Assembly: GCA_003693705.1 (NCBI GenBank)
Contig: RBZT01000435.1
Location: 186,001-250,000, forward strand
Direction: 5' to 3'
DNA: 64,000 bases
From: Polymyxa betae A26-41
Taxonomy: Eukaryota; Protista; Endomyxa: Phytomyxea
The notes below the pieces were generated by a model, which was given only the letters and a program-made list of their open reading frames with translations, ran no database searches and was not told where the DNA came from. Shown here piece after piece: positions 1 to 64,000 of the stretch. The translations under genes were made by a program, and so were the position numbers. Positions within the stretch are counted from its first letter, which is position 1. Every line of letters starts with the position of its first letter.

Positions 1-1021
1 TGACGCCATCGATAGTTAGCGAGGTTTCAGCGATATTGGTCGCCAGAATAATTTTGCGAACTCCTGGAGGCGTTGGCTCGAAGACGGCCAGCTGCTGCTG
101 TTGTGGCAGAGCGGCATAGATCGGACAGACGATGACAGGGCGATCGGCGCCCAGCAGTTTCGCATGAGATACGACCTGCTCACGCAGCAATTCGATCTCT
201 TCCTGGCCGGTTAGGAAGCATAAGATATCGCCATCGATGGGATGATCCATATGAGTTTGAAGAATAGCAATCAAAGATGCATCAAGAAAATCGGGTTCAG
301 GTTCTCGAAGATATCGAATCGAAACCGGGAACGTTCGCCCTTTGACGACCTCGATCGGGCAGCCGCCAAGAAAATGCGAGAATTTCGACGCTTCGATCGT
401 GGCCGACATGCAGATTACTTTCAGCGGATGAGCGGTCGACACCCGATGCGCCTGAGCTCGTTTCACCAACGCCAGCAGAACATCGGTGTGTACGGTTCGT
501 TCGTGGGCCTCGTCGATGATAACGACCGAATATCGTTTGAGGCGTGGATCGGCGATGCATTCCTGCAAAAGGATACCATCGGTAGCGAACTTCAGCTTGG
601 TTTGACGGCTGCACTTATCATCGAATCGAATCTGATAGCCGACCAGGTTGCCGAGTTTCGTTCCGATTTCGTTGGCAACGCGCTGGGCCACTGTAATAGC
701 AGCGACTCGCCGTGGCTGAGTGACGACCACCATCTTGCCGTTCGGCACCAGACCGGCTTCAACGACATACTGTGGAAGCTGCGTCGTCTTACCAGAACCC
801 GTCTCACCAACTAAAACCAGGCTGTTGTTCGCCTGAATCAATTCAATGAGCTTATCTCGGCTCTGGAAAATCGGCAGTTTTCGTCGTTGCTGATCGAGCT
901 GTTGCCGGGAGAACTTCGAAGCCGGTTTATTCGTCTTCGACGAGTCATGATTGAATTCGACGACCTTGTTGTTGCGATCGTCGGCGATTCTGGGTGGAGC
1001 GTCGGCGACGGGCATCCCCAT
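1..1021 (-). CDS. DEAH-box RNA helicase (DHX33/Prp22/Prp43 family), 3' part runs off window
   Basis: Manual minus-strand translation from ATG 1021: LPIFQSRDKL, GETGSGKTTQLPQY, TQPRRVAAITVAQRVA, VGYQIRFDD, TDGILLQE, IIDEAHERTVHTD, MSAT, FLTGQEEIE, LATNIAETSLTIDGV. Not in the ORF track because there is no stop inside the window. Confidence 0.93.
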   Translation of the reverse strand, partial: MGMPVADAPPRIADDRNNKVVEFNHDSSKTNKPASKFSRQQLDQQRRKLPIFQSRDKLIELIQANNSLVLVGETGSGKTTQLPQYVVEAGLVPNGKMVVVTQPRRVAAITVAQRVANEIGTKLGNLVGYQIRFDDKCSRQTKLKFATDGILLQECIADPRLKRYSVVIIDEAHERTVHTDVLLALVKRAQAHRVSTAHPLKVICMSATIEASKFSHFLGGCPIEVVKGRTFPVSIRYLREPEPDFLDASLIAILQTHMDHPIDGDILCFLTGQEEIELLREQVVSHAKLLGADRPVIVCPIYAALPQQQQLAVFEPTPPGVRKIILATNIAETSLTIDGV

Positions 1022-1615
1022 TGAGGGATGCTTTTCCAGAATCACTTCAGGTCAGAAAAGGATTTCGTCTTGATGGCTGCGGACTCCGTACGCATTCGAC
1101 CTACGTTTGGATCCAGCTGTCGACATCCAGAGCCCGGATCAAAATCGAACATGACGAACACCGCCCTACAGCCAATACAACGAAACATACAGGCAACTAA
1201 GCGTGCAAGTTCAAGAGTCGATTCCGCCATAAAATCCCACGGCTTTCGGATTCGGAACGACATATGGGCCGGCGATCTCTACCTGCATGGCAAGCCGAGC
1301 ACCTTGGCAGTCTGCCGATTTCACCGATCAGGACGCCGTCTCGCAGACGTCGACGATAGAGAGAGAGATCGACTTTGTGCCACTCCAAAGCCAGACCAAC
1401 AGTGCAGTGGAAAAGTTGTGCGTTAGTGGGCTCAGCCTCTTCCCCTTCTGACCCCCCTTTGGCCCTTTCCCTTCAACAATCTTCATTTCTGTATAGCTGC
1501 TGGCTCTAGATTCTTGAACTAGACCGGCACAGGAAGTCCCGAACCTCGGCCCGACGACTGCCTGCACAGCAGGGGCCAGCGCGCGTCAATTCGTCATTGT
1601 CGGTCCCGGGCGACG

Positions 1616-4600
1616 ATGGGCGAAAGGTACCAGCAGCAGGCCCATGTTCTGCAGCAGCAGCCGGTGCCGCCCAGGGCCGGTTTCCGTGCGCCGACGTAAT
1701 TCTTGCTTGGGGTTGGTTTCCGGATAAATTAAGCGTTCGTTAGGAGCTCGTCTGCGGCTGCTAATGTCTATCAACAGCAACCGGTGATCTCGCAGCCGAG
1801 CCCTATTCGTAAATCCTGAAACGCTTTCTCTTCTTCTCAACTAACCATGCTTAGGAGGCGCTGCATTTGGGCAAATGGATATTCAGCCGCCTCTTCGTAC
1901 GCGATCGACGCCGCCGTCGGCTGACACGTTTCAACAGCCGCGATTCACACCGCATAAATCGACCGGACCGACGTTAGTCCCAACGGCGCCGGTCTATAAT
2001 GGCGTGCCTCATTCTGGGAAGCACGGTTTTGCTCCGATGTACGCCTTGCCCGATATGTATGCTGGATACGCGATTGGTCATCATGGCTATATGCACAATA
2101 CGTATCTGCAGCAACAGCAGGCTCAGCGCATGCCCATTCATCAACCCGTGAAAAGGGCTTCGAAGGCGTTGCAGATCGTTGATCCTGCCACTGGGAAGCC
2201 TATCGTTATGGATGGCCTGTCTACACCCAAAGCCGATCCGGTTCAAATCGTTGTCCCAAAAGCGACACGGCCAAATTGGGCTCAATCGTCTCCGATTAAC
2301 TCAGCTTTGGTGCTGTCTTGCTCCAACAATAATAACGTCGCCTATTCCAAACCACCAATGACACCGATTCATTCGCCGCCTTCTCGACCATCTGCTGTTT
2401 CTCAGTCACCGATGTCATCCGATGTCTTGAATATCTCGTCCAAAAAGAACATGGCTGAAGAACAAAAGGCGAAAGATGCCTCGAAATCGCTGAAAAAAAT
2501 TGACATTCCGAAAGAATCTGTTCAGCTGCAGAATGCTACCGCACCAATTGATTCGTCCTCAGTGAAGGCGTCATCTAAACACCAGCCAGCTAATCACCTC
2601 CCTGCTGGTCTTAATGTGAAAAAAGATGTCTCATCTCCTGCAACCTCACCGTCTTTTGGCTCATCACATCCGCAACGTGGCTCATCACCTGAGCGATCGC
2701 CTAAGACGATCAAGGAGAACAAAGCTGCGGAACTCTCTGCCAAACCATCTGCATCTGCTGAATCCCCATCTGAAAAATCAAAGCATCCATCGATTGTTGT
2801 AAGCTCACCTAGTCAACTCGGGTGCCCTGATATCTCCTCTTGCAAGAGCGCTAAAAGCGCGGTTTCGCCTTCATCGAAAGGATCCAGTCCTGTTCCTCTG
2901 GATAACATTCCTGAGATCGTACTTGATTCGAAGAACGCTCCTATCTTACCGAAGCCTGTTTTTACTTCGCCGAAGCAAGTTTCTACGATCACCAGCTCGC
3001 CAACGGTGATACCAACCTCACCAAAATTCGACGCCTCCCAGCAGATTTTTCCGAATTTGAGCAGTAAGAAGAATGCTAGTCACCCGCCTGATTCTTCAAT
3101 TTCAACGGAGGGTCCAACAGCCTCGAAGGTCCCCGATTCTGTTCGACGTTACACCGTTGAGGAAATTTTTTCTCTAGAAAATGATTTTGGTGGACTTCCT
3201 GAAGGGATCGCTCTGGATTCTCCTTGTCTTAAACAGAATCCCAATTCTGCTTCTGGTCGTTCCGGCTTCACTGGTTACCGCGGCAGTGAATCTACGCGTC
3301 GTATGCCCCGAGCGAATTCGGGAATGTTCCGCAATTCTTCATCAGGCGACTTTCAACATGATTCAGGCAATCGTCGTTTGCCATCAGATGCGGATCGCCA
3401 TTCTGACCGCCAGAAACACGACCGCCATCATCCTTCAAGACGCTCTTCGCACAGAGGAGGCGTGAAGGAGATATCCCGGCACGAAGGTCCCGCTGTAGAA
3501 CCCCTGAAAAAGAGTGAAACCCGCTGGATTCCTCGCCAGGTAGTGTGCTTTAAATATTTCTTGATTTCTTAAAAATTGCATGTAACTTTTATAATGGACT
3601 TTAATTTGTTGCTGATATCAACTGATATAAAATTTTAGAAAGTTTCGAATGATGAGGAAACTCTTAAGCGCAAGATTAAGGCCGTTCTTAACAAGCTCAC
3701 CTTGGACAAGTTCCAGACCTTGAGCAAACAATTCTTAGCTCTGGTTCAGGAGAAAGTCTCCTCGGTTGATCACTTAAAGACCGTCGTCGAGCTCATTTTT
3801 GACAAAGCACTTTCTGAACCTACGTTTGTCAAAATGTACTCGAGCCTTTGTGTGGCTATCGCTGAAAGCATGCCCGAGTTTCAAAGTGGCGACGACAAGG
3901 GAGCCTCAAACGAAGATCGACGCGCCCAGACATTCAAACGCTTGCTGTTAAATCAGTGCCAGCAAGAATTCGAACGCGGCACTTCGTTCGATGTCGATTC
4001 GAATCTTGACGAAGAAGAACGAGAAGAAAGCGTCCGGCAACAGAAAAGGCGCTTCCTTGGAAACGTTCGTTTCATTGGTGAGCTATTTAAAGATTCTATG
4101 CTCGCCGAGCGCATCATGCACACCTGTATATACCACTTCCTTCAAGTCAGTATTCTTTTGATGAAAGATCTCTCAAAGTTCTGATATGAGACATGTTAGG
4201 AGGCGATCCAACCAATGGAGGAAGATATTGAAGCACTATGCAAACTATTAGCTACAATTGGTAAGAAATTCGACCGTCACCAAGCCAAAAATCATATTGT
4301 AGGAGATAATGGTGTTGTTATCCTTTTACTGAATATATGCAAAGGATTCGTACTTCAACAGAATGCAGATGATGTCTACGAACCCGTCATTATCGAGGCG
4401 AGCCAGGTTCATGCTCTTGGACGCAATTGATCTGCGTAAATCGGGTTGGAAACCGCGGCGGAAAGAAGTCGAGGCCAAGACTATCGATGAATTCAGGCAA
4501 GAAATGGAGCGCGAAGCAGCCGAACAGGTATTGGCATTGGAATCACAGGAAGCTTTGCTGATGGCTTCAGAATGCTCGAAGTTCCAGAACGGCTTCACGT

Positions 4601-6293
4601 TTTGATACCTTTATCGGGCGCGGGTCTACTTCTAAGCCAGTTTCCAAGCCTTCCAAAGTAATTGTTGTTATCATCTCTACTGTGTCACCGACGATTTCTG
4701 TGTAGCCGGTCAATGAAAAACGCTCTTTTCAAATCCGAGCTCCTTCCGATTCGCGACGAACTCAAAGCTTTGATCGTCGCATTCCATCTTCTTCCCGACT
4801 CTCATCTGTCACCGCAGCCGAAGGAAGTAATCAATCACAGGTATGAATTTAGCCAGGCTATTTCTTCTGCCAAAATAATTTTTTGTGAAGACTGTTCCTC
4901 GTCCTGCTTCTTCTCGTGTACAGACGGCGCCGTCTGCATCCAAACAAGCCTCTGCTGAACAGATCAAGTCATATTCGTCGGAAATGGATTTAACTATAAA
5001 AGATTTCTTAAAGAATCCAGGCGATATCGAAGAGATTCGAGACACTCTCGCTTCTATGGCCGATTGGGAAAAATCTGCTCGGAACAAAACGTTTATATCG
5101 AAGGTCGTACAGCTCTTTGTGTGTTTCAAAGCAACTGATTCCCCGCAGGCGCTGAGTATCAGTATGGAACAAAAAGATTCGGACCGCGACACTGTCGTCG
5201 ACCTTCTGACTCAACTACATCTCGACCGGATCATCACCTCTAGCGATCTTTCTGCCGGATTTAATGACATCTTGGAATTCTTGAACGATCTGCTGTTTGA
5301 TATCCCTCGAAGCCCAGATTATCTGGGCACCATATTCGGTCGTCTGTTATCAAATGTTCGTTTCGTAGGTTTACGTTTATAATTGGAGCTAAACACATGT
5401 GTTTAGGGAGTGCTTTCAATTGATTGCCTGAATGAGTCGGTCTTTGATGACCAGATTGAAGTTGGTGTTTTTGGGGAATTTGTCGCTCGGGTATTAACTG
5501 TTGTTGCTGCTGAGAAGGTCTTTGTAAACAATTACTTTGTGTTTGATTCACTTAATACTGCTTGCAGGGCGAATCTGAGACGAAAGAAATGATCAGAAAT
5601 GCGAATCATTTCGACTTCAGCATCTTTCTTAGGAAACCTTTCGGCTGCGCTCCGGCAGAATTCGTTCGAAAACGCCATCTTGACTCGATTCTTCCAGAAG
5701 AGCTGCTGCGCGACGATCTCTTACCTTTTTTGGAAGAGAACAAGCTAGATGAAGCCGACGAGTTAATACGCGATATTCTGATCGATCGAGACAATCATCG
5801 TGGGGCGGCTGTTATCTGCAGATGCCTTTTAGATCATTGTTTGCTGTCGACGTCGTACCCGAAAGCTTCGTATAATACCGCTCAGGTACAATATTATCCA
5901 TTTAGAACTCTTTGTTTAAAACATATGATAGGTGGAGCCATCCTCGAAGGAAGCAATTCAAAAAGAGCAGTCGTTGTTAAAACAGTTTTCCTCATTGTTC
6001 AAACGAATATCTGGATCCATGCAGTATCCCGAATCCATTCTCGAAGAAATCCACAAATTGTGCTACATGCTTGGCTTTCCGGACGGTACCAAGCTCGTTC
6101 GTCACCGTCTCACATTGTAAATTATTTTATAGGATTGTCGCTGCGTCTCTTCAAAGTGTTTGCTGATATGGGCATCATCCCATCGGCATCGTATTCGCTT
6201 TGGAGAAAACAAGCGCCAGAGTACTTCAAAAAATCGAGGACTTTGGAATCCGTCTCCGGTTTCATTGACCGGATCGTGAACCAACACCCCTAA
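1616..6293 (+). CDS. EIF4G: Translation initiation factor eIF4G (multi-exon; MIF4G + MA3 + C-terminal helical domain)
   Basis: ORFs 1875-3572, 3702-4184, 4363-4605, 4885-5382 and 5562-6293 are joined by GT-AG introns. MIF4G motifs LNKLT..KF, IFDKALSEPTF..MY, FKRLLLNQCQQEF, FLGNVRFIGELFK, RARFMLLD; MA3-like DLLFDIP; variant 4E-binding motif RYTVEEIF. Confidence 0.92.
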
Positions 6294-6391
6294 TTATTAC
6301 TAGCATAATAAAATAATCAAAAACAACGCCAACCGACGTATGACCATAAAGTCATTTATATCATTGATGCGCCGTGCTGGTCCGAGTCCGA

Positions 6392-7539
6392 ATGGTTGAA
6401 GGACAACACGACGTCCCTGACGTCCTCGACCTAGATCTGGGGTCGGCCGCCCTCCTAGCCTCGACCGATGATGGCCTAACACAGAGGGCACTGGGCCTTT
6501 GTACGGGTCGTATATCGCGCTCGGCGCCGTTGGCGATCACCCAATCGTGGGCTGGGACGACGTTGGAACTGCCGACCCAGCCTGGGAGCTGTCTGATCAT
6601 CGACCTGTCCGACTATGTCGTGGTCATTTATAACGCCATCAGTTCGGAATGCTCTGTGATTCGATTCGACCCGGAACATTTCTGCGAAGATGCATTCGAG
6701 GTACACAGTGTTGTTGTATCAAGCGGTTCAGCCTGAATATTTGCAGATTTTCATCAGTATCGCATCTCAATACTGTACGTTCGTCACCAGAGAGCAGGCT
6801 TCTCAAAATGAGGTGTTGCTGGCGTTGGGGACAGCCCCTGAAATACTCAGCGAGGTTGAGGGAGCTGGAGAACCATCCAGACCTGGTTTATCGGCTCGAA
6901 TAGATTCGGGTGCTAACATCGTAGTTTCGGGAATTCAGCGATGTTCGTCTATCATTTGTGGAAGCCTCACGCTTGGTTCCGAGTATATTCAACGCCAGAT
7001 TGAGCCAGCCCCGAATCCTATGCCCATTCATCCCCAAATTCGTGCTGGGTTTCGCGCTGTTGGTACAACGGCTGATGCGTTTGCATCTGGGATGACAACA
7101 ATGGGTGAAAATATCTCTTCATCTCTATTTGGTATAAGAAGCGTCTGATGATATGTTTGCTTTTAACAGTCAGCATAGCAGGCGGCAATACTAACAATGC
7201 TCAGCGAGCATCTGTGGTTGATATTGCTCGAAGTTCCATCAGAGGAGCTGCTCATGTGGCTCTCGCAACGACAGACGCCACTCTAAACATCTTCCAGAGT
7301 GCACTGTCTGCTGCAACAGGTGCGAGTGTCGATTTCATATGGTTTTGTCTTGGGCCGATTTCAGTGATACAGGCGTACTGGCCCGGAAATATGGAGATGG
7401 GCTTGGTGAGATTCTCCAAGACGGGACGCGAATACTGTATAGCATGCGCTTAGCCTCCAGAGCATTACGAAGAGTTTGTCTTCAAATTTTGATGGATGCT
7501 ATGAGAACAGAACCCATCCCTTACAGAATTCCAGACTGA
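6392..7539 (+). CDS. Senescence/spartin-domain-like protein (multi-exon)
   Basis: IDSGANIVVSGIQRCSSIICGSLTLGSEYIQRQIEPAPNPMPIHP and a C-terminal ARKYGDGLGE resemble the senescence domain. Start codon is uncertain. Confidence 0.6.
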
Positions 7540-7612
7540 TAACAAGTATTGGCTTAATTAATTATTACTATGTATTTTAATGATAACTATTCATCAATCA
7601 TAATTAAACCGT

Positions 7613-10600
7613 TTAATCCTCTTTATTCAAGTTCAGGTAAAAGAACGGCCGAAACGGTATTCCATCTGCATTGTAGAACTTGTTCATGAATTCCACCCTG
7701 TTTACACCCATTAAATTTACTTGTGCAAGCAGCTAGGCAATGTTACCAATGCAGACGAAGAGCGTGGAGGAAACATTCTAACACATCCATTCCCATCAAC
7801 ACACCAAAGGTAGCGTTGAGGAAAAAATAGAAGGAGATGAACAAAGTGACAGGACTGCCATAGTTGTCTGCAATGAGCTTGTGGTAGAAAACGGACGCTA
7901 ATTGGGCATGTGCCAACGATAACGCCCATAGACGAAGGTATGATGCGGTGTTAGATACACAACCCAGCACATCTACATAATTTGAGTGCCGACAATCAAG
8001 GGTAAAACAAATCTTACATTCAATTGTATGGATCATTTGATGAACAAAGAGTTCGCCAAAATCATGCTACCACAATCTCAGTGCAATCCCGGAGACGATA
8101 CCACGGTTGCAGTTTACCTCTTGATGATCTTGTTGTTTCGGTTGCGATTCCGGTTGTAAATCGACATCAGCTGCCAAGGGATGATAGGCTTCAGCTTCAT
8201 GTTGTCGGTACTTATGATGAAACCACAATGCAATCGGCTTCAACAACAGCATCCATGGAACACAGAGCAATGCGATGATAAGCAAAGATTTTTGAAGACC
8301 CGCCTGTGCTTATGTAAGTATCAAAAGAAAAGACGAAAACGTATTTACAACTAGCAAGTTTTAAGATGAAACGAAAAGCGGTAAAATGCTAAGAACCTGT
8401 CCACTGAACAAAGGAATAGGTGGATCCGGGTCATTCTTATCAGCCTCGCTTCCAACTTGGCCAAAGTTTAAAACCATATTGATCAGCGTAACAATGAGAC
8501 TTGGCGCTTTATGGGTACCGAGTTTGCCCCAGTCCAAGCACCACTTATACAAAATGATAAACACCTAAAGTGCAACAGATGTGTCACGAATGGAAGGATA
8601 GCGACGAGACCTTAGAGACATTACCATATATCCGAAAAAGGACAACATGAAAAGAATTCTTGGAATGAACTCACAAACGATACCGAGGTAGTCTTTAACG
8701 TGCAGTTGATTAAATAGACCGATGAAGACTCCAATAACCATCTACAAACGGTGTTAGAGTAAGCAGGATTAAGAAGGCTACAGACTCACATGCGTGACAC
8801 CAAAAACTATCGCCATCTTCATCTTCAAAGAATTGATAAAAGCTAATTCTAGTTCAGATCCATACCAGATCTGGTTACGAACATGAGCAATTCCCAATGT
8901 AAACAACTCGCGACATAATTACGTAGTCAATGCCGAATGGGTAGACGCCGTCAAACTCATGAGATTTTTCGTCATATCGAGTAGCGAATAATCTCAAAGG
9001 TATTGAAGTGAAATCATTGTAGATGAATCCACAGTCTACGAATAGGTGAGGAGAATTAAACTGGTTAAGTAGTGTATCCTTACAGGCAGCAAAGAAGCCC
9101 ATAAACACAAGAATGTATCGACCTTTGAATGCAGCCTCAAAAAACTACGCAATATCAGACATATAATGAATGTCAGAAAAGATATTACCTCATTCATAGG
9201 CCCAGACTGCAGTTTTTTCTCGTTCAGAATCATCCAAAGCGAAAAGAGAAACAACAGACTACCATGGAATATATCTCCATACATCACTCCAAAAAGGAAA
9301 GGGAATGTCATTATAGTCAAGACACCTGATAAGACTTAATTCCGTGTCTCACGAGGAAATCTTATGAAAGTACCTGGATTGATTTCTCCATAGCGTGGAA
9401 CGCCATATGTATCAACGATTGCTTGAAACACGCTTGTGAACTTATTCGTTCGAATAGACGTAGGAGGCGTGTCAACAGTGAAATCTTTCTCGACAACCTT
9501 TAGGAAAAGTTACAGAGTAAGTAAGAGCGCTATACAGTGCACTAACCTGAACAACAGAAGGATTGTTATTCGATGAAAACCCTTTTGACGCCAGTGCAGC
9601 TTTCAAAGCATCTCTAACGATTTGCTGATCAGCAGTTGGGACCCATCCTTCGGCTTGAACCATCTGAGAAAGATAAACAAAAGAGAAAACCTGTTATTAC
9701 CAGTTATCACCTGGGCAGCTTCGTTTATACGGAACAGATTCAGAATTGAATAGATGCTTTGACTTTGCAAAAGGATCCGGTCCCATGTTCCAATCTAAGA
9801 AACCGTGTTGATCCGATTTTGCTTAACAGATTTTGTCGCAGACAAACCTGGCTCGATACTCCAAACAGGTCGTGTTTCAAGCGAGATTCAGTTTTAAACA
9901 AGGTTTCTCTGAGCTCGGTTTGTCTCTGACGGCAATCAGCAAGACGCGCATGAATCGTGCCTTGGTTTTCAGGATGACTGCACAAAATCAAAATTCACTA
10001 TCCAGATGCCCAATGCCAACATGAACTCACAGATATATGCTGATATTCATAACTTGGCATAATCTCGTCAGACGTCTTTCCAACACAGCCCCCAAAAAAA
10101 ATACCACAAAAGCCTGTTTTTCTGGGGATTCCACATCTTGAATAATACAATAGGCGTTGCCCCGGGATGCCAGGAAAACCTACTCACATCGGTACAAACT
10201 TCAATCGCAATCTTCAACAGCTTACTTGGCGTTCGAAGCTTAATCGTTGAGTTTTGGTAACAATCCCAGCTATGAATCTAAACCCGACCGGTTCTGGGCC
10301 GTGGCCCGCCTCAACATCACCCAAGAGTTGCTGACGATTATCTTCGACTCCATGAAACAAAGCTTGGGCTTGAGTGGAATCGCGGCTTAAAAGCTGCTGC
10401 GACCGATCAAGAACATACTCCAATCTGTCCACGGAAAGTTCGTCAGAACAGAAGTTATAGATGGAAATGTACTGAAGAGTAAAAAAATCGACAGTATTTT
10501 ACACTTAGCTTACTCTTGCTCGCGGGAGAGTTGATCTTTGAACTCTTTCGCCACGGTAAAATCATTGACGAGACGCTGGTGAAGATCACGAATGGCAATA

Positions 10601-10942
10601 CACGTCTTATCAAGTGAAGCTGGCGTTATTGCAGTTGAGTCGATAAAGTTCCGGTCCTCCTTATATGGGACATCATAGCTATTCAAGAACCCAGTTATTG
10701 CAGCCGTCAATCGTTTAACATCGTTAATCATCGTAATCGAACGAATATAACGTCTCTGGAAGGCTTGCTGTTGCGTATTTAACTAATTAACACGAATTGG
10801 CTTTGAATCCCGAATTCCAATTTGCAAATATTACATCGACAAAATGCATGACGCCACGCCGACCGATTTCATCCACGAACGAATGTGCGGCCTCGATCGG
10901 GACTATTAGGCGCATGTAGGACATGGATTCCGAGCGCCACAT
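7613..10942 (-). CDS. VPH1: V-type H+-ATPase V0 subunit a (many exons)
   Basis: MWRSESM N-terminus, [113 protein letters not shown]. Confidence 0.97.
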
Positions 10943-11452
10943 GACGCCAAATCAGCAACTGAAACCAACGGGAGATTCCGATTTGATCGCCAGGAGCGTA
11001 CCCGCTGTCGAATTCCTGGCTTGAATTTCGGCGCCGACGACACCGCGACGTCAACTAATGACGCCAACTATGCAAAGAAAAATGAGGAATGTTACTATGA
11101 GCAAGTAACACTTTACAAGGAAGCATAAATCAGGTTGCGCTCCACGTCACCTTCAAATCCCGCTGTCTGTCTATCTGCAAGCTTCCTTCGGTTGCCATCA
11201 TTTACATTATGCCTAAAACCCCCAAATCTGTTGCTGATCTGTCATCTTCGACAACGATTTCGTTATGCCAGCTTTTATGAAAACATGATGCCAAAAATAC
11301 ATGGAAGAGAGAGTTGCAACGATGGTGCCAGAAACTATTTCTTGCTTGTATATAGACGATATCAGAATGAGTGTAATCATGGAAATTTGAAGTTTTTCAG
11401 ATAAGAATAGCTTGGTTTTCTGTAGCTATTTCTTCAGTGGGTTACCTTCAGA

Positions 11453-12440
11453 ATGAGAACCGCGGTGGCGGCGTTGTCGTCGCTAGAAGAGTCGTTGTTC
11501 GCTTCTCGCTCAGCCTTGAATCATGTTAAAGACATTGCCCAGACTCTGGCTTTGGCCAACGCTCAAATAACGCCAGCCATGATTCGGCCGCCCCGATATC
11601 GTCTAGTGCCGGTTTCAAAAGTGGCCCGGGCCAAGAAGCTCACCGAGATCAAGCATCACGAATACGTTGAGCTGGTCCTTAACGAGGCCTATAATCAGCT
11701 CGATGCATTAGGAGAGTTTATTCAAGATCATAGAGAAAGACTCGACTATCACCTGTTCTTGGTCCAGGAACGCTTTCAATCAGATCAACCCGAAATTGAA
11801 CAAAAGTCGCGCTTTTGCCGATCCTGTTGCTTGTTGTCATTAACTATATTGCAGATATCACAATGAGATCGTAATGCTAAAGCAGACAATCGACGCCAAG
11901 AAAGTGGAGTTGAATCGATTATACGATCTGAAAGAAGCCGATGGCAAATCGGATGTTCGAGAGCGTCTTCACGCAGCCGAGAAAACGCTTCAAGAGCTTC
12001 GTTGCGAATCTGCAGAGCGCCGCTCTCTAACGGAGCGTATTCAACAGCAAAAACAGTGCTTGCAACAGGTTCGAGATGGGAACGCCAAACAAATCGAGGC
12101 ATGTCGATCGCAACTGAATGAACTCCACAAACGAATCGAGGACAGCTCGATCGGAATCGATCAGCAATCGATTTTGAAGCAAATAACAGTCATATTACGG
12201 GTTTGTGGTGCTTCCAGCCATTCATTACGTGCTATTAAACGAATTCTCACAAACGGTTTCAGCTGCAGACTTTCTGATTTCGATGCCGAGTTCCCGAGTA
12301 CCTCAGAATCCGCTCAGCAAGCTTTGAAAGCAACTCTGGCCGAATTGGAAAGTTTTGGTCTTGTTCATATCTCTGACGATGGAGTTGTTGCTGTTGGACA
12401 ACTTAGATCGGAGTCAAAAAAACTTCTAATTAAAGTATAA
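11453..12440 (+). CDS. Spc19-like (DASH/Dam1 complex) N-terminus + coiled coil + possible winged helix
   Basis: Exons 11453-11805 and 11855-12440 joined by a 49-nt GT-AG intron. The N-terminus LEESL..ALNHVKDIAQTLALAN..MIRPPRYRLVPVSKVARAK resembles yeast Spc19 as I recall it. Confidence 0.55.
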
Positions 12441-12497
12441 TAAAATTTGTGCGAGTTTTTCTCGAAATATCTTTCAGATCGGTTGAGATCTTTTAAA

Positions 12498-14348
12498 ATG
12501 GGAACTTCTCCCAGGTCTGCACCGTTTCTGCTTCGTGACAAAATAAGGCTGTTCGACAGGTTCGCTTTGGACAATTCACCATTGAACACTTCACGTTCGG
12601 TTCGCGATGATCAGACCAAATCTGAAGTCGCCATGTTTCCTGGCTGGAAACACGTGCCATTGCCTCCACCACAACCTATCGTTCTACCAAGAAAATCCAA
12701 TAATGAGCCGATATCAGCATTCGGAATAAGCACAGATTCGGCCTTAACGCCTCGCATCGTCTTGAAGGACACCGATTTTGAACCGGTCGAAGATACGATC
12801 AAGAGGATAATGGATGAAGCGATCGAAGCAAATACGCATGCGTTAACGGCACGCTTTCAGGCAGTTCTCAAACAGCAATGTAGCTCAATCGAACAGAAAC
12901 ACCAAGCTCTTGCGGAAAAGTATAGACAGCGAGTTACGAAAGCGATGCTGACAGCCAAGACCAAGCTTGATCGCTGCAGAGCTGAGTTGACAGAGACCAA
13001 AACAGCTGTTCAAGCCGCAGTTAAAGTCTCTGCCGAGCGAGATGATTTGCGATCTAAGAATGAAGACCTGAGGGCGGAAATGGCTACTTTGACAGCTCAA
13101 ATGAAACAGGAGAAAGCAGCTATGAATACGAAAGTGAAATTTCTTCGAGCTCTTATAGCTGACAATGCACGCTCTAAAACAGACTCCAAAGCTCACCCGT
13201 CGCTTAAAAAGAACCCATCAGTACCAGAGGAACAAACTCCATGGACAGATCATACGAAATCTAACTCAGAGATCGCGAAACAATCTCAACAAATCCAATC
13301 ATTAAACCAACAGCTGCAAATACTTGAGCAGCAAAAGCGACAACAAAAACTCGAACAGATACAAAAGCAGCAACAACAACAGGAAACGAATCAAAGCGAA
13401 CAAATCCAGAGGCGACCAGATCAGGATGAAGCGATAGAGACTGATCCACAGGAAGAAGAGCAGAATGGAGTGACGAAGCTCATTGAAGAATTGGAAACGA
13501 AACAGGAAGAAATAACAAAGCTGACTAAGGAAAAGAAGCTATCAGAGCAAAGGAATAAAGTTCTGAAAGATGAGAACGCCAAGCTTAAAGAAGAGCTAAA
13601 CCAAGAGAAATCATTACTGAAATCGGAACGACAGCAACTGTCTCAGAAAATTGAACAAGCACAAGCCGAAATTGGAGGCCTGACAATGCAATTGTACACT
13701 GCTCGACTAAAAGCAGAAGAATTAACAGAGAAGGACATAGAGATCGAGACCGAACTGAAACTTATGCAGGAAAACTTTGCCACTATCGCTAGCGAGAAAG
13801 CAGAAATGGAGACATCTATGATGACCCGGATTGGATCCCTCAAAAATGAGCTGAAACGAACCAGAAGAGCGATTTGTATAAGATCGCTCCTATTCCAGGC
13901 TCATCTAAAAACTATTCATTCATCAGTGATGGTGTGTGACAAGATTGATGAGTATCTTGACGGGCAGCTGACCTGTAAACAATGCCTCGGCACGCTCAGG
14001 AAACCACAAGTTCTATATCCTTGTGGACATTCATTTTGCGAGCCGTGTATCGAGACTTTAAAAGATCCAGAAACAAAACGTCTAGTCTGCTGCGATTGCG
14101 ATTGCGCTTGTGAAGCAATCACAGTCACCAATTCAGCGTTGGATGCGATCATATCGCAATACAACTGGTGGAAAGTTTCTTTAGACGATCTGAGGAAGAA
14201 ATACGTTGGCGCTCAGGGCTCGCTAGCAGGGGAGAATAACAGTGATCCCGATTTCGCTGTTGCATTATCAGCATCGGCTAATAACACCAATCCAGTTCTA
14301 AGACCGTCATTAGCGACATTGAATCGACAGTATAGTAAGCAAAAATAA
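12498..14348 (+). CDS. Long coiled-coil protein with C-terminal C3HC4 RING finger (putative E3 ligase)
   Basis: Single ORF; E/K/Q-rich heptads; CKQC..PCGHSFCEPC..CCDC. Confidence 0.85.
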   Translation: MGTSPRSAPFLLRDKIRLFDRFALDNSPLNTSRSVRDDQTKSEVAMFPGWKHVPLPPPQPIVLPRKSNNEPISAFGISTDSALTPRIVLKDTDFEPVEDTIKRIMDEAIEANTHALTARFQAVLKQQCSSIEQKHQALAEKYRQRVTKAMLTAKTKLDRCRAELTETKTAVQAAVKVSAERDDLRSKNEDLRAEMATLTAQMKQEKAAMNTKVKFLRALIADNARSKTDSKAHPSLKKNPSVPEEQTPWTDHTKSNSEIAKQSQQIQSLNQQLQILEQQKRQQKLEQIQKQQQQQETNQSEQIQRRPDQDEAIETDPQEEEQNGVTKLIEELETKQEEITKLTKEKKLSEQRNKVLKDENAKLKEELNQEKSLLKSERQQLSQKIEQAQAEIGGLTMQLYTARLKAEELTEKDIEIETELKLMQENFATIASEKAEMETSMMTRIGSLKNELKRTRRAICIRSLLFQAHLKTIHSSVMVCDKIDEYLDGQLTCKQCLGTLRKPQVLYPCGHSFCEPCIETLKDPETKRLVCCDCDCACEAITVTNSALDAIISQYNWWKVSLDDLRKKYVGAQGSLAGENNSDPDFAVALSASANNTNPVLRPSLATLNRQYSKQK

Positions 14349-14512
14349 ATACGGCAGATAACGTCAACTATCAATATACCTCGTTGAGTTCGGTCGGAAT
14401 CACAACAACGGTAGGCTAGCATGACTTCTTTTGACGGTGGCACGCGCTCAGCCCAGTCATCTGTTGAGGGGCAGGTTTCCAAGCCACACATCATTTGCCA
14501 TTGAACGTAACG

Positions 14513-16434
14513 ATGAAGCAATTCGTCCGAAAGGTCAAGGACAACGTTCTTTTGTTCAGTGAGGGCGAACGCTTGGTTCGTGATGCTACATCCAATGAAC
14601 CATGGGGAGCATCAAGCACGTTGATGCACCAGATTGCTGATCTTACGTGCCAACGAGAGCATTATGAATCCGTCACGAATATGTTGTGGAAGCGTCTTAC
14701 TGATGTCACTTACCCACGACATGTTCTCAAGGTTTGGCATCGCGTGATTCGAGCATTTGTATTGAATGTTTGCGCAGGCTTGCCTATTGGTCGAGTTCCT
14801 ACTAAGAAACGGCAGTGAACGATTCGTTCATGATATGAAACAGAGGAGGCGCCGTTTTGAAGCCTTGAGCAAGTTCACAGACTATGCGGAGAATCCAGAA
14901 ATTGGAGCTGATGTTCGCTCTAAAACACTGCAACTTTTAACATTGCTTGATGATGATGCGAAAAGAAATGAGGAGCGTGTCACAGCCGCCCGAACAAAGG
15001 CGAAAATTCACGGCATGGGCAATACCTTTAACAGCCCGCATTTGCAATCGAGTGGCAGCCAACGCCGTGATGACTTGTCATCAAATAGCCGAGACAATGG
15101 GTTCCAAGAATCCCCAGCGTCGAATCGTGACAACCACAACCGGCAAAACAGTGACGACTCTTTCGACGAGAAGCTCAAAGCTGGTAAAACTGAGTCAAAA
15201 CCCAAAAGCAAAGAGAAAAAGAAAGCTGAGAAACAGCACGATTCCTTCGGGTTTGATGATGATCCTTTGGATGATGAGGATGTACCGAAACCCAGAGAGA
15301 ATGCGAAATCAATCAAGAAGGAAACCGATGAAACGGAACAATCTTCTCCTCTCTCCGAGAAGAAGAACAAAAAGTCAAAGGATAGTGAATCTAAGCCTAA
15401 AAAGGACAAGAAGAAGAAAAAGAAGGCAAACAAAGACGTTGACTCAGACGAGGTTGGCATCCCAGACCCTCCAAGCGGCCAAGAGGACGAGGGAGATTTT
15501 GTTGGTGCCGATCGGGCTAGTGGACTCGCCAACCAAATGAGCCAAATGTCGTTTGAAGCATCGTTCGATCTGATGGATAATTCTTCGAATCAAAAAGCTC
15601 AAAAGCAACCGAAACAGCCAAAACAGCAGCAACAAACACAGCAGCAGCAGCAGCCAGCGTCATTTGACTTCTTCTCATCGTTGGATAACCAGACAATTAG
15701 TCCAACTAGTGCTACGCAGAGCGAATGGTTCGATTCCAAGCCAACTGCAAAAACGCCAGAAATCAGCAACGCAAACGGTAATGCTTTCTTTGACGACTTC
15801 CAGAGCGCATCAACTATTCCTGCCAAAGCTAGCCCAAACCAATCCCCAGCACAAACCGCGAAGAAACCGGAAGATCTCTGGTCATCGCTCACTAACATCG
15901 ACAGTCTAACTGCTCCAAAATCTCAACAACCGGTGTTATCCAAAACGGTCTCAGCGCCGATGGCTCCTCAGCCAATGGGCCAGCAGCAGCCATACGACGC
16001 GTTCAGTATGCTTGGAGCGAATTCCAACCAAGGCCTCTACAATAGCAACAACCAAGCAGCTTTCAACAGCAACAATCAGCCTGCCTTTAACAGCAACAAT
16101 CAGCCTGCCTTCAACAGCAACAATGGTTTCTATAATGGCTATCCACAGGCACCCCAACAACAGGGACCGTATGGAGGGCCATATGGCCAGGTAGGCCGCG
16201 CCAACTTGACAAAAAGGGAAGCTGAATATGAGACAGACACCACCACAACAACCAATGTACCCCATGATGCCAAACAATCCTCACCAGCAACAATTCGTCA
16301 ATCCAATGCAGCAATCGAATTTCGGCGGCGCCCAGATTCCGATGCAGCAGCAAAAGCCGCAAGCGAACTTGAATATCCCAGATGCATTTGCTGTGTTCGG
16401 TGCCATGAACAAACGAACCACGGTGGGACCTTGA
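14513..16434 (+). CDS. Epsin-related ENTH-domain protein (2 introns)
   Basis: VRDATSNEPWGAS, MLWKRL, HVLKACLLVEFLLRNGSERF, GADVR; low-complexity tail with FDFF/FFDDF/DLW motifs. Confidence 0.9.
16041..16124 (+). repeat. Coding tandem repeat, 24 bp x ~3.5 (NSNNQ[A/P]AF)
   Basis: aacagcaacaatcagcctgcctt(t/c) units are directly visible inside the epsin tail. Confidence 0.9.
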
Positions 16435-16457
16435 ATACAACTATCAATGACCTCTGT

Positions 16458-16836
16458 TTATTTCGATGCTTCTTGTCCCTTGCGTTTCTTGCTTTTCTCG
16501 GTCGGTTCCGGGAAAATGGGAGTTGGCAGCATGTCAGCTTTAGAAAGGAGATTGTGAACGATGGAAGTCGGCTGCGCTCCAACACCAAGCTAGTTTAAAA
16601 TAAGTATTTGAAATGAGTATAGGATCAAGAAAAGCAATCGGTCTTCGTACCCAATATTTGAGACGAGACATTTCGAGACGGAGATGCTTAGCCCCGAACC
16701 GATCCGGATGCGGATCCCAAGTTCCTAGTATCTCGAGATGGCGACCATCCCTGGGCGATCGTGCATCGGCGGCAACGATCCTGTAAAACGCATGGGCGTG
16801 ACGCCCGAACCTTTGTAATCTCAGTCGCACCACCAT
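16458..16836 (-). CDS. MRPS16: Mitochondrial ribosomal protein bS16m (1 intron)
   Basis: MVVRLRLQRFGR..FYRIVAADARSPRDGRHLEILGTWDP..LKYW|LGVGAQPT. Confidence 0.93.
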
Positions 16837-16880
16837 GGAAATGCACAGGGCGGAGTGCGAGGAGGGCGCCTTCTTCCATC

Positions 16881-18032
16881 TTAGCAGCTTTCGTAAACAT
16901 CAAGTTCATATTCTTTATATTGCTTAAAAGGATAGACGTGAGTTGAGTGAACTCCTGATAGCCAAACGATATTAGTTGTGATATATTCGACTTTTACACG
17001 ATTTCCTTACTTTATTCTTCTACAAGCCGTATTTGGTAAAACGGACGAAATGCTCGGATAGAATGGGCTGGAAAAATGGACTTTCATACAACCGAGATAG
17101 TGTTTGTTTCGCCGAAAGTGTGGGCCCGAAAATTTGCTGTCTCCAATAGAAACGCTCATCTTCTTTTAATGGTAAAATCTCGTCAATCTTCATTTTGATA
17201 GATGTCTGCCCGTGGTCCAGAAATTCAATATGTGACTTCTTATCGCGAATTGAGTGCTGCTGATCCAGATAACGCAGGGTCTCCAAGATGATCTAAATGA
17301 ACGTTAGGAGAATGCAACGGTTCTAACATATTGCACCTCCATATGTGATTCATACCAAAGAAGATAAGCGCTGCCGATCCAAGCCAACATACCAGTCGCT
17401 CTCCAAGATAGATCTGTGTTCATTTCCGCCAAACATTGTTTAGAGACTAGCGAATACGTTCTTCGGTCTCGCTTAGATAGGAATGAATTGATGCTGAAAT
17501 TTCAAGTAAATAATAGAAAAACGTCCATAACGATGGAATAGTACCGATTGAATATCGCCCCATTGCTATCGCTTAAAACGACATGAAACGGTGTTGGAGT
17601 CACTAATCGTTTTGCCGGCTTCATTTTGGCAAGACGCTCTCGATGAGCTTGTCCAATAGCATGCCAATCGGCAATGTTCCCACGATAGATATGGGCTAGT
17701 TGCAATTCAAAGAAGGCATTGGTCTTCTTAGCAAATAGAAACCGTAATTGCGAATGCAAACGAACTGTTCCTCTCAAGAATACCACTTGCTGAACTTGGC
17801 GAATTATCTCATTTTGACTTTTTCCTAACTGCTCGAATCCATTGTCAAAGAGGAGGTCAAAATCAGTCATGCATTGTTCAATCAAAGCCAAGGCTCTGGC
17901 AGTTTGAGCAGGAGTCATTTTCTCAGATTTTGTGGTCTTATTGATAAACCCATTAGCAGCAATCGCTTCAGCATCTATAGGGCTAATAACAGCTGATGAT
18001 TGCCGGTTGCAAGCTGAACTTGCAGACCCCAT
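16881..18032 (-). CDS. Unknown multi-exon protein with N-myristoylation-type start (MGSASSAC)
   Basis: ORFs 17502-18095 and 17020-17286 plus small exons; MGxxxS motif followed by Cys. Confidence 0.55.
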
Positions 18033-18171
18033 AATGCTAACAGTACAAATTTCGATCTCAGACATAAATCTGCAAAGAACAATTGAGTTCCACAATACAT
18101 CGTTAAAACGAAGTCCAATTCTATTAATTGTACATGGTTGAGGTCAGTGTTGGGATATATGGTCGAGGGGC

Positions 18172-19509
18172 TTAAAGTTCATCATGATCCGGTTCATCAT
18201 CGTCGTCATCATCAGACTTCGAAGCCCCGGCGTCGCTGCCCATTTTCTGGTACAGCTTGGTGATGATCGGGTTGACAATGGCTTCAAGAGATTCCTTCTG
18301 CTCGTTGATGTCGTCCTTTAAGGCTTCGGGATTGCTAGCCAACCAGGCAATCGTTTCATCGGCTGCCTTGTTGATGGCAGCGGCATCCTCATCACTGATG
18401 TGCTTGCCGAGCTTCTCCTTGTCCTTGATCTGGGTCTTGGTGTTGTAGGCGTAAGATTCAAGAGACACCTTGGCTTCGATCTGTTCCTTGGCAATCTTAT
18501 CGGCTTCAGCGAACTGCTCAGCGGCCCTGACCATCTCTTCGACTTCATCGGCGTTCAGCCTGGTCTGGTCAGCTGTAATAGTGATCGACTGCTTGTTGCC
18601 AGTTCCTTTGTCTGTGGCGCTAACTGAAAGAATCGAGTTGGCATCAACTTCAAAAATGACTTCAATTTGAGGAACACCACGAGGAGCAGGAGGAATGCCA
18701 GTTAACTCGAACTTGCCCAAAGGAACACAGTCCTTGGTCAGCTTACGTTCACCCTGGAAGACCTGGATACTGACTGCCGGTTGCTGATCAGCGTAGGTGG
18801 TGAAGACTTGAGTCTTCTTGGTCGGGACGACAGTGTTACGAGGAACGACAGAGGTCATGACACCACCGTAAGTTTCAATACCGAGCGTCAGAGGAGTGAC
18901 ATCTAACAACAGAATGTCGGCGCTGTCCTTGTGTCCACCCTGCAAAGGAAATCAGTAAACAAATATAAAAAAAAGAAAGGTGAACGTACCAAGATACCGG
19001 CTTGAACAGCAGCACCATAGGCAATAGCCTCATCAGGGTTGATGTCACGCTTTGGCTCCTTTCCGTCAAAGAACTCTTTCAGAAGGCTGATGACCTTGGG
19101 GATACGGGTAGAACCTCCGACCATGACAATTTCATTGACCTGCTTCTTGTCGACCTTGGCGTCTTTGAGAACCTTCTCGACTGGGGCGAGAGTCTTCTTG
19201 AACAGATTCTTGTTGAGTTCTTCGAATCTCGCTCGGCTCACCTTCTGGGTGAAGTCGATACCGTCGATCAGACTCTCAACATCGATGGTGGTCTCCGTAA
19301 CACTGGAAAGCATTCGCTTGGCCTTTTCACAGGCTCGGCGCAGCTTGGCTGTCGCACGAGGGTTTTTCAGAACCTCTTTGCCGTGGTTTTTCTTGAAGAT
19401 GTTGGCAGCCCATTTCATCAGGTTGTTGTCAAAATCTTGACCACCCAGGTGGGTATCACCGCTGGTAGCAGCGACTTCAAAAACTCCATCGTCGATAGTC
19501 AACAGGGAA

Positions 19510-19540
<31 letters not shown>

Positions 19541-20305
19541 CCAGGACCTTCTGCTCCTTTTCCAACTTCTTTTCCAGACCGTATGCAATAGCTGCGGCCG
19601 TGGGTTCGTTGATAATACGAAGAACGTTAAGACCAGCGATCTTTCCGGCATCCTTAGTAGCTTGACGTTGCTGATCCGTGAAATAGGCTGGAACAGTGAT
19701 GACGGCGTTCTTGACAGTCTGACCGAGGTAGGTCTCGGCAGTTTCCTTCATCTTGCCCAACACCATGGCAGAAATCTGTTCAGGAGCGAACTCCTGTTCA
19801 GTGTTGGCGTAGGTGACCTGGAAGTAGGGCTTGTTCTTCTTATTGACGATCTTGAAGGGATAAGTCTTCATATCCTTCTGGATTTCAGAATCATCGAAAG
19901 TGCGACCGATCATACGCTTGGCGTCGAAAACGGTGTTCGTCGGGTTAAGAGAGGCCTGCATCTGGATGAGCGATGCAGAGCAACATTCTTACAGGTACAA
20001 ACCTGGTTCTTCGCGGCATCACCGACAAATCGTTCATTGGAAGTGGGATCGAAACCAACCCAGGAAGGGGTGATACGGTTTCCTTGGTCGTTGGCGATAA
20101 TTTCGACACGACCGTTCTGGTAAACTCCCACGACTGAATAAGTGGTTCCAAGATCGATACCGACAGCGAGTCCATCTGTTGGAGGCTTAGACCCAAGATT
20201 GCACTAGCAAGAGATGCTCCTACCAGCTGGAGCATCATCTTCGACGGCAAATGCGCAGCCGAGGATGGCGAAGGCGAACAAGCCCAAGAATAACTTCGTC
20301 CTCAT
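18172..20305 (-). CDS. HSPA5: ER Hsp70 BiP/GRP78 (3 introns)
   Basis: Signal peptide [70 protein letters not shown]-terminal HDEL. Confidence 0.98.
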
Positions 20306-20500
20306 CGTTGCCTGTATCTGAGACCACCACCGATTACAAGCAGGGGTGGACAGCCGACTCCAATCGATCGATAACAACAATGAAAGTCCGATACGCAAAG
20401 AAGAGGCCCCTAGTAGTTGGTCCAAAACTGGGAGTCTTAGACATACGCCCCGCCGTGGCCGCGCGTTTTTCCCGGGCCCAGTGCCAGATCCTACTGTCGG

Positions 20501-20563
20501 TCAGAGACTCAGAGACTCAGAGCTCAGAATATTCTCCGTAGAGGCGTCAGATTGCTGACGTCA
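20501..20563. promoter_or_regulatory. BiP upstream region: 4x tcaga(gac) micro-repeat and TGACGTCA (CRE/bZIP-type palindrome)
   Basis: tcagagactcagagactcagagctcagaat at 20501-20530; TGACGTCA at 20556-20563. Function is inferred. Confidence 0.35.
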
Positions 20564-20915
20564 TCAACTCATCATATGGCGCGGACCGCGTGCGGCCTCT
20601 ACCGGTACCCCCAGTCTAGCCTATTCGGCTACTGTATACAGCCTCTATAGTTGCGGCGGTAGCGCTTTGGCGCATCCCCAACCGAATGCCGATCCTGACT
20701 TCGTTCACGATTGTCGCCGTATGACACAAATGCTTGCAGGAGTCAAGTATTCCTGTTAATAAAGCTGTAATGTGTTGATTATTAACGGCTCCGCTTTCGT
20801 TCTGTTGCTTTTTAGATTCCCTGGAATCATGTGTTTGTTTAACAAAGCACAATATCAAATGACGAATCGAAGAACAATAAACTGTTTGGATAAATAGTAG
20901 TATACATTTATAATG

Positions 20916-21233
20916 TTATAGAACGGGGAAAATTCTCTTGGCATTTGGCGGGTATAGTTGATCTGTCGGTGGAGGCGGGAACAGACTTTTAAATGACGGC
21001 CCTGCCTTGATGATCTCCACAAGCGATGCAGCCCAGGAATCCAATCCTGACTGTACAGATACTTGCTCGTAGCATATGAAATTCGTGGGGTGGATTCTGC
21101 TTTCTCCAATGATCTGAATCAGGACTACAGCGGCGATCGATGAGATGAATGCAAATCTGATGATGAATAGACAGATTGCAGCAGCTGTCGTCGCTTGAAA
21201 GGATGATGGGTCATTGAGCCCGGAATCAGGCAT
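20916..21233 (-). CDS. Possible small membrane protein (105 aa)
   Basis: ATG-initiated ORF with one hydrophobic stretch in an otherwise empty 1-kb gap; no family recognised. Confidence 0.3.
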   Translation of the reverse strand: MPDSGLNDPSSFQATTAAAICLFIIRFAFISSIAAVVLIQIIGESRIHPTNFICYEQVSVQSGLDSWAASLVEIIKAGPSFKSLFPPPPTDQLYPPNAKRIFPVL

Positions 21234-21604
21234 TTATTCGCCAGAGCTGGACGGGAAAAAACGTTCAAATGAAAGAATAAGAAATAGATAGAGTTCAGGG
21301 CCCGGCTTACGGGCTGCTTCGAAAAATGAGAATAAGAAAAACTGAAAGCCACCGCTTCCCAAGGTCCAGATATCCTTGATACATGAATCATTGTCGTTGA
21401 ATCACCTTCCTGATTCATTCCAAAGTGCAATTAACTTGCTTCCGAATTGTATAAGAAAAAAGTAGAATTACGGTATGAAAAAATAACAAAATTTCTGGCA
21501 GTCACAGAGGGTGGTTGTTGTAGCAACAGCTTTCCTTGCTGAATGCACGATTTTCATGACCCTTTCATTCAAGTGCCTGCTAGGGGTCGTCGTAGATTAG
21601 GCTC

Positions 21605-24247
21605 ATGCAGATTCTACAGAATCGCCTGAACTTGCAGAGAGTGCTTGGGACGGGATTCGGCAGCAATCAGCAAATAATATGGCGGCTACAAACCGACGAA
21701 ATCGTCTACATCGTCAATAACATTGTCGTATTCTACAGTCCCCGGTTGAATCGGCAAAGTCGCTTGATTCAGCGACCATCACCCGTATTGTCGATATCAT
21801 TCGATCGCCAAGGCAACCATCTTGCCATTGCTGAAGTCAGTGCCGCTGCGGTTTTTCCGCCGAATCTGATTTCATGCTATAGGCTACTACGATCTCAGTT
21901 CATGACCTATCAGATGAGCCTGATCTATGTCGAGTTTGTACTCTCAGCTCGATAACCGATGATTATTACGTAGCTGTCCGTCTATTCCCGGATTGCTCGA
22001 CGCTTCTGGCGATCAGCACAGCAAAATCTTGCAATGTTCGCATCTGGGATTGGAGGTCTGGCCAGCTGCTGGCGTCTGCGACATCGTCATATTCCATCGT
22101 TTGCCTGGAACTCGGCGTTGACCAAACTAGCTTTGTAACCGGTGGCGATAAATCCGTTTCTATCTGGCATTTCGACAAAACTGAAGCAGAAGGTGCCATC
22201 CAGGAGACGACACTGAAAACAATCGCTGCATGCAATGCTGGATTGTTGGACGATGCGACTTTCGTTTCAGCCTGCCTCGGAAAAGGCAAGTCGTCGTCGC
22301 ATGTGTTTACCCTAACGTCCAAGGCTGTGCTTTGCCGCTTCAACTTGGAACGAAAGACGCTGGAAAAATGGGTCGATCTGAAGCTTGAAAACGGGTTCGA
22401 CATTGCCATCAACGACGATTTCATAGCCATAGCTGGAACTGGAGGTCGAATTCGGCTCTTCACACCTGATACGATCGCCCATATCGCAACGATTTCATCC
22501 GATACGATTACAGCTGAAACGCTCTCCATCGCGTTCAATCGCGATCATTCAAAAATCGCTTGCCTGTATTCCAATAGCACATTAGCGATCTGGGATGCTA
22601 AACGCCACCGGCTTGTTCGGCAATTGGGATTTCATTCCGGCACTGTATTCGATATCATCTCATTCAAAAACGACGGCTTTATTTCATGCTGTAGCGACGG
22701 GCAAGTGCGAAAATGGAGCGAAAACGGTGACGATGAAATCGTTTACGAATTTGAGCCTGGAACGTACCCAACAGCCATCGCGAAATCACCCGATGAAAGC
22801 CAAATCGCCATTGGTGATTGCAAAGGGACTTTGCGACTTTGGCACCGCAGTATAATGTCTGGAGAGCTGAATTTGGTTTCTACTGTGATCTCGGCTCATA
22901 ATGGCCCGATCCTGTCTGCTGATTTCAATCTTGATGCAACATTGCTGTGCTCTGGCGGACAGGACGAATCCATTCGCATGTTCAACGTCGACTTGCAGCT
23001 AACTCCGATCGGGACTTTTATGGACCATCGGGCAGCCGTGGACCTCGTTCGATTCGTGTCGTCATCTGAGTATCTGGTGAGTGTATCATCAGATGGAACA
23101 TATGTTCGCGATGTCTCATCGTTATCGATGGATTCTGCCCAGTTTCTTCCGGAACTGGTAGCTCCGTTCGTTTCTGTTCCCAATGGTAGCCAATTCGGCG
23201 TTAGTGTGGATCGATCAGGACGGGCTGCGATATGGAATGTGACAACCAGACAAGTGTTAAGATACATCGGCGATGATATCCAAGACATTTCTGTTCACCC
23301 ATCTGGCGCGTTAATCGCTTTGTTCAGATCGGATTATCAGATATCCATCATGGATTGGTTCTCATGCGAAACCCTGTCAACGGTCTGCAGTGCATCACCA
23401 AATGCTAAGATTAGATTTGCCGCTGATGGACGACGAATGTTTTCGTTTGGTGACGACAGCTGCATCCTTGTATGGCAGGCCGGTCATGAATTGAATCAGT
23501 TGATTGACGAGCGTCTTCAAGAAACGGCGTCGGAACAGCTAGCCTTGGTTCCAGTTCCAGCTCCAGAGGAGAACGAGGACTACTTTTCTGATGAGTCGTT
23601 TATAGAATTTTCTGAGGACGAATATTCCGATGGGTAGGTTGCGTTGATCGAAGTATCTGGCCCTGTAGTGATTTGTTGATAGAACTGTATACACAATTCC
23701 AGGAATGTCGCCAGGAAGGACATCTATGAAAAGTTTAAAAACGATTGAACAAGAAGAAGCGAGAGCTGAAAGTCCAATAAAAGTTGAGTCGTCTCCCAGG
23801 AGGACGTCATTTGCGAACCCTGATCGAAGAACTTGTTGGAGAAGCATCCAGCGCTCGTTGTCACCTTTAAGGCAATCACGAATAGTTCAAAGAAGATTTC
23901 ACTCAATATCACCATCTCGAAAAGTTAAAGCGATTAATGAGGTCGCGGCTGATTTAAAGTCGGCCTTTGTCGCCGCCAAAGAGACATACAATCATATGTC
24001 AAAGGCAGGAGAGGATACTCAATCACTATTGGCATTATTTACAGAAATCAGATCCGAAATCTGTGCTTTAATTACGCCTGATACAACTAATTCAGGATTG
24101 GCGACGCTCGCAGCGACCCTGGATCCTGAATCCACCAAATCCGCTCTAGACACTTATTCTGGCAAACTGATCGAGCTGATCCAGTCCAAGGTCGAAGAAG
24201 CCTTGACGGCTTCGATCGGATCGAGCCTTAGCGTGTATAATCGATAA
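21605..24247 (+). CDS. WD40 protein, WDR62/MAPKBP1-like
   Basis: LQRVLG N-terminus, many WD repeats, LEKWVDLK, RFAADGRRMFSFGDDSCILVWQ, C-terminal helix LDTYSGKLIELIQSKV. Confidence 0.8.
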
Positions 24248-24493
24248 CTAATTCTCTATATAAATGGCCAATACAAAGTGCCCCACCAGAGCCAAGACGT
24301 CGTTCTATGAGCCCTAAACCCTACCCCGCTCCCAACTTGAACCTAACAGGTGAGAGTGGCTTCTCTATACGTGCGTTAATAGTCAATCATACCCATGTTG
24401 ATTACTGTCGTAGAGCTTCCTGTTCCTAGCAGTTCAGTGTTGCTGAGTGAGTCTCATATCATCGGAGTGCGTTATCTTCCAAGGTAGTCGTAA

Positions 24494-27400
24494 ATGCTGC
24501 AATGGCGCCGCTTCCAGTTTTTTGAGAAGCGGCTGCTAGAGCCGCCTGGAGCCGCCGCTGCCGCTGCAGAGGGACTCGCGATCAGTGCTCTATGCGCTGC
24601 ATCTGGACGGTCGAACCTTTTCCTGGGCGATGCGCTCGGCACGGTCCATGTGCTTGATCGTAGTTTGCATACCTCTGAATTTCAAGCTCATGATGCATTA
24701 ACTCATATTGCTAGAGTAAGCGAAATGCAATCTGCAGTTGGTTTTTTATAGCGATAATTTTCAACAGGTTACTGGAGAGAGCGTTCTCGTCACCCTCGGG
24801 CTTGATTTGGGCTCTGATTTGCCTCCCGCCACACTAAAATTCTGGAGGCTCGATGTCTCAGAATCCGATCTAGTTCTAGCGCAAGAGATCCGGGTTTTCT
24901 CTTCTCCAAAGCTGGAGCCAGCACCGATAACCTGTTTTGCTGTTCAGGTTTCAGAAAATGTCTGCTCCGCTGAGCTTTGTTATGACTGCTGCTTCTCTTA
25001 GGATGATCTTTCGCAAGTAGCCATAGGTCTTGGTAATGGAGGCATAATTCTGTTCTCTGGCGATCTGATTCGTGGACGATATAAAACATATCGCTTGCGG
25101 CAAAATGGTTCTTGTGTGACTTCAGGTTGCTGTTTGATTCCTCTGAATGCTGGCGGCTAAATCTGTATTAGTGCTGTTTATGTCTACTGCTGTCTTGTTT
25201 GTAACAACGACTTCTTCGGTGTCCTCTTTCCAGTTGATCACTGATGGACATCCCGAGACTGTGTTGGATCCCAATGAGGGATGCGATATCAACTGCAGGT
25301 ATGCTGCGACCTGATCTTCTCTACTATCTGATTTATCTGGCGTTTTTATCAGTTGTTTGTCTGATAGTGGATCCCTTGTTGTTGGCCGGCCTGATGGTGT
25401 ATTTTTCTTCGAGCATGATGATGTAGGTCCATGCTACGGGTTTGAAAGTAGTAAACGCTCTCTGCATTGGTTCCATTCTTATCTTGTTGTTGTTACTGAC
25501 AATAAGAACGTCGCAAATAAAAGCGATATCACGATATTCGATCTAAGGTATAGCTTCTGGAGCCGCATATGCTGTTTTTAATGGGAATTCAGGAATAAAT
25601 TTGTCGCTTTTTCTGGCGCCTTTGACACAATAGGGCATCTACTTATTGAATGGGGCTCTTTAATTATCTACCCGAAACATCCACCAAGAAAGGTACCTTT
25701 TGATGAACAGCTTGTTTTCACATTTTTGCTTATATCTGGCAGATTTTGGAGCTAACTGAATCTGATCTCACTACAAAAATGGAAATTCTCTTCAAACGCA
25801 ATCTGTTTCCGATTGCCATCAGTCTGGCCCAAAGCCAATCTTTGGATCAGTCCTACATAATGGAAATTGTTCAAAGATATGGAGACCATCTATACGATAA
25901 AGGTCGGAACTCATAATCTCCTTTCCATCAAAACTTCATGTCATACGGCTTAGGTGATTACTCGGGCGCCATGCGTGAGTATCTGGATACTGTTTCTCCA
26001 GGAATTGCTCACATTGAGCCTTCGTACGTCATCCGAAAATTTTTGGATGCTCGTTTGTCGGAACATTTGACTGCCTATTTGGAGGCACTTCATGCAAATT
26101 CGTGTGCAACAAAGCTGCATACGACATTGCTGTTAAATTGTTTCACACGGGCCAAGCTCGATGACAAGCTAACTGCGTTTCTGAACAATATATCCTCCAA
26201 CAAGTTTGATGTTGATAATGCAATTCAGGTATTCAACTGTTTGCGATGGTTTTCAAGGCTCATGAAATCTTTTTCTAGGTTTGCACTTCTGCTGGGTATT
26301 TGGAACATGCTTTGCAATTGGCGATGCAAAACAATCGAATTGAGGCCACCATCAAGATATTAACGCTGATGTGCGATTATCCTGCTGCTGTTAAGTTTAT
26401 TGCTGGTTTACCCTTCGAAGAAGCCGAGTCATGCCTGAAAATGTATGGACACCTGTTGTTCGAAGAGGCACCCAAGGAAACCACCACGCTTCTGATTCGC
26501 TTGTGCACTGAATTTTCTGTCCAATCGGGCGAATCCCGACGAGCCAGTCCAGAAGAATTCATTCACCTCTTTGTCGGAAAGCCATCCGCCCTGCAATCGT
26601 TTCTTGAAACTGTTGTAGCCCAAGTAATCCTGTTTTTTAAGCTATCTCAGTTTTAATCGTTTTCAGGCCCCCAACTCGTCCTCGACCGTCTATACGACTT
26701 TACTGGAGCTTTATCTTCGCGATAAAACTCATTGCGAAGATAAAATTCTGTGTTTACTTGCTACTCAACAAACCAAGTAAGTATGGACTTTTTATGGCTA
26801 TTTAAACCGACCTATTGAGCCTTTTGTTAGATACGATCCAGAACTGGCTCTAGTTCTGGCGAAGCGGTATGGATTTACAGCAGGAATTTTATTCCTGTAT
26901 CAGAAGTTAAAGCTGTACATGGACATTCTAGAGCATCACATTCATGTAGATTTTTGCGTTCTCTCCTTTAGGAAGACATTTAACTGCAATTCAGAATGAA
27001 AACGCTGATGCTATAATTGAAGCATGTCGAACCTATGGCCAAGTTGAGCCGAATTTATGGCTTCGGGCTCTTTCATTTTTCGCTTCGAGCACCCGTCATC
27101 TCGAAAGGCCGGAAAATATTCAGCAAGTCCTAAAAAGTTACAGTTTCGATGTCGCTCTCCAAAGTATCTTATTTATTCCTTTAGATGTGCAAGAATCGAG
27201 GCTGCTACCTCCGTTGATGGTTGTCCAAATTCTGTCGAAAAACGAATCTATACCTTTATCGATTGTAAAGGAATTTTTGTTGAAGTCTCTCACATATGAT
27301 CAAGTCGGAACTTTCGCGCTTTCCTTTCTGCAGATATTTTACTTAACGTCTCATAGTCTGTCTTGAAGGAAGATCGCAGGCAAATTGAAGAATACAGGGC

Positions 27401-27942
27401 AGAAACCGCCGCCATCAAAGAACGGATAACGCGGCTCGAGACACAAGTACAGTTTTTTTTCTGTATATTTGTGCATTGACAGTTGTTCAGGCGGTCTCTT
27501 TCCAAGCCACGACATGCTCTTCTTGCAGTGGTTTACTGTCAGAGCCTCCTGTTATTCACTTTCTGTGCATGTCAGTGCTTTCTAATTCGCATACTATTGC
27601 ATCTGATGTGATTGCAGGCATTCTTTCCATGACCGATGCATTGAAGGGATGCCAAGTCAACAATGTCCTCTTTGCTTTAATGATTTCAAAAAGAGTAACT
27701 ATCAGAAGTGGTCGTTTATGTTAATCTTCGCTCATTATTCTTGCATTACAGTAATTGAAATCGATAACGCCATGACATCAAGTGCTAATGATCACGAGAC
27801 TTTCTTTCATAAAATTCATGATGCTGAAGATGGGTTCTCCATTGTCGCTGAATATTTCGGTCGTGGCATAATCGAGAATTATCAACCCACACTAAGGAAG
27901 GCTGTGCTTTCGTCACCGGATATGTTGAAGCATGTTTCGTAA
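24494..27942 (+). CDS. VPS11: Vacuolar protein sorting 11 (HOPS/CORVET), many exons
   Basis: MLQWRRFQFFE, GPCYGFE, LFKRNLFPIAISLA, YGDHLY.KGDY..AM.EY, EPSYVIRKFLDA, HTTLLLNCF, RING CSSC..HFLC.HSFH..C..CPLC, FSIVAEYFGRG. Confidence 0.95.
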
Positions 27943-28027
27943 TTTGGTACCTACTCCGGAATCTGAATTTCCTCGATTATTTACTGCTAATTGCTATTGC
28001 CTATTAATATATAAATAACAGTAATTA

Positions 28028-29131
28028 TTATTCTTGCTGAACATGTTCTCTGGCCGCAACCAGCCTTCTAACTTCTACTGGCTTAAACGGTTCTGCGACA
28101 ATTACTCTTGTGGAATGTGGCCGTAACGCCACCAACATCGGTCGTGCTGGCCGCCTTGTCAACGCTGCCTTTTTTGAATTACCTAACGCGATCTGATTCG
28201 ATCCTGTAATAGTTTCGGAAACTGTAGCCATCACGTGAGGAATCTTCTGCAATTGATGCAGAAGAATGGACTCGATGCGGGTATCCATTGTCCATCGCTT
28301 CTCAGTCGCCATGCATAGCATACGTAGACGTGAAATGGCTTCTTGAAACGAAACACATGCAGACCCGGCCAGCAACAAGGCAGAAATGGCAAGGTCCCAT
28401 CCAACATCATTGGGGCATTGAATCAACACGGCTTCAGTTTTCAGTAAATTCACAATCTGGTGGACAACATCCTGAAGGCAACGTCATACAAGGCAGCGCA
28501 GATGCACATATTGATAAGTAAAGCTCATTCAAATTGTATGCACAGGAATCAGCAAAGATTCTTACAGAGAGAATTGTAGCAAGCGAATTAAGCCGAGGGT
28601 CTATATTGAAGTTCACAACCCGAGCTGCAGTCCGATAACGAATCGGCTTGTTTCTTGTCTTTGGTGACAGACCTCCTGAGTTCGACAACAGCCTAGCGAT
28701 AACTGATATCTTAAAGTGAGATAACTCAGATGGTAAATCGTCTCCGCGAACAGCGGTACTGATAAGCAATCGATTCGGGATCACCCAGAAAGCATCTTTA
28801 GCCGATGTGACTCTGTCAAGCATTTTCATTGAACTCCCTTTCTCGTTGTGAGATTGGACAACTTCAGTTTCTTGTTGCAAAACGGGAATATTGGTGTTAG
28901 CATGAAAGGAGTTAATCTTCGAGATGAGAATTGGCGTCATCGCATCGTTTTCAGCATTGTTCCTTCAGACACGGTAAATAAATGCCATGACTGTAGATCA
29001 TCTGCATACTGAGGACATAATTCGTTCCTGAAAGCTGGAGTAGTATGTATTCTAGACGTCTTAATCCGGTGACGGTTGAACCGCACTCCACGTCTCTGCT
29101 GGACTTGCTGAAGGCCAACGTCAACGACCAT
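28028..29131 (-). CDS. Dual-specificity-phosphatase-like (CDC14-like) protein with degenerate P-loop
   Basis: FWVIPNRLLIS..., VLIQCPNDVGWD..SALLL..VSFQEAISRLR follow the DSP pattern but lack HCx5R. The 5' exon is uncertain. Confidence 0.45.
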
Positions 29132-29317
29132 TTTCACGACATGGCACGTGCCAGGTTCCGATCATGAAACTGCTTTGCCCATATCACACTCCTCAATCTG
29201 AATGATCGGCTATGCATTCAGTAAATGAAGACCATTCGAATAGAGCAGCAAATGAAATGTAAGACGAGGCCGCGCCTTAAGTAGTCATTTCCTTGATGTT
29301 AAACAGAAGTTAAATCA

Positions 29318-31461
29318 ATGTCGACTCGTCTTACTCTAACGCTGCTAGAGCGACGTCTGCATCCGGTCCTGGCGACAGCCGCTGTCGCCCTTGGTATTGG
29401 TGCAACAGCTACTTATCAGCTGAAACAACCGGTGCAGAACAAATCGACTCAACATGAGAGAATTGTGGATAACCACAAACCAAATTTCCATCCTCCTTCT
29501 GTCCCGGATATAGCACTGAAACAGAATTCTTCTGATGCTACTACTTCAATGCAGATACAGAAACCTTTTGCGACGTCTACAGTAGTGCAGATAAAGAAAT
29601 CGGATGATTCCGGTACTTTGGAGACAGAAGGGCAACCTCCAGACGATCCTCATGGGACTCCCGTTGCTGAAGGCCTTGCAGTATTTCATGATGATGAAGA
29701 TAAATCGAACCCTGGCCTTGATACTGTTTATACTCTAGAAGAAGTTTCCAAACATAATGTTGAAGGAGATATTTGGGTTAGCTATCAAGGTCCGGTTGGA
29801 TTCGTTTTCAATGTTTCAAGACTCGCTAATTAACTCCATTGCTTGATATAGGTGGCGTATACAATGTCTCTGAATTCGCCCCTTCACATCCAGGAGGAGC
29901 CAAGATTCTTCTAGCTGCCGGTTGATAATAGATAGATTGCCATTCTAACTATGAACATTGAGAATAGGCAAACCTCTGGAAACATTTTGGTCGATGTATC
30001 GAATTCATGAGACTCCCGAAGTTCGTGAGATTCTGGAAGAGTACCGTATTGGAAGATTATCGCCTGAAGATAGCAAGACCATTCCGGATATGTCGAATCC
30101 CTATTCAATCGGTTCGATTCGTAATATTTCCAAAGATTCTTGTCTAACATTGTATTCAGACCCAGATCGCTCTCATAAAAAATTAACCGTTCGGACACAG
30201 CAACCTTTCAATGCAGAAGCGCCTCTTGACAGTTTAGCTGATAATGACGTGACCCCAACTGAAAGCTTCTTTGTTCGAAATCATCTACCTGTTCCGGATA
30301 TCAAACCTGAACTCTATGAGCTGAAAATCTCTGGACAAGGCGTTACAGAGAAAATTTTCTCGCTTGATCAGCTGAAGGCATTCCCGAAGCATACTGTCCG
30401 GTAGTCTCCAATATCACATTCTGCTTATCAGGTTTTTGACCTATTCTAGAGCCACTATCCAGTGTGCTGGTAATGGTCGATCTGCTATGGATGCTGTAAA
30501 GCCAGTTCGTGGCCTGCAATGGGGCTATGGAGCGATTGTATGGTGATGATCAGAACCGGAAACCAAATCTGAATGTTTGGTTAGTCGACTGCAGAGTGGT
30601 CTGGTGCACGTTTGATTGACGTGCTCGAGGCGTGTGAATATCAGCCGACCGAAAAAGGAAAACATGCAGTTTTCGAGGTGCAAAGTCTTTCCATTCGATT
30701 GATCAGGTGCCGATTCTGAAACATTTTCAGGGTCTAGATAGGGATATGACGCAGGCTTATGGGGCATCGATTCCCATTGAGAAAGCCACAGATTCCAGAG
30801 GCGATGTTATATTGGCTTACGAAATGAATGGGCGTGATATTCCTCGTGATAATGGATATCCTGTTCGAGTTATTGTACCAGGCGTTGTTGGTGCCCGCAA
30901 TGTGAAATGGCTGAGTTCTATTACAATCGATGAATCGGAATCTGATTCTCATTGGCAGCAAAAAGATTATAAGGGGTTCTCTCCATCTTCCGACTGGTAA
31001 ACGCTTTCCTTTTGTTGATGATAACAATATTTAGACTATTCAGGGATCAACTAGAGTGGTCCAAAGCGAAAGCCATTCAGGAGCTTCCGATCATATCCGC
31101 GATTTGCAGCCCTCAGAAAGGCGAGACGTTCTCACACGGGACTGTTGCTGAAGTTAAAGGATATGCGTATTCTGGTGGCGGCAGAGAAATAATTCGGGTT
31201 GATGTATCAGCTGATGGAGGCAAGACTTGGGTCGTTGCAGAATTAAGCGAAGATGTCGCACCAGAAGGGAGACACTGGGCATTTCGAAGATGGAAAGTTA
31301 ACATTCCAGTACCGGAAGATGCTAGAGGAAAATCGATCGAATTGGTTTGCAACGCGGTTGATCGTTCCTATAATAGTCAACCTGAGAATTTCGAGTCTGT
31401 TTACAACGCCAGGGGTGTTCTATGTAATGCATGGCACCGAGTACAAATTCAATGTCAATAA
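29318..31461 (+). CDS. SUOX: Sulfite oxidase with cytochrome b5 domain (animal-type, likely mitochondrial)
   Basis: YTLEEVSKHN, HPGG, FNAEAP, FFVRNHLPVP, TIQCAGNGR, YGASIP, AYEMNG..IPRDNGYPVRVIVPGVVGARNVKWL, GYAYSGGGREIIRVDVS, RGVLCNAWHRV. Confidence 0.96.
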
Positions 31462-31488
31462 ACCGTATATCCCCATTAAACGTATCAA

Positions 31489-32051
31489 TCATTCAGCCTT
31501 TGCTGATTTCTCTTTTATTTGTTGCCGATGTTGAGCTTTCTTTAAAGTGATCATTAGCAAAGAAGTTCGATAAATGGCGTTAACCTGTCCTGAAGTTACA
31601 TGGCGTATTCGAAATAAACAAAATGTTCTCACCACAATGAATGTTGCTAGAAGCAATAGAGGAGCACAGAATAGGGCGCCAAGAAACTGACCCGATTCTT
31701 CAAAATACGGCTCAGCAGTGAGATTCTGCCAGTTCAGCATCGCCCACGAATTGAAGAAACTTGTTAACCATACGGAGGCAGCTAAATACCATGAGAACAA
31801 AAGAAGACAGATCTTGCCATCTCATTACCGATCAACAACAGCAGGATGAACTGTGAGATCGTCTGATCACGGGTCGTCAGAACAACGAGGCTTAAAACAG
31901 CAACCGAGAGCAGCAATGCGATCACGAAGGGCTCTGACCAATCAATTGCTTTGATAAAGCGGTATGCTGTATCTGCGACACCTTCATGGTTTTGGTTGAT
32001 CTTCTTCGCTAAAGTAGAAGCGAATAGCTTCCAAGGAGACTCTGGAGTCAT
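31489..32051 (-). CDS. TMEM18: Transmembrane protein 18
   Basis: FIKAIDWSEPF, NSWAMLNWQNLTAEPYFEESGQFLGALFCAPLL, MITLKKAQ. Confidence 0.85.
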
Positions 32052-32243
32052 TAATTAGAGCACGTTTTTGAGAAAAATGCGGAGAGCTCGGTCGTAAACT
32101 TGACTTTGCCTTCAAAAGCTCGACGGCCAATAAATGAAAAGGCACAAATACAGTCGTTTGCTGACTAAATTAAAGCATATAAATTATATATTAGGACATA
32201 TATATATTAGGAGCATTTGATCTACAGACAACGAGGATGAATG

Positions 32244-33806
32244 TTAACAGGCAACGAATGCATCCACGGATTGACAATCATCAGAAACCGACGATGTGTC
32301 GCTAAGCGCGTCTTCATCTTGATCATATTCATCGCTCGATTCTTTACTTTGGTCGGCCTCCAGACGAAGTCGCGTCGTTTCAGCGGCATCGACCCAGTCA
32401 ATACAAAAGATGTATGCCAGGCTGAGCACAGCCGCGAATACCAACGCGAAGGCATTTCCCCACCAGATCCCACTCAAACCGATTTGTAGCGATAGATAGT
32501 AGGCCAAAGGAAGGCCCAATAGATATCCAATCACGATAAAGACCGAGCCGATACGTTGCTGGCCGCAGCCGCGAAGAACGCCGCCAGACGTCATCAGCAA
32601 TGCATAGCCGAGCTCGGAGACACCAACGGGGATGATGCAGGAGACCGCCATATCAACGACGTCTTTATCGTGCGAGTAAAGCATCGCCGTCGGACGAATC
32701 GCCAACGTTGAGATGATGATGAGAAAAATAGCAATGGCCAACGACGCCCCGATCGAGATCATGGCAGAAGCTTTCGCAGCCCCATGCTTGGCATATCCCA
32801 AATGGTTCCCAATACGAATGGAGGTCGCCGAAGCGATCCCGCCATACCCGACGTATTTAACCACGTTAATCGTGAAGAGAATCGTATGAGCAGCCACAGC
32901 TGTCTCAGGATCTGGAAGCCAACCCGTCATTACATAGGTGAACTCGAACGCCCACCATTCCCCAACGATCATGACGAAGCTGTGGAAGGAAAGGCAGAAG
33001 AATCGCCATAACGCGACCGGCTCACAAACGAGCGACGTTTTCCACGGTCTCCAGAGCAAATCGACGAGATCCGCATAGAAGAAATAAATCATCGTTAGAA
33101 TCGGGGCCACAACCGAGGCGATCGTTCGGGACCATGCTGCGAAATAGAACTCGAAATTGAACACGTTCAAGAGCAAGTAGCATAAGAACAGGTTGAAGGC
33201 GTTCGAGACCAACCCGACCACGACGGTCGGCATCACAACGGATCGCGATTGTAAGCTCTTCGACATGACCGTATTGATGAAGATGAAGGGCAGTCCTGGC
33301 AGCAGACAATGCGAGAATTTGGCGGCGCCGATCGACATATCGACTGGCTGCTGCAGGATGTAGACTAAGAACGGCTGCGTGAAGATGTTGGCGATCGTGA
33401 TGGGAATACAGGCCAGAACGAGAATCACGAGACAACGCTGCGTGTAGAGAGCAGCCAGGCGACGATCGCCGCCGCTCTTGGATCCATTCGCATTCGCATA
33501 CAGAGTATCGAGGCCATACGTCATCCCCAGACCAATCGATAAGCCCGAGATGTTCGAATACATAACGGCCAGCGACGACGCATCCAGATTGATGCTGGAC
33601 GTGGACGACGTGTTCCCGACCATGATGACGCAGATCGTGGACGTGATCGTGATCAGGACGTTCTGCAGCGCCAAGGGCATGGCGATCCGGAATAGGGCCC
33701 GACCTTCATCCTCCTCCTGCTCGTTGGCCACCCCGAGCAGAGGGTATTCGAGGTCCTGGTCGGCGGGATCCGGAACAGGAATATGCAGGATCTGGGCCAT
33801 ATTCAC
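32244..33806 (-). CDS. MATE family efflux transporter (intronless)
   Basis: 520 aa; GLGMTYGLDTL, QRC, EWWAFE, SIRIGNHLG, GGVLRGCGQQRIG, GLSGIWWG. Confidence 0.95.
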   Translation of the reverse strand: MNMAQILHIPVPDPADQDLEYPLLGVANEQEEDEGRALFRIAMPLALQNVLITITSTICVIMVGNTSSTSSINLDASSLAVMYSNISGLSIGLGMTYGLDTLYANANGSKSGGDRRLAALYTQRCLVILVLACIPITIANIFTQPFLVYILQQPVDMSIGAAKFSHCLLPGLPFIFINTVMSKSLQSRSVVMPTVVVGLVSNAFNLFLCYLLLNVFNFEFYFAAWSRTIASVVAPILTMIYFFYADLVDLLWRPWKTSLVCEPVALWRFFCLSFHSFVMIVGEWWAFEFTYVMTGWLPDPETAVAAHTILFTINVVKYVGYGGIASATSIRIGNHLGYAKHGAAKASAMISIGASLAIAIFLIIISTLAIRPTAMLYSHDKDVVDMAVSCIIPVGVSELGYALLMTSGGVLRGCGQQRIGSVFIVIGYLLGLPLAYYLSLQIGLSGIWWGNAFALVFAAVLSLAYIFCIDWVDAAETTRLRLEADQSKESSDEYDQDEDALSDTSSVSDDCQSVDAFVAC

Positions 33807-34272
33807 GAATGGCGTTATGAAACCATCTGGGCACGGCCATTGTTTCGACCCAGGTCTGGGTGTTGGCCCACTCTGTGTCTCTCAGAATCCGCCTGGCGTG
33901 CCGCCATGTGCCGTACTTGTTAAGGTCGATCGAACCGAATCGGCCACGCACAAATTGTGCGTCATACAAACTGCACCCCAATTGGGCCCTTGGTGCGTCA
34001 TACAGATGCCATCTCATACCGATCAGGCTTCGGGTACAGAATGATGTGGTCGCATTTTGTTTGCAAATAGTAGATGTCGAAACCTTTCAGAAATGATATC
34101 TAAGGATAATCTATAAAAAACCAAGGTATTCTCGTGGGCTTAGTTCTCAGAAGACGTACATGGATAAACTTCACAGCCATTATTAGCTTAGCTTTTTCTG
34201 TATCCAAATCATAATGGATGGATTTTAATTTGAATGTAGTTCTCTTTGCAGATAGGATAAAAACGTGTTGGT

Positions 34273-34722
34273 TTATCCGATAAATGTTAAGACGAAGATG
34301 TGCAAGAGAATGTTGCAGAAAACCCATTCGATAAATGCCCGTTCGTTAGAAACGCCCTTGTCTTTGCGATGGTCTCCAAATAGATGAGGTGATGCAGTTT
34401 GGAATCTTAATGAAGCTGTGAACACGAAACTGGCAACGCAGGATATGAATCCAGATAGGAACGCGTTGAACGGGAAAGACCCAGCTAATAGGCAGTAGAG
34501 ACCTTGAAGCAATCCAGTGGCAACAGTAAATAATAAGTAAGCGTCAATAAGCCGAAGGCGACGAGGGGTGTTCTTCATATAGTCTTTCAGCACTTCATGA
34601 TAGATCGAGACGAAAGTTTGAGACGATACAAGTGACTTTGGCTTGCCTTGTTCAGTCGGTGAGCCGACAGCCTGGTTAGATCGACCAGAATTCTTCAGAG
34701 CCGCCGCTGACGATTTACCCAT
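34273..34722 (-). CDS. DAD1: Oligosaccharyltransferase subunit DAD1/OST2
   Basis: TPRRLRLIDAYL, GSFPFNAFLSGFISCVASFV..SLRFQ, ERAF, LHIFVLTFIG. Confidence 0.96.
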   Translation of the reverse strand: MGKSSAAALKNSGRSNQAVGSPTEQGKPKSLVSSQTFVSIYHEVLKDYMKNTPRRLRLIDAYLLFTVATGLLQGLYCLLAGSFPFNAFLSGFISCVASFVFTASLRFQTASPHLFGDHRKDKGVSNERAFIEWVFCNILLHIFVLTFIG

Positions 34723-35484
34723 GACAAAGAGAGATAACAAATCTGAAGAATGGGTTGGAATTAACTACGAGTCTGAGAGGTCCCGCTACACTCTCTCTGT
34801 TTATACTTTATAGACGACATTTCTATGCACAAACAACACGAATGTTACATGACTGAAAAATCTACGATAGTGGGCAGAGTCGAGGAAGAAGTTTGTGGAG
34901 AACAATAGCATGTATTAGGAAAGTTTATAATGTTCGAAGATAGAGCCGCGCCTAAACAAACAACCAATCAGCACTGGAATGATAATGTTGAAGGAAGAAA
35001 AGAGGATAAAGATTTGTCAGTAAGGGACATTTCAATTCATATGAAGAGCTCAAGGGAGACAACTAGAAGTCGACCTCAAGCTCTTCTAGAATAGTGGTGG
35101 TGCATATCCGATATCATCACACAAATCCATAAAACAGCCTCAAACAGTATTACCGACCTGAAGTCAGAGACCAACACGACAGTACCGCCAGATACTAGCT
35201 GACGACTGATGAGAAATGGAATGAAGCCGATCCTCGACGAGTCGACCGAGGCAGACTCCAGATCCGCCATTCAGCCCGAAATCCGCAATTTTAATATTAG
35301 CGCACGGGCCATAGTTTGAACATCACAAAAAATCACCACCATGATAGAACGATCTCAACCTATAAAAATATCAGTAAATATGAATTCTTTGCTAATTCTA
35401 ACAACGCTCCATATAACATGAATGAAATCGCGGAAGGATTTTAAAAATGTGAAAATATATATCGAATGTTAAAGCAATGAAGAA

Positions 35485-36186
35485 ATGACATACATTGAGA
35501 AAGCAATGAATAACTATAGAAAGGGCAAGAAGCTCAGTGTCAAGAGGATTACTGAGGAAATTCTGAAACCAATGATTGATATCAAGAGCAAGGCGGTCTA
35601 TCTAAGCAAACTGATGAGAATTTAAGCAAATACTAGACGATCCAGAACTTGAAAGACTGAAACTCCCAGCAGAAATGGCACAGCAAGTTTGGGATGAACC
35701 GCAGAGGAGACTTAGTGAAAAGGAGAATATCAGTTTCAAACAAGAGAAGATAAATGAACTCATGGAGCTGAATATCTTCAACGACCTCGTCATATTCAGG
35801 ACGCCGAGAGAACGAACTGCTAAACCTACAACCACATGAGACGAACGACGAGAATGCCTTCTTATTCGACCGACAGCAAAAGCAGAGAGAGACGATTAAA
35901 TACGTCGTATCATTATACAAGATCCAATATCCAGAAATCAATAATCTGGTTGAACAAGATGCAACAGAAACCCCCAAAATCCACAAGGACACGATGCTTA
36001 AGCGCTTAAGATCCCGCCTGAAGATGGTTTTAGGAAATGAGGAGATCGTGATCCATAATCTACGAATGCTTTTTAATGTACGAGGAGAGTGACAAGGTCA
36101 TGCCCTTCCATACCGTCGCCATGCGCCTCCTAGGTCATGAACGCCCTGACACGACCATTCATTAGAATCGTCTCCTCATCACTTGA
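35485..36186 (+). pseudogene. Telomere resolvase (protelomerase)-like tyrosine recombinase, frameshifted
   Basis: Stitched over 3 frameshifts (~35620, ~35795, ~36076): MTYIEKAM..SKAVYLSKLMR/EFKQILDDPELERLKLPAEMAQQVWDEPQRRLSEKENISF../SGRRENELL..FLFDRQQKQR..IHNLRMLF/MYEES..MRLLGHERPDTTIH*NRLLIT. TAG at 36163-36165 sits at the catalytic Tyr position. Confidence 0.8.
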
Positions 36187-36190
36187 CCTA

Positions 36191-36592
36191 TTATAATACA
36201 CGATTGATATTATTGCCTTGTCTATCAACCCAGCGCAAATCGCTCACCCTATTGTCACGCCGATCTCTATTGATGTGATCGACCTCCTTTAATCGATGTA
36301 GATTGGGGATGTAGTGCAAACGATGAATATAATGATTTCTATTCCTCCCATTCTTATAGAGCGTGATTCGCTTATAACCGTCCTTAAGTATGAAAGGTCT
36401 AATGGGCGACCACCATATTTTGAGCAGATTGTGCACGAATTGAGTAGTATCATAACAAAATACGACATATCCGGAAGATTCACAGATTAGTCGCCCAGAT
36501 ATGTCTTGATAATCCTTAAAATCACCCAGCAGTAGACCATATCGATAGAAACAAAGCAAACAGCAGTGTCGATAATCTACTATGGGTAACAA
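36191..36592 (-). CDS. HNH endonuclease (NUMOD4/HNH_3 type), probably decayed
   Basis: DGYKRITLYKNG..HYIHRL-HYIPN..EVDHINRDRRDNRVSDLRWVDRQGNNINR. The usual VAxx after HRL is missing and there is no ATG start. Confidence 0.85.
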   Translation of the reverse strand: MLPIVDYRHCCLLCFYRYGLLLGDFKDYQDISGRLICESSGYVVFCYDTTQFVHNLLKIWWSPIRPFILKDGYKRITLYKNGRNRNHYIHRLHYIPNLHRLKEVDHINRDRRDNRVSDLRWVDRQGNNINRVL

Positions 36593-36615
36593 TTCAGAAA
36601 AAACAGCTAACCATC

Positions 36616-36801
36616 ATGAACAGGAACGACAATGGTCATAGGGTTCAGGTTTCGTTTCTATCTCGAAATAGGATAGATCGAACGTTTGCTAAACTTGATG
36701 ATGCCATTGAGTTCCGAGACGCGATCCAGAGAACGATTGATATAACGAAGAGATATGCCAAGTATTGGTGGATCTTTCTAGAAAGGATATGGAACACATA
36801 G
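36616..36801 (+). CDS. Small AP2-like DNA-binding domain ORF
   Basis: HRVQVSF..RIDRTFAKLDDAIEFRDAI resembles the beta-strand/helix pattern of viral and phage AP2 domains. Confidence 0.45.
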   Translation: MNRNDNGHRVQVSFLSRNRIDRTFAKLDDAIEFRDAIQRTIDITKRYAKYWWIFLERIWNT

Positions 36802-37031
36802 CACGAACTCAATATGGAATGGCATCATGATTGCTTTTGCATTCGCGAGCCAAAAGGAAAATTGCATCAAGAAGAGTCAGTTTCCGAGCATTAGCTGTAC
36901 AGGGCAGGTCGGTTTCTACAAGACATGCTCATATACAGGCAACTGGGATGAGTGTTTATGTGACCGTCTTCTGTTTTAAGAGAGACAACTTCTCTCATCT
37001 CAGTGATTTATAGCCTGTACTTATTGCCATC

Positions 37032-37889
37032 ATGTGTGCTGATTATAGTCTCGCTTCATACTGGGAGAAGCGCTATGAGAAGTATTTGAGGTTATTTATC
37101 TTATTGGGTGCAATCGCTAAAGAAATGCAGAGAGCCGGAGACTTTCGAATGGTACCAGAACTATGCCACCTTGAAACCGTTCATTTTTCAGTATATCACC
37201 AAAACCCAGCCTGCTGCCGTCCTTCATGTCGGCTGTGGGAACTCTCGTACAGCAGATGAAGTAACGGAAGTTCCATTGGTTAACGAATGCTGTTCGTAGG
37301 GTTTGGAGAGGGATTATATCGAGATGGTGTTACACACGTGGTTAATATCGACTCATGCAGAGCTATCATTGATATCATGAACAATAAGCATAAGCTGTTA
37401 AGCGAAATGAAATGTAAAGTCCAGACAGAAGGATTATTGCACGTGTTAACGTTCTGGTAGATCTAACCATGGATGTTCGACATCTCAAATTTGACGAAAT
37501 GTCATTCAATTTGGTTCTCGACAAAGGTGTTGTTGCCCCGTGTGTTCTATAAGAACAAAACCTGACTTGATATTAGGCACGTTAGACTGCTTTGTCTGTG
37601 GAGAGAACGCCAAGTTCGAAGTAAACTCTATGTTGACAGAAGCTTATAGAGTACTCAAGCATGGTGAGTGCTTAACGTCTGTTTTGTCATTATCTTATAT
37701 TATGAAGATGGCGTTTATATTTGTATCTCGTATGGAACGCCGGCCACCCGTGAGCCATATTTTAACCTAATCTCGGGATGGACATTAGAACAGACAATGA
37801 CAGTTGAGAAGCCGAAGCAAGCGTACGAAGTGGACGTCACCAACCAATTCCATTATATTTACGTTTTGAGGAAAGCTCAACCACAATAA
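37032..37889 (+). CDS. EEF1AKMT4/METTL13-N-like SAM-dependent methyltransferase (multi-exon)
   Basis: DYSLASYWEKRY, FEWYQNY, VLHVGCGNS, MDVRHL, DKGTLD, EAYRVLK.G.YICISYG.P..R, HYIYVLRK. Confidence 0.9.
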
Positions 37890-37916
37890 GCAGATGGGCT
37901 GCTAAATACAATCACA

Positions 37917-38657
37917 TCATATCCTTCTTCCTGTATCGCCGAGACAGTCATGTTTCCGACAGCGATGTTTTGGGGATTGCAACTCCTTATTTGAAATTAA
38001 CGTCGAATTGGCTCCAGTAATGACAGGCTTGTAAAAACTCAGTATCGGCCTTTCAATCAAAAGTGATCGCATCTTCTGGTCGAAACTGAAATTTGCACTG
38101 ACAAGTAAGACGCCTCTAACTTCACAACTGTATATCGCTTCAGACATGTATTACGCTAATCAACACAACACCTTATTACTGTTTAATTGATACTGGAGCG
38201 CCTTTCTGGCATGTGATTTTGAAGCATCGTGCTGGCATATAGCCCATCTTTATCCGAATGTGTTTGTTATGAGGCAGGCGAATATTGTTTTGGATCTGTA
38301 TCCATTGCTTTGACTTGTTATCCAGCGAGATTGAAACTGACAGCATCGAAGCCGAATGATTGGAAATATTTAAGTATCCTAATCATTGATTAGTGTTGAG
38401 CAGTTATGAAAGAAAACAAGTCACCTAGAAGGCATGTTTGAAACAGCTCACAAACCACATAATGTGGTTGAGACGAATTTGTTGACCAGCGAACTGATTT
38501 GATGTTCGATGTAATAGACAAATTGGAGGCAGGTGCATCTGGTCGGGCAGCTGAAGTATCGACAACCCGAAATGGGATAGTCTGTACTAAGCTTTTACTA
38601 TCAGCCATTGATTGGATTCGTTAGGTAAAGTTGTTACACTGGAATTATCAATGGCAT
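37917..38657 (-). CDS. Small protein with galactose-binding-like beta-sandwich (multi-exon)
   Basis: IPFRVVDTS..PASNL..RWST..HYVVCELFQTCLLG|YLNISN..GYMPARCFKITCQKGAPVSI..EVRG. Confidence 0.55.
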
Positions 38658-38880
38658 CACGATCAATAGAAGAGTACAAGAATTGTTAAGCACATACTCA
38701 TATAGACAATCGGCTATTGTTGCATAGGAAGCGATATCAATGCCTTCATATTGTGAAGTAACAAATGAATATGTTGTCTGAGATGAAAGACATCGACTCT
38801 AGAATAACGTTACATTAAAACAGGCGCAGCCCTATCCAAGTCCATATTGCCACATTTCGATAATCGCTTTGAATCCAACG

Positions 38881-41741
38881 ATGCAATCCAGCGATTCGGG
38901 AGCGATTTATGAGTTATCGTTCCAGGCACAGCTGCAAGGCGATGCCCGATGTGTTGCGGTAGATGGCAACGATGCGTTCGTGGCTGCTACTGGCAGAAGT
39001 GTTGTGACTCTGTTTGCTCGTGAATCTGAAAACCAGTGGTATAGGGGTTAAGTACCCATCTGTACGTCCTGTTGAAGAATGTTTAGGAAATCCAATCTTT
39101 TGTTTTCTGGCGAGCAAGTCCATGGCATGATTGCTGATATTCGCTGCCATGCGAAAGGCACTTTTGTTAGCTGTGGCACCGATAAGCGAGCTTTAATCTG
39201 GAACGCTTCTGGCGAACGTCTAGCCCAACTAGTCGGTGGCGATATGAAAGGCCTAGTCGGCGTCGATCAATTTCCAAATGGAGATTTTGTGACTGGTGAC
39301 AATGCTGGCACCGCCATCGTATGGCATAAAGGCCGACCAGCTCACAGATTAGAGGAGCATGAGAATGCTGTGGCTGTGGCGTCTCTAGAAGAAGGCGAAG
39401 TATGCACTGGAAGTGGTACTCATCATGCTGGTACGTTACGAATATGGAAAGACGGGAAAAAGGTCGACGAGAATTTGATGGCTCACCAGCGTAAGTTTGG
39501 CCTTACAGTGACCTGCCTCAGTTAAAGCTTATACACATCATAGGGATTGTTAAGAAAGTCATTCGTCATCCATTGGGATTCGCTACATGTGCTAACGATG
39601 GCTATGTGAAGGTTTGGGCTCATGGGCCGCCCATGACCTGCATCATGTCTTGCCTAGCGCATCCAGCAAGCGAAGCTGATTCGTACGTTTATGCTATTGA
39701 ACTGCTGCCATCGTTGGATTTGGTATCTGTGGGCGAAGACAGATTCGCAAGAATCATCGCTCAAGATGGAAGCATTTCCCAGTCGCTACGTCATCCGTCC
39801 TCAGTTCGTGATGTTGCTGTATTGCCAAATGGCGATATAGTAACAGCTTGCAGTGATGGATTTGTTCGGGTATGGACTCAGAATCCTAGTCGTATGGCTT
39901 CTGAAGATGTTCGGGCTCTACATGAGCAGCTGTTGAAATCTAGCGAATCATCAGAGTATGTCTTTAATGACATTCACTTGTTTTGCTTTTGGGTGATTTT
40001 GCTTATGGTTTGTAGAATCTTTTACTTAGGGTTATATTTATGTTTGCTTGTAGAATGCAAACACTGGATCCATCACAATTCAAACCCGCGTCGGTTTTGC
40101 AAGGTCCCGGGTCAAAACCTGGAGAAATTGTCATCGTCAATTTACCTGAACGAGGACCAATTGTATTCCAATGGAATACTGACGTTTCGCAGTGGGATGA
40201 AGTATGTTTTTCAATACTTTTCATCAGCATTTGCTGTTGCAGGCGGAATCATCGATATTTGTAATTGGATCAGCAATTAAATGCTTTTCAGATCGGTGAA
40301 GCGATGGGCAAAGTCGAGGATAAAAATGTGTTGGAGGGCGTTAAATACGATCATGTATTACTCTATATACGATATCTTATTTATACCTAATTTTTGTGCT
40401 GCAGATTGTCAATGTGGTCGTGACAGAAGGATCTCCGGCTTTCAAACTGGGTTTCAACGTCAGCGACGACCCTGAAGCTGTTGCCAGGGCGTTTTGTACC
40501 CGCCATGGATTAGGAGATGAATCATTCCCGCAGATTGTACAATATCTTCAACCATTTGCGAACCCTATCGCACGACTCCAGAGGCAGGAGCAAGAGCGGC
40601 AAAAGTTGAAGTTGATTCCGACTTGGAAGCAGGAAGGATTTATTATCGATTCCAAGTCCGATTGTCTCCTGTTTAACGACTCTTTTCTTACCGAGATATC
40701 AGGATTGTTGTCAAACCACTGGAATCTGCTATCAGTTCCACTAATAGCGGTTTGACGGATGGAGTTGCTCTGAGTGAAGAGCAGATGGCAGAATTCGCTT
40801 CGATTTTAACACTTTTGGAAAAGTATAACACGTCCAAGATTCCGTTCACTTCTGGAATGGCTGCAGTTATTGAGCATTTAGTTCTTCAATGGCCTCTGGA
40901 TAAGCTTCTCCCTGTGTTAGATCTCATGCGAATGCTAACAGCAAGTAATCGACTGCATGTCTATTCACAGCAAATTTCAACTAAGTCGTTATCAGTACAC
41001 CCTGACGCAGTGTTCATCTGTGAGAAGCCCGAGATCAGTCAGAAACTGTTAAGCGTTGCAAACGAGGGCACTCCAATACACCTGGCTCTTGTCTTAAAAA
41101 CATTTGGAAACTGGATAGCCAAACGTGGTAATGCACCTCCGGTGGATACCTCCCGTTCAATTCAGGAACTTCTCTGCATGGTGATGTGTGCGCTTTGTGC
41201 GCTTGGTTATGTTTCTCCAACTGAAATTGCTCAGGTTGTCGATGGGCTAAAATCAGGTGCTAGTAGCTCGAATGCGGCGGTCATCTCCGCCTTTTCTATT
41301 CTTATCCATAAGTGAGTTCTAGGGTTATTTGCAACACTAATATGTCAACTGCTATCAGTGTTCTTTGCTTCCTTGGTAAATCTTTCCAAGCTTCGGACGC
41401 CTCTCTTTCAGGTTTGTTTACTTGCATGGCTTCATCCTTGGCTGCGGTTAGTATGGTATTCACTTAAGTATGATGTCTCGCTTATATGATTTCAGTTTTT
41501 CCGAAGTCCTCGGAACGAGAAACCGACATACACTGCGGTGTTGGCAATTGGCACAATTGTAGGCTCATGTTTTTGTGTTTGAACAGGTCGTTAACTTCTA
41601 CAGGCGTTCTTGACGAAATCAAACAAGCAAATAGTTCGCGATAGCTTTGGCTCTTGTTTTTCGCGAATAGCTGAACTGAAAACGTCGACGAATCCAAGCA
41701 TTCGGCAGGCAGCAATTGAAGCGGAAAAGTGCTGCTGTTAA
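38881..41741 (+). CDS. PLAA: Phospholipase A2-activating protein/Doa1 (WD40-PFU-PUL)
   Basis: WD repeats, GEDR, HPSSVRDV.VLPNGDIVTACSDGFVRVWT..RMA, PFU FKLGFNVSDDP..VARAFC.RHGL, PUL QWPLDKLLPVLDLMR. Confidence 0.93.
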
Positions 41742-41779
41742 TTTATGTAATTTATTAGAATGATTGTGGAATTGATTGT

Positions 41780-42302
41780 TCAGTCTTCTTCACTGTCTTC
41801 GTCGGATTCCTCATCGTCAGTTTCAAAGTACTCCTTCTTCAAAATTATCTAGTTCTATTTTAATAACTTTTTTCGATAATATCGCCAAACTCACCTCTGT
41901 ATAATGCCTCTTACAGTATGCCAGTCTAAAAACGGATCCAATGCAGTTTGAGCTTAGACATTTCATTCCAATTTCCTTGCTGCTGTCTCTCTTTTCAACT
42001 ATTCTTCCAGTAGTCGGATCTATTGTGAGATCATCAGATGGCGCGTTTCTTATTGCTCTCAGACGTTCATCATAATGGAGCAGGCACATTCCCAAATCTT
42101 TGTGTGCGACGTCTCTACCACAGTCTTGGAAGCTGCAGGTCTTTGATAGCACAGCTAAGACTTCTTTTGTTTTCTTATTTCCTTGAAAAACTGGATCTAA
42201 TCCATTTCTCTGGCGGTAGTTGTTATAAACTGACACAACCGGGGCAATTTTATCATCTATATTTGACAAAACACGTTGATGCTTTCTATTTGCAGCCTCC
42301 AT
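41780..42302 (-). CDS. Small protein with two C-x4-C...C-x2-H zinc motifs and acidic tail
   Basis: CSFQDC..GMCLLH and CLSSNC..YCKRH; the second exon ends ETDDEESDEDSEED*. Confidence 0.7.
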
Positions 42303-42406
42303 CAGACAAAATGGAAGGTTGCCAGGGATCGTGAAGATATTTCATGAATGCACGTGGCTATGTTAATTTTATAATGGATTTGTTCGTGCATAATAATTGT
42401 TCAGCG

Positions 42407-44002
42407 TCAAACAGAAGGACTAATGGGCGCCGTTAAATATCCTTCAGCGTCGAGCTTTTCGAAAACAATTAGGGAATCAAGTAGCCATTTCGGAGATATT
42501 CCACCCGGTTCTCCCTGTGCTGCAATGACAGTACTAGCCGATTCTTCTTCTGGCACAATTACAGCACCGCAGATCAGGAATAGTTCCTGAAGAATCGACT
42601 GTCCAGGCTCTACGCCTTTCCTCACAAAAACATGCTCACCATGGAACAATCCCTTGAAATTAGGATCGGAATGGGCTTTTCGCGATCGTTCACTTGGCAA
42701 TTCTTTGAATTCAAACGCTTCTGGATTTAGCCATTTACTTGCTGTTACGGACGCCAGAACCCATTCGGCTGAGACAACCCATGAACCTTCAAGTTAAACA
42801 GTCAATTCTTGACAGAAATCCTTTGGACGCCTGTCACCTTTCGCTAAAGCATAGAATACTTTGACAGTACGAACAGGCTTCTGTACGACCACATATTGGG
42901 CATCCGAGGTTTCAAATATGACATACTCTTGATGGTTCTTTGCCATATCATAGGCTGCATCACGAACGAAGTCGTCCACCTGCGAGAGACAGATCGATTT
43001 CACTTTCTTCTTCTGTGCCGATGCAGGGCTCTCCCTAGATTTGGCAATTGGACTGTTATCTGGGCTGGCTTCCTCTTGTTTGCCTTTTGGAGCTGCGTCC
43101 GGGTTGGTTGGTGGCTGATTTTCCTGGTTATCTTCTGTGTCTGATTCGAGCTCTTTACAATTCGAAGTGTTCTGTTTTTCTCCCTTTTCTGCCTTCTTAA
43201 CAGATGATGGTCGACGCTTTGTCCCCAAAGACTTGCTTTTGGGTGTCTTTGGGGTCTTTGCAACTGTTTCAGAATCCTCCTCATCAACGTCCTAAACCAC
43301 AACTCAGATAAATTAATACCAAACTTTTGTATCAATCACCTGATCAGCATCATCTGATAGCACGATCGTCTTTTTGGTTGGTGTCTTGCTTTTAGGCTTT
43401 GAGGCTTTACGTTTTTTGTTCACTGCTCGATTGCAACTTGAATCGTCATCGGAATCTGCTTTCACCTTTTTAATCGACGACTTTTTGCCTTTCGAACCTG
43501 TCTTATTGTCAGCTTCATCTGCAGCCGGCTTTTTAACAGGAGTAGTTTTGTTGGCCTGTTTCGTTTACACTTAGTCGTCTGTTGCAAATGTGATGTACGA
43601 GACGACGTTTACTTGAGGCTTGTTGACTTCAGCTGGCCACGCGTTCTCTTCAACCTTCTCATTTGCTTGTTGACATCTGTGAACTATAAGTTGTATTGCC
43701 ATATTGTTTTCAAACTGGCACTTACTCGACAACCCATAATGGGGAGACGACATGAATTGAGCTGGAATTCAGGCATTTGTTTAGAGCTTTCTCATTCTTT
43801 CCATCTGTTCATATTTGTTAGCTGAGCAATAGCAGCCTGTGGCAGCACCTAGCCAGATCAGATGCGTAATATTGACATTGTATCGAGTGTCGATTCTTGC
43901 ACCAAGGTTATGCAAGATATCTTCAATCATGGAGCTCGTGAATTCCGAATTGTCGTCTTCGGTCATATCAATCAGCGCTCGAACTTGGGAGAGTGGCTCC
44001 AT
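42407..44002 (-). CDS. MCPH1: Microcephalin-like BRCT protein (N-terminal BRCT + tandem C-terminal BRCTs)
   Basis: LGARIDTRYNVNITHLIW, VSPLWVVEC, basic low-complexity linker, RTVKVFYALAKG.WVVSAEWV..S..KWLNPEAFE, GLF, ISPKWLLDSL. Confidence 0.8.
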
Positions 44003-44438
44003 GACGAACTGGATCGTTAAAATTTTGCCCTGATAAGAGCAGCTCTGATAGAAACAATAAATGAAGGCTCCCTCTCAGCTGCGGCAATCTGACAAGTTAT
44101 ACGATACTAACGCACTCAATCGATGGTAACATTACAATTAGAGGGTGGTTTCGTCAGAATGACCTTCATTCTTATCACTATGAGTAGCAAGGGTTTCTGT
44201 CATGGGCCTTATCAAAAGACAAGAACTGTCGGGCTCAGACTCCAACCCTATGATACACTTGATTTAGTTTTAATGGCTGCTGCTTCAGCAAAACTAGTCT
44301 GGGCGTGGGTCGCTGAAGACGAAGATACAGAGCTCAGACTGAATCATGGATACTCATAGGTAGAGTATGATGTTCGAGCAAGGCTTGCAAGACTAACAGT
44401 GATGAGAGCGTAAGACGACAGAGTTCAGATTAAATAGT

Positions 44439-45449
44439 TTACTCGAGACCAGCAAAGAAATTATTATTATTCGACGAAGGCATTTCAGGCCGCGTATCCA
44501 TTTCAACATCCTCATCATCGCCATCTTCTTCAAACAAGAATCCGGCCTCCCAGAACTTCACAGCACCATCATGAGAACAGCTCGCGATCCACTGTCGATC
44601 ATGCGATAGCCGAATACGCTCGACCGGCAGCTCGTACTGGCCGATCACGCCCAGCAGCTTGTTCGGATGAATCTGGACGATGCGAATCAAGCCGTCGCTG
44701 GACGCCGTACAGATCGTATCCGCATCAATCGGGATAATCGACTCGATCGATTGGGGATGCCCGGGAAACCGATCGTCGTAATCGCCGAAATCGCCATACG
44801 TGAAGAACATGAGGACGCCATCTTGCGAGCCGCAAACCACCTTCTTCCCGCCTTTGATGACGGTCACGGACAGCAGTTCGTCCTCGACTTCGTCCGACAT
44901 TGCAAACAGCGATCCTTTGCCTCGGACGTCCCAGACGCCTAACGTCCCATCAGCGCAGGTCGCTAGCAGGTGGCTCTTCTCCGGGACCGGACAGAAATCC
45001 GATATGTAATCGCCGTTCTCATGCTGAGTCCATTTCAGCACCGGCTGCCTCCAATTGGTTCGAACATCCCAGAGGGACAAATCGCCCTCGTCGTCGCCGG
45101 ACGCCAGCAGATTGGTGTCGTACAGCCCCAACACGTTGATGGGAGCTGCGTGGGCGTTCGCGTGCTGGTGAACGACGGTTCCGGATGCGATGTCGACGGT
45201 GGCGATGCTGAGGTCGCGGGACGCCGAATAAAAACCGTCACCGGTGGCTGTGAAGACGACCGAACGGCAGGCGTCTTTGTGATGGCGAGCGGCGAACAGC
45301 GGCTGCGGCGAGTCGGCCGCATCATATCGAAATAGATGCACGGAGCCGTCTACGAGACAGGCGGCGGCGATATCGGTGCTCGGGTGCAGAGCAATATCGT
45401 GCACATGCGTATCGGAACTGAACGTGATGTCAGCGGGCGTCGTCTTCAT
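44439..45449 (-). CDS. WDR55: WD repeat protein 55 (JIP5-like), intronless
   Basis: HHKDACRSVVF, LASGDDEG, DYISDF, SDEVEDELLSV..KGGKKVVCGSQDG, DRFPGHPQSI, SSDGLIR..PNKLLGVIG, ASCSHD, FFAGL. Confidence 0.93.
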   Translation of the reverse strand: MKTTPADITFSSDTHVHDIALHPSTDIAAACLVDGSVHLFRYDAADSPQPLFAARHHKDACRSVVFTATGDGFYSASRDLSIATVDIASGTVVHQHANAHAAPINVLGLYDTNLLASGDDEGDLSLWDVRTNWRQPVLKWTQHENGDYISDFCPVPEKSHLLATCADGTLGVWDVRGKGSLFAMSDEVEDELLSVTVIKGGKKVVCGSQDGVLMFFTYGDFGDYDDRFPGHPQSIESIIPIDADTICTASSDGLIRIVQIHPNKLLGVIGQYELPVERIRLSHDRQWIASCSHDGAVKFWEAGFLFEEDGDDEDVEMDTRPEMPSSNNNNFFAGLE

Positions 45450-45517
45450 GACGCCGTCAACCGATTGGGCCTGGAACGCGACAATTCCGAGACGCAATTT
45501 TTTCGTGAAAAACACAT

Positions 45518-45630
45518 CGCGGAGTGTCTGAGAAAAGGGCGCAGAGTATTTCAAAAAGTGCGCGGAGTGTCTCAGAAAGTCCGCGGAGTTTGAGAAAGTG
45601 CGCAGAGTGTCTGAGAAAAGTGCGAGGAGT
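45518..45630. repeat. Imperfect ~21-bp tandem repeat x5 in the WDR55/Bin3 divergent promoter
   Basis: Units approximate cgc(g/a)gagtgtct(g/c)agaaa(a)gtg. Confidence 0.9.
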
Positions 45631-45652
45631 CGCAAATTACATTGCTGCTTTT

Positions 45653-46441
45653 ATGGCTGCTTCGACAGGGCTCGGCAAGCGTAAAGCAGTGACGATTGGC
45701 GGCCAACATGGGTCGTACAGGGGCTATTATGGCCAACGTCGTGATTGGGCCATGGATAACCGGGTCAAGTATTTGAAAGAGAATCTCGAAGAAGGAATGG
45801 ATGTGTCAGCTTGGCTGGATATCGGGTGCAATGAAGGCCTCTTGACCATGGCTTTAGGTAGTGCCCTCTGGATCTACAGTCCTTTATCTGATGTGTTGGC
45901 AGCGAAAACGTTCAAATGTAAATCGATGATCGGGATCGATATTGATAAGGAATTGATTGGTCGCGCCGAACTCAACAAAACCACATTGACGGAACAGGGA
46001 GAAGATTCCAAAAACGATACGAACGGTTCCGTTGGCAACGATGCGTTTGAAGGCGATTTAAAGTTCGTTCATGGAGACGTCCTTCATGAGACTGGAAGGT
46101 CGAACCAGTTTTCTGTCATCTCGTGCTTCAGTGTGACAAAATGGATTCATTTGAATCATGGCGATCCTGGACTTCTGAAACTATTCGATACCATATTCCG
46201 AATGCTGAAACCGAATGGGTTATTTATCCTCGAAGCGCAGCCCTGGAAATCCTATCAGAAACGGCGTCGCCTCAATGACGTCTTCGCCACGAATATTCGA
46301 AATATCCAAACTCGACCAACGGATTTTCAAGCAAAACTCGGCGCGTTGGGCTTCGAATTGATATTGTCGTGCCCGGCGGTGCAGGCCAAATCTCTGGGCT
46401 TCAGCCGCCCTATACAAGTGTATAGAAAGAGCGCCAACTGA
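45653..46441 (+). CDS. Bin3/MePCE-like RNA methylphosphate capping enzyme
   Basis: HGSYRGYYGQR, LDIGCNEG, GIDIDKELI.RA, SVTKWIHLNHGDPGL, ILEAQPWKSYQKRRR, GFSRPIQVYRK. Confidence 0.92.
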   Translation: MAASTGLGKRKAVTIGGQHGSYRGYYGQRRDWAMDNRVKYLKENLEEGMDVSAWLDIGCNEGLLTMALGSALWIYSPLSDVLAAKTFKCKSMIGIDIDKELIGRAELNKTTLTEQGEDSKNDTNGSVGNDAFEGDLKFVHGDVLHETGRSNQFSVISCFSVTKWIHLNHGDPGLLKLFDTIFRMLKPNGLFILEAQPWKSYQKRRRLNDVFATNIRNIQTRPTDFQAKLGALGFELILSCPAVQAKSLGFSRPIQVYRKSAN

Positions 46442-46628
46442 TATTCGATAACATCTTATATGCAGTGGTATCAGTAGTGGACGACTATCGTATACATTTG
46501 GGCGAAGGTTTTCTACATAATTTAATAATCAATGATTAGATAATAACATCTATTACAAAATCCCCAGTGACATTGTTGATGTTCTGTGCACAAAAAACTG
46601 ATTATAAAAGGTTCCCAAACACCAAAGG

Positions 46629-46816
46629 ATTGTCCGCCGTACTGCCCCGTCGCTGTCCCCGGATTGTTGATGGGGATCTCCTCATTGGTCGTGCTCGTGA
46701 TACTCCTTGGGGGTAGCGGTCTGATAAGCTTATTGGTCTCCATTTATGAAAAGTGTTATAAAAAGATAACAAGTACCGGCGCCCAGATTCACGTGGAAAT
46801 GCAGCCGCAGCAGTGA
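46629..46816 (+). pseudogene. Truncated copy of small TM protein (signal-peptide exon deleted)
   Basis: DCPPYCPVAVP-TM-YEKCYKKITSTGAQIHVEMQPQQ* with no upstream signal-peptide exon. Confidence 0.55.
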
Positions 46817-47136
46817 CTTGATATTCCCTACCAGTTGCATTACCAGTCATACTATCCCCTCTTGATACACTAAACCATAATACCGACTTCGAACTTGAAT
46901 GAAAGCTTTCGGTCGCATGTTCGCTCCTTGGGTTATTCCTGGGTTCTAGAAATCGTTTGATGGTCTGTGCACAAAAAACTCGATTAAAAAAACATCAAAA
47001 AAGGTTCCCAAACAAAACAAAATATTTGAGCGGCAGCCAAACGGCGGCGCAGTTTGCTCTGACCTCAAAGATGTTCCACGAATATCTGCAGCAGTGCGGT
47101 CTGGTCCAGTATAACTGGATCATGGTTGTCGCTCAG

Positions 47137-47472
47137 ATGAAGGATTCCGTCTCCGTTCTGATGCCGATCTTGATCCTCCTCACACTACTGATGCAATCCT
47201 CAGCCATCCCGGCCCTGTCAGCACCGTCGTACAGGTCCGAGATACACCTGGACTAACTCTGATGGTGCAGGCTGTAGGACTGCGCGCCGTACTGCCCCGA
47301 CGTCGCTGCCCCCAGAGTGCTGATGGCGGAGGTCTCCCCATTAATCGTGCTCGCGGTAGTGATCGTGGGCGCCATCCTGGTTGGATTATTTAGCTCCTTG
47401 TATAAAAAGTGTTATAAAAAGGTAACAAGTACGGCCTCCAAGATCCACGTGGAAATGCAGTCGCAGCAGTGA
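47137..47472 (+). CDS. Small signal-peptide + CxxxC + single-TM protein (possibly disrupted)
   Basis: MKDSVSVLMPILILLTLLMQSSAIPALS exon, then DCAPYCPDVAAP-TM-YKKCYKKVTSTASKIHVEMQSQQ*. A TAG at 47275-47277 is in frame under the canonical splice. Confidence 0.55.
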
Positions 47473-47789
47473 TTTTTTATTCTCTACCGGTTGCATTACC
47501 AGTCATACTATCCCCTCCTGATGCAATAAACCATAATACCGGCTTAGAACTTAAGCGTTCGCTCGCATCTTCGCTCCTTGGGTTAATCCTGGGTTTTTGA
47601 AATCGTGTGATGGTACGCCTGGATTTGGGTCCTTCGGGCTCCACCTCATTAATGAATCGGAAAAGTCCGCCGTGCGTTCTTCTTTCCAACGACCGCCTGA
47701 TCTGCTGCTGTCAGTTTCTCGGAGCAAATGGTCTGCTCTGGCTCGTTCAATTTGACGATCCCTGCTTTGAGACCGAGCGTCAGCCGTTA

Positions 47790-49248
47790 TGTTGAAGGCT
47801 TACCTATTGAAAATTGTTTTCTTTCTCGAGTGAATTCGACTCTGAGACGCCTTCTGCAATTTTAGTCCGTTGCTTGACCCTCCTGTGGATGATCATGACC
47901 CGGAATCGGAACCCAAGTTTTTTACCACTTCTCGCTAGAAACTCTACTGTCATCATAACTGTAACAAATAGCTTATCGAATAAAGCTTGCAACAGGAATG
48001 AAAGGCCTTCAGTTCGTTCAACGCCGTTCTTCTGATCCTGTTCACTGTATTTGTTTTTTCAAGGCTCTTGCATAAATTTTTTAGGAAATTGCAATGTTTT
48101 AATCAGATGAAAGAAATCGAAGAGAACATTAAGCGGGTCGATTCTTTGCAGACTGAGAGCAGGCAGCTCAAAATGCGTCTCAATAATGTGCAAGGATTGG
48201 ATTTGTCTAGTTCGCTGATCTTTGTCATCAGGCGGCTCTCTTTCCCTACAGCAAGCAATAAAATGAAATGTACAGTCTAATGGTCGTCTGGAAAACAATG
48301 TACTGCAGTTATCATTATTGCTGAAGGCGCCTTTGTCAACGCGCCTTGCAGAACATGACTTCGTTTTACTACTGTATCATCAGCAGAACTGGGACCAAAC
48401 CGCATTTGCCTGTTAATACGGAACTATTACCGTATATCCCGGGCAAATAACCACCAGTTACGCACTTTTTTCCATTTTTCTCAGTAACGAAAAAGCTCTA
48501 TAAAAATGTTTTTATATCAGCATGTGTAAAATCCAGCAATCTTTCTAGGTAGTACCGTATGTATGAGGATTGAGGAGTACAAAAATTTGGCGAAGTTCAT
48601 TTTTCGTCTCCAGAAATTGCATTCGAAAGAAAGTGCGTGGATCTCTTTTCGCAATAAAAGACATGTTAAATGCTGATATAATTGGTATGGGTTCCTTATC
48701 TTACATCAGTTAGGCATTGATGTGAATCCCGAATTTGCCTTGCCTGGAAAATCTGATTTCAATGTTGTTTTCAAATCTGATAAGTTTGTCGATCACGTTT
48801 TTGAAACCGCTCCTTATCTAAACTCAACATTGCTTTTTGTGATATTCGTACACTTTTGGGAGAACGTGTTCAGGAATGCATTCGTAATCTTGCACCCGAC
48901 TCTTTTATTTGTGATCTTCGTATTGGAGTTTATTACCATCTTTCGTATTCTTTATGCTCGGACCCACCTGTCAAAGTTACACTGATTTTGAACCAATTTC
49001 CAAGTGTTGCTCCTATGCTAGCCAATTTTCGTTATTATAATATGGCTTCTGTTGTCAGGTCCTTTATGCGACTTTGTCAATATTTACCTCCGATCGGACC
49101 TGATCAACTCCGTTGTTCGGAAACTCTGGGAATGGATTTCACGACTCGACAAATCTTGCTGGAAAAGCATGAGATTCCTGAAAAGGAGGCATCACCCATT
49201 GCTTTGATGGACTTACTTCCGTGCCCTACCCTTTACTTAATTTATTAA
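47790..49248 (+). CDS. Probable multi-exon gene of unknown function
   Basis: Several short plus-strand ORFs bounded by GT/AG, including the coiled stretch KEIEENIKRVDSLQTESRQLKMRL. The structure is not resolved. Confidence 0.35.
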
Positions 49249-49280
49249 ATGATGATGTAGAAAGTCTTCCACTACTAAAG

Positions 49281-51527
49281 TCAATATCGTACAATTGGGC
49301 GTTGGAATGATATATCTAGAACAAAAATCCTCCTGGTCAATTTCTGGCTGGGATCGGTAACAGGTGATTATTACCGAATTCGAACACTCTCAATGTTCGA
49401 TGGACGACCTTGCCCCTTTCTACTCGTTCTGCAACCAACTGCGAAACATTGTTTTATAAATATCGTCAAATGCAACAAATGCTTCCTACCCTTTTCTGGA
49501 CATCGACAACAGCTAAATATCCGCGCTCAGAAAATAAATCTGCTGTGGTTTGAGCATGTAGTGATCACAAGTTTAAAACACTTTTACCTAAACAGATATC
49601 CAGCGCCAACGGCTCCAGAAAGATCGGATTTTCGGTTCGGATAATGGCGCGCCCGAGTAAGGCTTGTCGCTTAATAATGCCCATGAACTCTTGCTCCATC
49701 GTCTGAATGACCCGCGTGAACAGATCTTTATGTGCGAAGACGTAATTCTCCAATCTGCACCAATAGGTTATCGGTTGAACTCTGGTAATAGCAAACTTTA
49801 CCTTTGAATGAGGTGGTGACGGGCATTAACCGTCATCTCTCTCGGCAGTGGGATTCGTCGCACCAACTGGAACGCATCATCCGAGAGTTCCATTCTGCTC
49901 TGATACTCCAGCTCTTTCTGAATGCGTTCTTGAACGTGCTCGATCGGTCCATCCTGCAAGCATTTAAGAGCGCCGAGTCAGGACAATATTATAAACGACT
50001 GACACTGGACACAATTTGTTAATGCGAAACCAAGTCTCTGGATCAAGTCATTACCTATCGATAAAGTGAAAATGAAACTTATCTTTCACCGCCTGTAAGG
50101 AGTTATAAACATCTACAACAGCAATCAGCACATCCAATCGGTTCGAATCCCTTAAAGAACCCACGTTCTTTGAACTCCTTGTACCGGTTTCTGGCCAGTT
50201 CGGGATCAATATCTGTCATCGACTTTCTCAAGTTGCTCTATAGCAGCCACAAATTTCTGTTTACCTGTGGGCCGAATCAGCATAGGGTCGCCGACACCGG
50301 TTGTCTGAACACTGTTTGCAAGTGAATCGTTGGTACCAAGCAGAGCAAATGGGCGTACAGCCGGTTTTGTACAGCAACCTGCCGGCCTCGTTTCAGCTGC
50401 CGCTCGATGCTAACATCTTCTTCCACTAACAGAACCTGCGGAGCGTTTCACTTCAACGCCCTTCAGCAGTGAGCAGTTTCCGGAAACCCACCATGATGTG
50501 GAAAATCGGCCTCGGGTATTTATGGAGATCAGGGATGTCTTCGAATTTACGACCAAGTTCCTGAAGAGCGCCATTGTTATCAGAAAACAAATTCAAAGTA
50601 ACAAAAAAAGCACAGCCAACCCTCATTTTATCGAACAGGAACTTCATGCATTCGGCTTGAACTCGTGTCCTGCAGAGTCATTCAGCCGATACAGACATGA
50701 TCGGCAAGGGAAGATACAGGCCTGGGATAACCGTCGATCAAGACGCCCGACGCATATTGCGGCTGGAGCAGGCGTTCGAGCAGAAGCTGGATGACGACAC
50801 GATCGGAGACGAGTTTACCGCTCGATTTGATGGCCTGTTCAAGAGCGTCCGATTAGAACGCGGTCGGATCGATAACTCGCTGCCTGACCTCGACTGCGGC
50901 GCCTTTTAGCAGATCGCTGATGACGATCGTGTCGGAAGTGATGCCACGAAGACGTTTGATGAACAGCGAGGCGAGGCTCTTGCCGGCGCCAGGCGCCCTA
51001 CAGCATAATATCAGACACCATCGCACAGGTAAGAACCGAAATGATTGAAACAATCAATATGGGACTCTCACAGCCCAATCGCAAGATTCGGACCAGCAGC
51101 AGAGGCAGTTGAAAAGCAAATCCGACCCTGAAAGCCACATGATGTCTCTAGGGAATGTCTGGAATCTGACTGAATCCTGGAAGCAAAGCTACAGATATCA
51201 TGATTACCAAGTTCTCCTCGCCATATTTCACTTTGAGATTATTCCTGCGGATTCGAATATCACAGGCTGCAAAAGCATCGACGATCGGCTGGCTTACCAT
51301 ACAATGCCGAATATCAGAGCAGCGTCTTTCACCTCGAGATTATTCATCTCGACGGTGGGGTCGTTGTTGTTCGGCGGCGGTCGACGACTGCCATCACCTG
51401 GGCAGGGAGGTGACGACGAAGACGCTCTGATCAGAATCGGCGATCGCAACAGTAGCGATGCTGTTGAAGTCCAAGGCCTCGATGACGACTGGCGCCACGC
51501 CCGACATAGAATCGATCGAAGTCGCAT
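49281..51527 (-). CDS. Adenylate kinase-like protein with C-terminal extension and likely mitochondrial presequence (>10 exons)
   Basis: LEVKDAALIFGIVW, FPRDIMWL, GAPGAGKS, IVISDLL, GKLVSDRVV, LIDGYPRTRVQAEC, SIERQLKRG, RPTDIDPELARNRY, FHFHFID, ELEYQSRMEL, DLFSERGY. Confidence 0.88.
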
Positions 51528-51876
51528 AAATACAAAGTGAGCGGAAATATGTTCTGAGTGGGCAGGTCTCTTTGGGTCTAACAGCCTCACAAAAACTTAT
51601 GGACGATCACACTTCCTCTATATTACGTTGATATCACATAGAATCTTTGACACAATTCATGGAGAAAAAGAAGCTCTGAACACACCACCCCAACGTTCGT
51701 TGTTACAAAGTAAACTGTATAATCAGTTACAAGAAATCCCTACCAAATATTCTGGCAGAGTGAATCTGAATTCGAAAAAAAGCAATGTCAAAGCCAGTTT
51801 CATAAAAAATCTTCCTAAAGCAGCTCTTAACAGGCAGCCTTCGAAAAACAGTTCGCCCTGCGCATTCCGAACGACG

Positions 51877-52287
51877 ATGGATGCCAACTATGACGCCATC
51901 GTCTGTGCCGCCGCCCTGAACATGGCCCTGCTCCGGCAGCGCTCGGCCCGGGTCCTGCAGGCCCACCTGCAACTGCTGAAGCGCCAGGCCGAGGACGAAC
52001 GTGCCGGCCCGACGCCGGCATTCGGATCGAGGTATGTGGAGAGCGCCCGCGAGCCCGCCTTCGATTTCATTCGCTGCGCGTCGCCCAACTGCAAGGGAAT
52101 GACAACGGTGCCGGCCGGGCAGGACGCCACCGGCGCTCTCTGCGCCCGCTGCAGCGACCAGACCCTGAAGGAGAGCGGCAAGCAGAAGCGCCTGATGCGG
52201 CCTCACTTCAAGATGGCGGCCCAGATCGTCAGTCGCATCACAAGCGAAGAACTCGAACAGCTCGAGAAGCAGATGAGCCCGTGGTGA
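51877..52287 (+). CDS. Small GC-rich intronless protein with C4 zinc motif
   Basis: MDANYDAIV start; CASPNCKG..LCARC; strong GC3 bias. Confidence 0.7.
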   Translation: MDANYDAIVCAAALNMALLRQRSARVLQAHLQLLKRQAEDERAGPTPAFGSRYVESAREPAFDFIRCASPNCKGMTTVPAGQDATGALCARCSDQTLKESGKQKRLMRPHFKMAAQIVSRITSEELEQLEKQMSPW

Positions 52288-52360
52288 GATCCAACAAAAC
52301 AAATGTATAATTATTTAATATTACGTGAAAAAAATCTGTTCGAAAGGCGTACTGTACGAA

Positions 52361-53452
52361 ATGTTGCAGAATGAGACGTTGAGGATCGAAGGCGACGGCA
52401 ACCTGAAAGAGAAAGCGGCAAACTTGAAGGCGTTCGTCGATTCGAATGACGACCCAGCGCATAGCGCTAACTTGAAATCGCTTCATGACGATCGCATCGA
52501 GGCGATCGTCGACCTTCTCGATCAAATCTGCGTTCAGCGTCAGTACATGGACTGCCATGAGTTCCTGCTCCTGCTTCTGAACGCCCTGAAGATCATGTGC
52601 CGGAAGGTGCTGCGTCGTAATCAATCAAGCGGATTGTAATCGATGCCTGTAGGAATGCAATCGCTCCATATTAAGTTCACGAGTGCTTAACCTTATTCTA
52701 AACCTAATTGACGATCATACAGCCGACGACGAAATTTTAAGGCAATGCGCGAATGGTAATTAATCGAGATCTGTTAACGAAATACTCATTTAAGACAGTG
52801 CTTCTGAACGCCTGCCATAGCGAGGCCTTCGTTCAGCGTCTAATCGAGGCGAAGCGAACGACCACCCTGATTCGTCTACTCGGTAAAGCTTGCAAGCGAC
52901 TTGTTATCTTGCTGAAGGTTGGCAGAATCGAAGAACGATTGCATTGCGTACGCTGCAGCGGGAGCTATGAAGAACATCACGTACCATGAAGGTGGTCCAA
53001 GAATCGCCCTACCAGCGATCGCTGCCATTGTCGCGCTTCTCGGCCCCGATCGTCCTCGGAACGCCAGGGGGAGGGCGATCGGAATCGTCCACAACATTAC
53101 GATCGATGCGGAAGCCACGCGTCTCGTCCAGCGCCATCATGCATTGCCGCTAATCGTCGAACTACTCAAAGCCGAGTACGATCTCGACACGAGGGCGTCA
53201 GCAGCCGGCGCCATACAGAATGTGGCCAATGATACGAGCACCAGATGGATCATTAACGATCTTGGCGCTATCGATCTGTTGAGCGAGCTGGTTGTATCAG
53301 CACATCCGGTAGCGCAAGCGAACGCTATCGGTGCTCTATGGAATCTCGTCCAGCCGAATCTCGCAGAAGGCGTCATCGACGCCCAAGTCTACAAATCGGC
53401 GCTATCAGGCAGCATCGCTGCCGCCATCATGCTCAACCTCGACGCAGAATAA
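52361..53452 (+). CDS. Armadillo-repeat protein (multi-exon)
   Basis: LLNALKIMCRK, YAAAGAMKNIT, AIGIVHNIT, SAAGAIQNVA, NAIGALWNL. Confidence 0.8.
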
Positions 53453-53512
53453 AGCTTAATTGAGGAACTGGATGAAATTTATTGTTGTGACGGCGACACT
53501 GGACGTGATAAA

Positions 53513-53786
53513 TTAACGGAACTAAACAGAGAAACATCAGCAATCAAAATTCAGGAATGCAAAGGGCATGCTGGACCTTCTGGAAGCCAATATCCTTGGC
53601 GTATTCACGGAAGCAGCGACGGCAGATGTTCAGGCCATACTTTCGGATGATACCTTGGTGGTTAGCGCAGACACGGCTGAGACGAGATTGGTGAGCGTTG
53701 TTAGCGAGATCAACGACGAGGGATTACCAGCGGCGCATGCCCTTGCCGGAGTGCATTGGGTGAGCGTTCCATGTGGCCTGAACCAT
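53513..53786 (-). CDS. RPS29: 40S ribosomal protein uS14/S29 (2 introns)
   Basis: [19 protein letters not shown]|[34 protein letters not shown]|FR*. Confidence 0.95.
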
Positions 53787-54113
53787 GGTCGAAGCGGATC
53801 AGCAAAGGTCTTGAACACAATCGTCCTGACGTTGTCAAGTCCGTGACGGTATTTCACAGCTCCGACCGATTCGCACTTTATAGCGCCGCCGCATATATCT
53901 TGATCGAATTCTGCCTTTTGCCTAATGACGATTGCTCAACGACGAATCTATCTTACTCAAAGTGATAAAACCGCTTTCAATGAAATTCTTGAAGTTGAAC
54001 TCGTTTGAATAGATGAAAACTGCAAACAGCGATCGGATTGTGAATTTAAGCGTTTTCATTCGTTCCTGATCTTTATGTCGCGTTGAATTCATATGTTTTG
54101 AGTTAAGGAGAAC

Positions 54114-54353
54114 ATGCTCGGGAGGATCTTGCCGAAGAGCAGGCGTCGTTATTTGGAATCGCAAGCCGAGCATCCGGATGCGCTGCAAGAATTCGTCAAT
54201 GTGACAAAAGAGCGGTTCCAGTATCAGATCAATCGCGATAAAGCCATCGTTCGTGGCATGGTTGTGTATTGCGCCACCATGGCATTCGCCGCCGGTGTTC
54301 TTATATTCAATGACGCCAAAACGAGGATGAACCGAGGGTCACAACGCTGGTGA
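54114..54353 (+). CDS. 79-aa single-TM protein, possibly mitochondrial
   Basis: Basic N-terminus MLGRILPKSRRR and one hydrophobic helix; only weak resemblance to small complex I accessory subunits. Confidence 0.55.
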   Translation: MLGRILPKSRRRYLESQAEHPDALQEFVNVTKERFQYQINRDKAIVRGMVVYCATMAFAAGVLIFNDAKTRMNRGSQRW

Positions 54354-54395
54354 CCAGAAGACCATTAAACGCCGACGATCGTTGCCTAATAGAAT

Positions 54396-55186
54396 TCAAA
54401 AATATCGTGTTCGCTTTCCGCTTTGTCGTTGTTGAAATTTTGTCACTCGCAACGATTTCTCTTCGAGATGTTCGTTTAGGCTGGGCTGCCCATCGAAGTC
54501 GTTGCGATCGACTTCAAGGCCGGGCGCCGAGTTCAAACTGTCCAGAAAACTTTGCAAAATCAGAGTAGCGGCGTTGGCATCCAATGCGGGATCGCCCTCT
54601 CGAATCGCTTTCCCTAGCATAAATCGATTCGAATATGCAGTAGCTGACCTAACATGATAACTGAACGCTGAGTCTGACGATGACATAAAACCAACGTAAA
54701 TCGCTCATCCCAGAATACAGGAGCTGGTTGATGCCACTTTCCAGGATTCCATGATAGCAGGCCGGCTGTAAACTGTTTAACGGCCCTACAGCTGGAACCT
54801 TCTGATCCATTAGGTTCATAAGGATATCTATTTCGAAGGTTATGCAACGGATCGGTTCAAGCAAAATTAGCATACCCGACGATGAGAAAATCAGGGCGCC
54901 GCGTCTGACACATCTGGCTGATTGTAGCATAGACGCCGGCATGTTCAAGCACATTGATGCGATTACCAGAGACCCAATGACGAGTTCGGGCATCACCCGG
55001 GCGGGTGTATGTAGCAGATCCCAGCGACGACGCCAACAGGAGATCGTTGTCGGCCCAGGAGAAGCCGATTCTGCGCATGCCGACATCCACGCCGAGCAGA
55101 CGAATCCAGCGCTTTCCAGCCAGGCGCTGCCTCACAGCTCGAACTAGCTGGACAGATCGGTGGCCGACTACTATTGTGTCCTTCAT
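54396..55186 (-). CDS. YqgF/RuvX-like nuclease (pre-16S rRNA nuclease family), with introns
   Basis: RLLGVDVGMRRIGFS.AD, FLIVG|YP, VFWDERFT, DANAATLILQSFLD. Confidence 0.88.
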
Positions 55187-57621
55187 TGTGGCGCTGCGCG
55201 GCGGATCTAAAAATCTGTTCCACGAAGCAAGAGGATTCCCTGATTGTTCAGATTTACGGACTATGACGTTTAAGCTCTTTTTCTTTCCTGAATCGCTTTG
55301 GATCTGTGCATTGCGACCGTCTGATAGTGAGGGGATATAGTCGGGCAACAGGTTGACTTAGCAAGTTTGGCGTATAAGCGGCAAGTGTCGCTGTGAGATT
55401 GCGCTCCAAACTATGAACAGATAGAGTGGGCTGTGTTCATACACAGTTCAAAGCAATCTTCAAAATTGCTTTCTAAAGAAGCGTGAAGGAGTATCGCCGA
55501 ACTTTCAACAAAAGCGCCATTATTTTCGCAAGCACTCTACACAATGGTCCCATTTCTACAATCTTGGACACTAGTTATCAAAATGATAGTCATTGCCTGT
55601 CATCTACGACCTGCAAGTTCGGCTTTGGGCCTTGTCGCTCAAAGCTGGCAGAGGGTTATGTGGAAATGGCGTCTCTAGCTTCATCACAAACTGTTTGATT
55701 AGGATCTGATCCGAGACAGTCTCCTTCAGTCACCTGTTATCGCATCAGTTGTATCGTAGAGATCGTTGCCACTCCCAATGAGTGGGTCATGAATATTGGC
55801 TCGTCTGTGAGGCGTCTCTGTTGCATGGAGAGCGACGTGAGCTAGAGGGTCCCAGGTCGAAGCCAGGGTGACTGCAAGAGGCTCCATCCTTCAAATACTT
55901 CATCATTATGCGATCTGATTGATTGCTATTACATCAACCTGGATCTGCCCAGCCTGCTTTGTAGCCATGCTTTCATGAATCCTCACTGTCGCTGAGTTAC
56001 CAGACGATATATTACTGGAGGAATCAACGATGTGATACAATACATTTTTGAGAATTGCTGATGGTCGATGGCTCAGACGCGATGGAGGTCGTACTAACAT
56101 TAGCGACATCAGGCTCAGTATGAGCGGCAAGAACTCGTAATCGCTGCACACTAGTTTCGAATAGAAATCTTATCGGCTGTGATCAGGAATTATTCTAAGA
56201 TTGAGTTCCCGGAACAAGAGAAAAAAATGCCTTGCAGTATTTGTATCGAGCTGCCCAACCCAAATTCAAAGAGCAGTCTCGCTGTGCACCAATTTGCCAT
56301 TTTGGATGCACTTGGTGAAATCGCTTTGAGAGCCCCCCGTTCCGGTTTATCATTTTAACAATTGTTGCAACAAGACGATCAATGGTCGCCATGACTCCGA
56401 GACTTCTTCCAACAAGGTCAGCATCAAATATCTGGAAAATCAGCATCATTCTCTGACGTGCCCATTTATTGATCTGCATTGAACGATACACGACGCTCTC
56501 CTTGCAAAAAAATTGCAACAAAAGCTAAAGTGTTCCTAGCGCAAAATGAAGTGAATTAGCAATGACAGTAGAGATGATCAAATAATTTAAGTTCGTTTGG
56601 GCCGTCGGAGACAAGGGCCATTCCAAGTGCTGGCACGGCGGCTCCCGCTGGTTAATAACTCCCCATCGTTCGTTGAATGATTGGAATGCTCAGCAATAGT
56701 ATTTTTAGTATTTCAGTCTGGAATTCGTATTAAAGCCACAATTGTTCTGTAGGCTTGTTTTCAACTTCTGTCGCTCACAATATCGGGATTTTCACATCAA
56801 AATCTAACTGCAGTGAGCTCAATTTGGATATCACGATCCAGCAGCGAATTCGACTTGAGTGAATGTTTAGGGTGGGCACTCCTATTAGCGTTAAACCCAT
56901 CACCAGGGAGAGTCGTTCCGAATCAGCATAAGTGGATTTCAAAGATTATCAAGGGGGTCCTTTGACAGGCATGAGTTTGAGATTGATGACATTGTCGGCC
57001 TGTTTAGAAGGATAGAAGGTAACACGATGAAAAATTTCAAAGGAGAGAAAACAAAATCATTACAGGCTTGCTAAATAGACGGGCTGCTGATATCTAAAAT
57101 TGAGAATTCCTTGGTGACCGCCCATTGTCTCATAACGATTGAGATTGGTGAACTGATTGGGATTTTGCTTGAAATCTTCACGATAAAGACATGGACTGGA
57201 AGGGGCGAACGAAAGCCCTGAAGTGGTTGATGGTTGCTTTAACGTTGAAACTGCTACGATGGAAGACTTTGAAGCACTATGAGTCATTCCAGGCGGCAAT
57301 GGTACGACAGCGAGCAACTACCGGTTGTCGAATCCAATCCAATCCACGACAACGAGCAATCCATATGAGCACTTTTATGAGTTGTATAATGAAGGCGTGA
57401 TATAAATGGCAGGGCTTCGCCGCTGGGTTGGGGCGATGGGCGCCCCGCTTCCCCAAAATTTGACTGGATGCGGCGGCAGACGCTGTGATTCTGGATTTTC
57501 TGGTTGATGAATAAGCGACGCTTGGGAGCTCTTGGGGGCCTGGGGCACCCCAGTGCGGCCCCCGTTCATTTAATCGATCGGGTTTCTCAATTATGGGTGA
57601 ATACCGGTGTACCAGAATCTG

Positions 57622-58362
57622 ATGATGCAGCAAGCCTTAGTCCCGATCAACCTACGTTGGTCGCATGCCACCAACACGCTGGCGCTGATCGATTACGCTC
57701 TGGCCGGCGAAGGCGTCCATTTTATTGAGGCTGATGTCTGCTATGACGCCGCTGTTGGGCCTTATATGGCTCATGCTGCCACAGATATCACGACGCTCCT
57801 CGAAAAGCACCAGAATTCGTTCTTGAGTTGGCTAGATTATCTGACGAAGAAACGAACGAGTTTATCACAACCTGGATTGAAGCTTGATTTTAAAATGGCC
57901 GAGGCGGTTCGGCCAAGCATCGATCGTCTTCTCCAAGCTCGGTATCCGGTTTGGTTAAACGCCGATATATTGAAAGGCCCTCGTGGCTTCGATCCGGTCT
58001 TCGATGCCGCCGAGTTCATTCAAGCTGGCCTTCGACACCCAAACGCCACGTTGAGTCTCGGATGGACTACGGGCGTCGTGAAAAGAGGCGCCGATTCTAT
58101 TGGTTATTCGAAAGAGATGATCGACGAGATGCTGAAGTTTTGTGGAGGCTCTTTGCTTGACAAGCCGGTAACATTCCCAGTTCGAGCTTTAGATGCTCTG
58201 AATTCTCAAGATGAACTTCGTAGACTTCTATCTCATGGTAGCAGCTGGTCATTGACCATATGGAATGGTTCTGAGGGTGTGAGTGCCCAAGAGGAGCAAG
58301 AAATTCGCTCCGCTTTTGACTGCAACCGTACTTATATCGATATTGTTAAAAGCTCTAATTAA
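57622..58362 (+). CDS. FAM151B: FAM151B/menorin-family (DUF2181) phosphodiesterase-like protein
   Basis: WSHATNT, IEADV, MAH, GLKLDFK, PVWLNADILKGP, TLSLGWTT, VTFPVRA, SLTIW, YIDI. Confidence 0.92.
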   Translation: MMQQALVPINLRWSHATNTLALIDYALAGEGVHFIEADVCYDAAVGPYMAHAATDITTLLEKHQNSFLSWLDYLTKKRTSLSQPGLKLDFKMAEAVRPSIDRLLQARYPVWLNADILKGPRGFDPVFDAAEFIQAGLRHPNATLSLGWTTGVVKRGADSIGYSKEMIDEMLKFCGGSLLDKPVTFPVRALDALNSQDELRRLLSHGSSWSLTIWNGSEGVSAQEEQEIRSAFDCNRTYIDIVKSSN

Positions 58363-59355
58363 AATGTTATGATTTACAAACGCCACATGATTTTAGAAAG
58401 GAACTCATGATTTGAACACCTTGAAATTGTCCCAAAATAAAAACATAGAACCAGTCTACGTGGCATCTAATTCAGTCAACTGCTGCTATAGCCCAAACAG
58501 CCTCCCCTCAATTGTCGCCTTTGGATTGAAGCTTCTTTACCTTGTCCCGGGGTCCATTAAAATATTGTTGAAATAGCACATTCTCGAATTGAACATAATA
58601 GAACAGCTGCATTTGGTGACCAGAATGCAGGAATCTATAATCGAGGAAAGCCATGTTCATTAACAGTATACGCGACGTCGTAAGAAAAATTAATCCTATC
58701 CGATCCTTAAATTAAAATTTCTGCATCTAATGTCCTATTGAGACGAAATCGCATCATATTATGCTGATCTGGAAACTGTGACAGCTTAGGTATAGGGCAA
58801 TTGGACAGCGTTGCAATCAAAACATTTTGATTGATGGATGTATAGCTGATAACATGCATATTCAAGGTTCAGATAGGTCCTCTGATTTCACGGAGAACTG
58901 TATTGATGTGAAGTTGAAGTCAATTATAATATTACAGTCAAAAGTCAATGATTTATGAGAAAATATTTCGAAGAGTACACGAACAAACGATTACAGCTCA
59001 TCAGAGCGCTAACCTGATAGTGGGCGGCATCGGCTCAGGCGCATTCTCCTAACCACATCGACCTCGACACAATAGAATGTGATGGACCCATAATCCGGAT
59101 CATGGGGCCGATCCGATCGCGAGAAACCCACAAGGCACGCGACCTCAATCACCACGATCGAGATCGCATTGGTGGAGTGCAGTTCAGATTGGATCACTTT
59201 GAGCGAGTACGCGCGGCCTCAGCTGTCTAGTAGTCGCGTGCTTATCATCCCGTGACTCGTGCCCTCTTTGACGTGTTCCAGGTTCTGTGTCGCGCAACTT
59301 AATCGACCGTGCCCATCACTTCGCATTTCGCTCATCTACAGCAAAGCATCGATCA

Positions 59356-59807
59356 ATGGCCACCAACGAAGAGCAAGCGTCAACAAAGACGGGATGGGCG
59401 GCCTGGAACGATCTCGTGATGCGCACTAAGGACATCGCCGCCTCAGGCATTTACACCTTCGACGGTGCCGTCTGTGACCAGATTAACCTGGCTGTCACGC
59501 CTGCGGAGACCAAAGCCATTTACTCCGGCATGTCTGGCTCGGCGACTCCAGCGCTGTCGATTGGCGGAACCAAATATATGCTTCTTCGAAGCGATCCGGA
59601 TTCGCTCCAGGCTCGGGTATGTATCTGCTGTCGAGTTCTGTAAACATAAGAGCTAATTGCTTGACTAAGAATGCTAACGTCCCTATATCTGTTTTCAAGA
59701 CCAAAACTCTGCTTGTCGTCGGTGTCGGTAAACCAGGCTCCTCGGCTGAAGTCCTCTCTGTCGGCGTGTCGAAAGTCGCCGAGATGCTTGTTGGTCAAAA
59801 CCTGTAA
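59356..59807 (+). CDS. Profilin (1 intron)
   Basis: WAAWNDLV, IYTFDG, LSIGGTKYMLLRSD, VFKTKTLLVVG, VSKVAEMLVGQNL. Confidence 0.88.
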
Positions 59808-60020
59808 TTCCACAAAAACTGCCACAAACTATATTGTCTGCCACTAAAAGTCACTCGGATTCTTTTATTAGTTTACTGCTTGTGTTGTGCTATGGCTGTC
59901 ATTAGATTAAGTTAGCTAATATTTATTTGTTTCGATTATACGAAGATTGGCCCGGCTAGGGGATTACTCGGTCCTGTACGACAGGCCTCACATCGATCAT
60001 CTGCCGCCCAACAACCGCGA

Positions 60021-61001
60021 TCATGACGCCGATATCGTATTCGGGACAATCGTTCGTAGGCTTGCTAGAAGGATGGCAGCTTCGGCGGTCGCTTCTTTCT
60101 CGACCCGCTCGGATTCGGCATCGGCTTCTTCCTGATTTAAATATCTAACAGGCTCGCCCACTTTCAACCTCTTCTGCTTGCCGTTCTGATTCCTCTTCTT
60201 GATCTGCCGTTTAATGCCATCAGCTTCAGCAACCGACGCCTGAACGACTTCGTTGCGGAACGAAATCATTCGAACCGGCGACGACGACGTCCTGTCGGGT
60301 TGCGGCGCCGCTAGCTTCAGCGCATCTGGAACCAGAAGGTCGCCGATCTCATTCCCGAAATAAACGATGCTACAGGCGACCGCCGTGGCCGGTGATGTCG
60401 AATTCAGGAACCGCTCCGGAATGCTTTTTGTCTTCAGTTTCTGTCGCCGACAAGCCGCACACGAACAGATTAATCGACACGAAGGGCACGGCCACGACGC
60501 CCCGCTGGTGCCTCTTTGTTCGCCATAGAATTTCTTCAGACAGACATCGCAGTACTTCTTGCGGCAGCAATGCGACCGCTCCGACGTCTCGTCGCGCGGC
60601 GAATTGGCGCCGATCAGCGGCGACCGCTTCTTCGTGACATTGTTGCAGAACGACAGCTCCGAAAGCAGGCGCCGGCTCTTACATTGATGACAGCTGGAGC
60701 CTTGCTGATAGCCCGAGACGCCTTCGGGCTGGGGAGAGACCATGGAATCGTCGGCCAGCGAGCTCTCCACTTCCAACTTTGGGCTGGCGCCGCAGGTGAA
60801 CCGGTCCAGCAGCGATCGCAGAAGCCCGTCACAGCGGTCGTGGTCGAGCTCCAGAGGATTCACCATAGGGATAACGGCCGCGCCGGGGGATTCGAAAAAG
60901 ATCGATGGACTGAATGTCGGGCGGCGCCCGGGCGTCGTCGGCCGGCGACCTTGGATCGGCGTATGAATCGCAAACTGCGTCATCGCTGCCCCAGAAGGCA
61001 T
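60021..61001 (-). CDS. zf-4CXXC_R1 zinc-finger protein (CDCA7/JmjC-RING-like domain)
   Basis: SCHQCKSRR..FC..CRKKYCDVCLKKFYGE..WPCPSCRLICSCAACRRQK. Confidence 0.88.
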   Translation of the reverse strand: MPSGAAMTQFAIHTPIQGRRPTTPGRRPTFSPSIFFESPGAAVIPMVNPLELDHDRCDGLLRSLLDRFTCGASPKLEVESSLADDSMVSPQPEGVSGYQQGSSCHQCKSRRLLSELSFCNNVTKKRSPLIGANSPRDETSERSHCCRKKYCDVCLKKFYGEQRGTSGASWPCPSCRLICSCAACRRQKLKTKSIPERFLNSTSPATAVACSIVYFGNEIGDLLVPDALKLAAPQPDRTSSSPVRMISFRNEVVQASVAEADGIKRQIKKRNQNGKQKRLKVGEPVRYLNQEEADAESERVEKEATAEAAILLASLRTIVPNTISAS

Positions 61002-61320
61002 GTCATGGATGGGGTCAGAAGATAGTGGCCGATACGCCTCTCATGAAACTTGTAATGACGGATTGGTAGCGAGCTGGTACTAGACCGGGTGTAGCTGAGA
61101 GAATGTTTTTGGGACCCTATTTGGCAATACAGAAGCAGGATTAAGTCCGCACGCTTGCTGCTCCAATCGTGATGATCGTTTGTTGTATTATTATACCAGC
61201 ACGTAGATTCCGGATGGGATTCGGCAGATACTGGAGTCGGCTTGGGACTGGCTGTGAATCGGCAGAATCCGTTCGGGATGTCGCCACACGACGCACCAGA
61301 TATTTTCCAGATCTGGAACG

Positions 61321-62105
61321 ATGTCCGATTATGAGGTGACGATCTGTGTTGTGAAGTAAGTGGCGGCGGTTTCGTTTTCGTTGGAATTCCAACGTTTTAA
61401 AGACAGGTGTTCGTATTCAAGGTGCCGCCGCTGACCAGCGCTCAGGGCTATCGAGCTGCTGATTGGGATAAAGAGCCTCTATGGACAGGCCGCCTTCGAA
61501 TCGTTCGCAAAGGCAGCCAAGCCATGGTCCTTCTTGAGCATACCGATAAAGGTGGCCACTGCTTCATCGTCAGCAGGCTTTGTTTTGCTCAATTCTGATA
61601 GTTGGATTATTTGCTGGTTGTCCAATAGTTGATGGAGGAAACAGCGTCGAGCCAGTTTCCGATTCGTCCAGGTATTTCGTACTTCGTATTCAGGACGGCA
61701 AAGGCAATAAAGCCTGCTTGGGAATCGGGTTCAATAGCAGAGACGAAGCCTTTGATTTCAAAATTGGCATGCAGACGGCTGAGAAACCCGAGGTTGATGC
61801 TCAAATCATTAAGGCCAATGAACCGCCCATGGATTTTTCGCTCAAAGGTCCGATTAAATTGGGTTCAAGTGTCGACGCTAAAAAGAAGAAGCCGAAGGAA
61901 ACGACGTCTGGAACGTCGTTCGGAATATTATCGCCGCCAACATCGACGAAGATGCACGAAAAGCAGGCCAATAATAAGACCGTCGATCTTCTCGGCATGT
62001 CACAATCGGCAGAATGGTATCAATCTGATTGTCGGTATATCAGGAGAGACTTCTGACAAATGTTGCAGGACGTCGGGAAGCACAGAATGGGCGACATTTG
62101 ATTAG
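61321..62105 (+). CDS. NECAP: Adaptin ear-binding coat-associated protein
   Basis: VFVFKVPP..GYRAADW..WTGRLRI, LFAGCP, VEPVSDSSRYFVLRIQDG, GIGFNSRDEAFDFK, C-terminal WATF. Confidence 0.95.
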
Positions 62106-62135
62106 GCAGAAGATCGATGGTCTTTATACAATGAT

Positions 62136-63642
62136 CTATCTAATCGGATGAACACCGAAGAAGTCCAACGCTTTCGTCGCCTTAGAGTCTGTCACGTTGA
62201 AAACAGCATTGTTGGCGCACAGCTGCGTATTAGAGAGATCGATTGGCGCCGGTCGATGCTCGGTGAAGGATAATCCACTCAGAGCGTACGATGAATGATA
62301 CAGATCGGGCGACTTATCGGGTTTGTCTTTGATGCCGCCAAGTTTCGATTGGCAACAGCATAGGATATAGCGACGCAACGCCTCGGTATCAAACAGCCAA
62401 TCACGAACTTGATCTTGCGGCATTAGAATCAGGTCGACTAACGGAAAGATGCCTCCGACCCAATACGAATAGCAGGAATCCACCAGCTTGTTAGTTCGAC
62501 CTTGAAACCCCTAAACAATTCCAGAATTAAGACAAATCGACAGGCAACCGTTCGCCAATAATTACGCCTTCAATAGACAATTGCCTTCGCGACGCCCTGA
62601 TAAACACATGTTAGAAGATATATATACAGGTTGTGTATAGCATACCATCGCAATATACGTTGAGCCGAGAGAGCATCAAGTTCTCCCATCAACAATAACG
62701 AGGCAAGCCCACAAAACGCATATCTGCCGAAAAGTTCAAGAACTGAAATCTCGTCGCAAACAATTAACCGAACCCTCCATGAGCTTCATTTCCTGGCTCG
62801 CCACCTGAAAACAAACCGATTCAGAAGAATCAATCACACGATAAATGATAAACGCACCGAAAGCGCCCTCGTAGGTTTGGCAGCGTTTCACCCATTCGGC
62901 AACGCTGACTTTGAGTTCAGGTAAGGTATCGAGACAGCAGATGGCCGCCACAGCAACTGCACAATATGTCGCTCGAATATCTGCAAAATGAATCAGCAAC
63001 CCGAATCTGAACAAAGATCAAAGCCGAACCGATTTCGCCTTGGTCGTGCATGAGGAACGCGCCTGATTCCTGCTTTAGCGATAGCAGGAAAGGCCCGAGA
63101 GATTTCCTATCAATGGCAGCGTATGCTTTCTCGGTGCCGATTTCAACCAGCGTCATAACCGCCGCATATCTATCAACATTCAAATAACAATCGCATGACA
63201 ATCAAAAACAGACGTTGGAGCCAAATGTGGTAGCTGGCCAGGACCGCCGCCAAATCCTCCATTTGGATGCCGACATCGTGTGAGGAAGTCAATGATGCGA
63301 TCCTGAATATCGGAGATGGCATCAAGTTGGTCCAGCAACGCCAGCGAATGGACAATCCAGAAACAGAGCCAGGGTCGGGAGGCGTCTAGCGAAACTGCCC
63401 AGGGCGGGAGCGTCGTCAATGCGAAGACATTGAAATCAGTATGGGCTAATCGCTTCAGGGTTGTCTATGCCCGGCATCAGCATGAGCAAGACGATAGGAA
63501 ACAGCTGCCCGACATCACCGTTCTTGGAATCGGTTAACAGACCGATGCAGGCTTCCTCGACCAAACGCTGAGACCGAACGCTGGGAAATTCGTTGTCGGA
63601 TTCGTCGATGGGCACCTCAGTAACTTCGTCGACATCAGCCAT
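62136..63642 (-). CDS. FNTB: Protein farnesyltransferase beta subunit (multi-exon)
   Basis: SLDASRPWLCFWIVHSL, GGFGGGPGQLPHLAPTYAAV, CQTYEGAF, EAHGGYAFCG, GFQGRTNKLVDSCYSYWVG, DKPDKSPDLYHSSYALSGLS. Confidence 0.96.
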
Positions 63643-63785
63643 GACGACGAATAGAGCTTTGATAAGACGCAATTTTTCAGGCTGCATTAACGAAAAAACA
63701 AACAACGAGCATCAATGAGAAGTTTTGTCGATTTATTTATGACAGAAACATTAGATAAAACAAACAGTTGGCGAAATGATGACAA

Positions 63786-64000
63786 TCATACGAGCGATTG
63801 AGACGAACTTTGGCAGGTAATGGAGTCCTCCCTGGAGCTGATCGGGATCGATTCTTCGGGCACAACGATGAACTCCCAGCCGGATACCTGCAGCGTATCT
63901 ATCGGCAGCAGCCAGAATAGTTTTCGAGACCCGAAAATTGATTCGAAATTTTTCCAACGACCCTGATCGTAAGGGTTCAGGTTCGGCCTGATGAAGCCAT
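63786..64000 (-). CDS. 3' end of DHHC palmitoyltransferase (partial)
   Basis: Manual translation NPYDQGRWKNFESIFGSRKLFWLLP..SGWEF matches the PaCCT/C-terminal motif. Confidence 0.8.
   Translation of the reverse strand, partial: GFIRPNLNPYDQGRWKNFESIFGSRKLFWLLPIDTLQVSGWEFIVVPEESIPISSREDSITCQSSSQSLV

Follow-up and report, generated by a model that had tools for sequence, protein, structure and literature searches.

The DNA analysed here, a stretch of 64,000 nucleotides from Polymyxa betae (hereafter the window), raises the question of how virus-like genes came to lie between two host genes and whether they still function. The first-pass annotation had read the interval as a cassette of three intronless genes, for a telomere resolvase, an HNH endonuclease and an AP2-like protein, left by an undescribed DNA virus or linear element.

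Decayed genes between two host genes

The neighbours of the cassette are those described before (Table 1). DAD1 on the left was identified by Pfam and the gene on the right by its spliced product, which carries a motif that we take to be that of a methyltransferase; the single exon of this gene that was scanned gave no Pfam match. A MATE transporter gene (32244-33800), GC-rich and in a single frame, lies 1.5 kb from the relic. All four sequencing runs compared (X1-X4) carry the cassette. In run X1 positions 33800-38000 fall within one 75-kb contig without differences, and run X2, from another study, covers both junctions, again without differences, which refutes the chimerism considered in the first-pass annotation. 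X1 or X2 may themselves be the source of the window, and X3 and X4 belong to two further studies. Although the cassette is genuine host DNA, all of its genes are defunct.

The three presumed genes turned out to be decayed fragments, as the resolvase contains frame changes and stops and the second HNH gene is broken. By six-frame translation, no intact resolvase frame was found between 35000 and 36200. The relic changes frame near 35617, 35790 and 36075, misses about 8 codons at the break near 35790 compared with its kin, and has stops at 35419 and 35470 in its putative N-terminal part; homology to kin sets in weakly at 35581 and becomes clear at 35618. The catalytic residues Arg, Lys, Arg and Tyr hardly vary among kin. 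The relic retains Arg, Lys, HxLR and His, but with its three frame changes and a stop where kin have the catalytic Tyr it has no intact catalytic frame. None of the relic pieces themselves matched a resolvase family of Pfam or PHROG. An imperfect 18-bp inverted repeat upstream of the relic (35043-35086; fold z -3.3, picked after the fact) bears no resemblance to the palindromes of the kin.

Resolvase-like coding on the plus strand ends at the stop 36184-36186 and HNH coding on the minus strand at the stop 36191-36193; the convergent stops are separated by four bases, as had been claimed. Both HNH remnants match HNH_3 (PF13392) with 27.2 bits against a Pfam cut-off of 24.8 (query stretches within 36191-36613 on the minus and within 36520-36798 on the plus strand), and PHROG matches span approximately 36403-36200 on the minus and 36430-36610 on the plus strand. 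Since both kinds of match occur on both strands, two HNH remnants lie back to back, and the AP2-like ORF (36616-36801), previously counted as a gene of its own, is the C-terminal tail of the second HNH gene on the plus strand. This tail aligns weakly to viral HNH tails. The labels AP2 and NUMOD4 were not confirmed: no AP2 match was obtained in the tail with Pfam at E up to 10, nor in any of five viral HNH-tail controls, and no NUMOD4 match in 36404-36613 of the minus strand at the same threshold, at which three of five viral controls matched weakly. A faint NUMOD4 motif can be seen by eye in front of the HNH. The open frame of remnant 1 extends to 36613 without a Met, its part above 36403 matching no family. 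Longer proteins matching the plus-strand HNH were not found, and 64 HNH loci were set aside as generic HNH matches, none of them having the resolvase or the core genes of its kin.

In X1 and X2, short and much deeper contigs of approximately 85% identity match 36316-36817. These deeper relatives place the HNH-tail part in a repeat family, which is cut off here at about 36817. The depth ratios of the contigs (117 to 14 in X1, 2316 to 200 in X2) are not copy numbers and suggest many copies. X4 also has contigs from other copies of the HNH tail. A second copy of the resolvase part was not detected at an identity of at least 85%, a threshold that older copies below 85% would escape.

In base composition the cassette does not stand apart from its region, its GC content (0.406) being like that of two nearby intergenic stretches (0.408 and 0.439), and DAD1 and the adjacent MATE gene are single open frames too. 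The first-pass annotation had seen neither a capsid nor an ATPase nor end repeats, and this holds for the whole 64-kb window: 95 protein queries found no trace of capsid, ATPase, VLTF3, helicase or protease, no other viral gene was found, and a tel-like palindrome, terminal inverted repeats, a convincing target-site duplication and a long repeat pair bracketing the cassette were all missing from it. An 8-base repeat (35216, 36814) was rejected as a target duplication, being at chance level. Elsewhere in the window, a sequence without a long frame occurs twice within 46593-47614, the diverged copies (79-89% over 232 and 62 bases) lying some 650 bases from each other; an 18-base repeat occurs in three copies between two divergent genes (45518-45630), and a minus-strand open frame (54857-55357) has a nuclease-like motif, presumably resembling that of YqgF/RuvX-type nucleases.

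Table 1. Features of the cassette and its immediate neighbours, in coordinates of the window.
Feature	Position	Strand	Basis
Host gene DAD1, single frame	34273..34722	minus	Pfam DAD, E 5.5e-38; transcript contigs 34187-34774
Spliced antisense transcript, 1,719 nt	34932..36947	minus	RNA contigs, X3 and X4
Intron 4, 134 nt, GT-AG	35360..35493	minus	X3 and X4
Telomere-resolvase-like pseudogene, four reading frames, start uncertain	35380..36186	plus	homology to kin
Alternative intron, 184 nt, GT-AG	35602..35785	minus	one contig, depth 3.4, X3 only
First catalytic Arg (SGRR motif) and Lys	35796..35882	plus	alignment with nearly invariant kin columns
Intron 3, 49 nt, GT-AG	35826..35874	minus	X3 and X4
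HxLR motif (36054-36065), His (36136-36138), stop at catalytic Tyr (36163-36165)	36054..36165	plus
Intron 2, 54 nt, GT-AG	36060..36113	minus	X3 and X4
Intron 1, 60 nt, GT-AG, removes end of HNH remnant 1	36188..36247	minus	X3 and X4
HNH_3 endonuclease remnant 1	36191..36403	minus
HNH_3 endonuclease remnant 2 with C-terminal tail, broken by stop 36517-36519	36430..36801	plus
Right border of similarity to other copies	36814..36820		related contigs in X1, X2 and X4 diverge after 36814-36817
Host gene, five GT-AG introns of 44-53 nt	37032..37889	plus	head to head with antisense transcript

A spliced transcript on the opposite strand

Four CT-AC stretches of the cassette are missing from the contigs of X3 and X4 and are GT-AG introns of the minus strand. 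The five GT-AG introns of the neighbouring host gene are missing from these contigs as well, so that X3 and X4 are RNA-derived. The exons of the antisense transcript (36947-36248, 36187-36114, 36059-35875, 35825-35494 and 35359-34932) join to 1,719 nt, which is the length of the X4 contig. The cassette is therefore intronless in the viral sense only, while its opposite strand carries spliced introns.

The transcript starts about 85 bases from the start codon of the right neighbour, head to head with it, and stops short of the DAD1 transcript by about 150-180 bases; these are contig borders, which give neither the transcript level nor the true ends. Its longest Met-started frame has 64 aa, and no match was found in Rfam. 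The RNA is likely non-coding and is most simply explained as read-through from a two-way host promoter. A sigma-70 promoter scan remained below chance and was discarded, its model being unsuited to a eukaryote. A 45-base match at 36322-36366 in the RNA runs X3 and X4 has unrelated letters on both sides and perhaps derives from another HNH-like transcript.

Kin of the resolvase relic

The 106-aa middle piece of the relic had 5 matches among 1.84 billion representatives. One of them (P0002) was a false match caused by repeats and does not figure in the tree; the other four, its nearest kin, are fragments of one family. The relic pieces align with these metagenome proteins in order and end to end at 41-49% identity. 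An unrooted tree (20 rows) unites the relic and the four nearest kin in one clade (support 96/97), separate from clade A, which includes P0019, and from clade B. Identity between the nearest kin and P0019 is 20-24%. On the clade-A profile the relic scored 12.4 bits against a maximum of 10.4 in 500 shuffles, and the nearest kin 34-62 bits. As the relic is barely above the shuffles, its link to clade A runs through the nearest kin, and by sequence comparison it is tied to the putative hairpin-ended viruses at the family level only. Genomic context for the nearest kin was not found in viral contigs, metagenome contigs, prokaryote genomes, phages or plasmids; queries with clades A and B gave nothing in viral contigs or phages, and two telomere-motif scans found nothing. 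A sister clade (P0007, P0014, P0015, P0020) keeps both Arg and the Tyr and misses both histidines. P0014 lies on a 24-kb contig, and a context search of this clade gave nothing.

PF16684 was matched weakly, below its cut-off, by three of the four nearest kin (E 3e-4 to 1e-3), and the full-length distant kin P0006 and P0008 exceed this cut-off. Full-length kin from the profile searches have about 260-296 aa. The 20-sequence profile places ResT, TelA and TelK above XerA, which an earlier 8-sequence profile had level with TelA. A confident model was obtained for P0019 (pLDDT 90.5), which superposed on TelA with Z 20.4 (rmsd 5.0, 251 aligned) versus 11.0 for XerA (rmsd 15.2, 214 aligned); Z was 18.4 for TelK, 14.3 for ResT and 9.8 for lambda integrase. 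Foldseek returned protelomerases at E 4e-9 versus recombinases at 7e-5. The predicted fold of this kin protein, the relic itself being unmodelled, is that of a protelomerase rather than of Cre/Xer.

The longest contigs encoding any of the 16 kin proteins measure 22.6-27.0 kb and account for five of them. Seven loci (L001-L007) were fetched with the clade-A alignment, and 31 proteins from four of them were scanned. L004 encodes VLTF3 (E 7e-17), a D5-like primase-helicase, a methylase and a protein with a weak match to A32-like ATPases (E 0.012); VLTF3 was also found in L007 (E 5e-14). In L001 there are genes for a GIY-YIG nuclease, for a protein with a PLA2 domain, for one that weakly matches adenain-type proteases and for two large paralogues (11216-12604 and 13837-15864; 27% over 353 aa). 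One of these two is capsid-like by a low-recognition Atlas match only (0.95, recognition 2033); its single-sequence fold failed (pLDDT 32), and a PDB sequence search gave no match. The frame of the shorter paralogue is open further upstream than its first Met. Among the 31 scanned proteins no HNH gene product was found, so that the HNH genes of the cassette may belong to a separate repeat. HUH endonuclease, VLTF2 and RuvC were not found among them either, with 17.4 of 25.6 kb and 14.4 of 22.6 kb covered. At L007:1-2055, which is GC-rich (49%), a resolvase-like C-terminal part adjoins VLTF3 and a SLATT-like gene.

Fold-back palindromes end three of the seven loci (L004:14284-14397, L005:3388-3485 and L006:2397-2590, with arms of 57/57, 49/49 and 90/97). 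They are centred 1.8-3.6 kb downstream of an intact resolvase gene, and, counted outward from the centre, their first 45 bases agree between loci at 32-34 positions. The arms of L006 differ at 7 places, which speaks against simple mirroring of one sequence; either two terminal repeats meeting at a telomere junction or two close variants may be joined here. The three loci are close relatives, with resolvases 74-87% identical, and therefore weigh about as much as a single observation. The L001 and L004 contigs were each covered at one end only. Repeated short genes in the same loci (L004:12290-13914, L005:2629-2736, L006:835-2176) begin with the same residues and have 50-120 bases of near-identical upstream DNA, within and between viruses.

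With distant kin on small virus-like contigs with fold-back ends, the core guess of a telomere-resolvase-like family was borne out. The first-pass reading is supported in part, decayed fragments having been taken for genes, the second HNH mislabelled as an AP2 gene and the antisense transcript missed.

Relation to known systems and origin of the relic

TelA, TelK and ResT (PF16684) resemble the kin in the fold and catalytic layout predicted for intact copies and in the palindromic junctions, which the kin have at contig ends. In the scheme for bacterial and phage resolvases, hairpin ends give rise to palindromic junctions that are then resolved (PMC13685816; PMC3558466, each in part). Unlike these enzymes, the kin have only about 260-270 aa, keep the HxLR histidine and lie on small eukaryotic-virus-like contigs, and the copy in the window is dead. 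Phaeoviruses and Emiliania huxleyi virus also have a telomere resolvase in a eukaryotic DNA virus able to sit in the host genome. It is annotated in EhV-86 and known from phaeoviruses, for which a telRL-like site was proposed (available part of PMC13236599). These are giant viruses, phaeoviruses having a separate recombinase for excision, whereas the kin contigs have at most 27 kb.

Polinton-like viruses with tyrosine recombinases (Gossevirus, VC35 and Zephyrvirus clusters) are alike in size (20-30 kb) and in their primase-SF3 helicase (10.64898/2026.06.19.733378, in part), as well as in an A32-like ATPase, cysteine protease, phospholipase and, in some, VLTF3 (10.64898/2026.06.19.733378; PMC4642659, in part). 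Their recombinases are well known and are read as integrases (PMC4642659; PMC10120064; PMC11296320, in the parts available), with dimer resolution suggested for an entomopoxvirus recombinase (PMC11296320, same part); the kin were placed in none of these clusters here. Halocafeteria virophages and Polinton-like viruses of subtype 4 are small endogenous viruses with palindromic ends, non-pPolB replication genes and, in a subset, HNH genes. They differ in their RVE integrases and in that hairpins are proposed as replication primers, and the available text does not mention a resolvase (10.64898/2026.07.28.741278). Mriyaviruses, small relatives of giant viruses, share VLTF3, ATPase and primase-helicase, but have 35-45 kb, direct terminal repeats, an HUH endonuclease and VLTF2 (10.1101/2024.02.29.582850, in part), none of which was seen in the covered parts of the kin contigs; the longest of these contigs have 22.6-27.0 kb and may be incomplete.

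On balance, we consider it probable that 35380-36817 is the relic of a small DNA virus, comprising a broken resolvase-like gene and two broken HNH genes, which is now transcribed in antisense and spliced. This reading builds on the observed gene breaks, host-DNA continuity, splicing and deeper relatives of the HNH part. The parent would have been a Polinton-sized dsDNA virus (about 22-27 kb) that replicated from an internal origin with a primase-helicase. Each hairpin end would have become a palindromic junction, which a 260-aa resolvase would have cut and resealed into two hairpins, as in phage N15. Entry into the chromosome may have occurred via the same enzyme or host repair, and deletions would then have eliminated everything else of the virus and joined the two HNH genes back to back. 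Antisense transcription likely starts from a two-way promoter of the neighbouring host gene, and its product would be spliced by the host spliceosome at cryptic GT-AG sites of the T-rich antisense strand.

It is rather improbable that the cassette is composite, that is, an old single-copy resolvase relic beside which a separate HNH repeat family landed later; for the resolvase, this would be compatible with the small-virus origin. At an identity of at least 85% other copies cover 36316-36817 and none the resolvase, and the HNH remnants lie back to back and share only 33% over 58 aa. However, the four-base spacing of the convergent stops resembles a packed viral genome, resolvase copies older than 85% identity would be missed, and subsets of endogenous virophages and Polinton-like viruses have HNH genes (10.64898/2026.07.28.741278, in part).

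A capsid-free parent, either a tyrosine-recombinase transposon or a linear plasmid with an enzyme acting as an integrase, is unlikely. Kin with the same HxLR model as protelomerases and lie on virus-like contigs with fold-back ends, and the window has no end repeats or convincing target duplication. What speaks for such an element is that ordinary tyrosine recombinases have the HxLR histidine retained in relic and kin, a position at which TelA differs, that P0003 matches archaeal XerA (E 4e-5) as well as PF16684, that all four nearest kin are fragments and that the HNH part has multi-copy relatives; moreover, two point changes switch TelA to recombination (PMC13221069, in part).

Unlikely as well is an origin as a scrap of a giant virus, phaeovirus- or coccolithovirus-like, with telomere resolvase and HNH genes. 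Phaeoviruses encode such a resolvase, integrate and show a telRL-like site (PMC13236599, in part), among viral structures P0019 comes closest to a protein of Emiliania huxleyi virus 86 (E 7e-10), and the third Atlas cluster is mostly Nucleocytoviricota. Yet the top Atlas cluster is mostly Preplasmiviricota (few members having a taxon), no family member was found on a contig above 27 kb, and the 64-kb window contains no other viral gene.

As to the RNA, we regard it as quite unlikely that it is a selected host regulator and not leak-through, acting for example on DAD1 or the neighbour or supplying silencing RNA against the repeat family. Selection would agree with the four introns found alike in both studies, three of which have host size, and with an RNA that occupies the gap between two host genes, but Rfam gave no match, one run shows alternative splicing, and the contigs give neither RNA level nor ends. 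An assembly chimera or contamination can practically be dismissed. Although the window may itself derive from X1 or X2, these belong to different studies, both junctions lie inside one 75-kb contig, and the RNA contigs, from two studies more, show no differences from the window and are spliced by GT-AG rules; prokaryote genomes, phages and plasmids gave no match.

A full-text search, which took in few subscription journals and no preprint supplements, found no paper on a telomere resolvase or protelomerase in Polinton-sized viruses. The available main text of a 2026 classification preprint (10.64898/2026.06.19.733378) does not mention hairpins, telomeres or resolvases, nor does the available part of the mriyavirus preprint (10.1101/2024.02.29.582850) mention hairpins or telomeres. 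Since 51 such viral proteins, labelled by Pfam, already form a cluster in the Atlas, the sequences are public, though the link seems unreported.

As a decayed relic, the locus is ordinary in kind, and its spliced antisense RNA was unexpected. Its value is that it points to small eukaryotic viruses in which a minimal protelomerase is likely at work. These bear on how ends are copied in Polinton-like viruses that have no protein-primed polymerase and whose tyrosine recombinases are routinely labelled integrases. In the kin, an enzyme modelled in the shape of a protelomerase and the fold-back ends point to an N15-like strategy in eukaryotic viruses of 22-27 kb. More tentatively, undescribed Polinton-sized viruses with linear genomes might form covalently closed hairpin ends by a 260-aa protelomerase that also inserts them into host chromosomes, in which case this locus would be a fossil in their first host, and the host genome would contain more copies, some of them perhaps fuller. 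One small protein and one 114-bp palindrome make a direct test system. Because the kin enzyme is far shorter than TelA and TelK and keeps the recombinase histidine, it bears on the interconversion of resolvases and recombinases. The window itself shows that the resolvase family reached a eukaryotic chromosome, and that a dead, probably viral gene gained four spliceosomal introns on its opposite strand.

Follow-up and report, generated by a model that had tools for sequence, protein, structure and literature searches.

Telomere resolvases (protelomerases) such as TelA of Agrobacterium (PDB 4dwp/4e10), TelN of phage N15 and ResT of Borrelia (8vs5) form hairpin ends from a replicated junction, as described in the available text of PMC13685816. 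Together with TelK of phage phiKO2 (2v6e), they are the closest described systems to the gene reported here. According to the available text of PMC3558466, the active site of TelA consists of R255, K286, Y363, R366, H394 and Y405, and the third of these residues, which is Tyr in both ResT and TelA, is Lys in TelN and PY54.

Enzymes of the same kind are also encoded by viruses of eukaryotes, namely by EhV-86 (Q4A292), by the phaeoviruses EsV-1 and FsV-158, and by the EVEs of Ectocarpus. The phaeovirus copies are integrated in the nuclear chromosomes of Ectocarpus, with a conserved telomere resolvase and fold-back reads at a telRL-like site (available text of PMC13236599 and PMC2373305). In the case of polinton-like viruses, terminal palindromes have been proposed to form hairpins without such an enzyme (bioRxiv 10.64898/2026.07.28.741278), and the tyrosine recombinases (YRs) of these viruses are treated as integrases (10.64898/2026.06.19.733378; 10.64898/2026.07.28.741278, both as available). 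The words "protelomerase" and "resolvase" have 0 occurrences in the main texts of these two preprints, the supplements of which may list genes under "YR". We found no literature that pairs a telomere resolvase or protelomerase with a polinton.

Here, we analysed 64,000 nucleotides of contig RBZT01000435.1 of Polymyxa betae A26-41 (the window), in which an earlier note had placed a telomere resolvase fossil in a eukaryotic nuclear genome. The relic proved to be real, but telomere resolvases in eukaryotic nuclei are not new in themselves, the phaeovirus EVEs being a precedent (PMC13236599, in its available text). Those EVEs are intact proviruses of 300-400 kb in brown algae and have a separate integrase, whereas the present locus is an orphan scrap of 1.3 kb from a smaller family. 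With TelA, TelK, TelN and ResT its family shares the linker helix, the Arg-Lys-x-Arg-His-Tyr order, RxxY and LGH..HY; the differences are the eukaryotic setting, the dead state of this copy and the His at the third active-site position of the family.

Layout of the Relic Gene

In the six-frame translation, the relic gene was found as four pieces at 35485-36186, which lie in three frames and make up one dead gene (Table 1). All the motifs listed in the earlier note were present where it had put them. YLSKLM starts at 35599, EFKQIL at 35618 and LERLKLPAEM at 35648, and these are followed in the catalytic region by SGRRENELL (35796), FLFDRQQKQR (35859) and HNLRMLF (36054). The sequence LLGHERPDTTIH at 36127-36162 runs directly into a TAG at 36163-36165, and a TGA at 36184-36186 closes the frame. 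The TAG takes the position at which the homologs have the catalytic Tyr nucleophile, just as the note had proposed. The constellation GRRxxE ... LGH-x8-[Y/stop] occurs once in the window and was seen in 1 of 200 shuffles.

Table 1. Features of the resolvase locus and of the genes on its two sides (window coordinates).
Feature	Position	Strand	Evidence
Relic piece A: N-terminal, core-binding-like helical region with the start codon	35485..35616	+	P0010 alignment
Relic piece B: last part of the N-terminal domain, then the long linker helix characteristic of protelomerases	35618..35788	+	tblastn with P0004/P0005, 43-45%; TelN linker helix alignment
Relic piece C: catalytic domain carrying Arg (first), Lys, His and Arg (second); preceding helix deleted	35796..36074	+	phmmer homologs, E 3.7e-22 to 6.5e-8; hhalign to TelN
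Relic piece D: LGH motif; stop at position of Tyr nucleophile; frame end at 36186	36076..36186	+	P0003 across break C/D, 53% identity on piece D
HNH relic 1 (endonuclease), convergent with the resolvase relic; 5' end undefined	36191..36400	-	Pfam HNH_3, 27.0 bits (cut-off 24.8); PHROG HNH, E 1e-15
HNH relic 2 (endonuclease), pointing away from relic 1; stop codon in frame at 36517-36519	36448..36801	+	Pfam HNH_3, 27.2 bits; PHROG 59, E 6.9e-5
Left flank: host gene of DAD1/OST2 family, outside the island	34273..34722	-	Pfam DAD, E 6.9e-38
Right flank: host gene with several candidate GT..AG introns of 40-60 nt, outside the island	37032..37889	+	exon frames

The four segments had been joined in that note across three frameshifts. 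Their unity stands, as homologs bridge the breaks, but instead of simple shifts there are deletions, 2, 23 and 8 nt long. Each of the three is a +1 step between frames, and the lengths were obtained by comparing the relic with its homologs between anchor residues at breaks A/B, B/C and C/D, respectively. The 23-nt deletion at break B/C has taken out the complete helix in front of the first catalytic Arg, and the 8-nt loss at break C/D falls in the region of the RxxY Tyr. Introns at the breaks were rejected, because no GT..AG intron fits any of them. Programmed frameshifting was rejected as well: the sequence contexts of the three breaks have nothing in common, and since the deletions have taken away the helix and the RxxY Tyr region, simple slippage would give no read-through. 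With three deletions and one stop, the gene lacks an intact reading frame. Judged from its sequence, the relic is a pseudogene of a compact telomere-resolvase-like family, which would give no working enzyme and have no present enzymatic function.

The 1.3-kb Island

The relic belongs to an island of 1.3 kb (35485-36801), which consists of the resolvase relic and two HNH relics and has a host gene on either side. The earlier note had found the resolvase relic but overlooked the two adjoining HNH relics, the first of which starts 5 nt beyond it. A fold-back origin of the HNH pair was rejected because the two are only 30% identical to each other. We take the C-terminal extension of HNH relic 2, which has no Pfam match, to resemble an AP2-like DNA-binding tail. 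The flanking host genes have clean reading frames. From its motifs, the right one is presumably a methyltransferase; its single exons gave no match in Pfam. The GC content of the island is 41%, compared with 46% in the window, and its 4-mer usage is unremarkable (rank 0.33).

At the locus, no capsid, packaging ATPase, replication or polymerase genes were found beside the resolvase and the two HNH relics, and as an endogenous polinton-like virus it would be a fragment at most. Between 28.3 and 39.6 kb of the window, palindromes with arms of at least 10 were absent, and there was no telRL-like palindrome near the relic. The search for a terminal inverted repeat or a target-site duplication gave only chance-level matches of 8-9 nt. 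A target palindrome need not survive in a fragment, and terminal repeats or a duplication could have been erased by decay.

Homologs of the Relic

The single pieces of the relic gave no informative match in Pfam, PHROGs, the PDB or phage records, and the pairwise comparison of piece C alone with TelN gave an E value of 0.67. As no single piece had a useful match, the case for the relic was built on homologs. A phmmer search with piece C against 1.84 billion representative proteins returned 5 matches at E<=0.001. Four of them are true homologs (41-49% identity), and the fifth, P0002, was discarded as a beta-propeller repeat artefact.

Independent metagenomic homologs with 41-46% identity bridge every break of the relic. 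Residues 3-83 of P0010 align with residues 1-81 of the read-through across break A/B with 41% identity; break B/C is bridged by P0004 and P0005, and break C/D by P0003, which keeps an intact LGH..HY end. Six further family members, four of them full length (259-270 aa), were recovered by a profile search among 7995 scored candidates. A profile made from the homologs only gave 143.8 bits on the read-through with X at the breaks, covering positions 11-252 of 254, and the best score on shuffled read-throughs was 8.8 (500 shuffles, 499 reported). Longer or fused forms of the family were absent at E<=0.01 among 7996 scored, a result of little weight.

The five closest homologs are all partial, and their contigs are 1.3-5.2 kb long; it may be mainly through fossils or error-prone reads that the clade of the relic is known. 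Two of the three close homologs tested are frameshifted. When read in a shifted frame, the tail of P0004 matches the homolog at 31 of 32 positions (shuffle maximum 16) and that of P0005 at 9 of 10 (shuffle maximum 6). In the case of P0001, such a reading gave 6 of 12 matches compared with a shuffle mean of 6.0, so there is no support for it. The frameshifted sequences fit a clade met mainly as endogenous fossils, though sequencing error may also account for them. One full-length member of the family, P0009 (270 aa), has altered active-site motifs and is possibly, from its sequence, a catalytically dead DNA-binding derivative.

Family Assignment

The protelomerase reference alignment contained 13 annotated phage and plasmid proteins, and that of the integrases contained 7. 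These 13 protelomerases have 342-727 aa, compared with about 260 aa in the family described here; identity to TelA, TelK, TelN and ResT is 16-18%. The read-through scored 18.4 bits with the protelomerase profile and 4.5 bits with the integrase profile (shuffle maxima 8.3 and 7.4). The protelomerase profile was ahead in 10 of 11 family sequences, the exception being P0008 (7.5 vs 8.2). With hhalign, the clade of the relic was aligned to protelomerases with a Prob of 96.3 (E 2e-9) over 178 columns, including the linker helix; the alignment to integrases reached a Prob of 30.6 (E 5e-4). The echo of the TelN linker helix reported in the earlier note lies within this alignment, and the outcome that the note had set against its own reading, integrases as the best profile match, did not occur.

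That note had also proposed a comparison of PF16684 with PF00589, which came out clearly for two intact relatives but not for the relic itself. P0006 (31.6 bits) and P0007 (33.5 bits) exceed the PF16684 cut-off of 27; they are two of the four full-length relatives, of which P0011 scored 23.1 bits and P0009 gave no match. The relic pieces match neither model. The closest fragments score about equally on the two, all below cut-off (18.9-20.9 bits with PF16684), and P0005 is slightly better on PF00589. Among closest fragments and intact relatives together, the best PF00589 score was 19.9 bits (cut-off 27.1), and no DIRS, Crypton or Starship-type families appeared among their Pfam matches. When the family profile was compared with PDB sequences, XerA ranked first (4.7e-5), followed by HP1 integrase and ResT at the same level (0.005). 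The Atlas matches of piece C were integrase-like at 0.87 and serve as a lead only. P0007 had no match among phages and plasmids.

In the phylogenetic tree, the clade of the relic had support of 95/98, its grouping with the compact intact members 87/87, and the separation of this group from bacterial and phage protelomerases 82/80. The tree is unrooted and long-branched, and because of the domain-cutting rule 5 of the 13 protelomerases and 4 of the 7 integrases dropped out; with 9 of 20 reference rows missing, it does not decide the family assignment. The data support the relic gene as a member of a compact family (about 260 aa) that falls, within the tyrosine-recombinase fold, on the side of the telomere resolvases.

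Fold and Active Site

The fold evidence comes from P0007, an intact relative outside the relic's own clade, for which the model of P0003, built from 3 sequences, reached a pLDDT of only 48. In pairwise alignment, P0007 is 27% identical to the relic over residues 8-112 (about 105 residues, E 1e-4). Its AlphaFold model (from 11 sequences) has a pLDDT of 87. In a search of the PDB with this model, the first 7 matches were TelA and TelK (E 4e-9 to 7e-8), and XerH followed at 1e-4. VIA-align gave a Z of 18.7 for TelA (249 aligned, rmsd 7.1), 17.5 for TelK, 13.9 for ResT (rmsd 3.9) and 11.6 for XerA. The best match among viral models was the telomere resolvase of EhV-86 (E 2.9e-9), the model of which has 378 aa and is 16% identical to P0007. 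The Xer and phage integrases (PF00589; XerA 5hxy, XerH 5jk0, lambda Int) have the catalytic fold and the HxLR motif in common with the family but rank lower, with a fold Z of 11.6 and below in addition to their low profile Prob. The structural comparison suggested in the earlier note thus placed TelA, TelK and ResT above all integrases.

The fold common to P0007 and the described protelomerases (TelA, TelK, TelN and ResT) extends over the whole length of P0007, and residues 4-255 align onto residues 127-414 of TelA. The protelomerase architecture of a helical N-domain, a linker helix and a catalytic domain was found in the P0007 model and was extended to the relic by alignment. The model is without the muzzle, the stirrup or the N-terminal extra domain of larger protelomerases; according to the available text of PMC3558466, muzzle and stirrup are absent from TelA too.

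The six active-site residues (R, K, K/Y/H, R, H, Y) are present in the family, and the relic keeps five of them, with the stop at the Tyr. At the third position, 4 of the 5 family sequences have His, which is also the residue of integrases. RxxY was found in all five family sequences tested, at a place where XerA and HP1 have RHxF.

A Relative in a Viral Context

The sole relative found with DNA context is L006, a locus from metagenome contigs that is 45% identical to P0007 and was covered over 17.4 of the 25.6 kb of its contig. No further relatives were found in viral contigs and genome contigs; the pattern loci L002-L005 in viral contigs were chance matches. Next to an intact family member, L006 encodes an adenain-like protease (a weak match, E 0.003), a GIY-YIG protein, a DNA methylase and a phospholipase A2. 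Two paralogous large ORFs at 11219-12604 and 13840-15864 (-) (E 7e-40), with no sequence match in Pfam or the PDB, are candidate multiple capsid proteins. The protease, phospholipase, methylase and paralogous ORFs resemble polinton-like groups (bioRxiv 10.64898/2026.06.19.733378, as available), and the gene content of L006 reads as that of a small polinton-like virus. None of its genes matched the window, and no palindromic target was evident in the 17.4 kb covered. At 3945-4763 of L006, an AT-rich element of ~55 nt recurs in inverted orientation ahead of several short ORFs and is possibly a viral promoter motif.

The first Atlas match of P0007 (0.99) was a cluster of 261 aa with PF16684 on 45% of its members, 90% of which are from viruses; the commonest phylum is Preplasmiviricota (phylum known for 10). 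The third match was a cluster of 300 aa (0.98), with Nucleocytoviricota as the most frequent phylum.

Origin of the Locus

We consider it likely that the dead compact telomere-resolvase-like gene reached the host chromosome together with the two HNH genes on a 1.3-kb piece of a DNA virus, and that this virus was most likely small and polinton-like. A compact protelomerase-type gene from a virus or hairpin-ended replicon had been proposed in the earlier note, and this origin is supported by the profiles, the fold of P0007 and the virus-linked relative L006. Its ancestor was most likely a minimal telomere resolvase; we infer the hairpin activity, the hairpin ends and the virus type. By analogy with TelA, TelN and ResT, the intact enzyme would have bound as a dimer to the palindromic junction of the replicated viral genome, and its Tyr nucleophile would have cut both strands there. 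Rejoining of each strand to itself would then have left linear genomes that end in covalently closed hairpins. The island may be a captured fragment or the remainder of a larger insertion, and after entry it would have decayed neutrally by deletion. This suggests a past infection of this lineage by a small DNA virus, probably with hairpin-ended chromosomes.

Polinton-like viruses often use tyrosine recombinases for integration, and a gene with a protelomerase fold may also have served as the virus's integrase, the island being the leftover of an integrated provirus. The His at the third active-site position, the first rank of XerA in the sequence-profile search of the PDB and the near-equal PF00589 and PF16684 scores of the closest fragments agree with this role. 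Two frameshifted sequences among three tested are what many integrated copies would leave, and polinton-like viruses carry YR integrases (available text of bioRxiv 10.64898/2026.06.19.733378). We nevertheless regard the integrase role as unlikely in view of the wide margin from integrases in both fold and profile, the RxxY in place of RHxF and the TelN-like linker helix. A giant-virus (Nucleocytoviricota) donor of the same enzyme activity, or a donor in the form of a linear hairpin plasmid, is rather improbable too: the length of about 260 aa agrees with the Preplasmiviricota cluster, and the only relative with context lies on a 25.6-kb contig of small-virus gene content. Such a donor would be consistent with the telomere resolvases of EhV-86 and phaeoviruses, with the 300-aa Nucleocytoviricota cluster, with HNH genes not being diagnostic of a donor and with a window that has no capsid or polymerase gene.

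The three +1 steps would also be expected of a functional gene read by programmed frameshifting, or of an assembly artefact (a chimera or an error-ridden contaminant). Both are highly improbable, given that the 23- and 8-nt losses removed conserved coding residues, that a stop replaces the nucleophile and that the break contexts share no sequence. Moreover, the adjacent host genes have clean frames and HNH relic 2 is broken as well.

Starting from the preferred reading, a polinton-like viral scrap with a dead resolvase gene, we tentatively propose a wider one. A small polinton-like (Preplasmiviricota) lineage might keep hairpin genomes by means of a minimal protelomerase of 260 aa, in the manner of N15, which would replace protein-primed ends. 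The fossil and its frameshifted metagenomic kin might then be traces of repeated entry into nuclei within one host group, and would thereby point to a host for the lineage. We found no published account of a minimal protelomerase of small polinton-like viruses that survives as a fossil in a host nucleus, and such an enzyme would apparently represent an undescribed end-replication strategy. Polinton-like viruses that lack a protein-primed polymerase have no settled answer to end replication, and a compact protelomerase family would supply one. An enzyme of 260 aa, much smaller than TelN (631 aa) and ResT (449 aa), would be informative for the mechanism and for the production of closed linear DNA. 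Resolvases may have been mis-assigned as "tyrosine recombinase integrases" in some viruses. The value of the dead locus is that it records a host and gives access to the family.

Other Features of the Window

To the left of the relic, at 35167-35322 (-), a short protein-kinase DFG-like stretch was noticed, which has no Pfam match and is probably due to chance. The longest near-perfect hairpin of the window, with 14-nt arms and a 7-nt loop, lies at 26706-26744 and overlaps a second hairpin; it is 9 kb from the relic, and no link between them was shown. An ORF at 18984-20123 (+), antisense to HSP70, has a Pfam NAD-GH match and is not a gene; we take the match to be the usual HSP70 shadow frame. 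The window points to a compact eukaryotic host with introns of 40-60 nt, and its genes include HSP70/BiP-like, sulfite oxidase, MatE, Menorin, PLAA and WDR55 genes.
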